Assembly (NCBI RefSeq): GCF_056712565.1 | Contig: NZ_CM160072.1 | Length of the DNA stretch: 64,000 nt | Strand: one strand, 5' to 3' | Shown here: positions 1 through 64,000 of the stretch, one piece after another | Numbering within the stretch: the first letter of the stretch is position 1 | Layout: each line of letters opens with the position of its first letter | Notes under the pieces: model-generated | Database searches by the model: none | Seen by the model: the letters and a program-made list of their open reading frames with translations, nothing else | What the model was told of the DNA's origin: nothing | Program-made: the position numbers and the translations under genes

Positions 1-12432: not shown

Positions 12433-13568
12433 CAGAACACCCTTTTACCCTGACGCCAGACGTGGTCGATATGAATGTGGTTGCCCTTGCGATGCGCCAG
12501 CACCAGGTCGGCGCGTTTGCCCTCGCCAATCACCCCGCGATCCTGAAGATTAAGCGCCTGCGCCGGATTTTTAGTCACCAGCTTCACCGCCTGCGGCAGC
12601 GTAAAGCGGTTGCTCTCGTCATCGGCGACGCGAAATGCCGCATCGAGCAGGCTGGCGGGGTAGTAGTCGGAAGAGAGGATATCCAGCAGGCCAAGCTGTG
12701 CCAGTTCACTGGCCGCCACGTTGCCGGAGTGCGAACCGCCGCGCACGATATTCGGCGCGCCCATCAGTACGTTCATGCCATGCTTGCGCGAGGCTTCTGC
12801 CGCTTCGAACGTGGTGGGAAATTCGGCGATCACGCTGCCAAGCTGGTGGGATTCGGCAACGTGGGCGTGCGTGGCGTCATCGTGGCTGGCGAGGGCAATG
12901 TGTCGCGCGCGGCACATTGCGGCGATAGTTTCGCGATTAGGCTGTGACCAGCGTGCGGCAAGCGCCAGTTGCTCCTCTTCGTACTGTTGCATCTGCGCAT
13001 CGGTGAGCGAGTATTTGCCCTGATAATATTCACGATATTTTTCGCGGTTGGCGAACTGGCGCTGGCCCGGTGAGTGATCCATCAGCGACACCAGCGTTAC
13101 CAGTTCGCGCTGTACCAGTTTTTCAAACAGCGGCAGCGTGGTGTGATGCGGCAGTTCGCAGCGTAGGTGCAGACGGTGCTCGGCACGGTTGACGCCGCGT
13201 TTCTGCGTCTCTTCGATGGCGTTGATCATCTTCTCCAGATTCTCCAGCCGATCGCCGCCGTCGCGTACATCACCAATCGCCACGGCGTCCAGCACGGTGG
13301 TGATGCCGCTCGCCACCATCAGCGCGTCGTGGCTGCTCATCGCCGAGTGGGCTGGCCAGTCAACTTTCGGGCGCGGGGTGAAGAATTTATCCAGATTATC
13401 GGTATGCAGCTCAATCAGCCCCGGTAGCAGCCAGCCGCCTTCGCCGTCCATTGCTTCTGACAGGTGACTCTGGCTTTCGGCAAAGGCGCGGATTTCGCCG
13501 TCCTGCATCTCCAGAGAACCGTGTACCACCTCGTTTTCCAGCACCAGTTTGACGTTATTGATAATCAT
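12432..13568 (-). CDS. phnM: Amidohydrolase-family PhnM (RPnTP diphosphatase)
   Basis: 378-aa ORF; metal-dependent hydrolase motifs; operon position. Confidence 0.92.
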
Positions 13569-14245
13569 GAAGAGACTCCCATTGGGTGCAGGCGGTCGGC
13601 GACTTGCTCGCGCACGGTTTCGTCATGGAAGATACCGACGATGGCCGCGCCGCGGGCTTTGGCTTCGCGGATCAGTTCCACTACGGCGGCGCTGTTTTTA
13701 GCGTCCAGCGAGGCGGTAGGTTCGTCGAGCAGCAGAATGGGGTAGTCGACGATAAAGCCACGGGCGATGTTGACACGCTGCTGTTCGCCGCCGGAGAAGG
13801 TCGATGGTGCCAGGTGCCACAGGCGTTCAGGCACGTTCAGGTGGGTGAGGAGACGCGCGGCTTTAGCGGCGCAGGCTTCACGCGGTACGCCGGTATCGAG
13901 CAGCGGCTGCATCACCACTTCCAGTGCCGAAATACGTGGGATGACGCGCAGAAACTGGCTTACCCAGCCGACAGTGGTTTTGCGGATCTCCACCACTTTG
14001 CGCGCTGGCGCGGTGACCAGGTCGACCCATTCATCACCGTGTTTGATCTGGATTTGCCCTTCGTCGGGTAGATAGTTGGCATACAGCGAGCGTAGCAGAG
14101 TTGATTTTCCACTGCCGGAATGGCCGTGGAGTACCACGCATTCGCCGGCGTTGACGGTGAGTGAGGCGCCTTGTAATACAGGCAGGCGCACGCCGTTTTG
14201 CTGGTGCAGGATGAAGGTTTTACTGACGTTTTGTACGTTAATCAT
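13565..14245 (-). CDS. phnL: C-P lyase ATP-binding subunit PhnL
   Basis: ORF 13565..14359; start at MINVQNVSK (cat at 14243-14245); ABC ATPase motifs. Confidence 0.9.
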
Positions 14246-14267
14246 TTTTCGCCTCGTGGTTCGGGTG

Positions 14268-14351
<84 letters not shown>

Positions 14352-14355
14352 CAGC

Positions 14356-15114
14356 TCAATTCTGCAAAACCGATGACACCAGCAACTGGGTATACGGATG
14401 GTGCGGGTCGTCGAGCACGCGGTCGGTTAACCCACTCTCCACCACTTTCCCTTGCTTCATTACCAGCAAACGGTCCGCCAGCAGACGGGCGACGCCTAAA
14501 TCGTGGGTGACAATCACCACCGCCAGGTTAAGCTCCATCACCAGACCGCGGAGCAGGTCCAGCAGGCGCGCCTGTACCGACACATCCAGCCCGCCAGTGG
14601 GTTCATCCATAAACACCAGCTTCGGATGCGTCACCAGGTTGCGGGCAATCTGCAAACGTTGCTGCATGCCGCCGGAAAAGGTGGTCGGCAGGTCGTCGAT
14701 CCGGTTGGCGGGAATCTCCACCTCTTCCAGCCATTTCTGCGCGGTGGCGCGAATATCGCCGTAATGACGCGCTCCGGTTGCCATCAACCGTTCGCCGATA
14801 TTGCCGCCTGCCGACACCTGGCGGCGCAGGCCGTCAAGCGGATGCTGATGCACCACACCCCATTCGGTGCGCAGCAGGCGACGGCGGTCGGCCTCGCTCA
14901 TCGCGTACAGCGAACGGTTCTCGTAGCGAATTTCCCCTTGCTGTGGTGTCAGGCGGGCGGAGATCGACTTCAGCAGCGTGGTCTTCCCGGAGCCGGACTC
15001 CCCAACAATGCCCAGAACTTCTCCCGGCCATAAATCAAAAGAGACATCGCTGAAGCCTTTGCCCGGGGCATAAAGGTGGGTCAGGTTATTGACCGAAAGT
15101 AACGGTTGATTCAT
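14356..15114 (-). CDS. phnK: C-P lyase ATP-binding subunit PhnK
   Basis: ORF 14356..15144; start at [11 protein letters not shown]; Walker [10 protein letters not shown]. Confidence 0.92.
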
Positions 15115-15956
15115 TGGCTTTTGGCCTCGTTCTGTTGGCGGCAATAATCGGTATCGGAGCAGACAAACATGCGGTTTCCGGCGTCATCCAGCACCACTTC
15201 GTCGAGGTAACTGTGGGTCGATCCGCAGATGGCGCATGGTTCATCCCACTGCTGGACGGTGAACGGATGATCATCGAAATCGAGGCTTTCCACGCGGGTA
15301 AACGGTGGCACGGCATAGATGCGCTTCTCGCGCCCCGCGCCAAACAGTTGCAGGGCGGGCATCATGTCCATTTTCGGGTTATCGAATTTCGGGATCGGCG
15401 ACGGGTCCATTACGTAGCGCCCGTTCACCTTCACCGGATAGGCGTAGGTGGTGGCGATATGACCGAAGCGGGCGATATCTTCATACAGTTTCACCTGCAT
15501 CACGCCGTACTCCTCCAGCGCGTGCATGGTGCGCGTTTCCGTCTCACGCGGCTCAATAAAGCGCAGCGGTTCGGGGATCGGCACCTGGAAGATAATGATC
15601 TGATCTTCGGTCAGCGGCGTTTCGGGTATGCGGTGACGCGTCTGGATAAGTGTCGCATCGTCCGTGCGCTCGGTGGTGTTCACCCCGGTCACGCGCTTAA
15701 AGAAGTTACGAATCGACACGGCGTTGGTGGTATCGTCTGCGCCCTGGTCAATCACCTTCAACACGTCGCTTTCGCCAATCACGCTGGCGGTGAGCTGAAT
15801 GCCGCCGGTTCCCCAGCCGTAGGGCATCGGCATCTCGCGTCCGCCAAACGGCACCTGATAACCGGGGATTGCCACCGCTTTTAAGATAGCGCGGCGGATC
15901 ATGCGTTTGGTCTGCTCGTCGAGGTAAGCAAAGTTGTAGCCGCTCAGATTAGCCAT
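15111..15956 (-). CDS. phnJ: C-P lyase catalytic subunit PhnJ (radical SAM-like)
   Basis: ORF 15111..16145; start at MANLSGYNFAYLDEQ; C-terminal Cys cluster CAICGSTHSYLDE. Confidence 0.92.
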   Translation of the reverse strand: MANLSGYNFAYLDEQTKRMIRRAILKAVAIPGYQVPFGGREMPMPYGWGTGGIQLTASVIGESDVLKVIDQGADDTTNAVSIRNFFKRVTGVNTTERTDDATLIQTRHRIPETPLTEDQIIIFQVPIPEPLRFIEPRETETRTMHALEEYGVMQVKLYEDIARFGHIATTYAYPVKVNGRYVMDPSPIPKFDNPKMDMMPALQLFGAGREKRIYAVPPFTRVESLDFDDHPFTVQQWDEPCAICGSTHSYLDEVVLDDAGNRMFVCSDTDYCRQQNEAKSQ

Positions 15957-17013
15957 GGTTCTGCTCCTGTTGCAGACGTTTGAGTAGCTCCAGTTCGGCC
16001 TGGAAATCGACGTAGTGCGGGAGTTTGAGATGCGAAACAAAGCCTGCGGCTTCGACGTTGTCGGCATGGGCCAGCACGAACTCTTCATCCTGTGCCGGAC
16101 CTGTTGCGTGCTCGCCGTATTCCGGTGCCTGCAACGCACGGTCAACCAGCGCCATCGCCATTGCTTTGCGCTCGCTCATGCCGAACACCAGCCCATAGCC
16201 GCGTGTAAAATGCGGTGGTTCATCCGGCGGGTCGATAAAACCGTTGACCATTTCACACTCGGTCATCAACAATTCGCCGACGTTCACCGCAAATCCCAGC
16301 TCTTCCGGCACAATAAATATATCGATATAGCCACTGCGAATTTCGCCTGCGAACGGGTGATTGCGCCCGTAACCGCGTTGGGTGGAGTAGGCCAGCGCCA
16401 ACAAATAGCCTTCGTCACCGCGCATTAATTGTTGTAGACGGGAAGAACGCGAACAGGGATAAACCGGCGGCGTGCGGGTGATGTCGTCCGGTTGTGCGCC
16501 GCTATCTTCTTCAAACTTCGCCAGCCCCTGACGCGCCAGCAGGCTGAAGACGTGTGGCGACGGTTGCTGTTCGCTGTCAGCGGTGGTCAGCGTTGGCGTT
16601 TCGCCGTTTGCCAGCAGGGTGAAATCGAGCAGGCGATGGGTGTAGTCGTAGGTGGGGCCAAGCAGTTGGCCGCCGGGAATGTCTTTATAAATTGCTGAAA
16701 TACGCCGTTCGAGACGCATCCCGGTGGTGTCGAGCGGCTCACTGACCGCCAGCTTCGCCAGCGTGGTGCGGTAGGCGCGCAACAGGAAAATCGCTTCGAC
16801 GTTATCGCCGCTGGCCTGTTTCAGCGCCAGCGCGGCCAGCTCGCGGTCGGCAATACCGCCTTCGGTCATCACGCGATCTACCGCGAGGTTAAGCTGCTGT
16901 TCAATCTGGGCGACGCTCAGTTCAGGCAAATCAGTATCGCCCCGGCGTCGGCTCTCTTGCAGGGCGTGGGCGGCGTCGATCGCCTTTTCGCCCCCTTTCA
17001 CGGCAACGTACAT
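15949..17013 (-). CDS. phnI: C-P lyase core subunit PhnI
   Basis: ORF 15949..17019; start at [16 protein letters not shown]. Confidence 0.92.
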   Translation of the reverse strand: MYVAVKGGEKAIDAAHALQESRRRGDTDLPELSVAQIEQQLNLAVDRVMTEGGIADRELAALALKQASGDNVEAIFLLRAYRTTLAKLAVSEPLDTTGMRLERRISAIYKDIPGGQLLGPTYDYTHRLLDFTLLANGETPTLTTADSEQQPSPHVFSLLARQGLAKFEEDSGAQPDDITRTPPVYPCSRSSRLQQLMRGDEGYLLALAYSTQRGYGRNHPFAGEIRSGYIDIFIVPEELGFAVNVGELLMTECEMVNGFIDPPDEPPHFTRGYGLVFGMSERKAMAMALVDRALQAPEYGEHATGPAQDEEFVLAHADNVEAAGFVSHLKLPHYVDFQAELELLKRLQQEQNHG

Positions 17014-17597
17014 CAGCACACCTCCACATGAGTGGTTCGCGGAATAGCCAGCAGGCGCTCGCCGCAGGTCAGGATCAGGTCGATGCCGAGCGGGAACGGG
17101 TGCGGGCGCTCGGTAAGTTCATGAAGAATGCACTTTGGCAGTTGCGGGGCGATCATCCGTTCTTCGGCAATACCTGCGCCGGTGAGGCGCAACATACGCC
17201 CACCGCTCAGGCTGGTGACCTGTAAAATCAGCGTTGCGCCCGCTTCTGGTGCAACGGCAGTGCCGGTGGAAAGGGCGTTGAGCTGCTCGCTGGAGATCGC
17301 CTCATCTGTTACCGCGAAGGTCGCCTGTTTCGGCTGATTAACCAGCGGCGCGTTGGTATGAAAACGCAGGCTCTGATTGACGATATCGTTGCTCAATGGC
17401 GCGGCAAGCCACACCGGCGTGTCGTTATCGGCCAGCGTCAGCAGCACGCTGGTGGTGGCGATATTCAGCGGCTGCCAGCCGCGCTTGAGCTGATGCAGGG
17501 CGACAATCACGCCCGGCTCGCTCATGGCCTTTAACAGGCGACGAAAACTGTGTTGGGCATCCTGCACGGGAAGCATAAAAGCGGTTTCCAGGGTCAT
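17013..17597 (-). CDS. phnH: C-P lyase core subunit PhnH
   Basis: 194-aa ORF; operon position. Confidence 0.9.
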
Positions 17598-18046
17598 GCG
17601 TTGTCTCCGCGAACCATCGTAAAGAAGTCGACCCGGCTGGCGTTCACTTCGGCCTGGCGCGCGGCAATGCGTGCCATACGGTCAGCGTCCAGCGGGGTGA
17701 TAAGGGTTTCTGATAAGTTTTGAAAGTGGCGGTTTTGCTGCATCAGCGCATCAATCAGCGCACAACGTTCGGCGTGCTGTTTGTCGCGCCCCAGCACCCA
17801 GCTATAGCCGAGCGTGCCGTCAGTCAGACGCACGGCGGCGCGGGTGAGCGTGGCGTCGCCAGCAAAAAAGCGTTCGCCGGTGCCGCCCATTCGCGCCTGA
17901 ATCTGCACCAGGCCAGTTTCAGCGGCGCGGATCACCTCATAATCGGCGTTGATGTTCAGCGCGTTCAGGCGGGCTGCCAGTTCAGCCGGTTGGCTGTGCG
18001 CCAGCACGGACATCCAGTGCTGGCGGGTCGCGGTATCTGCGTGCAT
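17594..18046 (-). CDS. phnG: C-P lyase core subunit PhnG
   Basis: 150-aa ORF; operon position. Confidence 0.9.
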
Positions 18047-18772
18047 TCAGTGCTCCATAGTGAATTCAATCATGTCGGCGCGCGTCAGGCTGACGGAGTA
18101 CTCCGCCGGGCTGCTTTCACCGTCACGGTGGTTAAGGGTGCGCACGCACAGCAGCGGCGACATATTCGGGATTTCAAGACGCTGGCACTCTTTGGCCTGG
18201 GCGCGGCGGGCGCTGATCCGCGTCTGGCTGCGTCGTAGCGTAATCCCCGTTTGCTCGCGCAGAAAATCGTGCAGCGAACCGCTGTCGAAACGTTGCAGCG
18301 TCGGCCAGAGGGTGAGGTCCGCAAAGTAGTGGTCGATTAAACAGAGCGCGACGCCGTTGACCCGACGCAGGGTGCGCAGGTGGATGACGTTCTCCCCCTC
18401 GGTTATCCCCAGCGCGTCAGCGACGTGACCGGAGGCGGGGCGCAGCACCGATAGCAATTTTTCGCTGGTGGGATGGCTGCCCTGGTCCAGCAGGTTCTGG
18501 CTAAAACGCGCCTGGGCGTTGAGCGGGTAATCGAACGGGCGCATCAGCACCAGTACGCCGACGCCCTGACGGCGCTGTACCCAGCCTTTTTCCACCAGTT
18601 GGTCGATGGCGCGGCGCAGGGTGTGGCGGTTCACCTCAAAGCGCGCCGCCAGTTGCTGCTCGGCGGGAAGATAGTCGCCGCAGCGGTAGTGTTGACGAAG
18701 CTCCTGCTCAAGTTTTGCGGCTATCTCCTGATAGCGTGTTGGGTAGCTGGTCGGATGTGTAGACAAGTGCAT
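18047..18772 (-). CDS. phnF: GntR-family repressor PhnF
   Basis: ORF 18047..18781; start at MHLSTHPTSYPTRYQEIAAKL; HTH + UTRA-like C-terminus. Confidence 0.9.
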   Translation of the reverse strand: MHLSTHPTSYPTRYQEIAAKLEQELRQHYRCGDYLPAEQQLAARFEVNRHTLRRAIDQLVEKGWVQRRQGVGVLVLMRPFDYPLNAQARFSQNLLDQGSHPTSEKLLSVLRPASGHVADALGITEGENVIHLRTLRRVNGVALCLIDHYFADLTLWPTLQRFDSGSLHDFLREQTGITLRRSQTRISARRAQAKECQRLEIPNMSPLLCVRTLNHRDGESSPAEYSVSLTRADMIEFTMEH

Positions 18773-18792
18773 AGCCATCAATGCCTCGCTTA

Positions 18793-19572
18793 TCAGATAA
18801 AGTGCTTACGCAACCGTTGAGAGAGGAAATCCAGCAGGCTGACCGTGACGATGATGAGCACCATCAGGGCGCAGGTTTGCTGGAACTGGAAACCGCGAAT
18901 CGCTTCCCACAGCGTGACGCCGATCCCGCTCGCGCCAACCATACCGACGACGGTCGCCGAGCGGACGTTGGATTCGAAGCGATAGAGAGAGTAGGAAATC
19001 AGCAGCGGCATGACCTGCGGTAGTACGCCGTAGAGGATCTCTTCCAGCTTGTTGGCACCGGTAGCGCGAATGCCCTCCACCGGGCCGGGTTCAATCGCTT
19101 CTACCGCTTCGGAAAGCAGTTTGGAAAGTACGCCGGTGGTGTGGATAAACAGCGCCAGCACGCCAGCGAACGGGCCGAGGCCGACGGCGACCACGAACAG
19201 CATGGCGAAGACTATTTCGTTAATGGCGCGGCAGGCGTCCATCAGGCGGCGTACAGGTTGGTAGACCCACCACGGTACCAGGTTTTCAGCGCTCATCAGG
19301 CCGAAGGGGATGGAGAGAACCACCGCCAGCGCGGTGCCCCAGACGGCGATTTGCAGCGTGACGGCCATTTCGGTGAGGTAATCCTGCCACTGGCTGAAAT
19401 CGGGCGGGAAGAAGTCGGCGGCGAACGTCGCCATGTTGCCGCCATCTTTAATCAGCGTAAGCGGTGCCATTTCCGCGCCCTGCCACGAGACGACCAGCAC
19501 GGCGATAACAACGGCCCAGCTCAGAAGCGAGAACCAGCTGCGCTTGGGTGGGGCGATGGTGATGGTTTGCAT
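18793..19572 (-). CDS. phnE: Phosphonate ABC transporter permease PhnE, apparently intact
   Basis: Continuous ORF 18793..19635 with hydrophobic segments; start taken at MQTITIAP (cat 19570-19572); no frameshift. Confidence 0.88.
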
Positions 19573-19587
19573 GTTTGGCTCCGGTCT

Positions 19588-19674
19588 GTAGGCCGGATAA
19601 GGTGCTTGCACCGCATCCGGCATCAACGTCTGCACATTGTCGGATGCGACGCCGGGGCGTCTTATCCGACCTAC
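19588..19674. repeat. BIME: two inverted REP units between phnE and phnD
   Basis: gtaggccggataaggtgcttgcaccgcatccggca and tcggatgcgacgccggggcgtcttatccgacctac. Confidence 0.8.
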
Positions 19675-19677
19675 GAT

Positions 19678-20694
19678 TTACTGCACCGCTTTACTCACCG
19701 AACTCATTGCGCTTAACGCGTTGTTCAGGCGGTCCAAATCATCCAGTTGCGCCTGAATGGCGGTGGTTTTTGCCAGCTTGTCCTGTTCGTTCAGCCCTTT
19801 GTTGTCCTTCACGCTTTGCATCTCTTTAAACAGCGCGAGCTGGCGAATCGGCACCAGTTGCAGGTCGCTGGAGGCGCGGAACGGCGCCCAGCCCAGGCGT
19901 TCCAGCACCGCTTTCTCTTCCGGCGTTTTGCCGTAGTTCATAAAGAAGTCGTAGATCTTGTCTTTGGTGGTTTCGGACAGATTTTTGCGCCAGACGATCG
20001 GATCGCCTGGGATCAGCGGCGATTTCCAGATCACCTTCAGTTCTTTGAGCTTCTCCGGCGCGGAGGTTTTCAGCTTGTCGAGGTTTTCGGTGTTATTGGT
20101 CGCCACATCCACTTGCTTGTTGGCGACGGCCAGCGCATTGGTTTCATGCCCGGCGTTGACGGTGCGCTTGAAGTCGCTGGCGGAGATATTGTTTTTAGCG
20201 AAGACGTAGTAACCGGGGACGAGGAAGCCGGAGGTAGAGTTAGGATCGCCATTGCCGAAGGTGAGATCTTTCCGCTTCGCCAGCAGATCGTTCAGGTTGT
20301 TGATCGGGCTATCTTTGTTGACGATCAACACGCTCCAGTAACCCGGCGATCCATCCGCCGCGACCGTCTGGGCGAAGACCTGGCCGTTGGCGCGATCCAC
20401 CGCTTCCATCGCCGACAGGTTGCCGTACCAGGCGATATCCACTTTATTGAAGCGCATCCCCTGGATAATGCCCGCGTAGTCCGGGGCAAAGAAGGCGTTG
20501 ACCTTTACGCCCAGCTTCTTCTCCATATCCTGTAAGAACGGCGTCCATTGCGGTTTCAGGTTTTGCTGTGATTCCGTTGAAATAATGCCGAAATTCAGCG
20601 CCTTTTCCTGCTCTTCGGCGTATGCCGGATTTAACAGGGTGCTGAGGCTGAACATGCTGGTGAAGGCCAGCGAGGCAATTATCTTAGCGTTCAT
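19678..20694 (-). CDS. phnD: Phosphonate ABC transporter periplasmic binding protein PhnD
   Basis: 338-aa ORF with signal peptide. Confidence 0.92.
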   Translation of the reverse strand: MNAKIIASLAFTSMFSLSTLLNPAYAEEQEKALNFGIISTESQQNLKPQWTPFLQDMEKKLGVKVNAFFAPDYAGIIQGMRFNKVDIAWYGNLSAMEAVDRANGQVFAQTVAADGSPGYWSVLIVNKDSPINNLNDLLAKRKDLTFGNGDPNSTSGFLVPGYYVFAKNNISASDFKRTVNAGHETNALAVANKQVDVATNNTENLDKLKTSAPEKLKELKVIWKSPLIPGDPIVWRKNLSETTKDKIYDFFMNYGKTPEEKAVLERLGWAPFRASSDLQLVPIRQLALFKEMQSVKDNKGLNEQDKLAKTTAIQAQLDDLDRLNNALSAMSSVSKAVQ

Positions 20695-20718
20695 TCGTTT
20701 TCCTCAATGATGGGGATG

Positions 20719-21507
20719 TCAGGCAGCTTTCGCGTTCTCTTCGACGCGGTTAATGCTGCGGTAGAGATGGTCAAAACGTTCGTTATCAAACTGTTGGCTG
20801 CAGCCGTCGTAGAAGACGTGCCCCTGGCGCAGGGCGACGATGCGTTCGCAGTAGCGCAGGGCGTAATCCACCTGATGCAGCGTGACGACCACGGTAATGC
20901 CGTCGTTCTGGTTGATGTCGCGCAGGGTGTCCATCACGATGCGTGCCGATTCCGGGTCCAGCGAGGCGATGGGTTCGTCAGCGAGAATGACCTTCGCCTG
21001 CTGCATCAGCGCGCGGGCAATCGCCACACGCTGTTGCTGGCCGCCGGAGAGTGTGGAAACGCGTTGATGGGCAAAGTGCACCATGCCAACGCGGGTCAGC
21101 GCCTGTAACGCGCGCTGTTTCTGCTCGCGGGTGAAGTAGCTAAAACAGGTTCGCCAGAATGGCGTGCTGCCGAGCGCGCCAATCAGCACGTTCTCCAGTA
21201 CGCTCAGGCGATTCACCAGGTTGAATTGTTGAAAGATGTAGCCGGTATGGGCGCGGCTTTTACGGATATCGCGGGCCAGACGGCCTTCGCGCTGGACAGT
21301 GCGGCCCAGCAGCTCGATATGGCTACCGACAGATTTATCGCCGGTAATCAAACCGCTTAAGTGACGTAAAAGGGTGGATTTTCCGGAACCCGACGGCCCA
21401 AGCAGAGCCACCATTTCACCATGATGAATGTTCAGATCAACCGCGTGCAGCGCCTGATGCTGATTGAAGGTTTTGGCGAGCTTCTCGACACGGATAATCG
21501 TTTGCAT
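20719..21507 (-). CDS. phnC: Phosphonate ABC transporter ATP-binding protein PhnC
   Basis: 262-aa ORF, Walker [10 protein letters not shown]; first gene of operon. Confidence 0.93.
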
Positions 21508-21544
21508 GATGCAGCCTCCCTAAAAAAGTGGCTCCATCGTGGCG

Positions 21545-21584
21545 GATTATTGTGACGATTTGGTTAATTAAAAGTGACTAACAG
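21545..21584 (-). promoter_or_regulatory. Putative PhoB-binding Pho box upstream of phnC
   Basis: On the minus strand CTGTTAG-TCAC-TTTTAAT-TAAC-CAAATCG-TCAC-AATAATC: 7-nt units spaced by 4 nt with ~11-bp periodicity, 40-80 nt upstream of the phnC ATG. Confidence 0.5.
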
Positions 21585-21639
21585 ATGAAGAGTTAACGGG
21601 AATTCGATGACAGTGCGGGAGGGTGGGCCTCCCGGCGGG

Positions 21640-22083
21640 TTATTGCGTTGGCTGTTGTTTGACGACATTAATCATCCACGGTACGCCAAATTTATCGGTG
21701 ACTTTGCCGAAGCCATGCGCCCAGAAAGTTTCCTGCCAGGCCATTTCGATTTTTCCGTTAGCGGCAAGGTTGTCAAACCAGCGTTTTCCTTCTTCGACCT
21801 GTTGCGAATCGAGCACCAGCGTAAAGCCGGAGTAGCTGGCTTTTCCTGACGGTATAGCATCGCTCATCATGATGTCGCTTCCTGCAATGCGCACGTTGGC
21901 ATGAGCGATGGCGGTATCGGGAAATTGCATTCCGGAAGGGCAGTTTTCGGCGCTGTCCTGCGCTGATTTCGGCATTTCGCCGAAGCTGATTTTATAGAGC
22001 AGTTCCGCGCCCAACGTACGTTGATAATAGGCAATCGCGTCGGAACAGTTACCGGCAAAAGAGAGGTAGGGACTTAACGGCAT
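21640..22083 (-). CDS. yjdN: PhnB-like / glyoxalase-fold protein YjdN
   Basis: 147-aa ORF MPLSPYLSFAGNCSDAIAYYQ... Confidence 0.85.
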   Translation of the reverse strand: MPLSPYLSFAGNCSDAIAYYQRTLGAELLYKISFGEMPKSAQDSAENCPSGMQFPDTAIAHANVRIAGSDIMMSDAIPSGKASYSGFTLVLDSQQVEEGKRWFDNLAANGKIEMAWQETFWAHGFGKVTDKFGVPWMINVVKQQPTQ

Positions 22084-22148
22084 GATGGTGACCTCAGTTA
22101 AGAGAAGCCCGTTAAGTGTAGTTCGAAATTTATACAGATGAGAGGGAA

Positions 22149-22228
<80 letters not shown>

Positions 22229-22242
22229 CGATCACAATACAA

Positions 22243-22578
22243 TCAGTTCTTTTTCACAAACTCAGATTTCAGTTTCATCGGACCAAAACCGTCGATTTTG
22301 CAATCGATGTTATGGTCGCCTTCAACCAGGCGGATGTTTTTCACTTTGGTGCCAATTTTCAGCATCGAAGAGCTACCTTTCACCTTCAGATCTTTAATGA
22401 TGGTCACGCTGTCGCCGTCAGCCAGCAGATTGCCGTTAGCATCTTTAACGATCAGCTCGTCGCTTTCCTGTGCAGGTTCTGCGTCGTTCCATTCGTAGGC
22501 ACATTCCGGGCAGATGTACATGCCGTTATCTTCGTAGGTGTATTCGGAGTTGCATTTTGGGCAGTGTGGTAATGACAT
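22243..22578 (-). CDS. yjdM: PhnA-family zinc-ribbon protein YjdM
   Basis: ORF 22243..22725; start at [30 protein letters not shown] (cat 22576-22578); CxxC...CxxC zinc ribbon. Confidence 0.88.
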
Positions 22579-22980
22579 GTGGATTTCCTCAAAAGTCAGC
22601 AGGGCAAAAGCGCCAAAAAACGGCAGATTGCCGAAAAAGGCCGCAATTATACACAAAATCCCTGAGTTTGTCGGGGGTACTGCTGATTTTAGACGACGAT
22701 CGTTTTCATTTGAAAGGAAACGCAAAAAGAAAATAATCTTTTTGCCTCCATTTATTATTTAAGATAAGGTTAATGCTCTACATGTTCTTTTTTTAATTCA
22801 AATGATATTTTTTATCTTTCTGACGTTTTAAACGTATCGGAAGACGTTATTTATTCTAATAAAAAACAACACTCTAAATATAAAATTATTTCTTGCAGTA
22901 ATTATAAAAGCCGAAAACAGAACTCAAAAACAATCTGGCTAAATAAAAGTAATAAAATTTGCTTTAAGGAAAAATTTTCT

Positions 22981-25209
22981 ATGTACACACAGACCCTGTA
23001 TGAGTTAAGTCAGGAGGCTGAACGCCTGTTACAGCTTTCTCGCCAACAGTTGCAGTTACTGGAAAAAATGCCTCTCTCTGTACCCGGAGACGATGCGCCA
23101 CAACTGGCTTTACCCTGGAGTCAGCCTAATATCGCCGAACGTCACGCGATGCTGAATAATGAGTTGCGTAAAATTTCCCGACTGGAAATGGTGCTGGCGA
23201 TTGCCGGTACTATGAAAGCAGGGAAATCAACCACCATTAATGCCATTGTTGGTACGGAGGTTCTGCCTAATCGCAATCGCCCAATGACTGCGCTGCCAAC
23301 GCTTATTCGCCATACGCCCGGGCAAAAAGAACCGGTACTGCATTTTTCACATGTCGCGCCAATCGACCATTTAATTCAACAATTACAACAGCGCCTGCGT
23401 GATTGCGATATTAAGCATCTGACCGATGTGCTGGAAATAGATAAAGATATGCGTGCGCTTATGCAGCGGATTGAAAATGGCATCGCTTTCGAAAAATATT
23501 ATCTGGGTGCTCAACCTATTTTTCATTGTCTGAAAAGTTTGAATGATTTGGTGCGACTGGCGAAGGCGCTGGACGTCGATTTTCCTTTTTCTGCTTACGC
23601 CGCCATTGAGCATATTCCCGTGATTGAAGTGGAGTTTGTCCATCTGGCGGGGCTGGAGAGTTATCCCGGTCAGTTGACGTTACTGGATACCCCCGGGCCA
23701 AATGAAGCCGGGCAACCGCATCTGCAAAAAATGCTTAACCAGCAGCTGGCACGCGCCTCGGCGGTACTGGCGGTGCTGGATTATACGCAACTGAAATCGA
23801 TCTCCGATGAAGAGGTCCGTGAGGCAATTTTGGCGGTGGGGCAATCGGTGCCGTTGTATGTGCTGGTCAATAAGTTCGATCAACAGGATCGTAACAGTGA
23901 CGACGCCGACCAGGTGCGGGCACTGATTTCCGGAACGCTGATGAAAGGCTGTATTACGCCACAGCAGATATTTCCGGTGTCGTCGATGTGGGGCTACCTG
24001 GCGAATCGGGCGCGCCATGAGTTAGCCAACAACGGTAAGTTACCACCGCCAGAGCAACAACGCTGGGTGGAAGATTTTGCCCATGCCGCGCTCGGCAGGC
24101 GCTGGCGTCATGCCGATCTGGCGGACCTCGAACATATTCGCCATGCTGCCGATCAGTTGTGGGAAGATTCGCTGTTCGCCCAGCCAATTCAGGCGTTGCT
24201 TCATGCCGCTTACGCTAACGCCTCGTTGTATGCTCTGCGATCTGCCGCGCATAAACTGTTGAATTACGCGCAGCAGGCGCGGGAATACCTGGATTTTCGT
24301 GCGCACGGGTTAAACGTCGCTTGTGAACAATTGCAGCAAAATATCCATCAGGTCGAAGAAAGTTTGCAGCTATTGCAACTCAATCAGGCGCAGGTGAGCG
24401 GCGAGATTAAACATGAAATCGAGTTGGCCCTGACCTCCACCAACCACTTTCTGCGTCAACAGCAAGATGCGGTGAATGCGCAGTTAGCCGCGTTGTTTCA
24501 GGATGATTCGGAGTCGTTAAGTGAGATGCGTACCCGCTGTGAGACACTGTTACAGACGGCGCAGAACACCATCAGTCGCGACTTTACGCTGCGCTTTGCC
24601 GAGCTTGAGTCCACCCTTTGCCGGGTGTTAACCGATGTTATTCGCCCCATTGAGCAACAAGTCAAAATGGAATTGAGTGAGTCTGGGTTTCGTCCTGGGT
24701 TTCATTTTCCTGTTTTTCACGGCGTAGTTCCCCACTTCAACACCCGCCAGCTGTTCAGCGATGCAATATCCCGTCAGGAAGCAACGGATGAGCAGATCAC
24801 CCGTTTTGGCGTTGTGCGTGAGATTTTTTCGCGCTGGTTGAATCAGCCCGACTGGGGACGGGGAAATGAGAAATTCCCGACAGAGACGGTTGATTACAGT
24901 GTGTTGCAACGAGCATTAAGCGCAGAAGTCGATCTTTATTGCCAACAAATGGCTAAAGTTATGGCAGAGCAGGTCGATGAATCTGTTACGGCAGGCATGA
25001 ATACTTTTTTCGCTGAGTTCGCTTCATGTTTGACGGAATTACAGACGCGTTTACGCGAAAGTCTGGCTCTGCGTCAACAAAATGAATCCGTGGTCAGGCT
25101 GATGCAACAGCAATTGCAGCAGACTGTGATGACTCACGGCTGGATTTACACCGACGCTCAGCTGTTACGCGATGATATTCAAACACTTTTCACGGCAGAA
25201 CGATATTGA
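22981..25209 (+). CDS. crfC: Dynamin-like GTPase CrfC (YjdA)
   Basis: 742-aa ORF; P-loop GTMKAGKST near N-terminus, long coiled-coil C-terminus. Confidence 0.9.
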   Translation: MYTQTLYELSQEAERLLQLSRQQLQLLEKMPLSVPGDDAPQLALPWSQPNIAERHAMLNNELRKISRLEMVLAIAGTMKAGKSTTINAIVGTEVLPNRNRPMTALPTLIRHTPGQKEPVLHFSHVAPIDHLIQQLQQRLRDCDIKHLTDVLEIDKDMRALMQRIENGIAFEKYYLGAQPIFHCLKSLNDLVRLAKALDVDFPFSAYAAIEHIPVIEVEFVHLAGLESYPGQLTLLDTPGPNEAGQPHLQKMLNQQLARASAVLAVLDYTQLKSISDEEVREAILAVGQSVPLYVLVNKFDQQDRNSDDADQVRALISGTLMKGCITPQQIFPVSSMWGYLANRARHELANNGKLPPPEQQRWVEDFAHAALGRRWRHADLADLEHIRHAADQLWEDSLFAQPIQALLHAAYANASLYALRSAAHKLLNYAQQAREYLDFRAHGLNVACEQLQQNIHQVEESLQLLQLNQAQVSGEIKHEIELALTSTNHFLRQQQDAVNAQLAALFQDDSESLSEMRTRCETLLQTAQNTISRDFTLRFAELESTLCRVLTDVIRPIEQQVKMELSESGFRPGFHFPVFHGVVPHFNTRQLFSDAISRQEATDEQITRFGVVREIFSRWLNQPDWGRGNEKFPTETVDYSVLQRALSAEVDLYCQQMAKVMAEQVDESVTAGMNTFFAEFASCLTELQTRLRESLALRQQNESVVRLMQQQLQQTVMTHGWIYTDAQLLRDDIQTLFTAERY

Positions 25210-26084
25210 CCAAGACGTTACTGGACGGCCCCGGTCGCGTGCTGGAGTCGGTTCATCCGCGCTTTTTAGTGGATCTGGCGCAGGGCGATGATGCCCGCCT
25301 TCCACAAGCCCATCAGCAGCAGTTTCGTGAACGACTGATGCAGGAACTTCTTGCGCGCGTGCAGCTTCAGACATGGACGAACGGCGGCATGTTAAATGCG
25401 CCGCTTAGCCTGCGTCTGACATTGGTGGAAAAACTGGCGTCGATGCTGGATCCCGGTCATCTGGCGCTGACGCAGATCGCGCAGCATCTGGCGCTGCTGC
25501 AAAAAATGGATCACCGCCAGCACTCTGCTTTCCCGGAGCTCCCCCAGCAAATTGTCGACTTGTATGAGTGGTTTTCAGCCCGTTGTCGCTGGAAGGAAAA
25601 GGCGTTAACGCAACGAGGCCTATTGGTGCAGGCGGGTGAACAGAGCGAGCAAATTTTTACCCGCTGGCGTGCTGGGGCGTATAACGCCTGGTCGTTGCCT
25701 GGGCGCTGCTTTATCGTTCTGGAGGAGTTGCGCTGGGGTGCATTTGGCGATGCCTGCCGTCTGGGAAGACCGCAAGCGGTGGCGTTGTTGCTGGGTGATT
25801 TGCGCGTGAAAGCGACACAACATTTGGCAGAGAGTATCAATGCGGCCCCGACCACGCGTCACTATTACCATCAGTGGTTTGCCTCTTCGACCGTTTCGAC
25901 GGGCGGGGAGCATGCTGATTTTTTAAGTTGGCTGGGAAAGTGGTCCACGGCAGATAAACAACCCGTTTGCTGGTCAGTGACCCAACGCTGGCGAACTGTC
26001 GCACTGGGGATGCCACGACTCTGTTCAGCGCAGCGTCTGGCGGGAGCAATGGTCGAGGAAATCTTCTCTGTAAATTTGGTGTAA
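25206..26084 (+). CDS. yjcZ: YjcZ, partner protein co-transcribed with crfC
   Basis: 292-aa ORF whose ATG overlaps the crfC stop (ATGA). Confidence 0.85.
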   Translation: MTKTLLDGPGRVLESVHPRFLVDLAQGDDARLPQAHQQQFRERLMQELLARVQLQTWTNGGMLNAPLSLRLTLVEKLASMLDPGHLALTQIAQHLALLQKMDHRQHSAFPELPQQIVDLYEWFSARCRWKEKALTQRGLLVQAGEQSEQIFTRWRAGAYNAWSLPGRCFIVLEELRWGAFGDACRLGRPQAVALLLGDLRVKATQHLAESINAAPTTRHYYHQWFASSTVSTGGEHADFLSWLGKWSTADKQPVCWSVTQRWRTVALGMPRLCSAQRLAGAMVEEIFSVNLV

Positions 26085-26347
26085 ATAATCAGTTACACCA
26101 ATGAGTCCTAAACGAAATACATGTGTGAAGTTGATCACAAATTTAAACACTGGTAGGGTAAAAAGGTCATTAACTGCTCAATTCAGGCGTCAACTGGTTT
26201 GATTGTACATTCCTTAACCGGAGGGTGTAAGCAAACCCGCTACGCTTGTTACAGAGATTGCATCCTGCAATTCCCGCTCCCCTTTTGCGGCCGTCGCGCT
26301 GATTTTTCTGGCGTTTGCGGAAATGGGCCAACTCTGCGAGGAAAGCT

Positions 26348-27850
26348 ATGCTGAAAAGGAAAAAAGTAAAACCGATTACCCTTCGTGATGTCACCATTAT
26401 TGATGACGGTAAACTGCGTAAAGCCATTACCGCAGCATCACTGGGTAATGCAATGGAATGGTTCGATTTTGGTGTTTATGGTTTTGTTGCTTACGCATTA
26501 GGTAAAGTTTTTTTCCCGGGGGCTGACCCCAGCGTGCAGATGGTTGCTGCACTCGCCACTTTCTCCGTTCCCTTTCTGATTCGACCGCTTGGCGGGCTCT
26601 TCTTTGGTATGTTGGGCGATAAATATGGTCGCCAGAAGATCCTCGCTATCACTATTGTGATTATGTCGATCAGTACGTTCTGTATTGGCTTAATACCGTC
26701 CTACGACACGATTGGTATTTGGGCACCGATTCTGCTGTTGATCTGTAAGATGGCACAAGGTTTCTCGGTCGGCGGTGAATATACCGGGGCGTCAATATTT
26801 GTTGCGGAATACTCCCCTGACCGTAAACGTGGCTTTATGGGCAGCTGGCTGGACTTTGGTTCTATTGCCGGGTTTGTGCTGGGAGCTGGCGTAGTGGTGT
26901 TAATTTCGACCATTGTCGGCGAAGAGAACTTCCTCGATTGGGGCTGGCGTATTCCGTTCTTTATCGCTCTGCCGTTAGGGATTATCGGGCTTTACCTGCG
27001 CCATGCGCTGGAAGAGACTCCGGCGTTCCAGCAGCATGTCGATAAACTGGAACAGGGCGACCGCGAAGGTTTGCAGGATGGCCCGAAAGTCTCGTTTAAA
27101 GAGATTGCCACCAAACACTGGCGCAGCCTGTTGACATGTATTGGTCTGGTAATTGCCACCAACGTGACTTACTACATGTTGCTGACCTATATGCCGAGTT
27201 ATTTGTCGCATAACCTGCATTACTCCGAAGACCACGGGGTGCTGATTATTATCGCCATTATGATCGGTATGCTGTTTGTTCAACCGGTGATGGGCTTGCT
27301 GAGTGACCGTTTTGGCCGTCGTCCGTTTGTGCTTCTTGGTAGTGTTGCACTGTTTGTGTTGGCGATCCCGGCGTTTATTCTGATTAACAGTAACGTCATC
27401 GGCCTGATTTTTGCCGGCTTATTGATGCTGGCGGTGATCCTTAACTGCTTTACGGGCGTTATGGCTTCTACCTTGCCTGCGATGTTCCCGACGCATATCC
27501 GTTACAGCGCGCTGGCGGCGGCATTTAATATTTCGGTGCTGGTTGCCGGTCTGACGCCAACGCTGGCGGCCTGGCTGGTCGAAAGCTCGCAGAATCTGAT
27601 GATGCCTGCCTATTACCTGATGGTAGTGGCGGTGGTTGGTTTAATCACCGGCGTAACCATGAAAGAGACGGCGAATCGACCGTTGAAAGGTGCGACACCA
27701 GCGGCGTCAGATATACAGGAAGCGAAGGAAATTCTCGTCGAGCATTACGATAATATCGAGCAGAAAATCGATGATATTGACCACGAGATTGCCGATTTGC
27801 AGGCGAAACGTACCCGCCTGGTGCAGCAACATCCGCGAATTGATGAATAA
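26348..27850 (+). CDS. proP: Proline/glycine betaine:H+ symporter ProP (MFS)
   Basis: ORF 26315..27850; start at MLKRKKVKPITLRDV (atg 26348); 12 TM segments and C-terminal coiled coil. Confidence 0.93.
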   Translation: MLKRKKVKPITLRDVTIIDDGKLRKAITAASLGNAMEWFDFGVYGFVAYALGKVFFPGADPSVQMVAALATFSVPFLIRPLGGLFFGMLGDKYGRQKILAITIVIMSISTFCIGLIPSYDTIGIWAPILLLICKMAQGFSVGGEYTGASIFVAEYSPDRKRGFMGSWLDFGSIAGFVLGAGVVVLISTIVGEENFLDWGWRIPFFIALPLGIIGLYLRHALEETPAFQQHVDKLEQGDREGLQDGPKVSFKEIATKHWRSLLTCIGLVIATNVTYYMLLTYMPSYLSHNLHYSEDHGVLIIIAIMIGMLFVQPVMGLLSDRFGRRPFVLLGSVALFVLAIPAFILINSNVIGLIFAGLLMLAVILNCFTGVMASTLPAMFPTHIRYSALAAAFNISVLVAGLTPTLAAWLVESSQNLMMPAYYLMVVAVVGLITGVTMKETANRPLKGATPAASDIQEAKEILVEHYDNIEQKIDDIDHEIADLQAKRTRLVQQHPRIDE

Positions 27851-27961
27851 GCTGAAACGGATGGCCTGATGTGACGCTGTCTAATCAGGTCAATTGAACT
27901 CTTAAGGTTCACTTAATCTCTGACGCGCATACTCTCCTCCAGGTTAACGGAGGAGAGTGCA

Positions 27962-28051
27962 ATGAAAAACCGTGTTTATGAAAGTTTAACTACCGTGTTC
28001 AGCGTGCTGGTGGTCAGCAGCTTTCTTTATATCTGGTTTGCCACGTACTGA
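27962..28051 (+). CDS. pmrR: Small membrane protein PmrR (29 aa)
   Basis: Short ORF MKNRVYESLTTVFSVLVVSSFLYIWFATY preceded by ggagga RBS; single hydrophobic helix; overlaps basS 3' end antisense. Below the 60-aa cutoff of the ORF track. Confidence 0.6.
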   Translation: MKNRVYESLTTVFSVLVVSSFLYIWFATY

Positions 28052-29118
28052 TCTTTTTTCAGCCGTATCCAGGCCCGCGTGCCGGAAGTCTCTTGCCGGT
28101 TTTGCAGGAAAAACTGCCCGTGATGCAACTGTGTAATGCGGCTGACAATACTTAACCCCAGACCAATCCCGCCATAACGGCTGTCCATTCGTACAAACGC
28201 TTTACTCAACTCCCCGCATTTACTCTCATCAATACCCGGCCCTTCATCTTCAACGGCCATGACCGCTCCGCCATCTTCTTGCAGCTTAATCATAATGTTG
28301 CTGCCTTGTGGGCTATAACGATGGGCGTTTTCTACCAGGTTTCGCAATAACATCCGCAGCAGGGTTGCATCACCCTGAACGGTGATGTCGGCGGCGCTCT
28401 CTGGCAATAGCAGGGTTTGCTGGCGCTGGTCGAGCATGGTACTAAGTTCGTCATACGAGGGGAGAATGACATCTTCCAGCAGTTTTACATGTTGATAATT
28501 ACCGGAAGAAAATGACTGTCCGGCACGCGCCAGTTGCAGCAGCTGGGAGACGCTCTCCATCATCTGATCAAGTCGTGCCACTAACGGTGCTACATCAATG
28601 TGATGCGTTTTCGCCAGCAGTTCCAGATGCAAACGCACCCCCGCCAGTGGTGTTCGCAGTTCGTGCGCGACGTCAGCGGTAAACAACCTTTCGTTATCCA
28701 GCGTGCTGGTCAGGCGACTGACCAGATCGTTTAACGCCGAAACCACCGCATCGATTTCGAGGGTGGCGCTATGAATGGCAATGGGCGTTAAGTTATCGGC
28801 GGTGCGCGCTTCCAGCTCTTTTTGCAGCTCCGCCAGCGGTCGGGTGATGCGGCGTACCGCCTGATAGCAGATAAATAGCGTCAGGCTAACCATAAAGACG
28901 CCGGGGACAATCAGGCTGGCGACCGCCTCGCGGATCTCACGCATGATGTGGCGATCGTTGTTGCGATTGTCGCGTAGCGCCTGCTCAAACAGCTGAATCT
29001 GCTCGGTACTTTCATGCCACAGCCAGAAGACGCTGATCAGCTCAAACACCAACAAAATGGCCCCGATGGTCAATATCAGCCGTTGGCGCAGCGATATTGG
29101 TCGGCGCAGAAAACGCAT
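28027..29118 (-). CDS. basS: Sensor histidine kinase BasS (PmrB)
   Basis: ORF 28027..29127; start at MRFLRRPISLRQRL; HAMP, H-box HELRTPL, ATPase domain. Confidence 0.92.
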   Translation of the reverse strand: MRFLRRPISLRQRLILTIGAILLVFELISVFWLWHESTEQIQLFEQALRDNRNNDRHIMREIREAVASLIVPGVFMVSLTLFICYQAVRRITRPLAELQKELEARTADNLTPIAIHSATLEIDAVVSALNDLVSRLTSTLDNERLFTADVAHELRTPLAGVRLHLELLAKTHHIDVAPLVARLDQMMESVSQLLQLARAGQSFSSGNYQHVKLLEDVILPSYDELSTMLDQRQQTLLLPESAADITVQGDATLLRMLLRNLVENAHRYSPQGSNIMIKLQEDGGAVMAVEDEGPGIDESKCGELSKAFVRMDSRYGGIGLGLSIVSRITQLHHGQFFLQNRQETSGTRAWIRLKKDQYVANQI

Positions 29119-29127
29119 CAGATTCAA

Positions 29128-29796
29128 TTAGTTTTCCTCATTTGCGACCAGCATATAGCCAAATCCGCGCACGGTGCGGATACGGGCTTTGCCCACTTTG
29201 TCGCGCAGGTTATGGATATGCACTTCCAGGGTGTTGGTCGAGGGCTCGTTGTCCCAGTTGTAGATATCGTTGTAGAGAATTTCCCGATGCACCGGGCTGC
29301 CTGCTTTAAGCATCAGGCGCGACAGCAGAGCATATTCTTTGGGCGTCAGAATCAGTTCTTCTCCGCTCATCCATACCTGGCGGCGACCCATATTCAGCGT
29401 CAGGTTGCCAACGTTCAGCTCACTTTCGCCCTGATTATTATGGCGTCGTAGCAGGGCGCGGATACGGGCGTGCAACTCTTCCAGCGCAAAAGGCTTCACC
29501 AGATAATCGTCGGCCCCGACATCCAGCCCGGCGATTTTGTCGGTAAGGGTATCGCGGGCGGTGAGAATTAACACCGGCAGAGTGTATTTTTTCTGCCGGA
29601 TACGGGCAAGAAAATGCAGCCCATCTTCATCGGGTAAGCCTAAATCCAGTACCACCAGGCTGTAATGACCGGCTTCAAGGCTTTGTTCCGCCATCCGCGC
29701 GGTGCTCACGCCATCGCACGCGTAGCCTTCGGTTTGCGCCGCCAGAATCAATCCCTGCAATAACAGCGTATCGTCTTCAACAATCAGAATTTTCAT
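29128..29796 (-). CDS. basR: OmpR-family response regulator BasR (PmrA)
   Basis: 222-aa [22 protein letters not shown]... Confidence 0.93.
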
Positions 29797-31436
29797 TCAC
29801 TCACTCTCCTGCAAGTTTGCAGAATATCATCCGCAGCCTGGTAATACTTCGTCTCAACGCCAGTCAGGCCCAATAAGGTTGAGAATAAGTTGTCTTGTGA
29901 ATAGTGTTGCGTTTGCGCCTGTTTTTGCAGGCAGTTCTGGTCAACCTGATACCGTTTTTGATAATCCTCCGATAGCCACAGCAGCATCGGCACCTGTTTT
30001 TGGCTATCCGGGGCGATGGCATAAGGCAGACCGTGCAGATAGATGCCATTTTCACCTAACGATTCACCGTGGTCAGAAAGATAAACCAGGCTGGTGGTAA
30101 ATTTATCCTGATGTTCTTTCAGCAGATTAATCGCTTTATCAACAATATAGTCGACGTAAACCAGCGTGTTGTCGTAAGTGTTCACCAGTTGCTCTTGGGT
30201 ACAGGTCTGGATCTCGTTAGTGTCGCAGGTTGGGGTAAATTTCCTGAACTGCGGCGGATAGCGGTTGTAATAGGTCGGGCCGTGGCTGCCGATAGTGTGT
30301 AATACAATGAGGCCATCGCTTTGCAGATTATTGATGTACTCTTCCAGCCCGTGGAACAGCACTTCGTCATAGCATTCGCCGTTGATGCACTGACCAGGCA
30401 GGTTCAGCGCGGTGACGTTCTGGTGAGGTACGCGATCGCAAACGCCTTTACAGCCGCCATCGTTGTCATTCCACAGCACGTTGATGCCCGCTCGCTGAAT
30501 GATATCCAGCACGCCTTCCTGGTGCTGTGCCAGCTCTTCTTTGTAGTGCTCACGCGGCATATCCGAGAACATGCACGGCACTGAGACGGCTGTTGCTGTG
30601 CCACAAGAGGCGGTATTAGGGAAATAGACCACGTTATCTTTTGCCAGGCGAGGATTGGTTTCGCGTGGATAACCATTCAGCGAGAAATTCTCTGCGCGCG
30701 ACGTTTCTCCGACGATCAAAATGGTCAGGTTTTTGCGTTTCCCATTTTGCATTAATGGGTTGCGGTGAGCATCTTCACCAATGCGTATCAGTGGCAGGTT
30801 GGCTGACCGCTGGTGAGAGTACCACGACCAGCTAGCAACAATGCTGTTGGACGGGCTTAAGGATTTCACCAGTTCTTTGTTGTTGCGAAACAGCGATGCA
30901 TAGTCTTTGTAGAACAGTGCGGCAACCAGCAGAATCAGCAGTACAGAAATCAGGATGTTGGCCCCGCGGAAAAGAACGCTGCGCAGGCGTGAGGTGGTGG
31001 GTTTGATTTTGATCCAGCAGGCAATCAGCGCAGCAAGCACGCCGCTGAATCCCAGCGTTAATAACATTTGCGGCGTCATCAACGCATAACTTTCTGCCGG
31101 AGTGGTATCAATAATATTGGCAATCATCGAGCGGTCGATGACGATGCCGTAAGTCATTATGAAATATTGTGCAGCCGCGCCAACCAGAATAAACAGGCAG
31201 GCCAGCGGTCGATTAAGCCACAAGAAAGAGCTTAGTGTCAGGACAATATTAATCACGCTGAAGGCGACGACCGGCATCGACAAGAAAACCAGTACGTTAT
31301 GCAGCGAGTCCAGCGGCAGCGCCTGCAACACCTGTTTAAAAAAGGCAATATTCAGGCAGATAGAGATATAAAAAGCGGCTAACAATAGCCAGGCGAGTAA
31401 ATTCAAAGAGGGTCTTTTTAGTAGGCGCTTCAACAT
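29793..31436 (-). CDS. eptA: Lipid A phosphoethanolamine transferase EptA (PmrC)
   Basis: ORF 29793..31481; start at [14 protein letters not shown] (cat 31434-31436); N-terminal TM segments plus sulfatase-like domain; overlaps basR. Confidence 0.92.
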
Positions 31437-31539
31437 CACGGTGTTTCCATCGAACAAAGTGCGCATATGCTCGCAAAGCAAAATTAAGCCAACCTTAAGT
31501 TCTTAAGGTTGGCTTTTATGTTTGCTTGATTAAGGGGAA

Positions 31540-32877
31540 TTAATCTTTGCTTATTGGTGCATCTAAGGGATACGGGTTTTTATGCAGCCGGTTGTAATTC
31601 AGCGCATACATGGCGGTGATTACCATCAGAGTGACAAATGACCACATAACCTCTTTCGCGCCGGACCCTACTACGGCCCAGATGCAGTAGAGGAAGGCAA
31701 TGGTAGTCACTGCCAGATATGCCGGGCGTGCTTTACCAAAGTGACCGTGGCCGAGCAGTAGTAACGCCGCACAGGTGTAAAGATATGGCACCAGTGTAAA
31801 GATGACCGACACGGAAGAAACCAGACCGAATTCTTTGGTCGCGTTTGGCGAAATGCTACTGAGCTGGAAGATGGTCATCAAAATACCGACGATAATCAGC
31901 CCCGCCACTGGCGTGCCCGCTTTATTTACACGGGCAAAAATCGGTGGGAACAGTCCGTCATCGGCAGCGGCTTTCGCCGTTTGACCCGCCAGCAACGTCC
32001 AGCCGCCCAGTGAACCTAAGCAACCCGCAGCTGCGCAGAAGGAAACAATGGCCCCGGCGGTGTCACCCAACGCCATCCGTGCGGCATCACCGAATGGCGA
32101 AGCAGAAACGCGCAGTGCGGCATTAGGGATCATCCCCATAATCGCGGTGGTAGAAAGTACATAGCAAACGGCAGCAATCAATACCCCGCCAATGGTGGCG
32201 ATAGGGACGTTGCGTTTCGGGTTTTTCACCACACCTGCGGCAACGGAGGCACTTTCCACACCGATGAACGACCACAGCGTAACGTTAAGGGTACTTTGAA
32301 TCGCACCGAAGGTGCCCAGGCCGCTGACGTTCCATGCCGCCATATAGGTTTCACCACGGAACCAGAACCAGCCAAATACGGCAATCCCGACGATGGGGAT
32401 CAGCGCCAGCACGGTAGCAACGGCCTGTACGCGGGTGATCATTTTCGGACCGACAATGTTCAGCAGGACGAAGATCCACAGCACCACGACGCAGGTGATG
32501 GTTAATACCAATGGATCTTTCAGAATCGGGAAGAAGTAACTTAAATATCCTACGCCAATGACCACCATAGCGATATTGCCGATCCAGCAGGCCAGCCAGT
32601 AGAGGACGTTGGTTTGATAACCGAGAAACGGGCCAAAGCAGCGGCGGGCGTAAGCGTAAGAACCACCAGGACTTGGGTCGAGGAACGACATTTTGGCGTA
32701 TACCATCGAGAGCCCCAGCGCACCGATAATCGTCACCAACCATCCATAAATGGCAATCCCGCCAGTGGAGGCCAGGTTTGCAGGTAACAGAAAAACACCT
32801 GACCCCATAATATTCCCCGACACCATCAGGGTGACGGGGATTAAGCCCACTTTGTGAGCATCAGCATCCGAAGACAT
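31540..32877 (-). CDS. adiC: Arginine:agmatine antiporter AdiC (APC family)
   Basis: 445-aa polytopic membrane ORF. Confidence 0.93.
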
Positions 32878-33013
32878 AATTAAACTCCTGCGAAGGCGAG
32901 CTTCGTGACAATAAATTACGTCATATCATACGCCTGCATTCGATAGTTGAATTATTATCGGCCGGGTTATCGCTGATGCCGTTATTAATATAGCTCTTCG
33001 TTAAGGTTAAAAA

Positions 33014-33775
33014 TCAGGCGACAGTGCGTTCTCTGTGCTGACTAACATAATGCAGCGGCGTCATACCGTAGAAGTCTTTAAAGACAGAAATAAAGTACGA
33101 CGTACTGTTGTAGCCGCAGGACTGTGATACCTGAGAGATATTTTTACCGTCCATCATTAATTCATTTACGGCATAACGCATGCGGCAGGTGGTGATTATT
33201 TGGCTATAACTGGTGTTTTCGCTTTTCAGCTTTTTCTTTAACAGACTTGGGCTAAGACATAAACAACTGGCTACCATACTAAGATTCCAGTCTTTGTGGA
33301 TATCGCTTTCAATAATTTGATAAACGCTGTCACTTACACAATTACGTAACATATACATCATTAGTGAAAGGAATTTTTTACTGTCGAGAAAACGGGATAG
33401 CACAGTGAATAATAATGCACGTGTTCGTTCCTTTTCTGACTCAGTTTCAGCGGGCATCATGCTATGCTGCGCGGCAACGCGAAAGACGTCTGGCGTCAGG
33501 CATGGCAGGGTGAGGATGGGCGTAGCGCTACGTTGCCATACTGGTATTTGCGAGAGATCTTTATTCAGAAACCGGAGGTAATCTTTGATGATGTCGTGAC
33601 TAATATGAGCAACCAAAGTGTTATTAAGAGAGGAGACGTCGATAATATTATTTTCACAATTTAATAACGCCATGTGGTTAGCTTTAAGGCTAATAGGTTC
33701 TTTCCCATTCACCCTTATCCAGACATCTTTTTCAGTCAATAAAACAATACAAGGTTGGTCGCTGCAAATCCTCAT
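33014..33775 (-). CDS. adiY: AraC-family regulator AdiY
   Basis: 253-aa ORF with C-terminal AraC HTH. Confidence 0.9.
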   Translation of the reverse strand: MRICSDQPCIVLLTEKDVWIRVNGKEPISLKANHMALLNCENNIIDVSSLNNTLVAHISHDIIKDYLRFLNKDLSQIPVWQRSATPILTLPCLTPDVFRVAAQHSMMPAETESEKERTRALLFTVLSRFLDSKKFLSLMMYMLRNCVSDSVYQIIESDIHKDWNLSMVASCLCLSPSLLKKKLKSENTSYSQIITTCRMRYAVNELMMDGKNISQVSQSCGYNSTSYFISVFKDFYGMTPLHYVSQHRERTVA

Positions 33776-34110
33776 ACATGTACTCCTGAGTGCGAATAAA
33801 AGACCAGTTCTCGCTAAAGCGAAGCGATACCGGGAAATGGTTATATAATTGTATGATGAATATAAACATGCATAAAAATAACGAGTTTTACTAATATTAC
33901 AAATTTTTATAGTAATTTCTCATGTACATATTTTTTTACAGGCTAAAAAAAGGATAAATAACAGGCAAAAAAAAGCGCGGGGTGGGACCGCGCAAAAAGC
34001 ATGACATTTTTTGTTTGCAGCAATTTTTATGAAAACGTTGCCATACTTAAAAGGCCTCAAGCCAGGCGGCGTAATGTTATTTAACAATTACGCCTTCAGC
34101 GGAATAGTGG

Positions 34111-36381
34111 TTACGCTTTCACACACATAACGTGGTAAATACCGTCAATAATTTCTGTCCCTTCTGTTTCGTGTTCAAATCCAGGGAAATGATGGTCCCA
34201 GGATTGCAGCGAGCGTAAATAACTTACTTGCGGACTGTTTTTATCGCCGAAGTTTTCACCAGACAGCAGCATCGGGATTCCTGGCGGATACGGGATAACT
34301 GAGTTTGCCGCGATACGTCCTGGCAGATTTTCAATGGATACCAGTTCGACATTGTTGTCGACAATCGCGTTGTACGCTTCACGCGGGGTGATTTCCGCCA
34401 CCGGTAGGCCGGAATAGGCTTCATTCAACCGTGCGCCAGGGTTGTTTTCTTTCAGCCAGGCAAACATGGTGTCACCCAGATCGTGAATCCCTATGTTCGC
34501 GTAAGTGTCAGGATATTGTTCAACAAGTTCCGGCATCACCTGCGCCAGCGGTGTGTTGGCATCATAGTGGCGTTTGAAGGAGCAAAGGGTGTTAACCAGA
34601 GTCCCCCATTTCCCACGGGTCACGCCCATAGAGAACAGGAACATAATCTGGAAGTCAGTGGTACGGGTAGGCACAATGCCGTGGCGACCAAGCCAGGCTG
34701 TGACCAGCGCCGCCGGAACACCGGTTTCTTCCAGTTCACCATCTTCACCCATTCCCGGAGCAAGGATGCTGACTTTAATCGGGTCGAGCATACTCCAGTT
34801 ATCCGGAATATCTTTGAAGCCGTGCCAGCTTTCGCCCGGATGCATGACCCAGCAGTCCTGAACGGTGGTCAGCAGTTTGGTTGGTGCGTCAGCAAAGTCA
34901 TAGGTTTTGCCGGTTTGTGGGTCGGTGACGACTTCTTTGTTCCACGGTTTGAAGAACCAGCTACCGTCAGCGGTGAACTCTTTATACAGCCGCGCCATCG
35001 CCTGACGGAAATCAACCGCTTCGTCGATCACTTCCTGGGTCAGTGACAGGCCGCTGTTGCCGTCCATCATCGACACTGCCACGTCGTTGGATGCGCAGAT
35101 GGCATACAGCGGGGAGGTGGTGGCATGCATCATGTAGGCCTGGTTGAAGCGGGAGAAGTTAATCGCCCCACGACCTTCACGTACATGAATATAAGAGGCC
35201 TGGGACAGCGCATTCAGCAGTTTGTGGGTGGAGTGGGTGGCGAAAACGGTAGGACCGTTGTGATCGCCAGGTTCGCCGCGCATGGCATAGTGATCGGCAT
35301 AGATCGGGTTGAAACGTGCATAGCCGTACCAGGCTTCGTCAAAGTGCAGACGATCGGAGGTTTTTTCCAGCAGATCCTGCGCTTCTTTAGCGTTATAACA
35401 CACGCCGTCATAGGTACAGTTGGTCACCACGCAGTAAGACGGTTTTTGCCCGACTTTGTCTTTGGTCAGCGGGCTTTCACTGATTTTCTTCTGCAAGGTT
35501 TCAGGTTGCATTTCCTGCGGATAGATTGGCCCGATAATGCCGTAGCGGTTGCGGCTTGGCACCATGTAGACCGGTTTCGCGCCTGTCAGCATCAAGCCTT
35601 GTTCGATGGATTTATGGCAGTTACGGTCAACGACCACGACATCGTTATCGGTCATGCAAGCCTGCATGATGGTGCGGTTAGAGCCGGAAGTACCGACGAC
35701 TACCGACCAGGAGCGATCGGCACCAAATACGCGTGCGGCATATCTTTCGCTTTCGCCAAATGCGCCAGTATGGTCAAGCAAAGAACCGAGGGAAGTGCGT
35801 TCGATGCCCATGTCGGTGCGGAACAGATTTTCACCATAGTAGTCATGGTAGAAACGTCCGGCGGGTGTTTTGGTAAAACCAACGCCGCCCTGGTGGCCTG
35901 GCGCTGCCCAGGAATATTCATGGATGTCGCTATATTTCATCAGCGCGCTGAACAGTGGCGGCAATAGCTGCTGGCGGTAGCGGGTCATCGCGGCAACGGC
36001 GCGTCCGGCGATAAAGTCGGCAGTATCTTCCAGAATCCAGGCGAATTCATCGACAAGCTCCAGCAGGTCGCGATCCATTGCGGCGAGGGCTTTTTCCCGA
36101 TCGCCCAACAGGAAGACCGGCACGTTTTGTTGGCGCTCATGAAGCTTACCGATCAATTGTCTGACGTTTTGATGTTCGTCCGGATGTTCCATTTGATAGC
36201 TGAACATCAGGCAGTCAATGGCTTCGTTTGAAGAGAGAATGGCAAAACCATCATCAAAGGAGGTGGATTTAATCACGGTAACATTTTGCTGGCTTAAAGC
36301 ATCTGCCAGACGCTCAACGGCGTTACCGACCCAGGTGTCTTGATGGAGAAACTCGCTTTCAACAATTAATACTTTCATCAT
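34111..36381 (-). CDS. adiA: Biodegradative arginine decarboxylase AdiA
   Basis: 756-aa ORF; fold-III PLP decarboxylase (STHKLL), same family as CadA. Confidence 0.93.
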   Translation of the reverse strand: MMKVLIVESEFLHQDTWVGNAVERLADALSQQNVTVIKSTSFDDGFAILSSNEAIDCLMFSYQMEHPDEHQNVRQLIGKLHERQQNVPVFLLGDREKALAAMDRDLLELVDEFAWILEDTADFIAGRAVAAMTRYRQQLLPPLFSALMKYSDIHEYSWAAPGHQGGVGFTKTPAGRFYHDYYGENLFRTDMGIERTSLGSLLDHTGAFGESERYAARVFGADRSWSVVVGTSGSNRTIMQACMTDNDVVVVDRNCHKSIEQGLMLTGAKPVYMVPSRNRYGIIGPIYPQEMQPETLQKKISESPLTKDKVGQKPSYCVVTNCTYDGVCYNAKEAQDLLEKTSDRLHFDEAWYGYARFNPIYADHYAMRGEPGDHNGPTVFATHSTHKLLNALSQASYIHVREGRGAINFSRFNQAYMMHATTSPLYAICASNDVAVSMMDGNSGLSLTQEVIDEAVDFRQAMARLYKEFTADGSWFFKPWNKEVVTDPQTGKTYDFADAPTKLLTTVQDCWVMHPGESWHGFKDIPDNWSMLDPIKVSILAPGMGEDGELEETGVPAALVTAWLGRHGIVPTRTTDFQIMFLFSMGVTRGKWGTLVNTLCSFKRHYDANTPLAQVMPELVEQYPDTYANIGIHDLGDTMFAWLKENNPGARLNEAYSGLPVAEITPREAYNAIVDNNVELVSIENLPGRIAANSVIPYPPGIPMLLSGENFGDKNSPQVSYLRSLQSWDHHFPGFEHETEGTEIIDGIYHVMCVKA

Positions 36382-36576
36382 TGCTTACCCGGTTATGAAG
36401 GAATCTTCGTTGCGGGCAAGTATCTTCCGGCCTTTTCGGGCTGTAAAGCGCGTGAAAAACAAACATTTTTGAAATATTTATTTTTATAAACAACACGTTA
36501 TGTGATTATTTTAAATTATTTTCACTGCTTATTATCGACGGCTAAACTATTTTTTTGGCTGATACTGATATCGTCT

Positions 36577-37485
36577 TTAGCCGGGAAACGTCTGGCGGCG
36601 CTGTTGGCTAAGTTTGCGGTATTGTTGCGGCGACATGCCGACATATTTGCCGAACGTGCTGTAAAAACGGCTACTCGAACGAAAGCCTGCCGTCAGGGCA
36701 ATATCGAGAATACTTTTATCGGTATCGCTCAGTAACGCGCGAACGTGGTTGATGCGCATCGCGGTAATGTACTGTTTCATCGTCAATTGCATGACCCGCT
36801 GGAATATCCCCATTGCATAGTTGGCGTTAAGTTTGACGTGCTCAGCCACATCGTTGATGGTCAGCGCCTGATCATAGTTTTCGGCAATAAAGCCCAGCAT
36901 CTGGCTGACATAAAATTGCGCATGGCGCGAGACGCTGTTTTTGTGTGTGCGCGAGGTTTTATTGACCAGAATCGGTTCCCAGCCAGAGAGGCTAAATCGC
37001 TTGAGCATCAGGCCAATTTCATCAATGGCGAGCTGGCGAATTTGCTCGTTCTGACTGTTTAATTCCTGCTGCCAGCGGCGCACTTCAAACGGGCTAAGTT
37101 GCTGTGTCGCCAGTGATTTGATCACCATGCCGTGAGTGACGTGGTTAATCAGGTCTTTATCCAGCGGCCAGGAGAGAAACAGATGCATCGGCAGATTAAA
37201 AATCGCCATGCTCTGACAGGTTCCGGTATCTGTTAGTTGGTGCGGTGTACAGGCCCAGAACAGCGTGATATGACCCTGATTGATATTCACTTTTTCATTG
37301 TTGATCAGGTATTCCACATCGCCATCGAAAGGCACATTCACTTCGACCTGACCATGCCAGTGGCTGGTGGGCATGATATGCGGTGCGCGAAACTCAATTT
37401 CCATCCGCTGGTATTCTGAATACAGCGACAGTGGGCTACGGGTCTGCTTTTCGTCGCTGCTGCACATAAACGTATCTGTATTCAT
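36577..37485 (-). CDS. melR: AraC-family melibiose operon activator MelR
   Basis: 302-aa ORF; divergent from melA. Confidence 0.92.
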   Translation of the reverse strand: MNTDTFMCSSDEKQTRSPLSLYSEYQRMEIEFRAPHIMPTSHWHGQVEVNVPFDGDVEYLINNEKVNINQGHITLFWACTPHQLTDTGTCQSMAIFNLPMHLFLSWPLDKDLINHVTHGMVIKSLATQQLSPFEVRRWQQELNSQNEQIRQLAIDEIGLMLKRFSLSGWEPILVNKTSRTHKNSVSRHAQFYVSQMLGFIAENYDQALTINDVAEHVKLNANYAMGIFQRVMQLTMKQYITAMRINHVRALLSDTDKSILDIALTAGFRSSSRFYSTFGKYVGMSPQQYRKLSQQRRQTFPG

Positions 37486-37767
37486 GGATGACTCTCTTTC
37501 CTGGAATATCAGAATTATGGCAGGAGTGAGGGAGGATGACTGCGAACAGGCGCACGGTTTTATTCCTCTCCCTGGAGGTGCGAGGAGAGCGGATGAGAAG
37601 ATTTGGGTCGATTATTCAGCTTTTCAGGTAATTTATTCCCATAAACTCAGATCTATTGATGTGCCACTTAGGATCTGAGTTTTCGGGAATGCTCAACCGG
37701 GAAACCGGAGGTTTTCTGCGATATCGCCTGCCATGATGAAGTTATTCAAGCAAGCCAGGAGATCTGC
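37486..37767. promoter_or_regulatory. melR-melA divergent promoter region
   Basis: 282-bp intergenic region between divergent melR and melA; individual sites not mapped here. Confidence 0.5.
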
Positions 37768-39123
37768 ATGATGTCTGCACCCAAAATTACATTTATCGGC
37801 GCTGGTTCGACGATTTTCGTTAAAAATATTCTTGGTGATGTGTTCCATCGAGAGGCGCTGAAAACGGCGCATATTGCCCTGATGGATATCGATCCCACCC
37901 GCCTGGAAGAGTCGCACATTGTGGTGCGTAAGCTGATGGATTCAGCAGGGGCCAGCGGCAAAATCACCTGCCACACCCAACAGAAAGAAGCCTTACAGGA
38001 TGCTGATTTTGTGGTGGTGGCATTTCAGATTGGCGGTTATGAACCTTGCACGGTGACTGATTTCGAGGTCTGTAAGCGGCATGGTCTGGAACAAACCATT
38101 GCCGATACGCTGGGGCCGGGCGGCATTATGCGTGCGCTACGTACCATTCCGCACCTGTGGCAGATTTGCGAGGACATGACGGAAGTCTGCCCCGATGCCA
38201 CCATGCTCAACTACGTTAATCCAATGGCGATGAATACCTGGGCGATGTATGCCCGCTATCCGCATATCAAGCAGGTAGGGCTGTGCCATTCGGTGCAGGG
38301 AACGGCGGAAGAGCTGGCGCGTGACCTCAATATCGACCCGGCTACGCTGCGTTACCGTTGCGCAGGTATCAACCATATGGCGTTTTACCTGGAACTGGAG
38401 CGCAAAACCGCCGACGGCAGTTACGTGAATCTCTACCCGGAACTGCTGGCGGCTTATGAAGCAGGGCAGGCACCGAAGCCAAATATTCATGGTAATACTC
38501 GCTGCCAGAATATTGTGCGTTACGAAATGTTCAAAAAGCTGGGCTACTTCGTCACAGAATCGTCAGAACATTTTGCTGAGTACACACCGTGGTTTATTAA
38601 GCCAGGTCGTGAGGATTTGATTGAGCGTTATAAAGTACCGCTGGATGAGTACCCGAAACGCTGCGTCGAGCAGCTGGCGAACTGGCATAAAGAGCTGGAG
38701 GAGTATAAAAACGCCTCCCGGATTGATATTAAACCGTCACGGGAATATGCCAGCACAATCATGAACGCTATCTGGACTGGCGAGCCGAGTGTGATTTATG
38801 GCAATGTCCGTAACGATGGCTTGATTGATAACCTGCCACAAGGATGTTGCGTGGAAGTGGCCTGTCTGGTTGATGCTAATGGCATTCAGCCGACCAAAGC
38901 CGGTACGCTACCTTCGCATCTGGCCGCCCTGATGCAAACCAACATCAACGTACAGACGCTGCTGACAGAAGCTATTCTTACGGAAAATCGCGACCGTGTT
39001 TACCACGCCGCGATGATGGACCCGCATACTGCCGCCGTGCTGGGCATTGACGAAATATATGCTCTTGTTGACGACCTGATTGCCGCCCACGGCGACTGGC
39101 TGCCAGGCTGGTTGCACCGTTAA
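37768..39123 (+). CDS. melA: Alpha-galactosidase MelA (GH4, NAD/Mn-dependent)
   Basis: 451-aa ORF MMSAPKITFIGAGSTIFVKNILGDV..., Rossmann GAGS motif. Confidence 0.93.
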   Translation: MMSAPKITFIGAGSTIFVKNILGDVFHREALKTAHIALMDIDPTRLEESHIVVRKLMDSAGASGKITCHTQQKEALQDADFVVVAFQIGGYEPCTVTDFEVCKRHGLEQTIADTLGPGGIMRALRTIPHLWQICEDMTEVCPDATMLNYVNPMAMNTWAMYARYPHIKQVGLCHSVQGTAEELARDLNIDPATLRYRCAGINHMAFYLELERKTADGSYVNLYPELLAAYEAGQAPKPNIHGNTRCQNIVRYEMFKKLGYFVTESSEHFAEYTPWFIKPGREDLIERYKVPLDEYPKRCVEQLANWHKELEEYKNASRIDIKPSREYASTIMNAIWTGEPSVIYGNVRNDGLIDNLPQGCCVEVACLVDANGIQPTKAGTLPSHLAALMQTNINVQTLLTEAILTENRDRVYHAAMMDPHTAAVLGIDEIYALVDDLIAAHGDWLPGWLHR

Positions 39124-39770
39124 GGGGTAATCGCTTCCGGCGCTCTGGTGATTAAGCCAAAGCGCCGTAGCTGGCGGCAATGAAAGCGGGCGAGGAATAT
39201 CACCGTCGTTAATGCGCCCAGTAGTGCGCAGAACATATCGGATTGCGTATCCCACGGGTCGCCTTGAGTACCGAGAAAATCATCTGCGCCCTGGCCCATT
39301 GCCAGCGCTGCCCACCACTCGATTAACTCATACATCGCGCTTATCGCCAGCGCGACACAACAGACCAGAAACGCCACCATTTTACGCCCGCGAACGTACA
39401 TCCCGCGCACGAGGATCTCTCGTGCCACCAGTGCAGGCACCAGCCCCTGGAAAAAATGCCCCAGTTTATCATACGGATTACGGCTCAACCCCAGCCATTC
39501 CTGCACCTCAAAACCAACGGGGACTTTCGCGTAGGTGTATTGCCCGCCGACCATCAGGATGATGGCGTGAAAGAAAATGAGCGTATAGAGCAGCGGCGTT
39601 AACGGGTAACGTTTAGCGGTGGCAAGCAGTAGCGGCACGACAATAATCACCGGTGTCACTTCCATCAGCCAGGTGAGTTTGTCATGGGCCGAAATGCCGG
39701 TATAAATCAGGATTAACGTTAGCGCCAGTGCGCCGGTGTTAAGAATTAACGGCTTGAGTGTGCGGGTCAT
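39120..39770 (-). CDS. yjdF: Inner membrane protein YjdF
   Basis: 216-aa hydrophobic ORF; its stop codon overlaps the melA stop; true start may be a few codons downstream. Confidence 0.8.
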   Translation of the reverse strand: MTRTLKPLILNTGALALTLILIYTGISAHDKLTWLMEVTPVIIVVPLLLATAKRYPLTPLLYTLIFFHAIILMVGGQYTYAKVPVGFEVQEWLGLSRNPYDKLGHFFQGLVPALVAREILVRGMYVRGRKMVAFLVCCVALAISAMYELIEWWAALAMGQGADDFLGTQGDPWDTQSDMFCALLGALTTVIFLARFHCRQLRRFGLITRAPEAITP

Positions 39771-39856
39771 GGTGAGTTCGCAAGTCAGGGAAAATACTGA
39801 CTATTGACCAGTAAGCGTGAAATTACAATCGCAAAAGAGGTGGCCCAGGGGGATCA

Positions 39857-39876
39857 CCTGGCAGCATGCTGCCAGG
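39857..39876 (-). terminator. Perfect 20-bp palindrome downstream of fumB, probable terminator
   Basis: cctggcagcatgctgccagg, 17 nt after the fumB stop. Confidence 0.45.
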
Positions 39877-39892
39877 CGCTGGGCCGAAGAGG

Positions 39893-41539
39893 TTACTTAG
39901 TGCAGTTCGCGCACTGTTTGTTGACGATCTGCTGGAAGAAGTCGTTACCTTTGTCATCGACCAGGATAAACGCCGGGAAATCTTCTACTTCGATTTTCCA
40001 GATAGCTTCCATACCCAGCTCCGGATAAGCGACGCATTCCAGATGCTTGATGCTCTGCTGCGCCAGTACCGCCGCCGGACCGCCGATGCTACCGAGGTAG
40101 AAGCCGCCGTGTTTATGGCACGCGTCGGTAACCTGCTGGCTGCGGTTACCTTTCGCCAGCATGATCATGCTGCCGCCGTGGGATTGCAGCAGATCCACGT
40201 AGGAGTCCATACGACCTGCGGTGGTTGGGCCAAGTGAACCTGATGGATAACCGGCAGGCGTTTTCGCCGGACCCGCGTAGTAGATCGGGTGATCTTTGAT
40301 GTACTGCGGCAGTTCTTTACCGGCGTCAATCAGCTCTTTCAGCTTGGCGTGTGCAATATCGCGACCCACGATAATGGTGCCGGTGAGCGACAAGCGGGTG
40401 GATACCGGGTATTGCGAAAGCTGGGCAAGGATCTCTTTCATCGGGCGGTTAAGGTCGACTTTCACTGCTTCGCCTTCACCTGCCTGACGCAGTTCTTCTG
40501 GAATGTACTGGCCTGGATTGTGTTCCAGTTTTTCGATCCAGATACCTTCGCGGTTGATTTTCGCTTTAATGTTACGGTCAGCGGAGCAGGAGACTCCCAT
40601 GCCTACCGGGCAGGATGCGCCGTGACGTGGCAGACGGATAACGCGGATGTCGTGCGCGAAGTATTTACCGCCAAACTGCGCGCCAAGACCGAGTTTCTGG
40701 GCCTCTTCCAGCAGTTCCTGTTCCAGCTGGATATCGCGGAACGCCTGACCATGTTCGTTCCCTTCCGTCGGCAGTTCATCGTAATAGTGAGCGCTTGCTA
40801 ACTTGACGGTTTTCAGGTTGGTTTCCGCAGACGTACCGCCAATCACAAACGCGATATGGTACGGCGGGCAGGCTGCAGTACCGAGGGTACGCATTTTCTC
40901 GACGAGGAAGTTTTTCAGTTTGCCGGGCGTCAGCAGGGCTTTGGTTTCCTGGTAGAGATACGTTTTGTTGGCAGAGCCGCCGCCTTTAGCGACACAGAGG
41001 AATTTGTACTCATCGCCATCTACCGCGTACAGGTCGATTTGCGCAGGCAGGTTCGTGCCGGTGTTGACCTCTTTATACATGTCCAGCGGCGCGTTCTGTG
41101 AATAGCGCAGGTTATCTTCGATATAGGTGTTATAGACGCCTTTCGACAGCGCTTCTTCATCACCGCCACCGGTCCACACGCGCTGACCTTTTTTACCGAC
41201 GATGATCGCGGTGCCGGTATCCTGGCAGGTCGGCAGCACGCCTTTAGCGGCGATTTCGGAGTTTCTTAAGAATTGCAGCGCCACGTACTTGTCGTTTTCG
41301 CTGGCTTCTGGATCGTGAAGAATAGCCGCAACCTGTTTCTGGTGTGCCGGGCGGAGCATGAAAGAAGCGTCGTGAAAGGCTTGCTGCGCCAGCAGGGTCA
41401 GGGCTTCTGGTTCCACTTTCAGGATGGTTTCGCCGTCGAAGTCGGCAACGCTAACGTAATCAGAAGTGAGTAGATAGTATTCGGTATTGTCTTTCCCCAT
41501 CGGGAAAGGTGCCTGGTAGATAAAGGGTTTGTTTGACAT
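39893..41539 (-). CDS. fumB: Class I fumarate hydratase FumB (Fe-S, anaerobic)
   Basis: 548-aa [27 protein letters not shown]... Confidence 0.93.
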
Positions 41540-41616
41540 AGCTTCCAGCCTGTAACTCTGTATTTGTTATTCGAAAATGGCGTGCCGCGTAGTCACGGGC
41601 GGCACGCAAAGTGCAT

Positions 41617-42957
41617 TTATAAGAACCCGTACATCGCGGCGAAGATCCAGCCGAAGACGCACGATACGCTCACACCAATCAACCCCGGCAGAATAAAGCT
41701 GTGGTTGATGACGAAGCGACCGATGTGGGTGGTGCCGGAACGGTCAAACTGAATCGCTGCCAGATCGCTCGGATAAGTCGGCAGGATGTAATAACCGTAG
41801 CAAGCCGGTGCTGAAGCCACGATGTATGCCGGATCAACGCCGATCGCCAGCGCGACCGGAACAATCGCCGCCAGCGCCGCAGCCTGAGAGTTTACAAACT
41901 TGGAAACCAGCAGCAGAACAATGGCATAGGCCCACGGATACTCTTTCACCATTTCACCCAGTACGCCCTGAATTTCAGACATATGCGCACCGAACATGGT
42001 TTCAGCCATCCATGCGATACCGTACACCGCCACGATGGCGATCATACCGGAACGGAAGACTTCGTTTTTTGAGATAGACGCGGGATTGGTTTTGGTCAGG
42101 ATAATAATCAGCGCCCCGGTCAGCAGCATAAACATCTGAATAACCAGTACCATCGACAGCGGTTTGCCGCCGAAGGATGGACGCAGGTCCGAATCAGCAC
42201 CAAGAAGGGCGACTACAGCGATTGCCCCGAGGAAGATCCACATTGCCAGCCAGTTGCTTTTCGGCAGTTTTTTATCCAGCAGCGTCGCGGTATCACCGTA
42301 AACATACTCACGGTTTTCCGGTACGGAGATGAATTTTTGGAACTCTTCGTCTTTATCCAGATCTTTACCGCGGAACCAGCTGAAGATACCGATCGCCAGG
42401 ATACCGATTAACGTCGATGGAATGGTGATTGCCAGCAGGTCGAGGAACTCAAGATGGCGACCATCAAAGGTGACATTACCCAGCATCGCAACCAAAGATA
42501 CGACCGCAACCGACACCGGACTGGCGATAATCCCCATCTGTGCACCGATAGAACTTGCCGCCATCGGACGTTCCGGACGGATGTTGTTCTTAATAGCAAC
42601 GTCGTAGATGATCGGCAGAATGGTGTAAACCACATGACCCGTACCGCAAAGAATGGTCAGCGTACAGGTCACAAACGGCGCGACAATTGAGACATATTTC
42701 GGGTTGCGACGCAGCAGCTTCTCGGCAATTTGCAGCATGACATCAAGACCGCCCGAAGCTTGCAAGGTCGCCGATGCCGCCACCACCGCAATGATAACCA
42801 GCATGACATCAACCGGTGGTTTACCTGGCTGAAGGTGGAAGACGAAGACCAGAATGACCAGACCGATACCGCCTAATAAACCCAGCGCGATACCCCCCTT
42901 TCTGGCACCATAAAACAGACATATCAGTATTATGATAAGTTGGATAGTAAATAACAT
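41617..42957 (-). CDS. dcuB: Anaerobic C4-dicarboxylate transporter DcuB
   Basis: 446-aa polytopic membrane ORF. Confidence 0.93.
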
Positions 42958-43527
42958 GTGTGAACCCTCGCGATAATCCTATTTAAATTTTTGCTGAATA
43001 GATCACAGTCACGTTCTGTTTTGTATGAACTGTTTTCAGAGCCTGACTAAATATCCGTTTGGTCGTTACCGGCTTGAGCAAATACCTCACAGTGAATATT
43101 GGCTGATTAAAGCAGCGGCAAATTTATGCACTGTGATAAGCGGCTTTTTCAGAGAGAAAGACTCTCTGGCGATGGGTTTATAGTTTGTACAGCGCAGATG
43201 TTAATGTTTTGTTTGCTGTTATCTTATTGATATTTATCGGTCTGTTTTTTGTTCTCAGGGCAGGTATCATTAGGTTTATAGATTAATCTGATCTACCCAT
43301 TTGTGGGTAAAAATACACATAATGTGGGTGACATAATAGTTAATTAACTTTTGTTAGCGTTTTGAAATTAAAAACACCGTTCATCTGAAGAGATATTAAT
43401 TTTTAGCGATGATGGAGGGATAATTATATTTGATCTGGCACAAGTTTTACTGATGAACGATGTAACTTGTGCCAGGGGGATTTTGCATTACGGTAATAAT
43501 TATTACTTACAGATAACCAGCGATCCG
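42958..43527 (-). promoter_or_regulatory. Long AT-rich dcuB upstream regulatory region
   Basis: 570-bp AT-rich non-coding stretch between dcuR stop and dcuB start; individual sites not mapped here. Confidence 0.5.
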
Positions 43528-44247
43528 TTATTGGCAATATTGTTTCAGTAGTGAGTAGTGTTCTGCCTGAATACGGTAACGGTAAACCGGACGCCCCGTG
43601 ACGCCATAATGGATACTGGTGAACAATATGTGGCAGTTGACCAGCCAGATAAGGTATTTACGGCAGGAAACACGCGAGATGTTAACCTCGTTAGCCAGCT
43701 CGTCGGTTGAAAACTCATAGTCCTGATGCGCGTCAATCCACTGGCACAGCGTGCGTAACGTCTGCGGCGTTAAGCCTTTTGGCAAGCGACGAGGATCCTG
43801 CTCGTTGGAGCTGCTGCCGTGGATTAGCTGATCAAGCTCGGCCTGGTCATAATACTGATGTTTTTCCAGCGCCATTTTCTTTTGCCGCCAGCCGGTGAGC
43901 GCCTCTTCAAAGCGGGAAGCCTGGAAGGGTTTGATCAGGTAATCCACAACACCGTAATGCAGCGAATCTTTAATGGTTACTGCATCGGCAGCGGAGGAGA
44001 TGACAATCACATCACTTTTGCAACGCGCGTTATGCAGGACAGGCAGTAAATCGAGCCCGTTCTCTTTTTGCATATAGATATCTAGCAATATCAGGTCGAT
44101 AGGCGTATCGCTATTGAAGATAATCTCTTTGGCTTTCTCCAGCGTCGAAGCCGTTCCACAGCATTGAAAGCCCGGGATTTGTGCCACGTATCGGCGATTC
44201 AGCTCCGCGACCATTGCGTCGTCATCGATAATTAATACATTGATCAT
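43528..44247 (-). CDS. dcuR: Response regulator DcuR (CitB family)
   Basis: 239-aa ORF MINVLIIDDDAMVAELNRRY... Confidence 0.93.
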   Translation of the reverse strand: MINVLIIDDDAMVAELNRRYVAQIPGFQCCGTASTLEKAKEIIFNSDTPIDLILLDIYMQKENGLDLLPVLHNARCKSDVIVISSAADAVTIKDSLHYGVVDYLIKPFQASRFEEALTGWRQKKMALEKHQYYDQAELDQLIHGSSSNEQDPRRLPKGLTPQTLRTLCQWIDAHQDYEFSTDELANEVNISRVSCRKYLIWLVNCHILFTSIHYGVTGRPVYRYRIQAEHYSLLKQYCQ

Positions 44248-45875
44248 CTGTTCGACCTCTCCCCGTCCCAGGGTATCTGGACAAAAAATTGTGTGAAAAT
44301 CCCGGGTTCCGATTCCACGGCGATGCTGCCGCCGAGATTTTCTACCTGTTGTTTGACAAGTGCTAAACCGACGCCTCGCTCGCTTCCTTTTGTCGAGACA
44401 CCTTTGTCAAAAATGTGATCGATTTTGTCGGGTGCGATCCCCGGTCCATCATCGTTAACTTCGCAGTGCAGCCAGCCGTGACGGTAGTGCAATGTTACGC
44501 TAATTTCGCCACCGGGTTCCGGTCCTAATGCCTCCAGCGCGTTTTCTATCAGATTTCCCAACGTGGTAATCAGCGTCGCGACCTGATCCTCACTACCGCT
44601 GTCTGGCAGCTGGCTTTCACTGTTTAAAATCAGCGTATGGCCTAAATCGGTCGCGCGGTTAATCTTGCTGATTAAAAAACCAGCGATAACCGGAGATTTG
44701 ATCTTACCCAGCAGAGAGCCAATCTCTTCCTGATAGTTATTGGCTGTTTTGAGAATGTAATCTTCCAACTGCTTATAACTCTTCAGATGCAATAATCCGA
44801 GAATCACATGCAATTTATTCATAAATTCGTGGGATCGTTCACGAAGTGCGTCAGCATAGTTGACCAGACCGTCGAGTCGCTGCATCAGTTTACGTACTTC
44901 AGTTTTGTCCCTGAAGGTTGAAATGGCACCGATGATAACGCCATTACTGCGCACCGGAACGGTGTTGATCAGTAATAGTCGGTCCTTAATCGTAATCTCT
45001 TCGTCGCGGCGTGGGGTTCCGTCGCGTAACACTTCCGAGACATCTACCACCTGTGACCACGAGTGGCTTAGCGTCGACAGTTTCTCATCGTCCTGCGACT
45101 TACGGTAATTCAGCAATTCTTGTGCGGCATCGTTGATCAGCGTGACCTCGCCGCGATCGTCCACGGCAACGACGCCTTCTTTGATGGACTGCAACATGGC
45201 CTGGCGTTGCTCAAACAGTGTGGAGATTTCGTAGGGTTCCAGGCCGAAAAGGATTTTTTTCAGTACGTTAACCAGAATGCATGTGCCGATCAGTCCGACC
45301 AGCATGCCAAATAGTACCGACCAGATAATGCTCCAGCGACTGTCATTGATCTGTTGGGTCACGCGGCTTAACTCAAGGCCGATCGCCACCACGCCAATTT
45401 GTTTATGATTTTCATCGTAGATGGGGGTAAATACGCGTAAAGCCTGCGCCAGAAAACCGCGATTGATAGCGACATTTTCTTCGCCATTCAGCGCTTTAAG
45501 GATGTCATCACCTTTAAATGGCTGACCAATACGCTGGGCTTCAGGATGCGAGTAGCGAAGGCTTTGCATATCGGTAACGACAATAAACAGCAGATCGTTG
45601 CGTTTGCGCACGGCTTCCGCGATGGCCTGGATTCCACTCTCCTGCGGTTTTTTCTGCAAGCCCTGACGGATTTCCGGCGAGTCGGCGAGGGTACGCGCTA
45701 CTGCCAGTGCCTTGTTAGCTAGCCCGTCTCGCGTCATATCACTGATTTGCGAGAAGTAAATCAGATGCACCACCAATAGCACCGAGAACAGTACCGCGCT
45801 GACCATTAAGATCACAGTGGTACTCAATTTCATCGGACGTTTGCGTAACATACGGTAGGGCAATGAATGTCTCAT
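44244..45875 (-). CDS. dcuS: Sensor histidine kinase DcuS
   Basis: 543-aa ORF; two TM segments, periplasmic PAS, kinase domain; overlaps dcuR start. Confidence 0.93.
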   Translation of the reverse strand: MRHSLPYRMLRKRPMKLSTTVILMVSAVLFSVLLVVHLIYFSQISDMTRDGLANKALAVARTLADSPEIRQGLQKKPQESGIQAIAEAVRKRNDLLFIVVTDMQSLRYSHPEAQRIGQPFKGDDILKALNGEENVAINRGFLAQALRVFTPIYDENHKQIGVVAIGLELSRVTQQINDSRWSIIWSVLFGMLVGLIGTCILVNVLKKILFGLEPYEISTLFEQRQAMLQSIKEGVVAVDDRGEVTLINDAAQELLNYRKSQDDEKLSTLSHSWSQVVDVSEVLRDGTPRRDEEITIKDRLLLINTVPVRSNGVIIGAISTFRDKTEVRKLMQRLDGLVNYADALRERSHEFMNKLHVILGLLHLKSYKQLEDYILKTANNYQEEIGSLLGKIKSPVIAGFLISKINRATDLGHTLILNSESQLPDSGSEDQVATLITTLGNLIENALEALGPEPGGEISVTLHYRHGWLHCEVNDDGPGIAPDKIDHIFDKGVSTKGSERGVGLALVKQQVENLGGSIAVESEPGIFTQFFVQIPWDGERSNR

Positions 45876-46055
45876 CAGCTTCCTTGTGTGACAAATTTCT
45901 TAAGCATTATCTCTGATGAGGCGGGTAATTCAAAGGGAGTAAGAATGATTGGCTATATAGGGGAAGAGACTCTGGCAACGGAAACTGCCAGTGCTGTATG
46001 AAGATTCCGGGGCTATGCTTATAGCGATAATCATACTGATGAGAGAGGGAAGGTC

Positions 46056-46286
46056 ATGGATCGGGCGCTACTGGACGGGGGTTATCGCTGTTATACCGGC
46101 GAAAATATCGATGTCTATTTTAACACTGCGATATGTCAGCATTCTGGCAATTGCGTACGTGGCAACGGCAAGTTATTTAATCTCAAACGAAAGCCGTGGA
46201 TCATGCCGGATGAAGTCGACGTTGCCACTGTGGTTAAAGTGATTGATACGTGCCCGAGTGGCGCGCTGAAATACCGTCATAAATAA
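46056..46286 (+). CDS. yjdI: Small Cys-rich protein YjdI
   Basis: 76-aa ORF with CxHxxxC...C pattern. Confidence 0.8.
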
Positions 46287-46297
46287 GCGAGGGTAAA

Positions 46298-46570
46298 ATG
46301 GAAATACGCGAAGGCCACAATAAATTTTACATTAATGACGAACAAGGCAAGCAAATCGCTGAAATTGTCTTTGTGCCGACCGGAGAGAATTTAGCGATTA
46401 TCGAACATACCGATGTCGATGAAAGCCTGAAAGGGCAAGGGATTGGTAAACAGCTGGTTGCGAAAGTCGTGGAAAAAATGCGTCGGGAAAAACGAAAAAT
46501 TATCCCACTATGCCCATTTGCGAAACACGAATTTGATAAAACACGGGAGTATGATGATATTCGCAGTTGA
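46298..46570 (+). CDS. yjdJ: Small GNAT-family acetyltransferase YjdJ
   Basis: 90-aa ORF with GQGIGKQL acetyl-CoA-binding motif. Confidence 0.8.
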
Positions 46571-46797
46571 TGGGAGAGTACAGAGTCACGATATTTTTCA
46601 TGCTCTCCGCGGTGTGATGCAGGAGAGCATCTGAAGGGTAGGGGGATGCACAAAGAATGGTCAGAGAGAGCGTTTTTTTGTCCCAAGTCATCCCCTTTAC
46701 TGAGCAAAAAAAAAGAATATCTCCTATATGAGAATCATCATTCGGGGTTAATAAGTTTTGCGTCCCCAGAGCGTTCAATATTGATAGGAGTCATATT

Positions 46798-47094
46798 ATG
46801 GAAGGTAAAAACAAGTTCAATACTTATGTTGTTTCTTTTGATTATCCATCATCTTATTCCTCAGTGTTCTTAAGGTTAAGATCATTGATGTATGATATGA
46901 ATTTCTCCTCTATCGTGGCTGATGAATATGGGATACCACGACAATTGAATGAAAACTCCTTCGCAATAACGACATCGTTAGCCGCAAGTGAAATCGAAGA
47001 TTTAATCAGGCTCAAATGCTTAGACTTACCGGATATTGATTTTGACCTCAGCATTATGACAGTTGATGACTATTTCCGTCAGTTTTACAAGTAG
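46798..47094 (+). CDS. ghoS: Type V antitoxin GhoS (endoribonuclease)
   Basis: 98-aa ORF MEGKNKFNTYVVSFDYPSSYSSVFLRL...; immediately upstream of ghoT. Confidence 0.85.
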   Translation: MEGKNKFNTYVVSFDYPSSYSSVFLRLRSLMYDMNFSSIVADEYGIPRQLNENSFAITTSLAASEIEDLIRLKCLDLPDIDFDLSIMTVDDYFRQFYK

Positions 47095-47121
47095 CCAGGA
47101 AGGATAAGAAGAACATAAAAA

Positions 47122-47295
47122 ATGGCACTATTCTCTAAAATATTAATTTTTTATGTGATTGGTGTGAACATATCCTTTGTCATTATCTGGTTTATCTCAC
47201 ATGAGAAAACACATATTCGTTTACTTAGTGCATTTCTGGTCGGAATAACCTGGCCAATGAGTCTTCCTGTGGCATTACTTTTTTCTCTCTTTTAG
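47122..47295 (+). CDS. ghoT: Small membrane toxin GhoT (57 aa)
   Basis: Short ORF MALFSKILIFYVIGVNISFVIIWFISHEKTHIRLLSAFLVGITWPMSLPVALLFSLF, two hydrophobic helices; below the ORF-track cutoff. Confidence 0.75.
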   Translation: MALFSKILIFYVIGVNISFVIIWFISHEKTHIRLLSAFLVGITWPMSLPVALLFSLF

Positions 47296-47370
47296 GAGCT
47301 GTAGTTGAGTGGACCCGCTGGTTATCTTGAAACGAAGCGTCTCTCCTCAAAACTGGATTTGCGGAATGAC

Positions 47371-47400
47371 GAACGAAGCAGTCGCCTGACTGCTTCGTTC
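47371..47400. terminator. 13-bp stem-loop between convergent ghoT and lysU
   Basis: gaacgaagcagtc / gactgcttcgttc with 4-nt loop; no clear T-tract. Confidence 0.35.
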
Positions 47401-47413
47401 ATTAAAGTGAAAT

Positions 47414-48931
47414 TTATTTCTGTGGGCGCATCGCCGGGAAGAGAATAACGTCGCGAATAGTATGACTGTTTGTAAACAGCATAATCATTCGGTCGATACC
47501 AATACCCAGACCAGCGGTTGGCGGCAGACCATATTCCAGCGCAGTCACGTAATCTTCGTCATAGAACATGGCTTCGTCGTCACCTGCAGCTTTAGCGTTA
47601 ACCTGTTCCTGGAAACGTTCAGCCTGATCTTCTGCGTCGTTTAATTCGCTAAAACCATTACCGATTTCACGACCACCGATGAAGAATTCAAAACGGTCGG
47701 TGATTTCCGGGTTAACATCATTACGGCGCGCCAGCGGGGACACTTCTGCCGGATATTCCGTAATAAAGGTTGGCTGAATCAGATGTGCTTCTGCCACTTC
47801 ATCAAAGATCTCCGTAACAATACGTCCCAGTCCCCAGCTTTTCTCTACCGTAATACCGATAGATTCAGCTAATGCTTTAGCAGCATCAAAATTATCCAGA
47901 TCCGCCATATCGGTTTCTGGACGATATTTTTTGATTGCTTCGCGCATGGTGAGTTTTTCAAACGGTTTGCCGAAATCAAACACATGCTCGCCATAAGTGA
48001 CTTTAGTGGTACCCAGTACCTCTTGTGCCAGGGTGCGGAACAGTGACTCCGTCAGTTCAATCAAATCGTGGTAATCCGCATATGCCATGTAGAGTTCCAT
48101 CATTGTGAACTCAGGATTATGGCGAACAGAAATACCTTCATTACGGAAGTTACGGTTGATTTCGAATACCCGTTCAAAACCGCCTACAACCAGACGTTTC
48201 AGATACAGCTCCGGCGCGATACGCAGGTACATATCTAAATCCAGAGCGTTATGATGGGTAATAAACGGGCGAGCAGATGCCCCACCTGGAATTACCTGCA
48301 TCATCGGGGTTTCTACTTCCATAAAGCCGCGCGCGACCATGAACTGACGGATAGCGGCCAGAATTTTTGAACGGACAACAAACGTTTGACGGGATTTATC
48401 GTTAGCGATGAGGTCCAGATAACGTTGACGATAACGGACTTCCTGATCCTGCAGACCATGGAATTTATCTGGTAAAGGACGTAGTGCTTTAGTCAGCAGG
48501 CGCAGCTCAGTACAGTGAATGGAAAGCTCACCCGTTTGCGTCTTAAACAGCGTACCGCGGGCACCGATAATGTCACCCAGATCCCATTTTTTAAACTGAT
48601 CGTTATAAACACCTTCTGGCAGGCTATCTCTTGCAACGTACAGTTGAATACGGCCACCGACATCCTGCAACGTTACAAAGGAGGCTTTCCCCATAATACG
48701 ACGGGTCATCATTCGGCCAGCAACCGAGACTTCAATGTTTAAGGATTCCAGTTCCTGGTTATCCTTCGCATCAAACTCTTCGTGCAACTGGTCAGAGGTA
48801 TGGTCGCGGCGAAAATCATTGGGAAACGCCACACCTTGCTGACGTAGTGCCGCCAGTTTTTCGCGGCGATTTCTCAGTTCATCGTTAAAATCAATAGCCT
48901 CATTGGCTCCCCGTGTTTCTCGTTCAGACAT
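47414..48931 (-). CDS. lysU: Lysyl-tRNA synthetase, inducible form LysU
   Basis: ORF 47414..48958; start at [12 protein letters not shown] (cat 48929-48931); class II aaRS. Confidence 0.93.
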
Positions 48932-49167
48932 TTTGGTTCCTCTAAATCCAGCTTTCAATTTAGCGTAGATAAAGAGACAGATCGGTACACTGTATTATCT
49001 GCCTCGACTATTAATAACTCAGTTTATCTTATCGAAACTAACGCTTACCTCAAGTTGATATCACTAATAAATAACCATAAAAATGGTTTAAATGACTTAT
49101 TAATCTCGATTTGCTAGTGTGATAAACTGAAAGTTATTTTATTCATAACCAATTGTTTTTACGACAG

Positions 49168-50625
49168 TTAATCGTTGCTCTCCTGTATCATATTCGTCGG
49201 CGTGCTAAACAGAAAACGGGTAGCAAAGGCCAATACCACGATGATCGCGACACAAGCCAACGTCCACTCTCCCATCTGAGAAAAGAATCGCTGGTAAGCG
49301 GCAATTGCCATACCGCTAATTTGCGACTCTGTCGTCTGCTGTGCCACGACGCCTGCCAGCCAGTTGGCGACTGCGCCTGTTGCCAGCATATAAATACCGG
49401 TTAATACGCCAGACATTTTCAGACGCGTGATTTGCGCAATCGCCACCGGGTCAATAAAGAGTTCAGCAAAGCCCATTAGCGCCAGCCCGGATATCATCAC
49501 GCCCATTGACGCTTGACCGCCAGCCGCTGCATGTCGGGCATCAAATGCCAGCAACATAAAGCCACAAGCCATCAGCAGTAAGCCAAAGGCAAACTTCAGC
49601 CAGACGCGCAATGCTGAATTGCCGCGGCTTTCTGGCGACGCCAGCCAGGCCAGAACAACCCCAGCGAGCATCACCGCAATGGCATTCACCGACTGGAATA
49701 GTGCTGTAGGTACTTCAATATTGAATGCCTGACGATTCACAAAGCGATCGATAAACAAGCTGATGGTACTGCCGCCCTGTTGTGCCAGTACCCAGAACAA
49801 CGTCCCGACAAACATCAACAATACAATTTGCCAAAGAGCACGGCGGTGTTCGGGGAATTTGATCATCATGCGGGCAATGATTTGTGCGGCAATGAGGCAA
49901 ACGATCGCCAGCAAATATCCGGACCAGTCGTTCTCCAGCAGCAGGGTAAAAAATACTGGGGCTAAACAGAGCATCACCACTAACCAGCTCCATACTGGTA
50001 AGGCAAATTTGACGCTTGTGAGCGCTTTTTTATCCATACTACGCGTGGACTGGAAATGACGATGACCACTTAAGAAAATCAACAAACCGATAAACATGCC
50101 GCCTCCCGCAAGGGCAAAGCCAACATGCCATCCATACCACTGAGCAGCCAGGCCGCAGGCGATGGGCGCGGCGATAGAACCGATATTGCCCGCAGCATAC
50201 AGCAGCGAAAAACCGCCATCACGTCGATGATCGTTCTCGTCGTAGAGCTCGCCAAGCAAACAGCTGATGTTTGATTTGAATAAACCGTAGCCACAAATAA
50301 TGATTGCCAGCGCCAGATACAGGCTAAAGGTTGAATTTGTATCAATGCCCAGCACCACATGGCCAAGGGTCATTAACAGCGCGCCGGCAATCACTGCAGT
50401 GCGGTTGCCGAGCAGGCGGTCGGCAAGCCAGCCGCCGAGAATAGGGGTAACGTAAACCAGAGAAGCATATGCGCTGAACAGGCTGATGGCATGGTTATCA
50501 TCAAAACCAAGCTGATGGGTGAGATAGAGAATGAGTAAGGCACGCATGCCGTAAAAACTGAAGTACTCCCAGATTTGGATCGCCACGATATAGTATATCG
50601 CGCGCGGCTGTGAGGGTGTTTTCAT
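49168..50625 (-). CDS. dtpC: Di/tripeptide permease DtpC (YjdL, POT family)
   Basis: 485-aa polytopic membrane [34 protein letters not shown]... Confidence 0.92.
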
Positions 50626-50683
50626 GTGTTCTCCTTATGAGCAAAAAAGGGAAGTGGCAAGCCACTTCCCTTGTACGAGCTAA

Positions 50684-52831
50684 TTATTTTTTGCTTTCTT
50701 CTTTCAATACCTTAACGGTATAGCGGCCATCAGCCTGACGGTATGCACCGTGAATATCGGTTTCAAAGCCCGGATAGTGAGCGCCGATTTCACACAGCAT
50801 CTGCAGGAACTCCAGAACCGGACGGCTTTCTTCGGTGATCATTTCACCCGGCATTACCAGAGGAACTCCCGGCGGATACGGAAGGATCATATTGGCGTTA
50901 ATACGACCTACCATTTCGTCGAGGTAAACTTCTTCGGTCATACCGTGCAGCTCTTTCTGGAACGCAGCATACGGAGTCATTACCATAGTCGGCAGAACTT
51001 CAAATGCGCGATACATCAGATCCGGCAGATTGTGGTGAACAATCAGTTTGTGGATATTCTGAGCCAGTTCCTGAATACGCATGTTTTCATAGAATTCAGG
51101 ATCTTCACGATACAGAGACGGCAGCATGTTTTTCACACGCAGGTTCAGATCGAACGCACGTTTGAAGTCAGTCAGAGCACGCAGCAGGCTCAGTGCTTTG
51201 GTCTTATCGATACCGATGCTGAACAGGAACAGCAGGTTATACGGACCGGTTTTCTCAACAACGATGCCATGTTCGTCGAGGTATTTCGCCACGATGCTGG
51301 CCGGAATACCAAAGTCGCTCATGGTGCCGTCTTTTTCCATCCCCGGAGTCAGCAGGGTGACTTTGATCGGGTCAAGATACATGTGCTCGTTATCGATGTT
51401 TTTGAAGCCGTGCCAGGTGCTGTCAGAACGCAGCGGCCAGCATTCAGTCGTATCGATATGATCCGGCTGCCATACATCAAAGAACCAGCCATCAGATTCC
51501 GTTCTCAGACGTTTGATCTCTTTACGGAATTTGATCGCACGTTCAATGGAACCATTGATCAGACGTTTACCTGCATTGCCTTTCATCATCGCCGCAGCGG
51601 TTTCAGTGGACGCCACGATACCGTAGTGCGGAGAGGTGGTGGTGTGCATCATGTAGGCTTCGTTAAAGGTTTCTTCGTTTACGTCACCTTTAACGTGGAT
51701 CATGGAAGCCTGAGAGAACGCCGCCAGCAGTTTGTGAGTAGACTGGGTTTCGTAAATCACTTTCCCTTCTACACGGCCACCGCTCATACCGCATTTACCT
51801 TCGTAAATCGGTGAGAAGTTGGTGTAAGGCACCCACGCGGAGTCAAAGTGGATGGATTTCACATCCAGTGTTTTCTTGATGAAGTCGGTGTTGTACAGCA
51901 GACCATCATAGGTAGAGTTGGTAATTACAGCATGTACCGGCCAGGTTGCGTTTGGTGTTTCTTTCACGCGCTTAGCAATGGTAGCGTGCTGGAATTCACT
52001 CTGTGGGATACCACCAAGAATACCGTAAGCGTTACGGGTCGGGCGGAAATAGATTGGCGTAACATCGCTCATCATCATCAGGTGGGTCAGCGATTTGTGG
52101 CAGTTACGGTCAATCAGAATGGTGCTGCCTGCCGGAGCAGAGTACATACCAACAATTTTGTTCGCAGTGGAAGTACCGTTGGTCACCATGTAGCTGCGGT
52201 CTGCGTTAAAGACGCGAGCGATATACTGTTCTGCTTCTTTGTGTGGACCACTGTGATCCAGCAGAGAACCCAATTCAGATACTGAAATGGAAATATCAGA
52301 TTTCATGGTGTTCGGACCAAAGAAATCATAGAACAGGCTACCTACCGGGCTTTTCTGGAATGCAGTACCACCCATGTGACCAGGAGTACAGAAAGTATAT
52401 TTACCTTCACGAACATATTTAAACAGTGCTTTGGTCAGCGGAGGCAGAATAGTGTTGATATATTCGTCAGTGGTCTGCTTGATCTTGTTAGCAATATCAT
52501 CAGCAGCACCCAGCGCATATTCAAAGAAGCTAATCTGTAAACGCAGGTCATTCAGGCTTACATCGAGAGTGGAATACGTATTAGCGAACGCGTACAACGG
52601 CAGGTTCTCGTTCATTTTGCTAATTTCTTCGCACAGCTCGAGATTATATTTATCCCAGTCAAAAATAACGCCGCACAGACGCGCATTGTTTTCGATCAGT
52701 TTTAATAAGTCGTCACGGTCGTTCGGGTAAACAATCTGGAAGTTCAGACGTTCAAGCGCGCGATGAAGTTCACGGATGGGTTCTTCTTTAAAATAAACCC
52801 CCATGTGATTCAATATTGCAATAACGTTCAT
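50684..52831 (-). CDS. cadA: Inducible lysine decarboxylase CadA
   Basis: ORF 50684..52870; start at MNVIAILNHMGVYF (cat 52829-52831), 715 aa. Confidence 0.95.
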   Translation of the reverse strand: MNVIAILNHMGVYFKEEPIRELHRALERLNFQIVYPNDRDDLLKLIENNARLCGVIFDWDKYNLELCEEISKMNENLPLYAFANTYSTLDVSLNDLRLQISFFEYALGAADDIANKIKQTTDEYINTILPPLTKALFKYVREGKYTFCTPGHMGGTAFQKSPVGSLFYDFFGPNTMKSDISISVSELGSLLDHSGPHKEAEQYIARVFNADRSYMVTNGTSTANKIVGMYSAPAGSTILIDRNCHKSLTHLMMMSDVTPIYFRPTRNAYGILGGIPQSEFQHATIAKRVKETPNATWPVHAVITNSTYDGLLYNTDFIKKTLDVKSIHFDSAWVPYTNFSPIYEGKCGMSGGRVEGKVIYETQSTHKLLAAFSQASMIHVKGDVNEETFNEAYMMHTTTSPHYGIVASTETAAAMMKGNAGKRLINGSIERAIKFRKEIKRLRTESDGWFFDVWQPDHIDTTECWPLRSDSTWHGFKNIDNEHMYLDPIKVTLLTPGMEKDGTMSDFGIPASIVAKYLDEHGIVVEKTGPYNLLFLFSIGIDKTKALSLLRALTDFKRAFDLNLRVKNMLPSLYREDPEFYENMRIQELAQNIHKLIVHHNLPDLMYRAFEVLPTMVMTPYAAFQKELHGMTEEVYLDEMVGRINANMILPYPPGVPLVMPGEMITEESRPVLEFLQMLCEIGAHYPGFETDIHGAYRQADGRYTVKVLKEESKK

Positions 52832-52910
52832 AGTCATATCTCCAGGTAAAAAAGGCCCCTCCCAACACATGGGACAAAATGAAAGGAGGAGCCTCGGAAA
52901 ATACTTTTAA

Positions 52911-54245
52911 TTAATGTGCGTTAGACGCTGTGTGGTTATCCATTGAGTGGCTCTGGCGCTCGTGCATTTTGCGAGCGTAGAACATCAGGATAATCAGGCT
53001 GACGATGAAGGTACCTGCCAGCTCGAAGGAGCTTGCGCCCATCAGCGCGATGAAGCAGAACACGCAACCCAGTACAGAGCAGATCAGGCTGACAAAGTTG
53101 CGGATGTTAACGCCTTCAAAACGAATCAGGTCAACGCAAGAGTAGAAGTACGGCAGCATAGTCAGCAGTACTGCGATACCGGTCAGTTCACCGAACAGGT
53201 CAGAGGCTTTACCACCGGCAGAGTTCATCAGAGTGATGAGGATCATCAGGGCAGTCATTTTCACTGCAGCCAGCAGCAGACCTTTTTTCGGAATACCGTT
53301 GCTGTCGACTTCACCATAAACTTTCGGGAAGTTACCGTCGTTAGCGGCACGTACACCTGCCTGGCCTACCAACATCATCCAGGAGCCCAGAGAAGTCAGG
53401 CACGCAAAGGCGGTGAATGCAGAAACCAGTGGCGCAGCCCAGTTACCGAGGATAGTTGAAGCACTGATTGCAAACGGAGCACCGGAAGCCGCCATTACAG
53501 AAGACGGATACATACCGGAAAGCACCTGAGTCGCAGCGATGTAAACAATACCTGCTAAACCAGTACCCAGCATGGTTGCCAGCGGAACGGTACGTTTCGG
53601 GTTTTTAACCATACCAGTACTTACTGCTGCGGATTCAACACCCACGAAGGCCCACAGGCAGAGCAGAATACTTTTAATGATCGCATGACCATCAGTGGTA
53701 TCCGCAGTATTCCAGTTAGCTGCATAAGTTGCTGCATCAAACCAATGCCAGCCAACAATAGCAGTCATCACCACAGGAATAAGAACCAGCACCAGACCAA
53801 TCGTGGTTAAACGGCTTACCCAGGTACCGCCGAGCATATTCACAAAGGTAAATACCCAGACGATAGCAATACAGGCGATACCCGCCGGAACAGGATCATT
53901 TAATACTGGGAAGAAGGTGGAAAGATAAGATACAGCGGTAATACCAATTGCCAGGTTACCAATCCAGTTAGCATGGTAATAAAGAACACCTGTCTGAAAA
54001 CCAAATGCAGGGGAAATTTCTCCGGCATACGCAATTGGGCCACCTTGTTGCGGGTTTTTTGTTGCCAGTCGGGCATATACATATGCCAGCGACATTGCAC
54101 CAATAATAGAGATAATCCAACCCCAGATAGCAATACCACCGATACTTGCTAGGTTCGCAGGTAATAATGCAATACCGCTCCCCATCATATTACCGGCAAC
54201 AACACCGGTACAGGCAAATAGCCCGATCTTCTTGGCAGAACTCAT
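52911..54245 (-). CDS. cadB: Lysine:cadaverine antiporter CadB
   Basis: 444-aa APC-family membrane ORF. Confidence 0.94.
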   Translation of the reverse strand: MSSAKKIGLFACTGVVAGNMMGSGIALLPANLASIGGIAIWGWIISIIGAMSLAYVYARLATKNPQQGGPIAYAGEISPAFGFQTGVLYYHANWIGNLAIGITAVSYLSTFFPVLNDPVPAGIACIAIVWVFTFVNMLGGTWVSRLTTIGLVLVLIPVVMTAIVGWHWFDAATYAANWNTADTTDGHAIIKSILLCLWAFVGVESAAVSTGMVKNPKRTVPLATMLGTGLAGIVYIAATQVLSGMYPSSVMAASGAPFAISASTILGNWAAPLVSAFTAFACLTSLGSWMMLVGQAGVRAANDGNFPKVYGEVDSNGIPKKGLLLAAVKMTALMILITLMNSAGGKASDLFGELTGIAVLLTMLPYFYSCVDLIRFEGVNIRNFVSLICSVLGCVFCFIALMGASSFELAGTFIVSLIILMFYARKMHERQSHSMDNHTASNAH

Positions 54246-54610
54246 GCTCTTCTCCTAATTTCATTTTTGAATTTGGAGTCCGGGTCATGATGTATAACTA
54301 TTTCCTGACCAGACCAAACTGGCGCTAAGATTACTCACGAAAAAAGGATTAATCCTAAAGATTAGGTGAAATAACACAAAAGTTTCTGTAAGTGAGAACT
54401 TGAGGTTTTTTATTAACACATCAGGATCGCAAGTTGATATCATGAAAAGATAAACATTCAATGTTTACAATGCATTGCGTGACATTCTCTGGTTAAATTT
54501 ATGTAATAAAAATTATGCGGCAAATAAATTGCCGCAACATATTATACCAACGGGAACATACAAAAACTCAACAACAAATATTCCCGAGCATGAATCAACC
54601 CGGGAGTTAC
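54246..54610 (-). promoter_or_regulatory. cadBA promoter region (Pcad)
   Basis: 365-bp AT-rich intergenic region between cadC stop and cadB start; CadC-binding sites not mapped here. Confidence 0.55.
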
Positions 54611-56149
54611 TTATTCTGAAGCGAGAAATTTGTCGAGATAAGGTACAACATAAGGAACAGAAGTCTGGAATATACCATTTTCAATCCAGTAAAGGGTGTT
54701 TGCCCCTGGGCGTAAATTAAAGGCGGTGAGATATGCATCAGCTGCTTCCCGGTTCATCCCCTTCATTTCATAAACCTTGCCAAGCAACACATAATTTAGC
54801 CAGGACATTTCAAGATCAATGCCGGTATTTATCGCCTGATAAGACTCATCTGTTTTACCTTTTACCAGGGCACTGACCGCTTTTATTTGATATATAATGG
54901 ACAGGTTGTTCAATTCCGGCAGTGTAACAATGTTATCTATTTCTGTGTTCAGTGCTGCTAATTGTTTTTCGTCTAAAGGATGTTGAGAATGGCGCACGAT
55001 ATCAACTAATGCTTTTTCTGCTCTCGCGTAGGTAAATTCTGGGGATGATTGAACAATCTCACCTAATAATTCACTGGCACGATCCAATGATTTATCATCA
55101 CCATGCAGTAAATAATCATGTGCCTGATAAAAATTAGTTAATAACGCACCACGATGCGGCAAAATTTGCTGGAGCATCTCCTGCATTCGTTGTGGCCACG
55201 GTTGGTTTAACGCTTTTGATAAACTCTGGAGCAAATCATTTTGAATCGCCAGCTGATTACCGTTAGTGATGACATAACGTTTATCCAGCATGGTTGAACC
55301 ATCTGCATTGTCTACCAATTTTACCGACATAAAGCATTGTTGAGCACGGTATTGGCGCTGATTAACAAACGCAATAGATAATGTTTTACCGGAACTGCTC
55401 GGTTCATCAATGTTGTAGTTGATTTTGTCATGCACCATAAAGGTGGAGAAGGTGTTAAGTGATGTCGCCACCAAATCACCCACGCCTATCGCGTAAGAGA
55501 GCTGATACGGAGAACTCCAGCTGTTACAACTCTTATTAACCATATTAATGTCAATATCGCGTGGATTGAGCAAAATGCGCGATTTACTCATAGGAAGACG
55601 TGTTTCAAGACTTGAAAACGCTACCAGTGCGACACAGATACCTAACGACAACAGGAAAAAAAACCATACCCAAAAGGTAGTGAATCGTTTGCTTTTAACT
55701 GGGGATTGTTCAGGTGGCGTTGTGGTGTTTTGAATGTTAAGACTGTGGGAGGGAGAATCTGTGGCAGGAACCGCCTCTGGTATAGGGGGAGGCGAAGATA
55801 GCATTATTTCCTCTCCCTCTTCTTCGCTGTACCAGATAACCGGCACCATTAATTTATAGCCGCGCTTTGGTACAGTAGCGATATAGACAGGACTATCTTC
55901 ATCATTATCTTTTAATGACTTACGTAGTTCTGAGATACTCTGCGTCACAACGTGATTGGTGACAATACTTCTCTTCCAGACATTATCGATAAGTTCATCC
56001 CTGCTAAGTACTTCGCCACTGTGTTGAGCAAAGAAAACCAGAAGATCGATTAATCTCGGCTCAAGGGTAAGTTGACGCCCATTGCGGCTAATTTGGTTTA
56101 TGGACGGAGTAACAAGCCATTCGCCAACGCGAACTACAGGTTGTTGCAT
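54611..56149 (-). CDS. cadC: Membrane-integrated ToxR-like activator CadC
   Basis: 512-aa ORF; N-terminal winged-helix domain, one TM, periplasmic sensor. Confidence 0.94.
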   Translation of the reverse strand: MQQPVVRVGEWLVTPSINQISRNGRQLTLEPRLIDLLVFFAQHSGEVLSRDELIDNVWKRSIVTNHVVTQSISELRKSLKDNDEDSPVYIATVPKRGYKLMVPVIWYSEEEGEEIMLSSPPPIPEAVPATDSPSHSLNIQNTTTPPEQSPVKSKRFTTFWVWFFFLLSLGICVALVAFSSLETRLPMSKSRILLNPRDIDINMVNKSCNSWSSPYQLSYAIGVGDLVATSLNTFSTFMVHDKINYNIDEPSSSGKTLSIAFVNQRQYRAQQCFMSVKLVDNADGSTMLDKRYVITNGNQLAIQNDLLQSLSKALNQPWPQRMQEMLQQILPHRGALLTNFYQAHDYLLHGDDKSLDRASELLGEIVQSSPEFTYARAEKALVDIVRHSQHPLDEKQLAALNTEIDNIVTLPELNNLSIIYQIKAVSALVKGKTDESYQAINTGIDLEMSWLNYVLLGKVYEMKGMNREAADAYLTAFNLRPGANTLYWIENGIFQTSVPYVVPYLDKFLASE

Positions 56150-56720
56150 AATAGAAACTCATTCGAAAAGGGAATGATGCAATGATAATTGCCATAACCT
56201 ATTTTTTCCATCTATAGATGGGTTTATTTACATATTATTGGTGAATGTAGGACGTTATTTTTACCCGCCATAAACTTCTTGATTACATAGTATTACGAAA
56301 GGATTTTACTGAGAACCAGAAGTAATTTTCCTTACCATCAAAATTCATCATCTTTGCCAAAGAAAAATGTTCAGAAAATAATCCATGAAAAATTGTCCGG
56401 AGCGCTTACTATTTTAATGGATTGTTAGTCTTTGCATGAGCAAACGGACTGATACATTTCTCTTTGTTCTCATTCAGAAAATCTCATCAGTTGGCGTTCT
56501 GCCCGATGTTGTGCTTTATGGGTGCGTTACGCTCCTGATGACGTCATTTGACGTTCAACAGCATCACGGGGCCGCACGACATTTCACGTCAGTCAGCGCT
56601 ATAGCTCAGAAACAAATTTTCCCGAATTGGGATATGCCCGCAAATTGCTGGTGATGTGGGGAGAATCTGGTTGAGTTCGGTAGAATTGATTTGGCGGCAG
56701 GACGCTTAAATCGTGGCGTC

Positions 56721-56756
56721 CTGAAACGAAAAACGGACCTCCGTGGAGGTCCGTTT
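56721..56756 (-). terminator. Rho-independent terminator native to the tRNA-Phe locus
   Basis: Minus-strand AAACGGACCTCC-AC-GGAGGTCCGTTT followed by TTTTTCGTTT; lies just 3' of the tRNA-Phe 3'-end copy. Confidence 0.65.
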
Positions 56757-56765
56757 ATATGAATT

Positions 56766-56787
56766 TGGTGCCGGACTCGGAATCGAA
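56766..56787 (-). repeat. Degenerate copy of the 3' end of tRNA-Phe: att-site direct repeat marking the island boundary
   Basis: tggtgccggactcggaatcgaa is the reverse complement of the last 23 nt of E. coli tRNA-Phe (TTCGATTCCGAGTCCGGGCACCA) with one C missing; no upstream tRNA body follows. Confidence 0.75.
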
Positions 56788-56980
56788 TATTTTATTTATC
56801 ATATTGATATTGATGTGATTTATTTGGTTTGGTGAAAAATGTACCCTCTTTTGTACCCTCAGTCCCTTTTGCTGTGAAAAAGGAATCAAACCCGGGAGTT
56901 GGAAGATGAGGTGAAAAGGGGGACGCATAAAGGGATTCACCTTAACAGCGTACTACTGTTAAGGTGGGAGGACCATCTCA

Positions 56981-57544
56981 TTATCCCCACCGGTCCCATC
57001 TCACCAGGTTGTTGATGATAATTTTATTACTAAATTTGCAGGGCGGCCTGGTTTTGTAATCCCGGCTCAGTCCTCTGAAGGCATTGATCTCCCCCCGCTC
57101 AAACAGCTCATCCTTATTCTGGTGCAGTTGTTTAAATGTGCTCAGAATGTTCGCTTCGCTGATTTCCGGAAAATTATCATATTCCAGTGACCTGAACCCT
57201 GTATCACGTGCCTGTGCATCCATTAAGGAAAACATCCCGGAACGCTGCATCAGGTTACGCCAGATTTCGCGCTCAAGATTCCGGGTAATGGCTTTCATTG
57301 CTGTTTCTGGTTTCTCCATCATCCAGCAACCACAGCGAAAATTCTGTTTCATCGCCCAGTCCGGGGCGGCTTTACCGCCAATATTTTCCGTCAGTGCTGA
57401 GATTTCTGTCAGTTGCCGGATAAGCGTGTCGATTTGCAGTAGTGTACTCTTTCGTACAGCCAGGATGTGTCTGATACTTGTGGAACAGATAACGGCTGTA
57501 TGCCCGTTGACCGCGTTCGGGTGGGGGATTGTGATATCTGACAT
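56981..57544 (-). CDS. Hypothetical island-terminal protein (possibly DUF4942-like)
   Basis: 187-aa ORF, last gene before the island boundary; family assignment uncertain. Confidence 0.45.
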   Translation of the reverse strand: MSDITIPHPNAVNGHTAVICSTSIRHILAVRKSTLLQIDTLIRQLTEISALTENIGGKAAPDWAMKQNFRCGCWMMEKPETAMKAITRNLEREIWRNLMQRSGMFSLMDAQARDTGFRSLEYDNFPEISEANILSTFKQLHQNKDELFERGEINAFRGLSRDYKTRPPCKFSNKIIINNLVRWDRWG

Positions 57545-57628
57545 TATGAGGTTTCCTTTCTGTTTATAAACGAAAACGCCAGCCCTGTTCAGGCTGGCGT
57601 CAGGAGAATGGAGTCTGGTGAGTGAGAT

Positions 57629-58051
57629 TCACCGGTTCTGGTGCATAAGTTGCAGTTGGTGCAGGGTACGGATATCCTCCCTGGCCTGTTCAATACAGGG
57701 CAGCAGTGCTGCCGAATCCGTTTTATCCTCATCGTTGTCGAAAATAATTCCGGACCCGCAGTCGATATTGTCCTGCAGCCACGCAATGAGGATATCCAGC
57801 GCTGTTTCAGTGGTTAATGGCATCACGCTCTGTATCACTGTATTGTCTTCCGGCAACTGATGAGGGCTGGCATAAGTTGCCGGTGTTTCGGTAGAGTCAC
57901 GGTCATCCACCACGCGGAGTGAATCACCGTTTTCAGCGGCCTTATTAATCAGTTCAGCGAGATTAACACCATCAATGTCAACGACAATTCGCCCCATATT
58001 CAGTGCCTGTACGTTAACGCTGTCGGCTTCCGGCGTCAGGGAAAGTTTCAT
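57629..58051 (-). CDS. YeeW-like protein
   Basis: 140-aa ORF immediately downstream of, and overlapping by 4 nt, the CbtA-like toxin gene. Confidence 0.6.
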   Translation of the reverse strand: MKLSLTPEADSVNVQALNMGRIVVDIDGVNLAELINKAAENGDSLRVVDDRDSTETPATYASPHQLPEDNTVIQSVMPLTTETALDILIAWLQDNIDCGSGIIFDNDEDKTDSAALLPCIEQAREDIRTLHQLQLMHQNR

Positions 58052-58425
58052 TGTTTCACCTCCGGGTGCTTACCCAGGATAATATTATTTACCGTTCTGT
58101 AATTGTCGCGGGTCATCAGGCCGGTCGCCCTGCGAGCCCGGAGGATATCAATACTGTTTATTAACTGAGAACGGGTACAGGCGCTGAATCCCGGCTGGTC
58201 GGTACGTACCAGTGCGTATTTTTCAACGAGAAAGTTCACCGCATCGCACAGTGAAATGCCTGCCTCAATATGCTGCTCAATCACACGTTCATCAGCGAAC
58301 GGTGTGTCATTCAGCGTAAGGCCGTAGTGCTGATCCAGCAGTCGGGTGAGCAGTGTCTGCCAGATTTCAACCGGAGACGGGCGTGAACTGGCCGCCTGCC
58401 CGGGTAATACAGGTAATGTTTTCAT
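58048..58425 (-). CDS. CbtA-family toxin (YeeV/YkfI/YpjF-like, type IV TA)
   Basis: 125-aa ORF MKTLPVLPGQAASSRPSPVEIWQTLLTRLLDQHYGLTLNDTPFADERVI... Confidence 0.8.
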   Translation of the reverse strand: MKTLPVLPGQAASSRPSPVEIWQTLLTRLLDQHYGLTLNDTPFADERVIEQHIEAGISLCDAVNFLVEKYALVRTDQPGFSACTRSQLINSIDILRARRATGLMTRDNYRTVNNIILGKHPEVKQ

Positions 58426-58513
58426 ACTGAAGATTTTCCTGATATGCAGAGATGAAAAATGGAAAAGTGGCGTGGTGAAAGCACCAGGCCGAGCAGAAGG
58501 TTATTCTGGAGAG

Positions 58514-58882
58514 TTACTTTTTCGTTTCGGGCGTCGGATAAACAGCCATATAAACGTAGCCACAACTGCCGAGGGTGTCGGCTTCGCAGGTCAGCCCTTT
58601 TGCATACAGCGTGACGGTATGCTGATGGCGGGGATTCAGTTCACCGCTGGTGAGCATGAGTTCCAGTTGTTTCATCAGCAGCGGAAAGGCCTGGTCCAGG
58701 TGGTACGAATCCGCGTCGCTGAACCGCCCTCTGATACCGGCGCGGTCGGCAAGGTAATGCAACCGGTTGCCTTCCTGTACCAGACGGGCACCAAAACAGG
58801 GCGTCACGGTGCAGGGCAGTCCCCACCAGGTACGGTCGTTATTGTCGTCGGGAAGCGTTGTCCCGGGGAGTGTGTCTGACAC
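58514..58882 (-). CDS. CbeA-family antitoxin (YeeU/YafW/YfjZ-like)
   Basis: 122-aa ORF MSDTLPGTTLPDDNNDRTWWGLPCTVTPCFGARLVQEGNRLHYLADRAGI..., immediately upstream of the toxin. Confidence 0.8.
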   Translation of the reverse strand: MSDTLPGTTLPDDNNDRTWWGLPCTVTPCFGARLVQEGNRLHYLADRAGIRGRFSDADSYHLDQAFPLLMKQLELMLTSGELNPRHQHTVTLYAKGLTCEADTLGSCGYVYMAVYPTPETKK

Positions 58883-58961
58883 GATAAAATCCTCACAGAA
58901 AATTGGTTAAGAATGGTCCGGTGGTGGCGATAATTCTGCTCTTCTGAATGCCCTTCCAGAC

Positions 58962-59183
58962 TCAGTTCAGGGTGACGCTCATCAGCCGGACATACGGACC
59001 AAAACTGTCCTTCCGGCGTTCTGCAAACACGGCCAGCACACAGGGAATATCCTGTACTTCACGGCCGGTATATGTATCCGTGCTACCGTGCCAGCGGTAT
59101 TTACCGGTACAGAACGGAAAAAGACGGGATGCAGGATGCTGACGGTGAATACGCATGGCTTCACCACGGGTGATGATTTTCAT
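58962..59183 (-). CDS. DUF987 protein (YeeT-like)
   Basis: 73-aa ORF in the conserved position between the RadC-like and CbeA genes. Confidence 0.65.
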   Translation of the reverse strand: MKIITRGEAMRIHRQHPASRLFPFCTGKYRWHGSTDTYTGREVQDIPCVLAVFAERRKDSFGPYVRLMSVTLN

Positions 59184-59269
59184 GAGAATAGTCCTCCTGA
59201 ATGTGAAAGTAAGAAACAGCTGAGAAAGAGAAACTGAAGTGATATGAAGGTGATTGTGACGGTGACGGG

Positions 59270-59746
59270 TTAAAGCAGACCGTGTTCCGCAAAGGAGAAA
59301 ACCTGGCTGCCACCGACTATCAGATGGTCCGGCACCCGGATATCCACCAGGCCCAGTGCCTGTACCAGACGTTCCGTGATAAGGCGGTCTGCCTTGCTGG
59401 GTGTGACTTCACCGGACGGGTGATTGTGTGCCAGCACCACAGCAGCGGCATTGTGATACAGGGCGCGTTTAATCACTTCCCGGGGATGGACTTCCGTGCG
59501 GTTGATGGTGCCGGTGAAGAGGGTTTCACCGGCAATCAGCTGATTCTGGTTGTTCAGATACAGCACCCGGAACTCTTCCCGCTCCAGTCCCGCCATGTTC
59601 AGAATCAGCCATTCTCGTGCCGCACGGGTGGAGGTGAAGGCCACGCCGGGTTCATGAAGATGGCGGTCCAGGGTTTTCAGGGCCCGTTGAATGAGGCTGC
59701 GCTCACCGGGCGTCATTTCTCCGGGCAGAAAGGAAATCTGTTGCAT
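59270..59746 (-). CDS. RadC-like JAB-domain protein (YeeS/YkfG/YfjY-like)
   Basis: 158-aa ORF with JAMM/MPN motif HNHPSGEVTPSKAD. Confidence 0.8.
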   Translation of the reverse strand: MQQISFLPGEMTPGERSLIQRALKTLDRHLHEPGVAFTSTRAAREWLILNMAGLEREEFRVLYLNNQNQLIAGETLFTGTINRTEVHPREVIKRALYHNAAAVVLAHNHPSGEVTPSKADRLITERLVQALGLVDIRVPDHLIVGGSQVFSFAEHGLL

Positions 59747-59760
59747 TGTTCCGGCCCCTT

Positions 59761-60240
59761 TCAGTCAATGATGCGCATAATGGCGCTGCATTCCGGATGC
59801 TGCAGGGCGTAATCCCGCAGCCGGTAATAATGGACCGTCATGGCATAACATTCCGTACGACAGGCATGATGGCTGTACGTCATCAGACAGGCGGCAATAC
59901 CGGCAGCTTCCGGACTCATTTCAGCGCGGTTACCGTTCATGGCATTGAACAGTACCCATGTTTCGTCATCATCGTCATCCGGTTCAGGTGCCATAAATGC
60001 GCCACCGTTGTTCAGGGTGTACAGATTCCAGATGCCCCCGCAGTAGTCTTCGCACAGACGGTCCATCCAGCCGAAGACACGGGGCTCCAGGGTCACCCAC
60101 TGTGGAATGAGGCCAAAATGCTGCGGCCAGAAGCTGATACGTTGTTCATCAGGGACGGGAGTAGCAACCAGTTGGGGCTGGTTATTCCCTGGTGCTGTGG
60201 CTGAAGAAAGAGCAGTTGTGTTCTGAGAAACGATTTTCAT
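59761..60240 (-). CDS. Antirestriction protein (ArdB/KlcA-like)
   Basis: ORF 59761..60312; start at MKIVSQNTT (cat 60238-60240); ISFWPQHFGLIPQWVTLEP...GGIWNLYTLNNGGAFMAPE. Confidence 0.75.
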   Translation of the reverse strand: MKIVSQNTTALSSATAPGNNQPQLVATPVPDEQRISFWPQHFGLIPQWVTLEPRVFGWMDRLCEDYCGGIWNLYTLNNGGAFMAPEPDDDDDETWVLFNAMNGNRAEMSPEAAGIAACLMTYSHHACRTECYAMTVHYYRLRDYALQHPECSAIMRIID

Positions 60241-60505
60241 GAGTGAAATCCTTACAATGTGTATAAATGAGAGGAAATAAAGGCCGGGGGCTGACAACAT
60301 CACGTTCATCACTGACCGTGAGACCCGGCAATATCAGGGATGAATGATATTCGGCTGAAATTCCGGACAGCCGTACGCGTAACCGTTCCGGTCACAGACG
60401 GATGGCCAGAAGATGCCATTGCCTGTACTCAGTCTGCACAGACTGAGTTCTCCGGGGCGTCGGGTGATTCTGGTGCCTGAATCACGCCTTCAGGGACAGA
60501 TTGCA

Positions 60506-61324
60506 TCAGCGCAGGCTCTCCAGTAGCGTTTCTGCCATCACCCACAATGCGCGATTGAGCTTAATGCCGGTGTCGATGCTGTGAATGGCACGGGTGTGGA
60601 TACGTTTTCCTCTGGCACTGCGACCGGAAATTCCGCCTTTTAGCATATTCTCCTGGATGGTCTGATAAGTACTCCACAGGTCCTTACCGTAATCCTCCCG
60701 GCGTCGTGGCGTCAGAATGTCGGCGGTGGTGACGGGCTGATGTTCGTCACCATAACGGTAAGTCAGTGCCGCCTGTGCCAGCGCCTGGCGTGTCGGTGGC
60801 GGCAGGACCAGCGACTGCATGGCATCACGCTTCTCCTCTATCCGGTCAAACACGCCCACCACCTCGTAAGCCCCTTCAATAACTTTCTCCACCACATTTC
60901 CCCGGTGTGGAACACGCAATTCTCCCAGAGACTGACCGCAGACCAGTCCATTGGTACAAATGGCACGAAAATATCCGGGTAACATCTGGTAGCTGGATGA
61001 ACCGTCATGGGAGTTGAGCAGAATAATTTCAGGCACATGCTGACCGGTTATCTGTCCGGCCCGCCGCAGACGCAGCATATGTTTGGTATATTCCCGGCGG
61101 CTCTGGTCGCGCACACGGGTCTGGCAGGCGAAGAACGGCTGAAAGCCTTCCCGCTGCAGATTTTCCAGGACGGTGATGGTGGGAATGTACGCATACCGTT
61201 CACTGCGGGAGGTGTGCCGGTCTTCTCCAAAAATACTCGGGACGTGGTACATCAGTTCTTCGCGTGTCAGTGGGCGCTCCCGACGGATCTGATTTACATG
61301 ACCAAAACGACTGGCTAATTGCAT
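60506..61324 (-). CDS. DUF932-family protein (YfjQ/YafZ-like)
   Basis: 272-aa ORF; length and position typical of CP4-type islands. Confidence 0.65.
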   Translation of the reverse strand: MQLASRFGHVNQIRRERPLTREELMYHVPSIFGEDRHTSRSERYAYIPTITVLENLQREGFQPFFACQTRVRDQSRREYTKHMLRLRRAGQITGQHVPEIILLNSHDGSSSYQMLPGYFRAICTNGLVCGQSLGELRVPHRGNVVEKVIEGAYEVVGVFDRIEEKRDAMQSLVLPPPTRQALAQAALTYRYGDEHQPVTTADILTPRRREDYGKDLWSTYQTIQENMLKGGISGRSARGKRIHTRAIHSIDTGIKLNRALWVMAETLLESLR

Positions 61325-61413
61325 ACTTTGCTCCTTATGAATGAATTAGCGGTATAAACGAAAAGGCCGCGTCTCCCGGAGAAGACGCGGCCTGATGGAT
61401 GAAATGAAGACGT

Positions 61414-61647
61414 TTATTGCCTGAGAATTCCCTCACTGGCGAGATACGAATTTAGCTGTTTTCCGGCATCAGGTTCAAAATTCCAGCACCGCCAGCGTAG
61501 CTGCCCTTCGGCATTGCGGATAACCAGCCGGAAATGCGTTCCCTGGTCATCTTCAATAAGCACATTGCGGTAAGCTGTTGTGATGACAACCGCCTGTTCG
61601 CGTGAGAAAGGGCCTTCGGGCAATAAAACAGGGCGACAGTCCAACAT
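61414..61647 (-). CDS. DUF905-like small protein
   Basis: 77-aa [62 protein letters not shown]... Confidence 0.55.
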
Positions 61648-61652
61648 ACCGG

Positions 61653-62330
61653 CTATTTTCCGATAAATTCAACGCTGGCGCCGGTGGCATTACCGTCAGC
61701 ACCAACCGTGACGGTCACTTTGTCGTACGCACGGTCTTCAGGATTGAATACTTCAAACTCAACCTTATTGCCTTTTACTTCGTAAGAGCCAAAATCAGCG
61801 GTTTCTGTTGTTTCCTCGTCGTATTTCCGGGCGTATGCCTGTCGGGCAGCCTGCAGTACGGAGTCTTTATTAATAGTGGTCGTCTGTTTCGGGGAAAAAA
61901 CGGCAAGTGATGTGACAAATTTCGGACAGACCTTCAGCATATCACCGCGGGTGAATTCCATTCGTACACCAAATGCCTGTAAAACGGACACATCACGCTC
62001 TGCTATGGAGTGAACGGCTTTTTTGACCATTTCCGACGCCTGTTCGGCTTCCACCTCAACAGCCCTGAATCCCGTCTGCTGATTACACATTTGTGATGTG
62101 GGGATCAGGTTACCGTTAATACTGATACGGCTGCCCAGGAGCGTCTGTACGCCATTCGGGCATCCCTGCATCAGGCCGGTAATACCAATCGTGCCATTTT
62201 TCAGCATTACCAGCGCCTGACCATCTTCCGTCATGGTCTGGCACCAGCCGTTTTTGACAGCCCAGTTACCGGCGGAGGCGGAGAAGGATGCAACAGTGAA
62301 AAGCAGGGGAAAAAGAGTTCTGGTATTCAT
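61653..62330 (-). CDS. Putative secreted/periplasmic protein of unknown function
   Basis: ORF 61653..62438; start at [20 protein letters not shown] (cat 62328-62330), a signal peptide. Confidence 0.55.
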
Positions 62331-62480
62331 GACTGACCTCTGAAATGAACGTACGGTGTTATTGATAATGATGGAAGGTATGCAGTGACTGTTCAGGAAA
62401 TGACGTAATAGCCATATATTTAGTTTTCTGTTCAACATATTGTCTCCATACCTGTCGGGACGGCTTTGGCAGGCCGGCGA

Positions 62481-63161
62481 TCACAGGTTAAAGGTGTTGA
62501 TAAGTTTATGGATGAAAGAGAAATGTGGCAGGGCGGAGATAAAACGCTCTTCAGCGACCAGATTGTGGATGTGGCCTCTCCGTTCAAACCGTTCTGATGT
62601 CAGGCTGACTGATTTGATATCTGCCAGGGGAAAGACCTGCAGTTTTCCCTTCTGTAACGCGATCAGATACCAGCTTCCGCTGTAATAAATGAGCCGGCAG
62701 GGCTCCAGTGACGTATACCATCGCTCAGTCATCAGCGAGATGTGGATACACTGTTTTATTGCCAGGATGAGTTGCGAGAAACACTCGGGGAACGTTGCAG
62801 TGATATCCGGCGCCGGTAGCCAGATAAGGCAGGGAGAGGGCTCCTGGTTGTCGGTAAGACAGGTTATCAGTCGTCCGTTCCGGAGCGGAAGTATCCGTGC
62901 GATCCCGGTATTCTGTATAAAAGAAAGCATTTCAGGGATCGCACACGGGCTGCTCTGTCGTCTGAGGCTGTACCTGCCATTTCTGTACTCTAAATCCAGG
63001 TGAACCAGACGCTGATGAAAATCGCGCTGTAAAGTACGTTCTGTAACGCCAAATTCATCTGACAGTGTCTTTAGTGACAGAGATTCTCCGGCCATCAGTC
63101 GGCTGATAATGAGTGATAAGCGAACCGCCAGACGATCATGCCGGGAACGATCATCAGACAT
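62481..63161 (-). CDS. HTH + WYL-domain transcriptional regulator (YfjR-like)
   Basis: 226-aa ORF; N-terminal HTH and WYL signature IYYSGSWYLIA. Confidence 0.7.
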   Translation of the reverse strand: MSDDRSRHDRLAVRLSLIISRLMAGESLSLKTLSDEFGVTERTLQRDFHQRLVHLDLEYRNGRYSLRRQSSPCAIPEMLSFIQNTGIARILPLRNGRLITCLTDNQEPSPCLIWLPAPDITATFPECFSQLILAIKQCIHISLMTERWYTSLEPCRLIYYSGSWYLIALQKGKLQVFPLADIKSVSLTSERFERRGHIHNLVAEERFISALPHFSFIHKLINTFNL

Positions 63162-63363
63162 AGATGTGTACTCCGTAAGAAAACATCTTTTATTTCATGA
63201 TGTTATTATGCCTCATGGTGTTGAAAGGATGTGTCGTATCTGAATAATCAGGAATAAAATGCAGCAGAAAAAATATTCCTTTAATTATCTGATTTTTAAT
63301 GATGATTTCATAAAAAGAAGAATACTCGTTAATCCAGCGACACATCCTGTCGGCGTGAGTGTG

Positions 63364-64000
63364 TCAGAACAGACGATCCCACAGTGTTTCCAGCAGGCGG
63401 ATAATGCGGTCCCGGGCTTTACGCAGAAGCTGTAACATCCAGACCGGAAAAGTGAACCGGGCAACGGCGTCGTCAAAACTTTTCCCGATGGCGTCACCAA
63501 AAGTCTGTTGTGCGTGTTTCTGGGCCTGTTCAGAGCGGTTTTCCCCCCGGATATGTGAATAAACCGCACTGGTTGCCTGCGGTGGCAGGGCGTGGATCAT
63601 CAGCGACACAAACGCCGGAAGATTCCAGCCGACAGGCGCAGCAACGGGGAGTACCGGAAATGATGACGGGAACAGGGTTGCCACCCTGGCTGTAACAGTT
63701 GCCAGTGAGAGTTCCTGGTGACGGGATGGGCATTTTTCTGTGGCATTCCATTCTTCAGCAGGAAACACGCGATCGGCATGGCTGAGAACAAACAGAAAAC
63801 GCGAGGGATCTGCACCTTCATTCAGTAAAAACTGATGCATGGCAATATCGGCAGCATACGCACGTTCATCAGCCCGCAGGATCCAGATAATCAGATCCAG
63901 TTCCGGCAGTAACTGACGGTAAATCTCCCGGTATTCCTGATCATGCTGCGGTGTCTCACCAATGCCGGGCAGATCGACCAGCGTCATTCTGCGTTCACCA
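63364..64000 (-). CDS. YeeP/YkfA/YfjP-like GTPase, C-terminal part; 5' end lies beyond the window
   Basis: Minus-strand frame open to the window edge; contains DLPG (G3-like) motif, but the N-terminal P-loop would lie upstream. Confidence 0.6.
   Translation of the reverse strand, partial: GERRMTLVDLPGIGETPQHDQEYREIYRQLLPELDLIIWILRADERAYAADIAMHQFLLNEGADPSRFLFVLSHADRVFPAEEWNATEKCPSRHQELSLATVTARVATLFPSSFPVLPVAAPVGWNLPAFVSLMIHALPPQATSAVYSHIRGENRSEQAQKHAQQTFGDAIGKSFDDAVARFTFPVWMLQLLRKARDRIIRLLETLWDRLF

Follow-up and report, generated by a model that had tools for sequence, protein, structure and literature searches.

The window analysed here, a stretch of 64,000 nucleotides of E. coli DNA, carries dcuS, dcuR, dcuB and fumB on its minus strand, and between dcuR and the dcuB gene downstream of it on the same strand lies a gap of exactly 570 bp (42958-43527; Table 1). 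The gap sequence is 100% identical to that of strain ATCC 11775, is found in 5411 of the 5426 complete E. coli genomes and also measures 570 bp in MG1655, and neither the ATCC 11775 nor the MG1655 record contains an annotated feature inside it. With a GC content of 0.365, compared with 0.510 in the window as a whole, 0.522 in dcuB and 0.494 in dcuR, and as the longest among the 66 annotated intergenic gaps of the window (median 79, runners-up 415 and 402 bp), it is indeed the unusually long piece of AT-rich non-coding DNA that the original prediction had described. It is also the already-studied control region of dcuB (dcuB-fumB), the gene of a fumarate transporter: the dcuB-fumB promoter region is recorded in EcoCyc/RegulonDB, and Golby et al. 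in 1998 and Abo-Amer et al. in 2004 are said to have described the promoter region of dcuB (dcuB-fumB) in E. coli K-12. The K-12 region is the same locus, with 98.6% identity across the gap and 30-nt flanks at both ends, and differs by strain SNPs only, e.g., CTCA here as against the K-12 IS5 target CTAA (43078-43075). DcuB itself is the main anaerobic C4-dicarboxylate carrier and is needed for fumarate respiration and gut colonisation in commensal and pathogenic E. coli and Salmonella (PMC10636207), and the region upstream of dcuB is among the most repeatable targets of adaptive mutation in mouse-gut E. coli (PMC3945185, PMC5094792).

Table 1 Features of the dcuR-dcuB gap and the neighbouring genes in window coordinates, with positions relative to the putative distal start where given
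Feature	Coordinates	Strand	Sequence	Position or remark
fumB	39893-41539	minus		
dcuB	41617-42957	minus		ORF listing; RefSeq annotation (ATCC 11775, MG1655)
dcuB start codon	42955-42957	minus	ATG	ORF listing; RefSeq annotation
SD region (predicted anti-SD partner)	42963-42971	minus	GCGA-GGG-UU	inside invariant TCGCGAGGGT
Weak CRP-like site	43006-42991	minus	TGTGATCTATTCAGCA	3 mismatches
Third predicted leader helix	43007-43048	minus		RNAalifold pairs 144-152 with 173-181; MFE structure
Leader hairpin	43150-43168	minus	CAGAGAG-UCUUU-CUCUCUG	stacked directly on the anti-SD
Predicted anti-SD	43169-43178	minus	AA-CCC-A-UCGC	leader +127 to +136
A/C-rich, G-poor leader part	43179-43258	minus		C/G ~2, G 9-13% (composition scan)
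NarL 7-2-7 site	43294-43309	minus	TACCCACAAATGGGTA	spans -5 to +11; pattern TACYYMTNNAKRRGTA, 1 mismatch
Putative distal start	43304	minus		FNR centre 43436.5 minus 132.5; -10 hexamer 6 nt upstream
-10 hexamer	43310-43315	minus	TATTTT	inside invariant ATGTGTATTTTTA (43320-43308)
Block C, AT-rich box, 44 nt	43333-43376	minus		-72 to -29; almost invariant
FNR site	43430-43443	minus	TTGTGCCAGATCAA	motif match, 2 mismatches; centre 43436.5 = -132.5
Perfect 12-bp inverted repeat	43435-43475	minus	CTGGCACAAGTT-N17-AACTTGTGCCAG	arms 43475-43464 and 43446-43435
Block A	43483-43510	minus		directly follows the dcuR stop; conserved across genera (21-sequence alignment)
dcuR	43528-44247	minus		ORF listing; RefSeq annotation (ATCC 11775, MG1655)
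dcuS	44244-45875	minus		

A scan for DcuB with one genome per species returned 80 loci, and among these dcuR lies directly upstream of dcuB in five genera only, namely Escherichia, Salmonella, Citrobacter, Trabulsiella and Intestinirhabdus. The gap measures ~570 bp in Escherichia, 717-729 bp in Salmonella, 552-754 bp in Citrobacter (552 bp in one C. amalonaticus gap, with most Citrobacter exceeding the Escherichia length), ~630 bp in Trabulsiella and ~950 bp in Intestinirhabdus; gaps this long are not confined to E. coli. Klebsiella and Serratia have other genes upstream of dcuB, with gaps of ~400 and ~290 bp, respectively. The MAFFT alignment of 21 gaps from the five genera revealed near-invariant islands amid freely diverging, indel-rich sequence, located at 43510-43483, 43443-43430, 43376-43333, 43320-43308, 43176-43150 and in the last ~100 nt before the ATG. 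The island at 43176-43150 is made up of CCCATCGCC and a hairpin, and the final ~100 nt contain the invariant TCGCGAGGGT. The conserved blocks and the FNR site at -132.5 found here fit the known control of K-12 dcuB by FNR, NarL, CRP and DcuR, with a DcuR-responsive far-upstream promoter.

The original prediction had further proposed that a gap of this size leaves room for an unannotated small protein or an independent sRNA, although it saw no convincing ORF with an RBS. The latter observation holds in a both-strand ORF search combined with a conservation test. Regarding the proposed hidden gene, 570 bp are available and several ORFs of 10-52 codons occur on both strands, but none of the ORFs of at least 10 codons on either strand is intact in Salmonella or the C. 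freundii group, and no ORF lying within the gap is preceded by a Shine-Dalgarno sequence. A single antisense ORF, of 14 codons, has been kept whole in C. amalonaticus, the longest ORF (52 aa, plus strand) is interrupted already in K-12, and the sole ORF scored with GAGG is a 37-codon TTG ORF that starts inside dcuR. The Rfam 15 covariance models gave no match at E<=1 over 41400-46200 (4.8 kb) on both strands, and the gap contains neither a consensus promoter nor a terminator-like site on either strand, the only terminator-like site lying inside dcuR. We therefore regard a small protein or independent sRNA hidden in the gap as extremely improbable, so that from the earlier description the regulatory region with a long leader, reaching 347 nt from the putative start to the ATG, stands, and the small ORFs and the sRNA do not.

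The distal start of dcuB was placed near 43304, which is 4,349,091 in MG1655, because an FNR ChIP-seq site at -132.5, a gut-selected up-mutation of the -10 hexamer and sequence conservation point to this position, and from the back-calculated start we infer a 5' UTR of 347 nt, which is untranslated and carries no conserved ORF; in the other genera the leader measures 311-574 nt. The -10 block ATGTGTATTTTTA is invariant in all 21 aligned sequences. During evolution in the mouse gut, an A->T change was selected 354 nt upstream of the dcuB ATG (PMC5094792), which corresponds to window position 43311 and turns TATTTT into TATTAT. In the same setting IS2 insertions were selected at -359 and -338 (PMC5094792), i.e., at 43316, directly upstream of the -10 hexamer, and at 43295, and anaerobic dcuB mRNA was raised in an IS2 clone (PMC5094792). 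Together, the invariant block, the selected mutation and the flanking IS2 insertions support a functional -10 ~350 nt before the ATG and point to a main start 347 nt upstream of the ATG, in place of the lone start near dcuB that would have spoken against the regulatory reading of the gap.

No recognisable -35 is present upstream of TATTTT, and neither strand of the gap gave a promoter in a strict sigma-70 consensus scan, a blank that is expected of an activator-dependent promoter and that equally lends a promoter no support. Neither dcuB nor dcuR is listed in the E. coli Term-seq supplements, as these come from aerobic cultures, and both genes are likewise absent from a supplement of in-vitro run-off transcription start sites. 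According to the abstracts of Golby 1998 and Abo-Amer 2004, dcuB reportedly has two promoters, with the proximal start mapped in 1998; the sequence alone permits no placement of this proximal promoter.

Motif scans for regulator binding sites, suggested earlier as a check, returned an FNR match, a NarL 7-2-7 match and a weak CRP-like match in the gap. The FNR site TTGTGCCAGATCAA is nearly invariant across the aligned genera. In a genome-wide study, dcuB-fumB is among the operons directly activated by FNR (PMC3688515), with a ChIP-seq peak centre at 4,347,259 (U00096.2) and the top dcuB-fumB site at -132.5 from the known start (PMC3688515). In window coordinates this peak lies at ~43449, inside the gap, and the FNR site in the gap is occupied in vivo. 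The distance of -132.5 is unusual for activation by FNR.

The NarL pattern TACYYMTNNAKRRGTA, allowing 1 mismatch, has 2 matches in 64 kb compared with 0.14 expected, and the first heptamer of the site is partly retained in other genera. As judged from its position, NarL at TACCCACAAATGGGTA would be expected to exert nitrate repression by occluding the promoter, and the 7-2-7 match over the start fits the repression of dcuB by nitrate that Golby 1998 is said to have observed. The arrangement resembles that of the frdA and dmsA promoters, in which NarL heptamers on or near the start likewise accompany an FNR site and serve nitrate repression. The FNR site of those promoters is of class II and lies at about -41.5, whereas dcuB has FNR at -132.5, an AT-rich box over the -35 region and then a 347-nt leader.

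This AT-rich box, Block C, has the sequence TGTTTTTAATTTCAAAACGCTAACAAAAGTTAATTAAsTATTAT and contains WWYWAA hexamers. Block C is probably the DcuR-P binding site, an assignment based on the abstract of Abo-Amer et al. from 2004, where the DcuR motif is reportedly a tandem (T/A)(A/T)(T/C)(A/T)AA and the DcuR site is said to lie 27 bp upstream of a new DcuR-responsive dcuB +1. Block C also resembles an ArcA box (AGTTAATTAA). Neither ArcA nor Fur was assigned to Block A or Block C: dcuB goes unmentioned in the main text of the ArcA ChIP-seq paper, and a Salmonella Fur study reports that Fur does not affect dcuB-fumB. The proximal CRP-like site TGTGATCTATTCAGCA is not among the CRP matches with at most 2 mismatches, and it has no sensible spacing to any plausible start.

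Within the leader, the 19-nt hairpin has the same length in 27 out of 27 sequences. Two-sided changes affect five of its seven pairs, e.g., to GGGAG/CUCCC, GGAAG/CUUCC or GAGGA/UCCUC, and 90.5% of cells are paired; when the hairpin is taken jointly with the long-range helix described below, 91.2% of cells pair, and sliding the partners lowers this to 31-61%. In the hairpin analysis G-U pairs are more frequent than A-C mismatches, an excess that favours the dcuB-sense strand, and RNAalifold predicts the hairpin on its own. The conserved parts of the leader behave like RNA. The third predicted helix shows some two-sided changes and lies in the conserved proximal block, where it overlaps the weak CRP-like site TGTGATCTATTCAGCA (helix 43007-43048, site 43006-42991). 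Upstream of these elements, the A/C-rich, G-poor part might, by its composition, resemble a Rho-utilisation or Hfq (ARN) tract.

Directly 5' of the hairpin, CCCAUCGC (43176-43169) complements GCGAGGG (42971-42965) in the SD region with one bulged A, and in E. coli this anti-SD:SD helix is longer by two A-U pairs. CCCATCGC is invariant in 25 of the 27 sequences, and across the 80 loci CCCATCGC and the TCGCGAGGGT context co-occur solely in this five-genus clade. When entire leaders plus 45 nt of the ORF were folded species by species (22 cases), mean pair probabilities for the helix, which spans ~200 nt, were 0.8 or higher in 14 cases and 0.48 or higher in 18; in 3 of the 22 species the probability was at most 0.08, and it was ~0 in two Citrobacter isolates with a mutated anti-SD. 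RNAalifold, applied to 18 sequences, recovered the anti-SD:SD helix, the hairpin and the third helix unprompted. For the leader of this window, whose fold has z = -2.9, the helix is present in both the MFE and the centroid structure, and with only 12 nt of the ORF included its own MFE structure is without the helix.

Native contexts beat 92-100% of shuffled contexts for formation of the anti-SD:SD helix in five species picked from those with high native probability, and the helix, being fairly strong by itself, forms in 7-60% of the shuffled contexts. Among the seven core pairs five never vary, one shows a single G-U, and two are each broken in 1-2 sequences, and of the flanking pairs one flips from UA to AU, apparently in one event, and a second one fails to pair in 15 of 27 sequences. 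Covariation gives no support for the helix because the helix is invariant, the 27 loci with the leader being too small a set, and too uniform at the anti-SD, for a long-range covariation analysis.

Taken together, we consider it likely that the dcuB-fumB control region combines an activator-dependent distal promoter with a 347-nt leader predicted to sequester the SD. According to this model, 43305-43527 would hold the promoter and its upstream sites and 42958-43304 the untranslated leader. A sigma-70 promoter with the -10 TATTTT and no recognisable -35 would initiate at ~43304, activated through the invariant AT-rich box at -72 to -29, as putative DcuR-P site, and through FNR at -132.5, and the NarL site over -5 to +11 should shut this distal promoter in nitrate. 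In the long transcript, the invariant CCC-A-UCGC at +129 would pair with the GCGA-GGG ribosome-binding region ~200 nt downstream and hold back translation until the pairing is opened. Sequestration of the SD by the leader anti-SD, as suggested by the fold predictions, is a reasonable prediction and not a finding, and we place it somewhat short of probable. A wider proposal can be put forward a little more tentatively still, namely that the leader is an undescribed cis-regulatory RNA of five genera, in which the anti-SD CCCAUCGC, stacked on the covarying hairpin, closes a ~200-nt domain onto the RBS, so that DcuB would be gated post-transcriptionally by an sRNA (with FnrS as a candidate), by Rho or by processing, and the gut IS insertions at -121 to -123 would act partly by cutting the inhibitory element off the gene. 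Our literature search found no earlier report of a conserved RNA fold in the dcuB leader.

Between the anti-SD and the SD fall the IS insertions that arose repeatedly as adaptive changes at -121 and -123 from the dcuB ATG (PMC5094792, PMC3945185), and these are consistent with an inhibitory upstream leader and equally with DNA-level derepression of a proximal promoter. The second possibility belongs to an explanation that does without RNA control, in which the leader is AT-rich DNA serving transcription control only, through nucleoid proteins such as H-NS, IHF or Fis, extra CRP, ArcA or FNR sites and possibly a proximal promoter, and in which the conserved blocks are protein sites. Its GC content of 0.34-0.38 is typical of nucleoid-protein targets, the leader includes the CRP-like sequence at 43006-42991 as well as another FNR-like match (43227-43240), and a strong CRP-like site lies inside the leaders of Salmonella and the C. 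freundii group. In addition, the IS insertions 121-123 bp from the ATG confer a fitness gain, and activation of this kind by IS5 often reflects relief of DNA-level repression and needs a downstream promoter. A proximal start was reportedly mapped in 1998. The hairpin, however, is difficult to reconcile with a protein site, since the arms at 43168-43150 covary in five of seven pairs and contain sense-strand G-U pairs, as an RNA stem would, and 99 of 100 shuffled versions fold less well than the leader; we thus judge control at the DNA level only to be rather unlikely. To a similar degree we doubt that the main role of the leader is to permit premature termination by Rho, with read-through setting expression, perhaps alongside SD sequestration as in rpoS. 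The leader of 347 nt is untranslated and lacks an intrinsic terminator, and just 5' of the anti-SD it contains a ~80-nt, G-poor stretch with C in excess of G (C/G 2-2.9, G 9-15%), which the composition scan counted in four genera and which recurs in Escherichia, Salmonella and two Citrobacter lineages even though the sequences differ. This case is one of composition, however, and A-rich sequence gives the same skew.

Opening of the predicted anti-SD:SD helix by an sRNA was considered for FnrS, which is induced by FNR: its 5' loop GCGAUGGG would pair with the leader CCCAUCGC, free the SD and activate dcuB translation anaerobically, an anti-antisense action like that of DsrA on rpoS. The invariant leader element is a perfect 8-nt complement of FnrS nt 20-27, the loop AAGCGAUG is given in upper case (highly conserved) in the Rfam RF01796 consensus, A-rich tracts lie upstream in the leader, and both RNAs are made anaerobically. 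The duplex was calculated at -16.0 kcal/mol, compared with -13.4 kcal/mol for anti-SD:SD, and the A left bulged in the SD helix is paired in it; these figures come from a windowed run, as unrestricted RNAduplex gave meaningless whole-molecule duplexes. However, 75% of random 392-nt pieces of the window equal or beat the duplex with FnrS nt 13-34, and we demoted the idea because the match is no better than these. Moreover, the 8-mer occurs 5 times in 64 kb compared with 3 expected, two of the eight FnrS bases are paired in the Rfam consensus structure, and our literature search found no paper linking FnrS with dcuB. To our knowledge, the known FnrS targets are repressed and not activated. The FnrS-dcuB link is a weak speculation, and activation of dcuB by FnrS appears very unlikely.

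For the preferred reading, a leader predicted to sequester the SD, a close known counterpart is the leader of rpoS, whose long 5' UTR masks the SD in an inhibitory stem; Hfq-dependent sRNAs open this stem, and the rpoS leader is also subject to Rho. Both have a long untranslated leader, a predicted long-distance anti-SD, upstream A-rich tracts and a rut-like composition. In contrast to rpoS, the dcuB helix is short (7-9 bp with a bulge) and its sequestration is predicted only, and the two sequences are not homologous.

Overall, this is an ordinary and mostly known locus to which one testable leader-RNA hypothesis is added: the new part is the predicted leader RNA fold, and the rest is a known regulatory region and not a hidden gene. 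The map presented here accounts for the mutations selected in the gut, one of which improves the -10, two of which are IS2 insertions flanking it, and the -121 to -123 IS insertions split the leader from the gene. If the SD-sequestering fold is true, it would add a post-transcriptional layer to a circuit treated as purely transcriptional, and would offer a simple, testable reason why a leader of 350-500 nt is kept across these genera.

Two further elements lie at the dcuR end of the gap. Block A follows the pattern GTTAT..GTAAyAATTATTA..TAATG with a 14-bp palindrome GTAATAATTATTAC at 43499-43486, and candidate roles for it are an ArcA-like 11-bp repeat, the site of a second regulator and an element of the dcuR 3' UTR. 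The perfect 12-bp inverted repeat would, as RNA, form a stable hairpin ending the dcuR message (-25 kcal/mol, z = -3.3). A canonical intrinsic terminator at 43475-43435 was rejected, as the hairpin has no U tract and the terminator scan was blank here. The right arm of the repeat carries the FNR site, and the left arm occurs in Escherichia only.

Folded as RNA, the perfect inverted repeat at the 3' end of dcuR gives a stable hairpin (z = -3.3) that lacks a U tract, and the FNR site sits within its right arm, while its left arm is confined to Escherichia species. The conserved block after the dcuR stop includes a 14-bp palindrome, GTAATAATTATTAC, together with a GTTA-N7-GTAA repeat whose 11-bp spacing is ArcA-like, and in several Citrobacter its counterpart is surrounded by a longer stem.

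Features of the dcuR-dcuB region and of the corresponding comparison loci (L)
Feature	Location	Strand	Position or property
Block kept in five genera	43483-43510	minus	directly after dcuR stop
Perfect 12-bp inverted repeat, CTGGCACAAGTT-N17-AACTTGTGCCAG	43435-43475	minus	directly 3' of dcuR
G-poor leader stretch with C>G, ~80 nt	43179-43258 and equivalents in L007, L009, L021		C/G 2-2.9
Additional leader segment	L007-L018, L022, L028		~150-300 nt downstream of conserved -10; alignment columns 400-590

In Salmonella and in the C. freundii group, the leader contains an insert of approximately 130-150 nucleotides that is missing from Escherichia, Trabulsiella and C. amalonaticus. The CRP-like site in this insert is strong (CGTGA-N6-TCACA) and is accompanied by a hairpin (GTAGCA..TGCTAC); the insert may represent an additional internal promoter or an additional regulatory input. 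In the window, a second FNR-like match (TTGATATTTATCGG, two mismatches) lies inside the leader at 43227-43240, approximately +65 to +78, and its conservation is limited to Escherichia.

Despite differing sequences, the C>G, G-poor stretch was invariably found directly 5' of the anti-SD, the leader element predicted to pair with the Shine-Dalgarno region, in the window as well as in L007, L009 and L021, and it is similar to a Rho-utilisation site or to an A-rich Hfq tract. CCCAUCGC, the invariant element of the leader at 43169-43176, is the exact complement of the conserved FnrS loop GCGAUGGG (MG1655 fnrS, L083 646-657), a match that was not significant when compared with background.

During evolution in the mouse gut, adaptive IS insertions recur 121 to 123 nt upstream of the dcuB ATG (-121 to -123), at the K-12 site CTAA. 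While CTAA is the IS5 target in K-12, the strain studied here has CTCA at 43075-43078 (minus strand), and the IS5 hot spot at these positions is therefore absent.

Elsewhere in the window, the sole other NarL 7-2-7-like match (TACCGCTGGATGAGTA, 38636-38651) is located within melA and probably occurs by chance. A perfect CRP consensus, TGTGAAGTTGATCACA, was found at 26124-26139 in the intergenic region between proP, which is CRP-controlled, and rdcB. Past cadC, at approximately 56400-64000, the ATCC 11775 annotation assigns island-type genes, including antirestriction, YeeU/CbtA toxin-antitoxin, an integrase fragment and several pseudogenes.

Follow-up and report, generated by a model that had tools for sequence, protein, structure and literature searches.

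A 64-kb stretch of DNA (the window) carries at 46798-47295 two short genes that an earlier note, written from the sequence alone, had read as a ghoST type V toxin-antitoxin pair of the core chromosome. Two questions follow from this reading: whether the pair really is ghoST, and what would release the toxin in a strain of this lineage. The first can be answered with little reservation, as the pair is almost certainly the chromosomal ghoST of E. coli, the operon on which the type V class of toxin-antitoxin systems was founded, in a strain of B2 type near ATCC 11775. The second leads to the absence of mqsRA, the system that sets off GhoT in K-12, from its K-12 site in this lineage.

Identity of the two genes

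The upstream gene, ghoS (yjdK), occupies 46798-47094 on the + strand, where the ORF list of the window gives an ATG start and 98 codons, so that the proposed 98-aa antitoxin gene is borne out. Its product matches Pfam PF11080 with 138 bits (gathering cutoff 21, E 1.1e-40) over positions 6-93 of the 94 in the profile, and 97 of its 98 residues are identical to those of PDB 2LLZ chain A, the solved K-12 YjdK/GhoS, with N85S as the sole change. R28, L25 and M31 are all retained, and the gene differs from that of MG1655 by two bases, one of which gives N85S. The RefSeq protein is WP_001312331.1, with the name 'type V toxin-antitoxin system endoribonuclease antitoxin GhoS'. This near-identity to a solved and characterised protein settles the assignment, and the description of the product as a 98-aa Cas2-like endoribonuclease antitoxin is supported, with RNA cleavage itself to be expected from the literature.

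The toxin gene, ghoT (yjdO), follows at 47122-47295 on the same strand, with an ATG start and 57 codons in the ORF list. Its product covers the whole of PF10753 (Toxin_GhoT_OrtT; profile positions 1-55 of 55) with 90.4 bits (gathering cutoff 22.1, E 8.9e-26) and is identical at 57 of 57 residues to K-12 b4559, with two synonymous nucleotide differences in the coding sequence; RefSeq names it 'toxin GhoT' (WP_001173343.1). A Kyte-Doolittle profile places hydrophobic segments at approximately residues 3-25 and 34-57, with the polar loop SHEKTHIR between them, in agreement with the two-helix membrane peptide that had been predicted, and F38, the residue changed in the F38R variant that served as mutant control in published work (PMC4344625), is retained. 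Its 57 aa do keep the gene below the ORF tool's default of 60 aa, as the earlier note had observed. Its further remark that the toxin is easy to miss in automated annotation is only partly right: the tag b4559, which sits between b4128 and b4129, suggests that ghoT was a late addition to the K-12 annotation, but all 41 of the different RefSeq records listed with the region, taken from the best and from evenly spread samples, annotate both genes, so that the remark no longer applies to current pipelines.

Both frames are short, and the spacer in which they lie, from yjdJ to lysU, is rich in AT; we therefore considered whether they could be chance frames. The G+C content of approximately 35% over the pair, compared to 45-54% in the flanking genes, would speak for such an origin, given that AT-poor-stop contexts favour long ORFs, and so would a 57-aa ORF under the usual length cutoffs. 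Against this stand the two Pfam E-values, the identity of the first protein to 2LLZ and the pattern of conservation: compared to K-12, the coding sequences carry 4 changes in 471 nt, whereas the upstream spacer carries 6 substitutions and 1 indel in 227 nt and the downstream spacer 3 changes in 118 nt, so that the coding sequences of the pair are better conserved than what flanks them. A chance origin of the pair is ruled out by the Pfam E-values, and this explanation was rejected. The low G+C content is compatible with an old acquisition of a locus that is now effectively core.

The nearest known system is therefore K-12 GhoS/GhoT itself (YjdK/YjdO, b4128/b4559), with which the window pair shares, besides the near-identical proteins and a 27-nt spacer, the gene order, the neighbours, the stem of a 3' hairpin and the distribution of GCU sites; it differs in N85S, in four silent or near-silent nucleotide changes and in belonging to a lineage without mqsRA at the K-12 site. 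A scan with NCBIfam gave no model matching GhoS or GhoT, and tblastn found no second copy of either within the window. OrtT (YdcX), an orphan toxin that also falls in PF10753, is a paralogue of GhoT and, like it, a small toxin of the membrane with a pair of hydrophobic segments, and tblastn with GhoT recovered annotated ortT and copies of the GhoT/OrtT family at 56-67% identity from plasmid-labelled records of Escherichia, Salmonella and Pantoea. OrtT stands without a GhoS partner, GhoS does not neutralise it, and it has GCU sites (PMC4344625); the window gene, by contrast, is 100% GhoT and has ghoS directly upstream. GhoS has also been described as a structural homologue of the CRISPR-Cas protein Cas2 with conserved catalytic residues (PMC4010927), but no CRISPR array or cas gene lies near ghoST, and GhoS, unlike Cas2, acts as an mRNA-specific antitoxin.

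Expression signals and the hairpin at the 3' end

The region between yjdJ and ghoS (46571-46797, + strand) is, on our reading of the sequence, the presumed site of the ghoST promoter and 5' UTR, and includes a Shine-Dalgarno sequence, AGGAG, at 46786-46790, 7 nt ahead of the ghoS ATG. The spacer between the two genes, CCAGGAAGGATAAGAAGAACATAAAAA (47095-47121, + strand), measures the 27 nt that had been claimed and is the same in K-12; the purine-rich sequence that it offers ghoT for ribosome binding is weak or distant. The sole + strand match in a promoter consensus scan, at 46533-46561, lies inside the 3' end of yjdJ, and the four promoter-like matches in the region are no excess over the 3.2 +/- 1.8 found in shuffles, so that the ghoST promoter was not located. 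Folding of the ghoS-ghoT junction (47060-47140) gave no structure beyond that of shuffles (z = +0.34).

As the size and hydrophobicity of GhoT resemble those of type I toxins, a different arrangement can be envisaged in which a small RNA, antisense to ghoT or encoded nearby, takes the place of the GhoS protein in holding ghoT in check, and ghoS only happens to lie next to it. Hok and TisB are likewise short hydrophobic inner-membrane peptides that collapse the proton-motive force, and two overlapping promoter-like matches lie on the - strand within ghoT (47168 to 47140/47139). These two are among the four matches that shuffled sequence yields as readily, and Rfam gave no match in the ghoST locus when the whole window was searched at gathering thresholds, nor in 46400-47500 at E <= 1, which leaves no known sRNA or cis-element there. 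Moreover, type I toxins are opposed by an antisense RNA, whereas the antitoxin of ghoST is an RNase protein whose gene precedes that of the toxin on the same strand, and the published GhoS protein neutralises GhoT through mRNA cleavage (PMC4344625, PMC4010927). We regard control of the type I kind as very improbable, and the type V reading is kept.

The stretch from the ghoT stop (47295) to that of lysU (47414) contains a hairpin at 47371-47400, GAACGAAGCAGTC-gcct-GACTGCTTCGTTC, which has 13 perfect pairs and a 4-nt loop; a 13-bp stem-loop separating the pair from lysU had been noted at this place, and it is confirmed to the base. Its fold energy is -22.9 kcal/mol on the + strand (z = -5.6 relative to shuffled sequence) and, with 15 pairs, -24.4 kcal/mol on the - strand, that of lysU (z = -6.3). 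A terminator scan found no terminator-like site at the hairpin, and no T-run follows the stem on either strand, so that it is not a canonical intrinsic terminator. The hairpin stem is the same in K-12. Base 47370 is C in the window and T in K-12 (near position 4156 of locus L002), and the + strand stem measures 13 bp in the window compared to 16 bp in K-12, whereas on the lysU strand a G-U pair keeps the stem at 15 bp in both. The constancy of the lysU-strand stem beside the variable + strand stem hints that the hairpin of the lysU strand is the conserved one. The element probably serves as a shared 3'-end structure of the convergent ghoST and lysU transcripts, marking or stabilising their ends. 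The convergent gene itself, the ORF ending at 47414, was assigned as lysU, as the earlier note had it, by synteny with K-12 b4129; the PGAP label of this lysyl-tRNA synthetase gene is 'lysS', and its position says lysU.

Chromosomal setting and distribution

The pair stands in the order dcuR-dcuS-yjdI-yjdJ-ghoS-ghoT-lysU-dtpC-cadA, which is common to the window, MG1655 and ATCC 11775. Over its 64 kb the window is 99.994% identical to the type strain of E. coli, ATCC 11775, from which 3 mismatches and 1 gap set it apart, and the 9 kb surrounding the pair are 98.5% identical to K-12. The host is a phylogroup-B2-type strain, essentially ATCC 11775, in which ghoST is already known and named in RefSeq. 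Taken together, the Pfam matches above threshold, the near-identity to the K-12 proteins and the shared order, spacer and neighbours establish the ghoST type V identity that had been proposed, and no feature of the sequence speaks against it.

Placing the pair in the core chromosome is also fair. Of 5426 complete E. coli genomes, 5321 (98%) contain the 721-bp ghoST region, 5267 of them at a coverage of at least 80%, and 5349 of its 5352 placements are on chromosomes. No homologue of GhoS or GhoT was found in the phage collection. The plasmid collection gave nine GhoS matches, all in E. coli records typed as non-mobilizable, and eight of these records are chromosome-sized, from 373 kb to 4.9 Mb long. 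We also inspected NZ_CP048307.1 (locus L010; p009_C, 94 kb, labelled 'plasmid'), which carries fumB-dcuB-dcuRS-yjdIJ-ghoST-lysU-dtpC-cadAB; the record probably reflects an error of assembly or labelling, or else a piece of the chromosome that was excised. A mobile-element origin of ghoST was rejected, as the plasmid records are chromosome-sized or, in the one inspected, a chromosomal segment under a plasmid label, and the phage collection has no copies.

The locus can be lost. In E. coli 13P484A (locus L003, 6101-7221) an IS1A replaces the stretch from just upstream of ghoS to tRNA-Phe, and this IS1-mediated natural deletion has removed ghoST, lysU, dtpC and cadABC; natural loss of the whole ghoST locus is tolerated, as this strain demonstrates.

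Several other features of the window were recorded. melB, for melibiose permease, is missing at the junction of melA and yjdF (39124-39143): K-12 bases 4268-5932 (locus L009), which include all of melB, are replaced by approximately 20 nt, so that melA (~37768-39123) and yjdF (~39120-39770) abut, as annotated in ATCC 11775. alsC, the D-allose ABC permease gene at ~4958-5939 (+ strand), carries a pseudogene annotation, with an internal stop, in the record of the near-identical ATCC 11775. Past cadC (54611-56149, - strand), a CP4-type island remnant with an integrase fragment lies within 56400-64000 and holds a second toxin-antitoxin pair, the type IV cbtA with a YeeU-family antitoxin, together with antirestriction, JAB/RadC-like, DUF932, WYL and GTPase genes (examples from the remnant lie at 58048-58425 and 58514-58882, both on the - strand). 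The window has no tRNA genes, although pheU flanks cadC in K-12-like strains. Rfam matches above the gathering score are STnc630 at 27893-28058 (+ strand), directly 3' of proP, and two copies of the REP-derived naRNA4, one at 19591-19671 (+ strand) in the phnE-phnD gap and one at 22148-22225 (- strand) in the yjdN-yjdM gap.

Release of GhoT in a lineage without mqsRA at its K-12 site

K-12 GhoS/GhoT is the founding type V system (Wang et al. 2012, Nat Chem Biol 8:855, via PMC4010927 and PMC4344625). GhoS has a Cas2-like fold with R28 as the key residue and cuts ghoT mRNA specifically, with approximately 20 other mRNAs reported as cleavage targets; GhoT is found at the poles and causes 'ghost' cells (PMC4010927). 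GhoT damages the membrane and lowers ATP, which GhoS counters by cleaving the ghoT transcript, and ghoT mRNA is devoid of the GCU sites that MqsR prefers (PMC4344625). MqsR degrades the 5' part of the transcript, which encodes GhoS, and the ghoT part is enriched as a consequence (PMC11783221). Most of the published evidence on toxicity was obtained by overexpression in the K-12 system of a single laboratory; from an independent group, CRISPRi under gentamicin found knock-down of ghoS to be far costlier than that of ghoT (PMC12282077).

The toxin of the window is identical to that of K-12 and the antitoxin differs at one residue, and on this ground we infer RNA cleavage, toxicity and membrane damage for the window pair from the K-12 work. 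Both genes would be co-transcribed, as published for K-12, and a stable GhoS would leave the toxin protein unbound and cut the ghoT part of the mRNA, keeping GhoT low. Once the supply of GhoS falls, GhoT would be translated and inserted in the inner membrane via its two hydrophobic helices, where it would dissipate the proton-motive force and ATP and slow growth, with lysed 'ghost' cells expected upon overproduction. In K-12 the drop in GhoS comes from MqsR cutting at GCU sites, which ghoS has and ghoT lacks. The window pair has the same distribution, with three GCT sites in ghoS (nt 121, 213 and 221, positions as in K-12) and none in the ghoT coding sequence, again as in K-12. However, 10% of mononucleotide shuffles of ghoT also contain no GCT, so that the asymmetry is weak evidence when taken alone.

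MqsR itself seems to be missing from the lineage. In ATCC 11775, ygiV is followed by ygiS after a gap of 108 nt with no mqsRA between them (locus L006, 19023-19132). The related B2 strain IHE3034 covers 86% of a K-12 query running from parC to qseB, a coverage like that of other records which list ygiS and ygiV without mqsA or mqsR. Among the 5426 complete E. coli genomes mqsRA DNA is found in 2298 (42%), compared to the 5321 with ghoST. As mqsRA is absent from its site in ATCC 11775, the K-12 cascade from MqsR to GhoT probably cannot operate in the strain of the window. The gap is not a new question, since it has already been raised for the B2 strain NRG857c, which has ghoST at the same locus as K-12, HS and CFT073: MqsRA is absent there, so that other mechanisms must control ghoT, and transcription of ghoT responds to acid and to macrophage conditions (PMC7232551).

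One way to account for this is that the genes are true ghoS and ghoT orthologues but no stress-released switch in a lineage without MqsRA, with GhoT a low-level membrane protein that is harmful only when overproduced and GhoS a housekeeping RNase with other targets. The further mRNAs reportedly cleaved by GhoS would fit such a role, as would the natural loss seen in 13P484A, the ghoT response of NRG857c in the absence of MqsRA, and the presence of ghoST in 98% of genomes when mqsRA is missing at the ATCC 11775 site and from 58% of genomes. Yet the pair has been kept together across E. coli, the 27-nt spacer unchanged and the two proteins nearly so, and the greater cost of ghoS knock-down under gentamicin is what is expected if GhoS restrains GhoT. 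We consider a pair without a switch unlikely.

In a lineage without mqsRA at the K-12 site the release of GhoT must depend on something else, which could be transcriptional or ppGpp control or another RNase. That ghoST occurs in 98% of genomes and MqsR, its only described activator, in 42% suggests that the general trigger may differ from MqsR. It is about an even call, in our judgement, whether the ancestral and general trigger of GhoT is not MqsR but, for instance, transcription that responds to ppGpp or acid, or a different RNase that takes away the ghoS portion of the mRNA, with the K-12 cascade being a lineage-specific add-on.

As a discovery the pair carries little weight, being a textbook locus, and it may serve as a positive control, in that a 57-codon toxin gene under the length cutoff was recognised together with its partner from raw sequence. 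Its sole biological interest lies in the fact that ghoST is kept in lineages without the MqsR trigger.

Follow-up and report, generated by a model that had tools for sequence, protein, structure and literature searches.

What is the 3′ end of a tRNA-Phe gene doing on its own, with no tRNA in front of it, between the cad genes and a block of accessory DNA? The question is raised by one short range, positions 56721-56787, of a 64,000-nucleotide stretch of DNA (the window), in which a T-tract, a hairpin, a spacer and the tRNA remnant follow one another. The original prediction, made from the letters alone, saw in the range an att direct repeat left by integrase-mediated insertion at pheU, and placed the intact pheU and the integrase beyond position 64000. 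The analysis described here comes down firmly on the side of that reading. The remnant is very probably the attR core at the tRNA-distal end of an island of ~63 kb, of the PAI-S88-pheU type, which a P4-type integrase would have inserted into the 3′ end of pheU. The features that meet at this boundary are the following.

54611..56149, minus strand: cadC, core-genome flank of the pheU locus (open reading frame list and RefSeq annotation of an identical genome)
56721..56756, minus strand: intrinsic-terminator-like hairpin with a T-rich tail, in the resident K-12-type pheU 3′ flank (terminator scan, fold z-score, identity to K-12)
56766..56787, minus strand: probable attR core, 22 nt that copy the 3′-terminal 23 nt of tRNA-Phe (TTCGATTCCGAGTCCGG-CACCA) with one G of the GGG run missing (unique exact match and alignment)
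56788..64000, no strand assigned: distal 7.2 kb of the island (the "yee" module), which runs past the window end (RefSeq annotation of a 100%-identical stretch)

The remnant itself is unambiguous. TGGTGCCGGACTCGGAATCGAA occurs a single time in the 64-kb window, at 56766-56787, and its reverse complement is the 3′-terminal 23 nt of tRNA-Phe (TTCGATTCCGAGTCCGGGCACCA) less one G of the GGG, such that 22 of 23 nt are present when the remnant is aligned to the intact pheU of either ATCC 11775 or K-12. A chance origin of the 22-mer was considered and ruled out, as none of 100 dinucleotide-preserving shuffles contained a match, even with two mismatches permitted. What survives of the tRNA amounts to half of the T arm (the 3′ half), one strand of the acceptor stem (again the 3′ one) and the CCA end. 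ARAGORN called no complete cloverleaf or tRNA gene in the 64 kb, and Rfam at the gathering threshold returned no match to a tRNA or any other RNA family across 50000-64000; no tRNA body therefore goes with the remnant, just as had been predicted.

The position of the remnant was then read against the island-free locus. To its left lie cadA, cadB and cadC, which is the neighbourhood of pheU in K-12, and homology to K-12 continues through cadB, cadC, yjdQ and the hairpin until it stops exactly at 56787, 23 nt into pheU. An alignment to the K-12 cadC-pheU interval had been named as a check, and everything from 56788 to 64000 is absent from K-12 at the pheU locus. On the other side of the island, a three-way alignment found K-12 collinear with the left end of ATCC 11775 from dicD through pheU. 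The island-free homology is thus broken at the repeat on both sides, with the window breakpoint at 56787/56788. G+C content goes from ~40-45% left of the boundary, where the cad genes lie, to 46-56% within the island, with no sharp shift between them, and composition consequently gives no independent support for it.

The second copy of the repeat was found in ATCC 11775, where an intact tRNA-Phe(GAA) with the same core lies 63,122 bp from the remnant, inside the ~100 kb within which it had been sought, and adjoins dicD (yjdC), followed by dsbD. DNA foreign to K-12 fills the whole 63,122 bp from the remnant to the integrase/pheU end. A 421-amino acid tyrosine recombinase starts 198 bp past the intact pheU and carries the three expected Pfam domains, Arm-DNA-bind_3 (PF13356, 2e-29), Phage_int_M (PF22022, 1.3e-26) and Phage_integrase (PF00589, 8e-17), with a match to the PHROG 1 integrase at 1.6e-63. 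Judged by this domain architecture and by its place 3′ of the target tRNA, the recombinase is a P4-type tyrosine integrase, all its domain matches being full-length. The intact pheU and the integrase that had been placed past the window end were therefore recovered there in near-identical genomes (ATCC 11775 and S88). No intact pheU adjoins the remnant. With every testable prediction holding, the interpretation of the remnant as an att scar at pheU is well supported, above all by the K-12 breakpoint and by the distal pheU and integrase.

Satellite phage P4, which integrates into leuX, likewise relies on a tyrosine integrase whose N-terminal domain binds arm sites. Its attP holds the 3′ end of the tRNA, and integration regenerates the tRNA while a partial copy stays at the far end. 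The island in the window differs from P4 in its tRNA target and core, and it is a large cargo island in which no phage structural or replication genes were seen.

The island could be named. Over window positions 35500-64000 the match to ATCC 11775 is 100% across 28,501 bases, and over 1-35499 it is 99.989% (NZ_CP033092.2; three mismatches and one gap); so close a match marks the window as that strain in a different assembly or as a near relative of it. Many phylogroup-B2 or K1-type E. coli, ATCC 11775 among them, match the window at 100% over a 2.5-kb segment that includes the remnant, and at least 80% of this segment is present in 741 genomes. Counted more broadly, a junction of this type, consisting of island end, remnant and hairpin, is found in about 1,329 of 5,426 complete genomes. 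In S88 both ends are present, 63,536 bp apart, and the integrase (WP_001218869.1) is the one found in ATCC 11775. A review lists PAI-S88-pheU at 64 kb (PMC7545054). Its site and flanks equal those of the window island and, for the end segments that were compared, identity is 99.97% at attR and 100% at attL; in length the two differ by ~0.4 kb (63.5 kb, against 63.1 kb in ATCC 11775). The island is accordingly of the published PAI-S88-pheU type, and the feature is an ordinary one that has already been described. The closest relatives at another site are the GI-pheV islands (PMC11537424), which share the attR core with its 1-nt deletion, a P4-type integrase next to tRNA-Phe, a distal yee module and, in APEC O1, a nearly identical integrase leader. 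They differ in being inserted at pheV, between yqgA and yghD flanks, and in their other cargo, and their attR adjoins the pheV-type terminator CCCGCC..GGCGGG, whereas that of the window adjoins the GGACCTCC hairpin.

The missing base proved to be of broader significance than a defect in one copy. The core is 1 nt short in all five pheU junctions sampled (the window, APEC E19035, TW10722, B2.3 and O145 RM8988) and again at pheV in ECO11 and APEC O1, that is, in 7/7 such attR copies. In the diverged islands that carry the short core, each core adjoins the native flank of its own site, be it pheU or pheV. The same sequence, TTCGATTCCGAGTCCGG-CACCA, is printed as the attR of 16 GI-pheV islands, where the repeat is given as 23 bp and imperfect (PMC11537424, Table 1), and for both pheU and pheV a repeat of 22 bp, shifted by 1 nt against K-12, has been reported (PMC6174562). 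Its occurrence at both loci, and in print, indicates that the deletion belongs to the core copy of the mobile element and did not arise by decay in one strain. The C is indeed absent, as first noted, and its absence is now seen as a shared and published attR trait of an island family. Separately, the attR of E. coli KK19-02 (segment ~1000-1040) has lost two Cs (TGGTG--CGGACTC), beside a pheV-type hairpin and an IS110 fragment; this second loss shows that the repeat keeps decaying in some lineages.

The same base allows the crossover to be placed. At attL, the chromosomal GGG is joined to an island-type flank (CACCAAGTTCATATCA), while at attR the GG of the island is joined to the resident flank, which is CACCAAATTCATATAA at pheU and CACCACTA... 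at pheV. From this exchange of flanks we infer that strand exchange takes place past the GGG run but before the flanks first differ, which would confine it to (G)CACCA, the 5-6 nt that close the tRNA gene, on the assumption that the attP of the free island has GG.

The hairpin next to the remnant also turned out to have a longer history than expected. It begins 9 nt past the CCA end, and its stem (56756..56731 on the minus strand) reads AAACGGACCTCC-ACGG-AGGTCCGTTT, with 11 pairs, six of them G-C, and a 4-nt loop according to the terminator scan, directly followed by the tail TTCGTTT. A 76-nt RNA stretch that contains it folds at -25.2 kcal/mol (z = -3.8), and none of 200 shuffles folded equally well. 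The strong minus-strand hairpin and T-tract of the original prediction are therefore real. With a G+C-rich stem-loop, a T-tract and a location just 3′ of a gene, the hairpin has the features of an intrinsic (rho-independent) terminator, and it probably functions as one. Further 3′ there is another stem.

56698..56723, minus strand: second inverted repeat, immediately 3′ of the terminator, CAGGACGC-10 nt-GCGTCCTG (8-bp stem by RNAalifold)

This repeat is kept in all copies of the integrase leader. One pair of its 8-bp stem varies, being G-C in the window, G-U in K-12, TW10722 and O145, and A-U in the live integrase leaders. This would fit a conserved stem, although no other pair changes; no T-tract follows the repeat.

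Whether the hairpin is the native terminator of pheU has a two-part answer. It does lie in the resident K-12-type flank, which is identical to K-12 including the spacer AATTCATATAA, and in K-12 it trails the intact pheU. In ATCC 11775, where the island has its other end, the spacer behind the intact pheU is the island-type AGTTCATATCA, unlike the K-12-type AATTCATATAA. Its origin, on the other hand, does not appear to be native. In APEC O1, the island at pheV places the GGACCTCC hairpin and the leader behind the intact tRNA, and the empty pheV of K-12 and the pheV attR of APEC O1 both have a different hairpin, CCCGCC..GGCGGG. The presence of the GGACCTCC hairpin at the occupied pheV and its absence from the empty one imply that it travels with the integrase module, and an older island appears to have left the copy in the resident flank of pheU, as its integrase-proximal arm. 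Two features beyond the hairpin bear on this.

56603..56765, minus strand: putative fossil integrase leader, the P′ arm of an older island (pairwise and three-way alignments)
56412..56602, minus strand: P4-type integrase relic with an internal deletion, corresponding to the pseudogene yjdQ of K-12 (tblastn, annotation)

The two island ends resemble each other over ~250 nt, with near-continuous identity that begins at the tRNA 3′ end, crosses the hairpin, the second inverted repeat and the leader, and reaches the start codon of the integrase. Where the live copy has ATG for this codon, the window has ATA. What follows in the window is a relic of ~11 N-terminal codons fused to ~60 C-terminal codons. 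In tblastn, the live integrase matches it over residues 1-11, 359-391 and 397-420, in three different frames, with a combined E value of 3e-11. RefSeq genomes list the relic as a frameshifted partial integrase, the K-12 annotation has it as yjdQ, and it is found in 5,249 of the 5,426 complete E. coli genomes (97%). K-12 yjdQ (b4654), which lies between cadC and pheU, aligns base for base with 56412-56602 with few substitutions, in equal position and orientation. The difference is that in K-12, an empty site, yjdQ follows an intact pheU, whereas in the window the relic follows the 22-nt attR core alone, because the newer island sits between it and the intact gene. A search for yjdQ in the literature library at hand found no paper.

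From these alignments, the best explanation for the resident hairpin, leader and relic is an earlier island with an integrase of the same family, of which they would be the fossil. The GGACCTCC hairpin in the resident flank, taken together with yjdQ, suggests that pheU has been invaded at least twice. A decayed far-end repeat of the older island was sought in the interval from the relic to cadC, where the best local score was 6 against a shuffle mean of 6.3, and none is left there. Hybrid flanks were also considered as footprints of past excision and were rejected, since the matches joining tRNA and hairpin at 96.8% are the ordinary attL of an occupied pheV (O157:H7) or pheU (VR50).

Candidate binding sites of the integrase lie in both arms of the island. 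One pair is found just inside the distal end.

56840..56860, plus strand: two copies of TGTACCCTC, 12 nt apart, candidate arm-type integrase sites (copy count, conservation)

The pair lies 53-74 nt inside the island end. TGTACCCTC occurs exactly twice in the 64 kb, with 0.2 copies expected, and the pair is kept in diverged islands. In the live integrase leader (ATCC 11775 segment 7651-7696) there are four GGGTAYA/TRTACCC copies within 46 nt, against a background of 0.23 per kb, and two of these are 12 nt apart in the same orientation. Since the integrase has an arm-DNA-binding domain, the TGTACCCTC/GGGTAYA clusters are plausible candidates for arm-type sites to which it may bind. A comparable case is cited in PMC6174562, a selC island with a pair of GGGGGT-containing repeats close to its two ends; a literature search for the arm sites of she-type or pheV integrases gave nothing usable.

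The history that would account for these features can be followed in the sense of the tRNA (the minus strand of the window), where the order would be dicD, intact pheU, the island hairpin and integrase leader, int, ~63 kb of cargo ending in the yee module, the 22-nt core copy, the resident hairpin and fossil leader, the yjdQ relic and cadC. Recombination between the attP of the island and the attB in pheU would have rebuilt a complete tRNA gene at attL, and the same event would have joined the imperfect core of the island, with GG for GGG, to the old chromosomal flank at attR. The hairpin now beside the remnant would have been the terminator of pheU before insertion, a role that the island-borne copy behind the intact pheU may have taken over since, and the resident hairpin, leader and relic would be the leftovers of the earlier island.

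It is a possibility to be taken seriously, though not the one we expect, that an integrase made the scar elsewhere and that this lineage took over the whole pheU locus, island included, from another E. coli through homologous recombination in core genes on either side (cad and dicD-dsbD), with the island immobile ever since. An identical junction is common to many B2 or K1 strains, as the 741 genomes mentioned above attest, the island is rich in IS elements and pseudogenes, and a 1-nt indel between the repeats has been discussed as stabilising (PMC11537424). The integrase open reading frame, however, is intact at 421 amino acids with all three domains, and nothing here separates local integration from import. 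Import would in any case alter the history of the boundary and leave the identity of attR as it is.

That the short core is mere decay, with one strain losing a base at random next to an ancestral chromosomal hairpin unrelated to mobile elements, is very unlikely. Non-functional copies do decay, and KK19-02 has lost a second C, but each of the seven attR copies sampled has this deletion, as do the 16 published GI-pheV islands; moreover, the hairpin and the ~250 nt beyond it are homologous to an island-borne leader that also occurs at pheV, where the terminator of the empty site differs. It is scarcely credible that the 22-mer is no att duplication at all and is what remains of a second complete tRNA-Phe gene, the 5′ part of which was lost to deletion or insertion. 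The tRNA sequence is indeed cut short and followed by a terminator, yet K-12 has a single pheU here, the homology breaks exactly at the 23-nt block, the same truncation point recurs in diverged islands at two tRNA loci, and the other end of the island has an intact pheU and the integrase.

A further reading, which takes the older and newer elements together, is somewhat more likely than not. The pheU 3′ flank (hairpin, leader and yjdQ) of essentially all E. coli would be the domesticated integrase-proximal arm of an ancient island, so that pheU itself would be ended by a mobile-element terminator. The arm-type sites of the integrase family would be the conserved GGGTAYA pairs, spaced by 12 nt, of the two island arms, and the ~250 nt of homology between the attL arm and the fossil arm could permit RecA-mediated loss of the island, independent of the integrase. 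This imperfect direct homology in occupied pheU sites extends far beyond the 22-nt core.

For annotation, the outcome is a named island with a boundary fixed to the base, at 56787/56788. The DNA from 56788 to the window end can be treated as accessory DNA of a published pheU island, and that to the left as core genome. The attR scar of a known pheU island and its imperfect repeat were both known before; what is added is only mildly new and concerns the probable crossover position, the apparent mobile-element origin of the terminator and the two successive invasions of pheU that the flank suggests. These refinements are of modest value for the mapping of att sites and island stability, through the family-wide 1-nt-short attR and a crossover near the CCA end, and, to a further modest extent, through a terminator that would move with its integrase module and a species-wide integrase fossil that speaks for repeated use of pheU. 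No new question is opened by them.

Several minor observations were made on the contents of the island. The yee module, as annotated, comprises genes for DUF4942 (truncated), DUF957, DUF5983 (truncated), cbtA, a YeeU-family antitoxin, DUF987, a JAB/RadC-like protein, an antirestriction protein, DUF932, DUF905, a WYL protein and a GTPase. The DUF4942 gene (56984-57544, minus strand) has lost its C-terminus relative to the intact gene of 843-855 nt in TW10722 and B2.3, and the DUF5983 gene beside it (~57854-58051) is annotated as partial. Between DUF957 and DUF4942 there is a terminator-like hairpin (57575-57601, minus strand) of 11 pairs, seven of them G-C, followed by TTCGTTTATA. Deeper in the island, ATCC 11775 (segment 14346-19863) has an Orn/Lys/Arg decarboxylase gene between those of two basic amino acid/polyamine antiporters, bracketed by IS1 copies, a set that echoes the native cadBA just outside the island boundary. 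The ATCC 11775 island also has a Qat anti-phage system, a nucleotide-binding and SLATT pair, and a grp glycyl-radical propanediol microcompartment locus; a literature search for the grp microcompartment in connection with pheU found no paper joining both. Finally, alsC, for the D-allose ABC permease (window ~4959-5939), is a pseudogene with an internal stop according to the ATCC 11775 annotation (segment 29562-30542).

Follow-up and report, generated by a model that had tools for sequence, protein, structure and literature searches.

Positions 56788-64000 of a 64,000-nucleotide stretch of DNA from contig NZ_CM160072.1 (the whole stretch is called the window) hold a row of minus-strand genes resembling parts of the E. 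coli K-12 cryptic prophages. This raised the question of which element these genes belong to, how far it extends, whether its gene order is peculiar to this strain, and what the genes may do for it. Our analysis indicates that this segment of 7.2 kb is very probably the attR end of a pheU island of 63.1 kb and that it forms a conserved CP4-type backbone, which may serve establishment and maintenance.

Boundary, extent and identity of the pheU island

Sequence reading, alignment and fuzzy search placed attR at 56766-56787 (minus strand), where 22 nt from the 3′ end of pheU are directly repeated, which gave an exact boundary to the CP4-type island end at pheU proposed in the earlier note. The repeat equals the last 23 nt of pheU with one C missing, the attL copy being 23 nt long. 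Across the pheU-to-cadC stretch, only two copies were found by fuzzy search, the one in pheU and the one at 56766-56787, and in the alignment the homology with K-12 ended at the latter. The supposed absence of the island from K-12 was confirmed, as pheU there directly adjoins the yjdQ relic (an empty site). Island genes between cadC and pheU in K-12, named beforehand as the observation that would speak against strain specificity, were looked for and were absent.

Outside the boundary, the segment 56633-56765 (minus strand) was identified by alignment with K-12 and with the attL of ATCC 11775 as the sequence 3′ of pheU in K-12; it includes the pheU terminator, a terminator-like hairpin of 11 pairs at 56731-56756. 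A copy of this segment also follows pheU at the attL of the present island (90.4% over 156 bp, blastn). Further out lies what is left of an earlier integrase gene of the pheU type, equivalent to yjdQ (56412-56602, minus strand), in which tblastn with the island integrase matched residues 1-11 at 56570-56602 and residues 359-420 at 56412-56568. RefSeq annotates a partial integrase at the same coordinates and K-12 has yjdQ in the same place; the relic is core DNA common to K-12 and lies outside the present island. On the island side, the terminal 111 bp (56788-56898) recur in intact islands of this type at pheU. Strain AVS0713 matched the segment 56000-56898, which spans the junction, at 97.3% identity.

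The window matched E. coli ATCC 11775, S88 and APEC O1 at 100% identity; in these genomes the island of 63.1 kb reaches an intact integrase and pheU. The extension up to pheU that the earlier note had asked for was carried out in these identical genomes, where the full gene list could be read. Between the attL and attR repeats the island measures 63,122 bp, and the gene of a 421-aa tyrosine recombinase starts 198 bp past pheU (ATCC 11775, S88). As in tRNA islands, a direct repeat of the tRNA 3′ end, an integrase beside the intact tRNA gene and an empty site in a relative were all found; the island was inserted by a P4-type tyrosine integrase at the 3′ end of pheU, a tRNA-Phe gene. The cargo, at first regarded as unknown, is legible in the same public genomes and consists of the grp microcompartment locus, a Qat defence system, a nucleotidyltransferase-SLATT pair, a decarboxylase-antiporter cluster and IS debris. 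The proposed check of composition against the core gave a divided answer: rare codons were 2.6-fold enriched in the module (55 per 1000 vs 21 per 1000 in the flanking core genes), which points to a foreign origin, but the GC content of the module in the window (51.5%) did not differ from that of the core (51.0%), the whole island being at 47.8%.

The island is already known and is catalogued as PAI-S88-pheU, tabulated at 64 kb and 48% GC (NC_011742 4621378..4684940), with PapX as the sole determinant named and the DUF4942-GTPase end not described (PMC7545054). An 8-kb query matched it at 100.0% listed identity, with a score slightly under those of exact matches. The integrase, MarR/PapX-like regulator, decarboxylase and antiporter proteins were identical, the sizes (63-64 kb) and GC contents (48%) agreed, and no difference was found in the parts compared.

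Gene content and decay of the attR-side end

Twelve minus-strand ORFs had been read from 56788 to the window end, and the families named for them were borne out by a Pfam search run on the concatenated ORFs; the RefSeq annotation of the identical sequence agrees with this reading. The families on the first gene list thus stood, but the DUF957 fusion, the DUF4942 truncation and a decayed 81-aa ORF had been overlooked.

The distal half begins with a YfjP/YkfA-type GTPase (63364-64000, minus strand, as are all genes and hairpins described below; Pfam MMR_HSR1, 6e-14; 33-35% to YfjP and YkfA), whose gene extends past the window end to 64248 as read from the whole gene in ATCC 11775. Next lies the gene of a short HTH-WYL transcription regulator of 226 aa (62481-63161), a homologue of K-12 YfjR from CP4-57 and also of the ykfK pseudogene from CP4-6. 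Its Pfam matches were both weak (WYL, 7e-4; HTH_11, 9e-4), but three other searches reinforced the assignment: PADLOC gave WYL at 2e-18, a PafBC profile matched at 7e-8, and in a fold search with Foldseek all of the top 25 matches were WYL regulators, the best being CapW, DriD, PafBC and BrxR. Both a winged HTH and a WYL beta-barrel were found, and W164-Y165-L166 was invariant in 28 homologues. Where a C-terminal WCX dimerisation domain would be expected in such regulators, only about 30 helical residues (196-225) follow the barrel, and the solved relatives are longer (266-330 aa). Regulators of this kind bind an operator in dependence on a ligand, often single-stranded DNA; for K-12 YfjR, ChIP-exo saw no DNA binding under the conditions used (PMC8464067). 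Structures containing single-stranded DNA as a bound molecule exist for two of the solved WYL relatives, DriD and CapW.

The neighbouring gene (61653-62330) encodes a secreted or periplasmic protein of 225 aa with a signal peptide and four conserved Cys, from a family confined to Enterobacteriaceae. It had no homologue in the K-12 elements CP4-6, CP4-44 and CP4-57 and obtained no family assignment, a point that the first gene list had also missed. The GTPase and secreted-protein genes lie side by side in Escherichia and Klebsiella and also in contigs further removed, including those where the regulator is missing, and the backbone order likewise recurs in Klebsiella and in more distant contigs. 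The regulator is not indispensable to the module, since the Klebsiella versions are devoid of both DUF905 and the WYL gene.

A DUF905 protein of the YkfF family (61414-61647; Pfam, 1e-28; 60% to YkfF) is followed by a strong terminator-like hairpin (61364-61393; 13-pair stem, 9 GC pairs) and by a DUF932 protein of the YafZ/YfjQ family (60506-61324; Pfam, 6e-47). The antirestriction protein (59761-60240), a homologue of YafX and YfjX-LfgA, matched the Pfam profile Antirestrict PF03230 over its full length (1e-35; model positions 1-92 of 92) and the PHROG anti-restriction family at 1e-62. We take PF03230 to be the KlcA/ArdB family, and on this homology the protein would alleviate type I restriction.

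In the proximal half, the RadC-like JAB-domain protein of the YeeS and YfjY-LfgB family (59270-59746; Pfam RadC, 8e-43; TIGR00608 above cut-off) is 78% identical to LfgB (YfjY), which was reported as a protease (PMC10846083). It is followed by a YeeT-like DUF987 protein (58962-59183; Pfam, 5e-36), a CbeA/YeeU-family antitoxin (58514-58882; Pfam CbeA_antitoxin, 5e-53) and a CbtA-family type IV toxin (58048-58425; Pfam CbtA_toxin, 4e-57). The two last genes are adjacent with the antitoxin first, as in type IV toxin-antitoxin pairs. Toxins of such pairs act by blocking FtsZ/MreB, an effect that the antitoxin opposes without binding to its toxin.

The island end is decayed, with the DUF4942 and YeeW genes truncated and one small ORF broken. 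An in-frame fusion ORF (57629-58051), split by RefSeq into partial DUF5983 and DUF957, joins an N-terminal fragment of YeeW (DUF5983; Pfam DUF5983_N, 2e-26) to the DUF957 gene; 83 bp (57820-57902) stand in for 358 bp of the intact arrangement, and the intact DUF5983 protein of AVS0713 has 162 aa. Past this toxin-antitoxin and YeeW block comes a terminator-like hairpin (57575-57601; 11-pair stem, 7 GC pairs, T-rich tail). The terminal ORF (56981-57544; Pfam DUF4942, 9e-28) covers only model positions 1-124 of 190 and yields 187 aa vs 280-284 aa in intact relatives. RefSeq treats it as a pseudogene without its C-terminus, and the gene is intact in CFT073 and AVS0713. Local blastn against AVS0713 revealed that an 86-bp filler (56899-56984) replaces the final 282 bp of the gene; an IS3-family fragment of 54 bp occupies 56930-56983 (92.6% to a plasmid IS3 pseudogene, local blastn). 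The third remnant is a small Cys-rich ORF between the DUF932 and antirestriction genes (60334-60506), 81 aa when intact, in which three-frame translation against the intact STEC1575 copy disclosed an internal deletion leading to a frameshift. A Pfam search with it gave no match, and the spacer variant with the decayed ORF was present in 2588 genomes. As three genes at the DUF4942 end are decayed, selection does not act on part of the module in this lineage.

Related elements and rival readings

The proximal half had been described as a mirror of yeeR-S-T-U-V-W, and this held for yeeS-T-U-V-W, but yeeR had no counterpart by tblastn. CP4-44 has the same order, with identities of 99% for the RadC-like protein (YeeS), 92% for DUF987 (YeeT), 91% for CbeA, 96% for CbtA and 89% for the YeeW N-terminus. 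It differs in having flu and yeeR, which in such Ag43-carrying modules stand between the GTPase gene and yeeS, and only a yeeP pseudogene, in lying elsewhere than at pheU, and in being without the DUF932, DUF905, antirestriction, WYL and secreted-protein genes, all of which are present here. The reported absence of flu/Ag43 was upheld, since Flu and YeeR queries gave zero tblastn matches in the window and in the whole 63-kb island. CP4-57 (yfjP-yfjQ-yfjR ... lfgA-lfgB-ypjJ-yfjZ-ypjF) and CP4-6 share the same families, the WYL regulator included (GTPase 35%; DUF932 73%, to YfjQ and YafZ; YfjR 43% over its full length by tblastn; antirestriction 70%; RadC 78%). However, they are inserted at ssrA and thrW, have DUF932 directly after the GTPase rather than after DUF905, and carry lipoprotein genes (ypjK, yfjS, yfjT; yafY, ykfB) in place of the secreted protein.

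The curated GI-CFT073-selC, c4491-c4581, credited to Lloyd et al. 2007 as tabulated in PMC6315130, has the same backbone order from GTPase to DUF4942. The GTPase-WYL-secreted protein-DUF905 cassette was found there at 97.8% nucleotide identity, together with 48 kb of cargo 99.3-99.9% identical to that of the present island (grp, Qat, nucleotidyltransferase-SLATT, decarboxylase cluster). Over the backbone, the GTPase-to-DUF932 half was 97.6% identical and the antirestriction-to-DUF4942 half about 90%. It differs in its insertion at selC, in its integrase (42% identical), in its intact DUF4942 and in having no decayed small ORF between the DUF932 and antirestriction genes.

Likeness also extends to plasmids. 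DUF932 homologues of 60-64% identity were found on at least 5000 plasmids, 4428 conjugative ones among them, and the order on an IncFIA plasmid is ssb, DUF905, psiB, hok, DUF932, an SLT gene and traM. In F-type leading regions the DUF905 and DUF932 homologues thus lie near ssb, psiB and hok, beside oriT and traM, the DUF905 homologue being known from annotation only, adjoining ssb (IncF). Genes of a conjugative leading region adjoin oriT, are the first to be transferred and come with ssb, psiB and single-strand promoters. The common ground is confined to DUF905 and DUF932 homology: no oriT, relaxase, ssb, psiB or transfer genes are annotated in the 63-kb island, which does not qualify as a conjugative leading region. 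The structured spacer upstream of the antirestriction gene (60241-60505; DNA fold z -4.4), considered as a leading-region-like element, was rejected: it proved to be the decayed ORF, and no counterpart of the spacer was found in the leading regions of conjugative plasmids.

The distal half had been singled out as a distinctive variant, and an architecture that is rare or new and peculiar to this strain could be argued from the lack of flu and yeeR compared with CP4-44, from DUF932 following DUF905 and from the secreted protein without homologues in the three K-12 elements. Nevertheless, the cassette, counted as present at 80% coverage or more, occurred in 1593 of 5426 complete E. coli genomes and the whole 8-kb stretch in 1371. 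These counts refute the idea, to which we give practically no credence; the YfjR homology, and the same order at CFT073 selC and, regulator included, at pheU in AVS0713 speak against it as well. The stretch is a CP4-type backbone common to many enterobacterial tRNA islands and to CP4-6, CP4-44 and CP4-57.

It also seems improbable that the stretch is what remains of a phage satellite or P4-like prophage and carries phage genes. The integrase is of P4 type, an AlpA/excisionase-like HTH gene and an inovirus Gp2/YfjJ-like gene lie just past the window, PHROG families match the DUF932, DUF905, antirestriction and WYL proteins, and the K-12 relatives carry a cryptic-prophage annotation. Those PHROG matches are, however, to families of unknown function or antirestriction, and close homologues of DUF932 and DUF905 reside in conjugative-plasmid leading regions. 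Moreover, the cargo serves metabolism and defence, and the annotation of the 63 kb shows no gene for capsid, tail or lysis, none of the Psu/Sid/Delta type, and no virion or replication gene of a phage. We similarly doubt that the GTPase and WYL regulator genes make up, together with the toxin-antitoxin genes, a cassette for defence against phages instead of an establishment module. The regulator fold does match CapW and BrxR, named for CBASS and BREX, the matching PADLOC WYL models are labelled CRISPR-Cas-associated signalling proteins, the GTPase weakly matched LeoBC in PADLOC (2e-7, no stretch passing alone), and the cargo includes the Qat system and the nucleotidyltransferase-SLATT pair. 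But the LeoBC match is marginal, the WYL gene is dispensable in the Klebsiella versions, antirestriction is an anti-defence function, and PADLOC matched no defence model to the secreted, DUF932, DUF905, DUF4942 or antirestriction proteins.

Proposed role of the backbone

What KlcA/ArdB-type antirestriction proteins do is established, as is the function of CbtA/CbeA in K-12. From these functions and by analogy with plasmid leading regions, we infer that the stretch 56788-64000 serves establishment and maintenance of the island. When the island arrives in a new host, its antirestriction, DUF932, DUF905 and RadC-like genes would come into play, CbtA/CbeA would stabilise it once resident, and the short HTH-WYL protein may be an accessory ligand-sensing regulator. 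The backbone may also offer homology for recombination between islands, which would account for the near-identical 48 kb of cargo at CFT073 selC beside an unrelated integrase.

The short HTH-WYL protein that joins the GTPase and the secreted protein in E. coli may be of the single-stranded-DNA-sensing kind. There is an outside chance that the GTPase, the secreted Cys-rich protein and the WYL regulator form a switch responding to DNA entry or damage by activating the antirestriction, DUF932 and RadC genes. If true, such a switch would represent an uncharacterised control of these genes in tRNA islands.

Boundary of the island and earlier occupation of pheU

The island was delimited by comparison with K-12, in which cadC is followed by yjdQ (an integrase pseudogene), 198 bp of sequence, pheU and dicD. 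On the core side of the window lie cadB (52911-54245) and cadC (54611-56149), both on the minus strand, and the alignment with K-12 covers yjdQ and the first 23 nt of reverse-complemented pheU, where similarity stops. At this point a repeat corresponding to the last 23 nt of pheU minus one C was found (TGGTGCCGGACTCGGAATCGAA, attR, 56766-56787); the first base of the island is thus 56788, exactly the start proposed in the earlier note. In the ORF listing, minus-strand ORFs are continuous from 56981 to the window end.

The 8-kb segment 56000-64000 was 100% identical to the chromosome of ATCC 11775, the E. coli type strain, so that its annotation could be read directly and the sequence traced past the window end; the same identity was listed for S88, APEC O1 and many more strains. 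The island was therefore followed through the annotation of public genomes identical over this segment. In ATCC 11775 an intact pheU lies 63,122 bp past the attR repeat, with a 421-aa tyrosine integrase 198 bp after it, and no third copy of the pheU-end repeat was found between attR and the intact pheU. As pheU is located past the window end, no tRNA gene was found in the tRNA scan of the window. The description as a CP4-like island end at pheU, absent from K-12, was borne out: the pheU-end repeat is present, and in K-12 pheU lies next to yjdQ with none of the island between them. A review table (PMC7545054) lists this island as PAI-S88-pheU, 64 kb with 48% GC, and its coordinates bracket the boundaries found here. 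The island, and everything found in this stretch, is already known or catalogued.

On the core flank of attR, 56412-56787 is a relic of an earlier pheU island. Its integrase gene has an internal deletion leaving amino acids 1-11 and 359-420, and 156 bp are 90% identical to the pheU end and the sequence 3′ of pheU at attL, the pheU-side end. The yjdQ of K-12 is the same integrase relic, and since it is common to the window and K-12, integration at pheU has happened on at least two occasions.

Cargo, mosaic history and decay

Extension of the island up to pheU, advised in the earlier note, was carried out and the cargo was read out in ATCC 11775. On the pheU side lie the integrase, a TPR protein, copies of IS1 and IS3 and a regulator of the MarR/PapX type. 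Further inward, an Orn/Lys/Arg decarboxylase and two antiporters are followed by the Qat defence system and a nucleotidyltransferase-SLATT pair, then by remnants of type VI secretion genes and the glycyl-radical propanediol microcompartment locus grpA-S. Fragments of RND, TetR and AraC genes come last, together with an AlpA-like HTH gene, a gene resembling inovirus Gp2/YfjJ and a 407-aa hypothetical protein, next to which the backbone begins. The two defence systems (nucleotidyltransferase-SLATT and QatABCD) and a complete grpA-S were located in two ATCC 11775 sequences (L002, 27441-34464 and 38942-49001; L001, 36239-48001), its grpO and grpP being separated by reverse transcriptase/maturase genes of group II introns. 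About 1.3 kb past the window end, a 1.45-kb AT-rich gap (L001, 29574-31025) separates the 407-aa hypothetical from the Gp2/YfjJ-like gene; no annotated gene, ORF longer than 60 aa or Rfam match was found in it, and CFT073 has a similar gap.

CFT073 carries the identical backbone gene order at selC, inside the curated GI-CFT073-selC. Over 48 kb of cargo (ATCC 11775 4317587-4365410; L002 and L001 against L018 and L008 of CFT073) the two islands were 99.3-99.9% identical, indicating that one cargo is present at two different tRNA genes. Identity was 97.6% in the GTPase-to-DUF932 half of the backbone and about 90% in the antirestriction-to-DUF4942 half, and the two integrases were only 42% identical. 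In a sliding comparison the closest match shifted along the backbone among CFT073, the AVS0713 pheU island and K-12 CP4-44. Recombination between paralogous backbones could have produced this mosaic pattern, and would account for the presence of one cargo at two tRNA genes.

Decay was assessed against the intact pheU island of AVS0713. The DUF4942 gene has lost its last 282 bp, with 86 bp in their place, including a 54-bp IS3-family fragment (56930-56983) at the truncation point; this arrangement suggests that an insertion sequence, no longer present, caused the deletion. In DUF5983, 358 bp are missing, and it is consequently fused in frame with the DUF957 gene. Between DUF932 and the antirestriction gene, 60334-60506 (minus strand) is what remains, after a frameshift, of a Cys-rich ORF of 81 aa that is intact in STEC1575 (L016, 235-480); this small ORF is labelled 'antirestriction protein' in the annotation of one genome and gave no Pfam match. 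The corresponding 265-nt spacer (60241-60505) folded as DNA better than all 200 shuffles (z -4.39), and as RNA not clearly better than shuffles (z -1.99). A single-strand promoter in this spacer was rejected, as it holds the ORF remnant and is absent from the leading regions of conjugative plasmids. The Rfam search of 56000-64000 returned one chance-level match under the gathering score (c4-a1b1, E 0.46), and that of the 8.5 kb past the window end none. Promoter and terminator counts differed from the shuffle mean by no more than about one standard deviation, with only three strong-looking hairpins in the terminator scan, and the repeat scan gave only short, unremarkable repeats.

Backbone genes and the WYL regulator

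A Pfam scan was run on the twelve ORFs in two concatenations. The first set gave CbtA_toxin, CbeA_antitoxin, RadC, DUF987, Antirestrict, DUF4942 and DUF5983_N, and the second DUF932, DUF905 and the MMR_HSR1 GTPase, with WYL and HTH_11 weakly; NCBIfam named the RadC and generic GTPase models alone. The DUF4942 match covers the N-terminal two thirds only, and its overrun of the ORF end (87-216) was dismissed as an artefact of concatenation. The antirestriction protein is of the KlcA/ArdB type. Besides a signal peptide, the secreted protein carries four conserved cysteines; its homologues are confined to Enterobacteriaceae, and no family or structural match was found for it.

Against CP4-44, RadC was 99% identical to YeeS, DUF987 92% to YeeT, CbeA 91%, CbtA 96% and the YeeW fragment 89% to YeeW. 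The mirror of yeeR-S-T-U-V-W that had been described thus stands for yeeS to yeeW and fails for yeeR: counterparts of YeeR and Flu are missing from the window and the entire island, the latter in agreement with the reported lack of flu/Ag43. CP4-6 and CP4-57 products were 70-73% identical to the antirestriction and DUF932 products, and CP4-6 60% to DUF905. DUF932 follows DUF905 in the island, whereas in the K-12 elements it stands directly after the GTPase, and the secreted protein takes the place of K-12 lipoprotein genes. The WYL protein was 43% identical over its full length to CP4-57 YfjR, and at the N-terminus 66% to the CP4-6 ykfK pseudogene, so that the regulator is not foreign to K-12 elements. 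The distal half had been regarded as distinctive; with YfjR in CP4-57 and the DUF905-secreted protein-WYL-GTPase cassette in 1593 of 5426 complete genomes, that view was not upheld.

PADLOC WYL models matched the regulator at 2e-18, and a profile built from 28 homologues, in whose alignment W164-Y165-L166 is invariant, matched the PafBC WYL region at 7e-8. The top 25 PDB matches of its AlphaFold2 model (pLDDT 76) were CapW, DriD, PafBC and BrxR. At 226 aa it is shorter than these relatives, and with only about 30 residues after the beta-barrel the usual C-terminal domain is reduced. YfjR, its K-12 homologue, showed no DNA binding by ChIP-exo (PMC8464067). In the GTPase-WYL spacer, a 14-nt inverted repeat (63223-63236 / 63338-63351; 93% complementary, arms 101 nt apart) could be an operator, and the lone promoter-like site of the spacer sits between its arms. 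Backbones in Klebsiella and more distant metagenome contigs lack WYL and DUF905, with the secreted protein right after the GTPase, and these gene sets show that other genera can do without the regulator. The most distant of these contigs have two more ORFs (427 and 177 aa) between the secreted protein and DUF932.

Origin, proposed role and distribution

The proposed check of composition against the core gave a divided answer: rare codons (55 per 1000 in the module vs 21 per 1000 in the core) support a foreign origin, but GC (51.5% vs 51.0%) does not and is uninformative as a marker. Homologues of DUF932 at 60-64% identity were found on at least 5000 plasmids, including 4428 conjugative ones, and in the leading region of an IncFIA plasmid DUF905 and DUF932 stand among ssb, psiB, hok and traM. 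The CbtA/CbeA of K-12 is a characterised type IV toxin-antitoxin pair. From these leading-region genes, the KlcA/ArdB-type antirestriction gene and the near-K-12 toxin-antitoxin pair, we infer that the backbone may serve as an establishment-and-maintenance module. This role is put forward as a proposal only. The island annotation contains no oriT or transfer genes, the regulator is dispensable elsewhere and YfjR was negative by ChIP-exo.

The 56000-64000 segment was present at ≥80% coverage in 1371 of 5426 complete E. coli genomes, and the exact attR junction with truncated DUF4942 in 355 genomes; the GTPase, secreted protein, DUF932, DUF905, DUF987 and DUF4942 genes each occur in at least a quarter of complete E. 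coli genomes. With the island catalogued, its backbone among the commonest E. coli accessory modules and CbtA/CbeA characterised, the finding carries little weight as a discovery; what is gained is a base-exact boundary, a cargo list and the placement of the distal half in a common YfjR-type architecture.

Follow-up and report, generated by a model that had tools for sequence, protein, structure and literature searches.

The cbeA-cbtA pair and its surroundings

The locus lies on the minus strand of the window, by which we mean the whole stretch of 64,000 nucleotides that was analyzed. In the direction of transcription, a yeeS-like and a yeeT-like gene are followed by an antitoxin gene, a toxin gene, an open reading frame (ORF) of 140 codons, a terminator and a truncated gene:

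59270-59746, minus strand: yeeS-like RadC/JAB gene, upstream
58962-59183, minus strand: yeeT-like DUF987 gene, upstream
58514-58882, minus strand: cbeA/yeeU-type type IV antitoxin gene, 122 aa, GTG start (Pfam, K-12 identity, YeeU structures, RefSeq)
58426-58513, minus strand: antitoxin-toxin spacer, 88 nt, equal in length to that of K-12
58048-58425, minus strand: cbtA/yeeV cytoskeleton-binding toxin gene, 125 aa (Pfam CbtA_toxin, K-12 identity)
58059-58063, minus strand: GGAGG ribosome-binding site of the 140-aa ORF, within the final cbtA codons
58048-58051, minus strand: ATGA start/stop overlap of cbtA and the yeeW-like ORF, predicted translational coupling (direct reading)
57629-58051, minus strand: YeeW-type ORF, 140 aa, with DUF5983_N, linker and DUF957 in a single frame
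57881-58042, minus strand: DUF5983_N domain, residues 4-57 (Pfam PF25638)
57827-57880, minus strand: linker, residues 58-75 (blastn against the full-length type)
57805-57818, minus strand: linker/DUF957-start junction, ATTAACCACTGAAA
57629-57826, minus strand: DUF957 / AntiFam ANF00264-type domain, residues 76-140 (RefSeq WP_085949158.1)
57575-57601, minus strand: intrinsic terminator, 11-bp stem with 7 G-C pairs and a T-rich tail (terminator scan)
56981-57544, minus strand: DUF4942 gene, truncated to 187 of ~280 codons and carrying a separate promoter-like site; lies beside cadC where the island ends

The first-pass annotation had proposed a 122-aa antitoxin-like gene and a 125-aa toxin-like gene in the canonical antitoxin-then-toxin order. 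Both are present at the coordinates listed above; they share a strand, and the antitoxin gene immediately precedes the toxin gene, across the 88-nt spacer. The toxin matches Pfam CbtA_toxin (PF06755) over model positions 1-112 of 112 (E 4.8e-59). The antitoxin matches CbeA_antitoxin (PF06154, E 6.4e-55) as well as the solved YeeU structures 2H28 and 2INW (E ~1e-78), and its identical sequence is found in RefSeq as WP_001285610.1, a YeeU family antitoxin. None of the three proteins (toxin, antitoxin, YeeW) had a match in NCBIfam or PADLOC. The paralog, whose assignment had been left to alignment, is CbtA/YeeV-CbeA/YeeU, the nearest K-12 pair by identity: the toxin is 96% identical to K-12 CbtA, compared with 59% and 64% for YkfI and YpjF, and the antitoxin is 91% identical to K-12 CbeA, compared with 61-66% for YafW/YfjZ. 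In a comparison of island copies, cbtA had a dN/dS of 0.06-0.17. Residues R15 and F65, which CbtA needs for binding of MreB and FtsZ, respectively (PMC5624674), are both kept.

Judged by sequence, the locus is the known CbtA/CbeA cell-shape toxin-antitoxin pair, represented by the CbtA/YeeV paralog. The pair is a textbook system, and its exact sequence is already annotated in many public genomes. In work by Masuda et al. from 2012, CbeA reportedly bundles FtsZ and MreB filaments instead of binding the toxin. The type IV label for CbeA/CbtA is that of PMC5371832, with which the RefSeq label agrees; for the present locus, we infer type IV action from identities of 91% (antitoxin) and 96% (toxin) with the K-12 counterparts.

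A 2.4-kb stretch of the locus has matches in 4,965 of 5,426 complete E. coli genomes; S88, APEC O1, ATCC 11775 and other genomes contain DNA identical to it (100%), with the genes already annotated. Together with the Pfam matches, this shows that the three ORFs do not stand open by chance. The terminator begins 27 nt past the stop of the 140-aa ORF, and K-12 and two further loci, L006 and L007, have the conserved sequence as well; the transcription unit ends at this strong terminator. A full-length counterpart of the truncated DUF4942 gene was found in L006. An Rfam scan of the region from 54 to 64 kb gave no relevant match, the 88-nt spacer had no significant RNA structure (z -1.5), and neither a tRNA nor a pheU 3' end (attachment site) was found within the window. 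We read the locus as the CP4-44-type cbeA-cbtA type IV pair on a genomic island of an ExPEC-like E. coli, at the tRNA-distal end, where the island abuts cadC.

The 140-codon frame downstream of cbtA

The start of the YeeW-like ORF had been placed over the end of the toxin gene at 58048-58051, and direct reading bears this out: the plus-strand TCAT corresponds to a minus-strand ATGA, in which the ATG of the ORF and the TGA of the toxin gene overlap by 4 nt. A GGAGG is located 7 nt ahead of the ATG (GGAGGTGAAACAATGA), and comparable G-rich sites lie ahead of the overlapping start in most loci of other species. Through this site and the ATGA overlap, translation of the 140-aa ORF would be coupled to that of cbtA.

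The sole Pfam match in the ORF is DUF5983_N (PF25638, E 8.4e-28), at residues 4-57 and model positions 1-56 of 56; the Pfam-A release used has no DUF957 model. The PF19419 C module had no Pfam match in the ORF, its segment is missing in the DNA alignment, and a home-made C-module profile gave no significant match to the ORF (E 0.4-1.5) or the linker (E 0.18-1.5). Blastn similarity to full-length DUF5983 genes ends at about nt 149 of the ORF and restarts at about nt 233, and the linker lies in a stretch without detectable similarity to the matching part of these genes. The linker 'EDNTV' resembles the C-module 'ITEDDNTV', which suggested a leftover piece of that module; this was rejected on the non-significant profile scores of the linker. 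Residues 76-140 correspond, on identical DNA, to RefSeq WP_085949158.1, a separate 65-aa gene starting at M76, and the DUF957 half is ~88% identical to stand-alone DUF957 proteins. The ORF is a common E. coli yeeW variant, in which the DUF5983 N domain, a short linker and DUF957 share one frame. The first-pass annotation had described it as an intact YeeW, in contrast to a short remnant in K-12. K-12 yeeW is indeed short (64 aa), overlaps cbtA as in the window and is a decayed copy of the same 140-aa form; the description fails in that the ORF is without PF19419 and is not a full DUF5983 gene.

Structure prediction with AlphaFold2 gave the 140-aa monomer a mean pLDDT of 58. DUF957 was modeled as two helices (pLDDT ~77-93). 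In the N domain, pLDDT was <50 over residues 1-28 and 49-75, and block means over residues 1-57 were 32-62, both for YeeW alone and when tethered to CbtA. Foldseek found nothing with E <1 in the PDB and only DUF957 family members in AFDB50, a profile search of PDB sequences returned 0 matches, and PHROGs had matches for the C module, DUF987 and DUF4942 only. An AbrB/MazE-like antitoxin fold for the N domain, guessed from the sequence pattern, was unsupported by Pfam scans of 51 family members.

RefSeq/PGAP annotates identical DNA in S88 and ATCC 11775 as a DUF5983 pseudogene lacking its C-terminus plus a DUF957 gene. If so, the first 66 codons would be a dead DUF5983 remnant without the C module, the functional part would be the 65-aa DUF957 from M76 (57826) alone, and the open frame would be an accident of an in-frame rearrangement. 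Absence of the PF19419 module fits this division, as does the presence of DUF957 as its own gene in canonical loci; DUF957 codons are also more constrained than N-domain codons in several allele pairs, and K-12 demonstrates that further decay of the 140-aa form is possible. Against it stands the conservation of the frame, which has exactly 140 codons and no indels in five distinct alleles. These alleles diverge by dS of up to 0.48 and come from four or more chromosomal contexts. The dN/dS of the 140-aa ORF is 0.25-0.50, versus 0.7-3.1 in its two off-frames. Values for the N domain are mostly 0.29-0.63 and thus below the off-frame controls, reaching 0.63-0.81 in some pairs, each with few substitutions. 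Moreover, the strong GGAGG and the ATGA coupling are kept at the start of the 140-aa ORF, whereas M76 is preceded by a weak ribosome-binding site only, and single-ORF proteins composed of the N domain and DUF957 are known at 42-57% identity, one of them from Hafnia alvei. We consider the division into a remnant and a separate gene unlikely, while granting it some weight.

Because the 140 codons are kept in five alleles, the ribosome-binding site is strong, a terminator is present and the architecture recurs at 42-57% identity, the 140-aa ORF is probably a real coding frame. For the DUF957 part (codons 79-140), dN/dS is 0.14-0.47, while the off-frames of the entire ORF give 0.7-3.1; this supports real coding sequence, although AntiFam lists ANF00264 as spurious. 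The ORF would yield a single small protein with two domains, probably a dimer via DUF957, whose dimerization is taken from a preprint (10.64898/2026.06.09.728211). With regard to annotation, an ORF that RefSeq splits behaves as a single conserved coding frame.

Distribution and possible role of the YeeW-type gene

Among 80 CbtA loci in other species, 66 are without a DUF5983_N gene. Where YeeW-type genes occur in these species, 13 of 14 carry the PF19419 C module, and the canonical gene joins the N domain and the C module in 158-168 aa, with a separate DUF957 gene present or absent. Complete E. coli genomes contain N-domain DNA at 12,555 places and C-module DNA at 7,745, and the C module is present in ~62% of E. 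coli copies. The sequence that follows the N domain varies: it may be the C module, DUF957, both, or nothing. A 96-nt probe across the linker/DUF957 junction (ATTAACCACTGAAA) reached a coverage of at least 80% in 915 of 5,426 genomes.

Relative to L006, the window is without exactly 280 nt, flanked by ATTAACCAC(T/A)GAAA repeats. An in-frame deletion between direct repeats from an L006-like progenitor was rejected, as the linker-C-module junction of L006 is found in 0 of 5,426 complete E. coli genomes. L006 has an additional cbtA fragment; it is a rare hybrid and therefore unusable as a progenitor. The N + DUF957 form may have originated by C-module loss or may be the older architecture.

Taken together, it is quite likely that the locus consists of a CP4-44-type pair and a yeeW variant that is translated as one two-domain protein and serves as an accessory island gene. 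The 140-aa gene would then be no required part of the toxin-antitoxin mechanism, since 66 of the 80 CbtA loci in other species are without it. CbtA toxicity and CbeA rescue were shown in K-12, and yeeW is mentioned in neither PMC5624674 nor PMC5371832; K-12 carries a truncated yeeW, yet the pair functions there. Our literature search revealed no function for YeeW or DUF5983 in the papers found.

Alternatively, the YeeW-like protein could be a working third component that modulates CbtA toxicity or release, e.g., as a trigger sensor or a further antidote whose amount is fixed relative to that of the toxin. Such a role would agree with the 4-nt overlap with cbtA, which K-12 shares with 11 of 14 loci of other species, across genera, and with the restriction of YeeW-type genes to long-tailed CbtA (125-127 aa) in 14 of 14 loci. 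In addition, DUF5983 is among the partners named in a survey of toxin-antitoxin systems in E. coli, where it invariably follows CbtA (PMC10790755), and the preprint cited above (10.64898/2026.06.09.728211) reports consistent linkage of DUF5983 and ANF00264 to cbtA/cbeA. The absence of the gene from most CbtA loci argues the other way, as do a K-12 pair that works with a 64-aa stub alone, the variable content after the N domain and the lack of PADLOC and NCBIfam matches. An AlphaFold2 model of a CbtA-(GGGGS)6-YeeW tandem, built from a partly paired alignment, had a pTM of 0.42 and an N-domain pLDDT of 30-53, with no confident N domain or toxin-YeeW packing, an outcome that says little either way. 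We regard a third-component role as rather improbable.

A more specific proposal is that long-tailed CbtA toxins have a true third partner in the N + DUF957 protein. This protein would be produced in fixed ratio with the toxin owing to the ATGA coupling, dimerize via DUF957, and tune CbtA activity or link CbtA to a trigger; some CbtA/CbeA loci would then be three-component systems. We give this proposal only a slim chance. Activation of type IV toxins is described as an open question (PMC5371832), and an action of a YeeW-type protein on CbtA, if true, would bear on how these toxins get switched on.

Comparison with named loci

The K-12 CP4-44 locus, yeeS-yeeT-cbeA(yeeU)-cbtA(yeeV)-yeeW, shares the gene order of the window, the 88-nt spacer, the cbtA/yeeW ATGA overlap and the terminator after yeeW. 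K-12 yeeW retains the N-linker-DUF957 junction found in the window; it differs by a GAA to TAA stop at codon 65 and a deletion of ~93 nt of the DUF957 part, whereas the frame in the window is open. The chromosomal sites also differ, as the window locus is beside cadC and that of K-12 is between yeeP/flu and yeeX-side genes. S88, APEC O1, ATCC 11775 and other ExPEC/APEC strains show no sequence difference over 2.4 kb, and only the split annotation sets them apart. Neighbors shared with S88-type loci are cadC, an integrase remnant, the truncated DUF4942 gene, and DUF987, JAB, antirestriction and DUF932 genes.

Loci with full-length DUF5983 (PF25638 + PF19419; 'Aec77' in some records) followed by DUF957 ('Aec78') have in common with the window the N domain, its place right after cbtA, the ATGA coupling and the DUF957 sequence. 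In contrast to these loci, the window is without the ~100-aa PF19419 module (also PHROG 5003), and DUF957 is fused in frame.

The two-domain architecture itself is shared by single-ORF N + DUF957 proteins of other lineages: P0126, P0131 and P0137, and A0ABD7QBV1 from Hafnia alvei. These are 42-57% identical to the window ORF, with shorter and unrelated linkers; N + DUF957 matches in AFDB, Hafnia alvei included, were at 50% and 42% identity. Two of the three single-ORF genes examined overlap the cbtA stop. Among these loci, L098 carries PF19419 as a gene of its own, located ahead of cbeA. Finally, YkfI/YafW (CP4-6) and YpjF/YfjZ (CP4-57) belong to the same Pfam families as the window pair and have the same antitoxin-then-toxin order. 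They differ from it in identity (59-66%), in toxin length (109-113 aa) and in a spacer of ~20 nt, and, unlike the window, they carry no yeeW-type gene downstream.

The CbtA/CbeA pair and its island

The ORFs at the locus, read from the sequence, and the accompanying signals are as follows.

58514-58882, minus strand: antitoxin ORF, 122 aa, GTG start
Between the 58514-58882 and 58048-58425 ORFs, minus strand: antitoxin-toxin spacer, 88 nt, read from the sequence
58048-58425, minus strand: toxin ORF, 125 aa
58059-58063, minus strand: GGAGG site, 7 nt 5' of the ATG of the 140-aa ORF, within the final codons of the 125-aa ORF
58048-58051, minus strand: ATGA overlap of the ATG of the 140-aa ORF and the TGA of the 125-aa ORF (plus strand, TCAT), read from the sequence
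57629-58051, minus strand: 140-aa ORF
57575-57601, minus strand: intrinsic terminator, 27 nt past the stop of the 140-aa ORF; 11-bp stem with 7 G-C pairs, T-rich tail
56981-57544, minus strand: DUF4942 gene, ending at codon 187 of about 280
About 56409-56568: integrase remnant, between DUF4942 and cadC

When re-read on the minus strand, the three ORFs agreed in coordinates and description with the first-pass annotation, including the overlap of the YeeW-like ORF with the toxin end. The terminator sequence is kept in K-12 and two other loci.

The 125-aa protein matches the entire Pfam model CbtA_toxin (E 4.8e-59) and the 122-aa protein matches CbeA_antitoxin (E 6.4e-55); on identical DNA, RefSeq names a cytoskeleton-binding toxin CbtA and a YeeU family antitoxin. 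Of the three K-12 pairs, the closest match to the toxin is CbtA/YeeV (96% identity, with 59% for YkfI and 64% for YpjF) and the closest to the antitoxin is CbeA/YeeU (91%, with 61% for YafW and 66% for YfjZ). The earlier CbtA/CbeA-type assignment is thus borne out, and the alignment proposed with it identifies the paralog, by sequence, as CbtA/YeeV-CbeA/YeeU rather than YkfI/YafW or YpjF/YfjZ. Among solved structures, the antitoxin also has matches to YeeU (2H28 and 2INW, E about 1e-78). Both R15 and F65, whose substitutions in K-12 CbtA separately abolish MreB and FtsZ binding (PMC5624674), are kept in the toxin, and cbtA dN/dS between island copies is 0.06-0.17. Disrupting mutations, which the first-pass annotation had said would count against a working pair, were not indicated by Pfam, the K-12 comparison or dN/dS.

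The gene order (GTPase, WYL, DUF905, DUF932, antirestriction, RadC/JAB, DUF987, cbeA, cbtA, yeeW-like, terminator, DUF4942) is the one usually seen in the distal module of CP4-type islands. This is a known locus with existing annotation; a 2.4-kb stretch spanning the pair has a match in 4,965 of 5,426 complete E. coli genomes and is 100% identical in S88, APEC O1, ATCC 11775 and many ExPEC/APEC strains. Since neither a tRNA nor the pheU 3' end was found in the 64-kb window, we regard this region as an eroded, tRNA-distal island edge. A sub-threshold match at 62437-62480 to Rfam c4-a1b1 (phage C4 antisense RNA targets; 18.6 bits against a gathering threshold of 46.7, E 0.58) is probably due to chance.

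Composition and coding potential of the 140-codon frame

The sole Pfam match in the 140-aa ORF is DUF5983_N (residues 4-57, E 8.4e-28); the Pfam-A copy used has no DUF957 model. In database searches, the N half matched proteins that run on into the PF19419 module (the C module of full-length DUF5983), and the C half matched 65-95-aa proteins called DUF957 or 'Aec78'. By these matches, the ORF consists of the N domain, a linker and DUF957, lacks the C module, and is not an intact full-length DUF5983. Because the two halves match different families, RefSeq splits the ORF on identical DNA into a 'DUF5983 family protein, pseudogene, missing C-terminus' (57854-58051) and a 65-aa 'DUF957 domain-containing protein' (57629-57826, start M76). 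This reading, a pseudogene followed by a separate gene, appears unlikely given the following features of the frame.

Five distinct alleles, from the window and the comparison loci L088 (identical to L089), L090, L092 and L094, have exactly 140 codons and no indels; they stem from at least four chromosomal contexts and share 79-93% identity with the window protein. Nei-Gojobori dN/dS is 0.25-0.50 for the whole ORF, mostly 0.29-0.63 for the N domain and 0.14-0.47 for DUF957, with controls of 0.7-3.1 (two off-frames) and the low cbtA values. A strong ribosome-binding site and intact ATGA coupling serve the start of the 140-aa ORF; M76 is preceded by a weak site only. Among 1.84 billion cluster representatives searched, only 188 relatives came up, including P0131 and P0137, which are single-ORF N + DUF957 proteins (45-54% identity). 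The architecture also occurs in the relatives P0126 (53%) and P0108 (57%), and the AlphaFold database holds one further single-ORF example, from Hafnia alvei. The cbtA stop is again overlapped in two of three N + DUF957 loci looked up (L097, L098). Judged by these sequence features, the 140-codon frame is probably translated as a single two-domain protein.

The DUF957 family is listed as spurious in AntiFam (ANF00264), according to a 2026 preprint (bioRxiv 10.64898/2026.06.09.728211). The dN/dS of its codons here (57629-57826 and related loci) indicates real coding sequence. Our addition is a small one: the N + DUF957 frame, its AntiFam-spurious part included, carries a coding-sequence signature.

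An AlphaFold2 monomer model had a mean pLDDT of 58, with the N domain mostly below 50 and DUF957 forming two helices at about 80; in a CbtA-linker-YeeW tandem model, N-domain pLDDT was 30-53 and pTM 0.42. The 140-aa protein had no fold match outside its family among solved structures or in the AlphaFold database, and no model in PADLOC or NCBIfam. One protein from the cluster-representative search, P0259 (281 aa), carries two tandem DUF957-like repeats instead of the usual single domain of 65-80 aa.

Linkage to cbtA in other species

We surveyed 80 CbtA loci, one genome per species. A DUF5983_N gene lies directly 3' of cbtA in 14, starting with a 4-nt overlap of the cbtA stop in 11 and 14 nt downstream in three. 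In thirteen the product is an N + C protein of 158-168 aa, and six of these genes are followed by a separate DUF957 gene and then DUF4942; N and DUF957 share one frame in none of the 14. The order in L008 (an E. coli-like contig) and L009 (E. albertii), namely cbtA, 162-aa DUF5983, DUF957 gene, terminator and DUF4942, is the canonical arrangement in close relatives. Enterobacterial cbeA-cbtA-DUF5983 islands were also seen under odd labels, 'uncultured Lachnospiraceae MAG' (L008, 95% toxin identity) and 'Chryseobacterium sp. 18061' (L028 and L029, 64%), likely reflecting contaminated or misbinned source assemblies. In L088 (E. coli, 2128-2538, also beside cadC), the cbtA 3' end is altered, giving a 136-aa product and an overlap with the yeeW start of 38 nt instead of 4.

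The YeeW-type protein may take part in the toxin-antitoxin module, as suggested by coupling to cbtA kept across genera and by its gene occurring only beside long-tailed CbtA of 125-127 aa (14/14 loci), while 53 of the 66 loci lacking it have a toxin of at most 118 aa; the linkage has been remarked in two papers (PMC10790755; bioRxiv 10.64898/2026.06.09.728211). The toxin's C-terminal tail (L008-L087 survey) holds the ribosome-binding site for the downstream gene. A required role, however, is argued against by absence of the gene from 66 of 80 CbtA loci, by the variable content 3' of the N domain, and by K-12, where the toxicity of CbtA and its rescue by CbeA were demonstrated despite a mere yeeW stub; the papers reporting them never mention yeeW (PMC5624674, PMC5371832). 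We found no report of a function for YeeW/DUF5983 in the literature.

Origin of the fused form and comparison with K-12 yeeW

The window differs from comparison locus L006 by exactly 280 nt, flanked by ATTAACCAC(T/A)GAAA repeats, and taking out these 280 nt would place DUF957 in the N-domain frame. L006 was nevertheless rejected as ancestor of the fused form: no complete E. coli genome among the 5,426 has the linker-to-C-module junction of its DUF5983 gene, and the locus (2540-4703) has undergone rearrangement, with an 81-aa cbtA fragment present in addition to an intact cbtA. More likely, L006 descends from the fused form as a hybrid, probably through recombination of two types of island. By blastn, ORF nt 150-232 were not similar to the full-length type, and the linker resembled the start of the C module only at a non-significant level.

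In the loci L098 and L099 (GCA_000496755.2; 2274-2594 in each), PF19419 is a 106-aa gene of its own, located between RadC and CbeA at the place that yeeT/DUF987 takes in E. coli, and the gene after cbtA is N + DUF957. Since PF19419 stands alone there and PHROG 5003 covers that module alone, the N domain, C module and DUF957 behave as shuffled modules. The 5,426 genomes hold N-domain DNA in 12,555 places, C-module DNA in 7,745 and DUF957 DNA in 13,070; by the first two counts, about 38% of copies are without the C module. A 96-nt probe over the window's linker/DUF957 junction was covered to at least 80% in 915 of these genomes.

K-12 yeeW has the same linker/DUF957 junction as the window; its codon 65 has changed from GAA to TAA, and its DUF957 part has in addition lost about 93 nt. 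With the junction kept and a stop and deletion added, it is a decayed copy of the window's form. The first-pass description of an intact YeeW beside a K-12 remnant therefore holds for the decay in K-12 and fails for the ORF as an intact full-length DUF5983.

Follow-up and report, generated by a model that had tools for sequence, protein, structure and literature searches.

The last genes of a 64,000-nucleotide stretch of DNA (contig NZ_CM160072.1 of assembly GCF_056712565.1; hereafter the window) raise the question of what a WYL-domain regulator controls there, and whether it and its neighbors form one system. The initial annotation named a YeeP-like GTPase, a WYL regulator, a signal-peptide protein and a DUF905 protein on one strand, and these identities agree with the open reading frames, the family matches and RefSeq. 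All four genes are found as intact minus-strand ORFs (Table 1), and the same four appear in the RefSeq annotation of identical DNA. They are strong family matches rather than chance ORFs. The cluster does lie upstream of antirestriction and RadC genes, with a previously unmentioned DUF932 gene in between, and all four proteins do lack an established function, as stated.

Table 1. Features of the regulator locus and its flanks, in window coordinates.
Feature	Position	Strand	Details
RadC gene	59270-59746		Downstream of the four-gene cluster
Antirestriction gene	59761-60240		Downstream of the four-gene cluster
DUF932 gene	60506-61324		Between the four-gene cluster and the antirestriction gene
Intrinsic terminator-like hairpin	61364..61393	-	13-bp stem, 9 G-C pairs, T-run; perfect 11-nt inverted-repeat arms
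DUF905 (YkfF-like) protein, 77 aa	61414..61647	-	Start codon 5 nt past the end of the exported-protein gene
Exported 225-aa protein, cargo-slot gene	61653..62330	-	Predicted Sec signal peptide encoded at 62271-62330
YfjR-family HTH-WYL transcription factor, 226 aa, without WCX	62481..63161	-	Pfam, YfjR identity, AlphaFold, Foldseek
Predicted -10 hexamer, CATAAT	63205..63210	-	11 nt downstream of box 2, 43 nt upstream of the ATG
Box 2, proximal operator candidate, CGACACATCCTTTCA	63222..63236	-	PWM 17.3 bits; -35 position of the predicted promoter
Box 1, distal operator candidate, CGACAGGATGTGTCG	63338..63352	-	Inverted repeat; PWM 20.6 bits
YeeP/YkfA/YfjP-family GTPase, 3' two-thirds of gene	63364..64000	-	Runs past the window end

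The window DNA is 100% identical to that of E. coli S88, APEC O1 and ATCC 11775. The region is best explained as the part of a conserved backbone, that of a CP4-57-type integrative island at the cadC/pheU locus, which carries regulatory and cargo genes. Window and S88 together give the same-strand order GTPase, (DUF932), WYL, cargo, (DUF905), DUF932, antirestriction, RadC, DUF987, CbeA, CbtA, DUF5983, DUF4942. This backbone order recurs in most of 80 loci, each from a different enterobacterial species, and in CP4-57 and CP4-6 of K-12. The co-occurrence proposed as a check is conserved: 54 of 71 loci have the GTPase gene immediately upstream of the WYL gene and 7 others have it immediately downstream, and among 60 loci that come from different species, 49 carry the RadC, toxin-antitoxin or antirestriction block downstream of the regulator. 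K-12 carries paralogues of the GTPase (yfjP/ykfA), the WYL regulator (yfjR) and DUF905 (ykfF) on islands CP4-57 and CP4-6. Of 5426 complete E. coli genomes, 4315 carry the block in some form, and 1591 complete genomes cover at least 80% of its 2.7 kb. It has long been known and is a common conserved enterobacterial island backbone, no special locus. The neighboring DUF4942, DUF5983 and integrase genes are pseudogenes in this strain. A phage origin was considered and rejected, the WYL homologue being absent from 50,697 phage records.

The GTPase lies in the window from about residue 84 to 294, with its P-loop outside, and the full 294-aa gene was taken from S88 (L001 22065-22949). The P-loop, GKSGTGKSS, was read in that full gene. 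The protein matches Pfam MMR_HSR1 (E = 5.9e-15) and the solved G domains of Der and Era, and over its full length it is 35% identical to K-12 YfjP and 33% to YkfA. An Era/Der-like G domain together with the family C-terminal region places it in the YeeP/YkfA/YfjP family. It shares with these GTPases of CP4 elements a conserved C-terminal helical part and the same place at the start of the backbone, and is a divergent allele. Because it adjoins the WYL gene in either gene order, a functional link between the two is suggested.

The DUF905 protein covers positions 2-68 of the 70-position Pfam model PF06006 (E = 6e-31), which assigns it to this family, and matches the solved structure of YkfF (PDB 2hjj, E = 6.9e-28). 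DUF905 is a gene of conjugative-plasmid leading regions, found in at least 5000 plasmids near ssb and psiB. In the leading regions of IncF conjugative plasmids it occurs with a DUF932 gene and an antirestriction gene, as in this island. On plasmids it follows ssb and precedes parB-like and psiB genes, whereas in the window it follows the exported cargo and is closed off by a terminator.

The 225-aa protein is predicted to be exported, as its N-terminus, read straight from the sequence, has the form of a standard Sec signal and includes the cleavage motif ASA. Its family, confined to Enterobacteriaceae, has four invariant cysteines and no match in Pfam, NCBIfam, PHROGs, PADLOC or PDB sequences. 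The model reaches a mean pLDDT of 76.5, and fold searches return generic matches only. The slot behind the WYL gene holds about 12 unrelated, exchangeable families of small, mostly exported proteins. Among slot ORFs of at least 95 aa, 137 of 182 have signal-peptide-like N-termini compared with about 6% in cytoplasmic backbone families, by a crude hydrophobicity heuristic that also falsely flags the N-terminal helix of the WYL protein. Since the slot cargo is exchangeable, the 225-aa protein itself rarely stands behind a WYL gene (1 of 60 loci). In K-12 the slot is occupied by YfjS and YafY, both lipoproteins, and by YfjT, which is exported. A search with hhalign for distant relationships between the slot families found none beyond signal-peptide similarity, and homology of the 225-aa protein to YfjT was likewise not found. 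Of the original view of the four genes as one cluster, the conserved synteny of WYL and GTPase therefore stands, and a single dedicated system does not, given the rarity of the exported protein and the plasmid leading-region context of DUF905.

The WYL protein combines an N-terminal (winged) HTH and a central WYL domain, as in wHTH-WYL-WCX regulators. It matches Pfam HTH_11 (residues 14-48, E = 1.2e-4) and Pfam WYL (E = 8e-5), and its SWYL motif occupies residues 163-166, with W164, Y165 and L166 invariant across 25 homologues. It belongs to the YfjR family, as it aligns with K-12 YfjR along its whole length (226 aa, 43% identity, E = 6e-54) and takes the same backbone position. In the AlphaFold model, helices 2-23, 30-37 and 41-51 are followed by a hairpin (57-66), and beta-strands within 139-191 form a barrel. 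[quoted passage not shown]

The region behind the WYL domain is short. A WCX domain of about 100 residues, such as residues 193-297 of Rl CapW (PMC11662680), is absent from the model, in which just three short helices (196-225, about 30 residues) follow before the protein ends at residue 226. The profile alignment, which sets RTFRLSRI of PafBC against LQVFPLADI, places proline and aspartate at the positions of PafB R211 and R214, both essential for ssDNA binding (PMC11804915). The motif SWYLI likewise appears without the flanking arginines of the CapW motif RWHVR (PMC11662680). Canonical ssDNA binding as the signal for the WYL domain is thus probably not to be expected, as far as these alignments indicate.

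New here are two conserved predicted binding boxes ahead of the WYL regulator's own small operon, both variants of a 15-bp near-palindrome with the consensus sGACAyAnCCTGTCs. Box 1 starts 11 nt past the GTPase stop codon, and box 2 lies 116 bp further downstream. Two boxes are present upstream of the WYL gene in all 78 regions examined, with box 1 equivalents at -177 to -204 in every one of the 78 loci and box 2 equivalents in other loci at -65 to -81. A box 1 that agrees with the consensus at 11 or more of its 15 positions is present in 77 of 78 loci, compared with 6 of 390 shuffled sequences. A position weight matrix (PWM) scan of 1.37 Mb returned 113 matches, 103 of which fall within -260 to -30 of a WYL gene; boxes 1 and 2 are the sole matches in the 64-kb window.

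Box 2 appears to be built into a promoter. Of the 73 loci scored, 72 have an xAxxxT hexamer exactly 11 nt downstream of it, and five further loci fit by eye. The 11-nt spacers comprise 43 distinct sequences with a mean identity of 49%, and the surrounding distances vary, from 108 to 123 nt between the boxes and from 33 to 49 nt between the -10 hexamer and the ATG. No -35 element is seen at the WYL promoter, and box 2 stands in its place. A sigma-70 consensus match between the boxes (63311..63284) is unconserved in relatives, such matches are as numerous as shuffling predicts, and it was replaced as promoter candidate by the -10 hexamer at fixed spacing. DNA looping between helically phased boxes was also dropped, as the spacings cluster at 110-112, 116-118 and 121-123 bp and phase is unconserved. 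The same geometry of boxes and -10 hexamer, which we define here as a feature of the YfjR family, is found in the window, and the boxes also occur at K-12 yfjR and ykfK. Of the yfjR copy at ykfK, a remnant of 64 codons is left, still with both boxes.

The protein and its boxes covary. Residue X of the motif RTL[X]RD tracks the outer half-site base, pairing R with G in 214 of 224 cases, Q with C in 64 of 80 and Y with T in 4 of 4; these counts are of related loci rather than independent evolutionary events, and the pattern used to retrieve loci itself required R or Q at this residue. Q/C cases occur within an otherwise R/G-type sequence background (L041, L062). Dozens of genera keep the boxes, the 11-nt spacing and the covariation although the intergenic sequence around them has diverged, a pattern that indicates purifying selection.

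We infer from these patterns that the WYL protein binds the boxes. As a dimer, it would read the 15-bp near-palindrome through its N-terminal HTH and, from the promoter formed by box 2 and the -10 hexamer, would control its own operon, which in this strain would comprise the WYL gene, the exchangeable exported cargo and DUF905. No terminator was found between the WYL gene and the cargo gene, which are 150 nt apart, and 5 nt separate cargo and DUF905. The terminator-like hairpin closes this three-gene unit ahead of the DUF932 gene, and transcription would stop there. We infer co-transcription from this arrangement, and the 150-nt gap could hold an independent promoter. A weak Rfam match to c4-a1b1 in this gap (62437-62480, 18.6 bits against a gathering threshold of 46.7, E = 0.46) was taken as chance. 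As for the direction of control, the invariant spacing of box 2 and the lack of a -35 element favor, by analogy with PafBC and DriD, an activator that would replace the -35 element over a repressor that would occlude the promoter. With moderate confidence, we therefore read the WYL protein as a local, self-regulating transcription factor that would act through two boxes to drive its own gene, the exported protein and DUF905 as far as the terminator.

The similarity to defence regulators calls for a comparison of this reading with its rivals. Were the protein a BrxR/CapW-type repressor, it would sense ssDNA during phage infection or DNA damage and would then release from repression a new defence system, with the GTPase, the secreted protein and/or DUF905 as its parts. 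The closeness of its fold to CapW, BrxR, PafBC and DriD, matches to the generic WYL models of PADLOC, weak partial matches of the GTPase to LeoBC (2.4e-7) and LeoA, and the defence genes abpAB and rnlAB just upstream of yfjP in K-12 CP4-57 all fit such a scheme. However, PADLOC reports no defence system in the cluster and its neighbors, and neither the secreted protein, DUF905 and DUF932 nor a divergent 407-aa neighbor, itself considered as a defence candidate and unmatched in any library, has a defence model. The downstream genes are interchangeable small exported proteins and a plasmid leading-region gene, the boxes stand solely at the regulator's own promoter, and no defence or DNA-damage-response gene was found under its control, either among the neighbors scanned with PADLOC or by box position. 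The missing WCX domain, the Pro/Asp replacements and the plain SWYLI motif (PMC11662680, PMC11804915) also speak against it, and we consider this scheme quite improbable. Nothing links the WYL regulator to phage defence, and the association with phage defence or DNA damage made in the initial annotation is not supported.

Other readings differ over what the cargo or the boxes are for. The exported cargo under WYL control may work at the envelope on behalf of the island, in surface or entry exclusion, blocking of phage receptors, or adhesion and biofilm formation in the manner of Ag43. The strong enrichment of the slot in signal-peptide, lipoprotein and membrane proteins points this way, as do YfjS, YafY and YfjT in K-12, the position of flu (Ag43) directly behind yeeP in CP4-44, and a 65% loss of biofilm in a yfjR mutant, a result that PMC9308461 cites from other work; we regard this as rather unlikely. 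The boxes could also be something other than operators, either the two arms of a stem formed in RNA or ssDNA or terminal inverted repeats that bound a small mobile element (MITE). In the window, the 14-nt arms are 93% complementary and 101 nt apart, the predicted fold of the region is modestly more stable than those of shuffled controls (z = -3.6 for RNA, -3.3 for DNA), and the arms of relatives differ in sequence yet stay complementary. Against this, boxes 1 and 2 have the same orientation in 52 of 78 loci, which makes a long stem impossible, and each box is itself near-palindromic, which accounts for the apparent pairing of the arms. The outer box base changes in step with a residue of the recognition helix, Rfam returns no match, and the window and the loci hold no further copies, contrary to a MITE. 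This reading, highly unlikely to us, was dropped, as the boxes are direct-oriented in most loci and confined to regions upstream of WYL genes. Finally, the genes may be inert remnants of a decayed element, neighbors by descent with no present function, in keeping with the pseudogenized backbone and integrase genes next to them, the loss of most of the yfjR copy in CP4-6 of K-12, and a ChIP-exo experiment that saw no YfjR binding (PMC8464067). The four intact ORFs, the many genomes that carry the 2.7-kb block, and boxes, spacing and covariation maintained across dozens of genera render general inertness improbable. Because its neighbors in the island have decayed, the unit might still be inert in this particular strain.

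The closest known counterpart of the proposed self-regulated operon is yfjR-ypjK-yfjS-yfjT of CP4-57. YfjR has the same size and backbone position as the WYL protein of the window, its gene is preceded by boxes at about -186 and -75, and exported or lipoprotein cargo lies directly downstream. The two loci differ in that CP4-57 carries a DUF932 gene between GTPase and regulator, its cargo families are unrelated to the 225-aa protein, and its box 1 is inverted. The recognition-helix residue is Q in the window, with C-type boxes, and R in K-12 YfjR, with G-type boxes. YfjR has been listed among prophage-encoded transcription factors with the yfjR operon as its target (PMC8249747, Table 2). In ChIP-exo, tagged YfjR gave zero detected binding sites in K-12 (PMC8464067), and it may have been inactive in that strain and growth condition.

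With the repressors CapW and BrxR and the activators PafBC and DriD, the window protein shares an N-terminal HTH, a helical linker, a WYL beta-barrel and a palindromic operator at the regulator's own promoter, represented here by the candidate boxes. Box 2 takes the place of the -35 element, as does the -26 motif of PafBC (PMC11804915). Sequence similarity is marginal, and the protein is shorter (226 aa compared with 266-330 aa for these structural matches). Unlike them, it has no WCX domain, no ssDNA arginines and no adjacent defence or DNA-repair system. The same backbone is seen in yeeP-isrC-flu of CP4-44, where the surface protein Ag43 is encoded directly behind the GTPase and before RadC and CbeA/CbtA, but there is no WYL gene; an isrC-like RNA was not detected in the window with Rfam.

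We speculate, with low confidence, that YfjR-type proteins are a distinct WYL branch without WCX domain and ssDNA arginines that would act as -35-replacing activators (class II, similar to sigma adaptation). Their ligand would be something else than canonical ssDNA, and they would turn on an exchangeable set of envelope proteins used by the islands for exclusion, anti-phage masking or adhesion, with the GTPase as a partner.

These results do not overturn current understanding. The backbone occurs, in some form, in about four fifths of complete E. coli genomes and in many other Enterobacterales, and contains no protein with a defined role. With a precise candidate operator sequence, a predicted specificity residue and a promoter geometry that is rigid, YfjR-type regulators can be tested directly, and the blank ChIP-exo result in K-12 gains an explanation open to testing. 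The region behind the regulator is recast as a hot spot for exported cargo and is a reasonable place to seek the envelope functions of these islands.

The open reading frames in the window, together with Pfam matches and a signal peptide, bear out the four-gene cluster of the initial annotation, comprising a GTPase, an HTH-WYL protein, an exported 225-aa protein and a DUF905 protein. All four are intact and on the minus strand, and the complete GTPase is 294 aa long in E. coli S88.

Features of the cluster and its surroundings in the window
Feature	Position	Strand	Remarks
GTPase gene, 3' two-thirds	63364 to past window end	minus	Pfam MMR_HSR1, E = 5.9e-15
Box 1, 14-nt inverted arm	63338-63351		distal candidate operator
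Box 2, 14-nt inverted arm	63223-63236		proximal candidate operator
CATAAT	63205-63210		candidate -10 hexamer
HTH-WYL protein	62481-63161	minus	Pfam HTH_11 and WYL, each a weak match
225-aa protein	61653-62330	minus	textbook Sec signal peptide; four invariant cysteines
DUF905 protein	61414-61647	minus	Pfam E = 6e-31; matches solved YkfF structure 2hjj
Strong terminator	61364-61393		after DUF905
46-aa ORF	60340-60480	plus	between antirestriction and DUF932 genes; RefSeq hypothetical protein
One-mismatch box-core match, GACACATCCTGGC	57459-57471	minus	in DUF4942 remnant
Decayed island end, cadC side	56409-56568 and 56981-58051		

Between 56.2 and 64 kb, the window shows 100% identity to E. coli S88, APEC O1, ATCC 11775 and many other strains; in S88 this DNA forms the end of a large island nearest to cadC. 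Encoded 3' of the cluster are DUF932, an ArdB/KlcA-type antirestriction protein, RadC, DUF987, CbeA/CbtA, DUF5983 and a truncated DUF4942. RefSeq lists an integrase fragment and truncated DUF4942 and DUF5983 genes as pseudogenes at the cadC-side end in identical DNA. No tRNA genes were found across the 64-kb window. Outside the window, the S88 island also carries grp glycyl-radical propanediol microcompartment genes, split by reverse-transcriptase fragments (S88 locus L001, 30939-42701).

The cluster is a known island backbone and no special locus. K-12 carries this backbone twice, in CP4-57 (yfjP, yfjQ, yfjR, ypjK, yfjS, yfjT ... yfjX (lfgA), yfjY (lfgB), ypjJ, yfjZ, ypjF) and in CP4-6 (ykfA, yafZ, ykfK, ykfL, yafY, ykfB, ykfF, yafX, ykfG ...). 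YfjR is 43% identical to the WYL protein, and the GTPase shares 35% identity with YfjP and 33% with YkfA. The CP4-6 pseudogene ykfK is what is left of a second yfjR copy: its first 64 codons, with 100% identity to the N-terminus of yfjR (CP4-6 locus L084, 5777-5968 and 6031-6154). Among 5426 complete E. coli genomes, 4315 match part of a 2.7-kb query and 1591 contain 80% or more of it. We fetched 80 loci with WYL homologues from one genome per species, some genomes giving two, and annotated them by comparison with the window's proteins; nearly all are from Enterobacterales. A same-strand GTPase gene is the immediate 5' neighbor of the WYL gene in 54 of the 71 loci whose sequence is long enough, and the immediate 3' neighbor in seven more; a RadC, CbeA, CbtA or antirestriction gene follows 3' in 49/60. 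The co-occurrence that the initial annotation proposed to check therefore holds for the backbone. Plasmids rarely carry the WYL family (59 records), and it has no member among 50,697 phage records.

The order is reversed, with WYL first and the GTPase next, in seven loci (L008, L009, L011, L012, L015, L016, L024) of a clade that includes Photorhabdus, Xenorhabdus, Citrobacter, Pantoea and others, with a gap of -6 to +85 nt between the two genes. This order would place the GTPase inside the box-controlled operon, and adjacency in either order hints at a functional link. Pectobacterium brasiliense (L039) has two WYL paralogues (6755-7717 and 9902-10735), one of which is divergent from the GTPase gene and has its own box (19 bits).

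The four genes do not hold together as one unit: the 225-aa protein, whose family is found in Enterobacteriaceae only, follows the WYL gene in just 1/60 loci, and DUF905 is distributed differently. One to five small ORFs, sorting into about a dozen sequence families, occupy the slot between the WYL gene and the backbone gene that comes next; profile-profile comparison found no relation among these families. Signal-peptide-like N-termini occur in 137 of 182 slot ORFs of at least 95 aa, versus a rate of about 6% across cytoplasmic backbone families, according to a crude heuristic that falsely flags the first helix of the WYL protein itself. In K-12 CP4-57, the slot is occupied by YfjS, a lipoprotein, and YfjT, an exported protein, and in CP4-44 Ag43 follows yeeP.

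In this strain, DUF905 starts 5 nt past the stop codon of the cargo gene and has a strong terminator behind it; co-transcription of the two genes is therefore probable. Plasmids carrying the family number at least 5000, and 85% are conjugative. An IncF plasmid has it between ssb and psiB in its leading region, and an antirestriction gene and DUF932 lie close by (p3204, L083, 12044-24244: antirestriction, DUF1380, DUF3560, methyltransferase, ssb, DUF905, parB-like, psiB, hok, DUF932). Three gene families are thus common to this region and the backbone. This overlap suggests an early-entry module, similar to a leading region, in the island block that runs from DUF905 to RadC.

A role in phage defence, as initially proposed, is not supported. 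The PADLOC matches were limited to generic WYL models and, for the GTPase, weak partial LeoBC/LeoA hits, with no system match at the cluster and none for the 225-aa protein, DUF905, DUF932 or a divergent 407-aa neighbor. Exclusion by envelope cargo is conceivable in principle. The 407-aa protein is encoded about 100 nt past the window end, divergent from the GTPase gene (S88, L001, 23050-24273), and has no match in Pfam, NCBIfam or PHROGs either. Its homologues in L007 and L017 lie directly 5' of, and divergent from, the WYL gene, and the GTPase is missing there.

A repeat search identified the two inverted arms, an arrangement that recurs in other genera with different arm sequences. Each arm is a 15-bp near-palindrome (consensus sGACAyAnCCTGTCs). 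Relative to the WYL start codon, box 1 is found at -177 to -204 and box 2 at -65 to -81 in all 78 upstream regions of sufficient length. In 77/78 loci, box 1 agrees with the consensus at 11 or more of its 15 positions, versus 6/390 shuffled sequences. A weight matrix derived from box 1 found 113 sites in 1.37 Mb, 103 of them in the zone upstream of WYL genes, and only the two boxes exceed 12 bits in the 64-kb window. The GACACATCCTGGC site is probably a chance match because it scores below 10 bits. Both boxes are present upstream of K-12 yfjR and still intact upstream of the ykfK remnant. YfjR has been described as a prophage-encoded transcription factor with the yfjR operon as listed target (PMC8249747). 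ChIP-exo found zero YfjR binding sites (PMC8464067), and a biofilm phenotype reported for a yfjR mutant was later not confirmed (PMC9308461, PMC8464067). We found no published description of the boxes in open-access text.

The WYL protein appears to read these boxes, judging from covariation between residue X of its recognition-helix motif RTL[X]RD and the outermost half-site base. This base is G in 214/224 half-sites where X is R, C in 64/80 (T in 13) where X is Q, and T in 4/4 where X is Y, although these counts come from related loci and are not independent events. L041 and L062 combine Q and C-type boxes with an otherwise R-type sequence background. Loci were retrieved with two peptides, one permitting only R or Q at X; the boxes had no role in retrieval.

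The AlphaFold model of the WYL protein (mean pLDDT 75; HTH and WYL parts confident) has PafBC, CapW, BrxR and DriD as its best PDB matches. Unlike these, it lacks a WCX domain, since the chain ends about 30 residues past the WYL barrel. In a profile alignment, the two ssDNA-essential arginines of PafBC (RTFRLSRI) are replaced by Pro and Asp (LQVFPLADI), and the arginines at either end of the CapW motif RWHVR have no counterpart in the WYL motif of this protein. The ligand is probably something other than canonically bound ssDNA.

An xAxxxT hexamer (e.g., CATAAT, TAAAGT, TACACT, TAAAAT, TAGAAT) lies exactly 11 nt past box 2 in 72 of 73 scored loci, and five loci where the scan took the wrong strand follow the same pattern by eye. 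Box 2 therefore covers about -38 to -24 of an inferred promoter without a -35 element. The 11-nt spacers comprise 43 distinct sequences with a mean identity of 49%, and the distances between the boxes (108-123 nt) and from hexamer to ATG (33-49 nt) vary. CapW and BrxR act as repressors by promoter occlusion (PMC11662680), and the WYL protein could do likewise. A spacer constant in length and variable in sequence is as expected of a factor obliged to contact RNA polymerase, and the WYL activator PafBC binds a -26 motif in place of -35 recognition (PMC11804915). We weakly prefer activation, in which the WYL protein would contact RNA polymerase from box 2, standing in for -35 recognition as PafBC does. 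The cluster adds one more allele to an island backbone that is widespread and long annotated; it is real and ordinary in kind, and the gain lies in a concrete regulatory model of YfjR-type proteins that can be tested.
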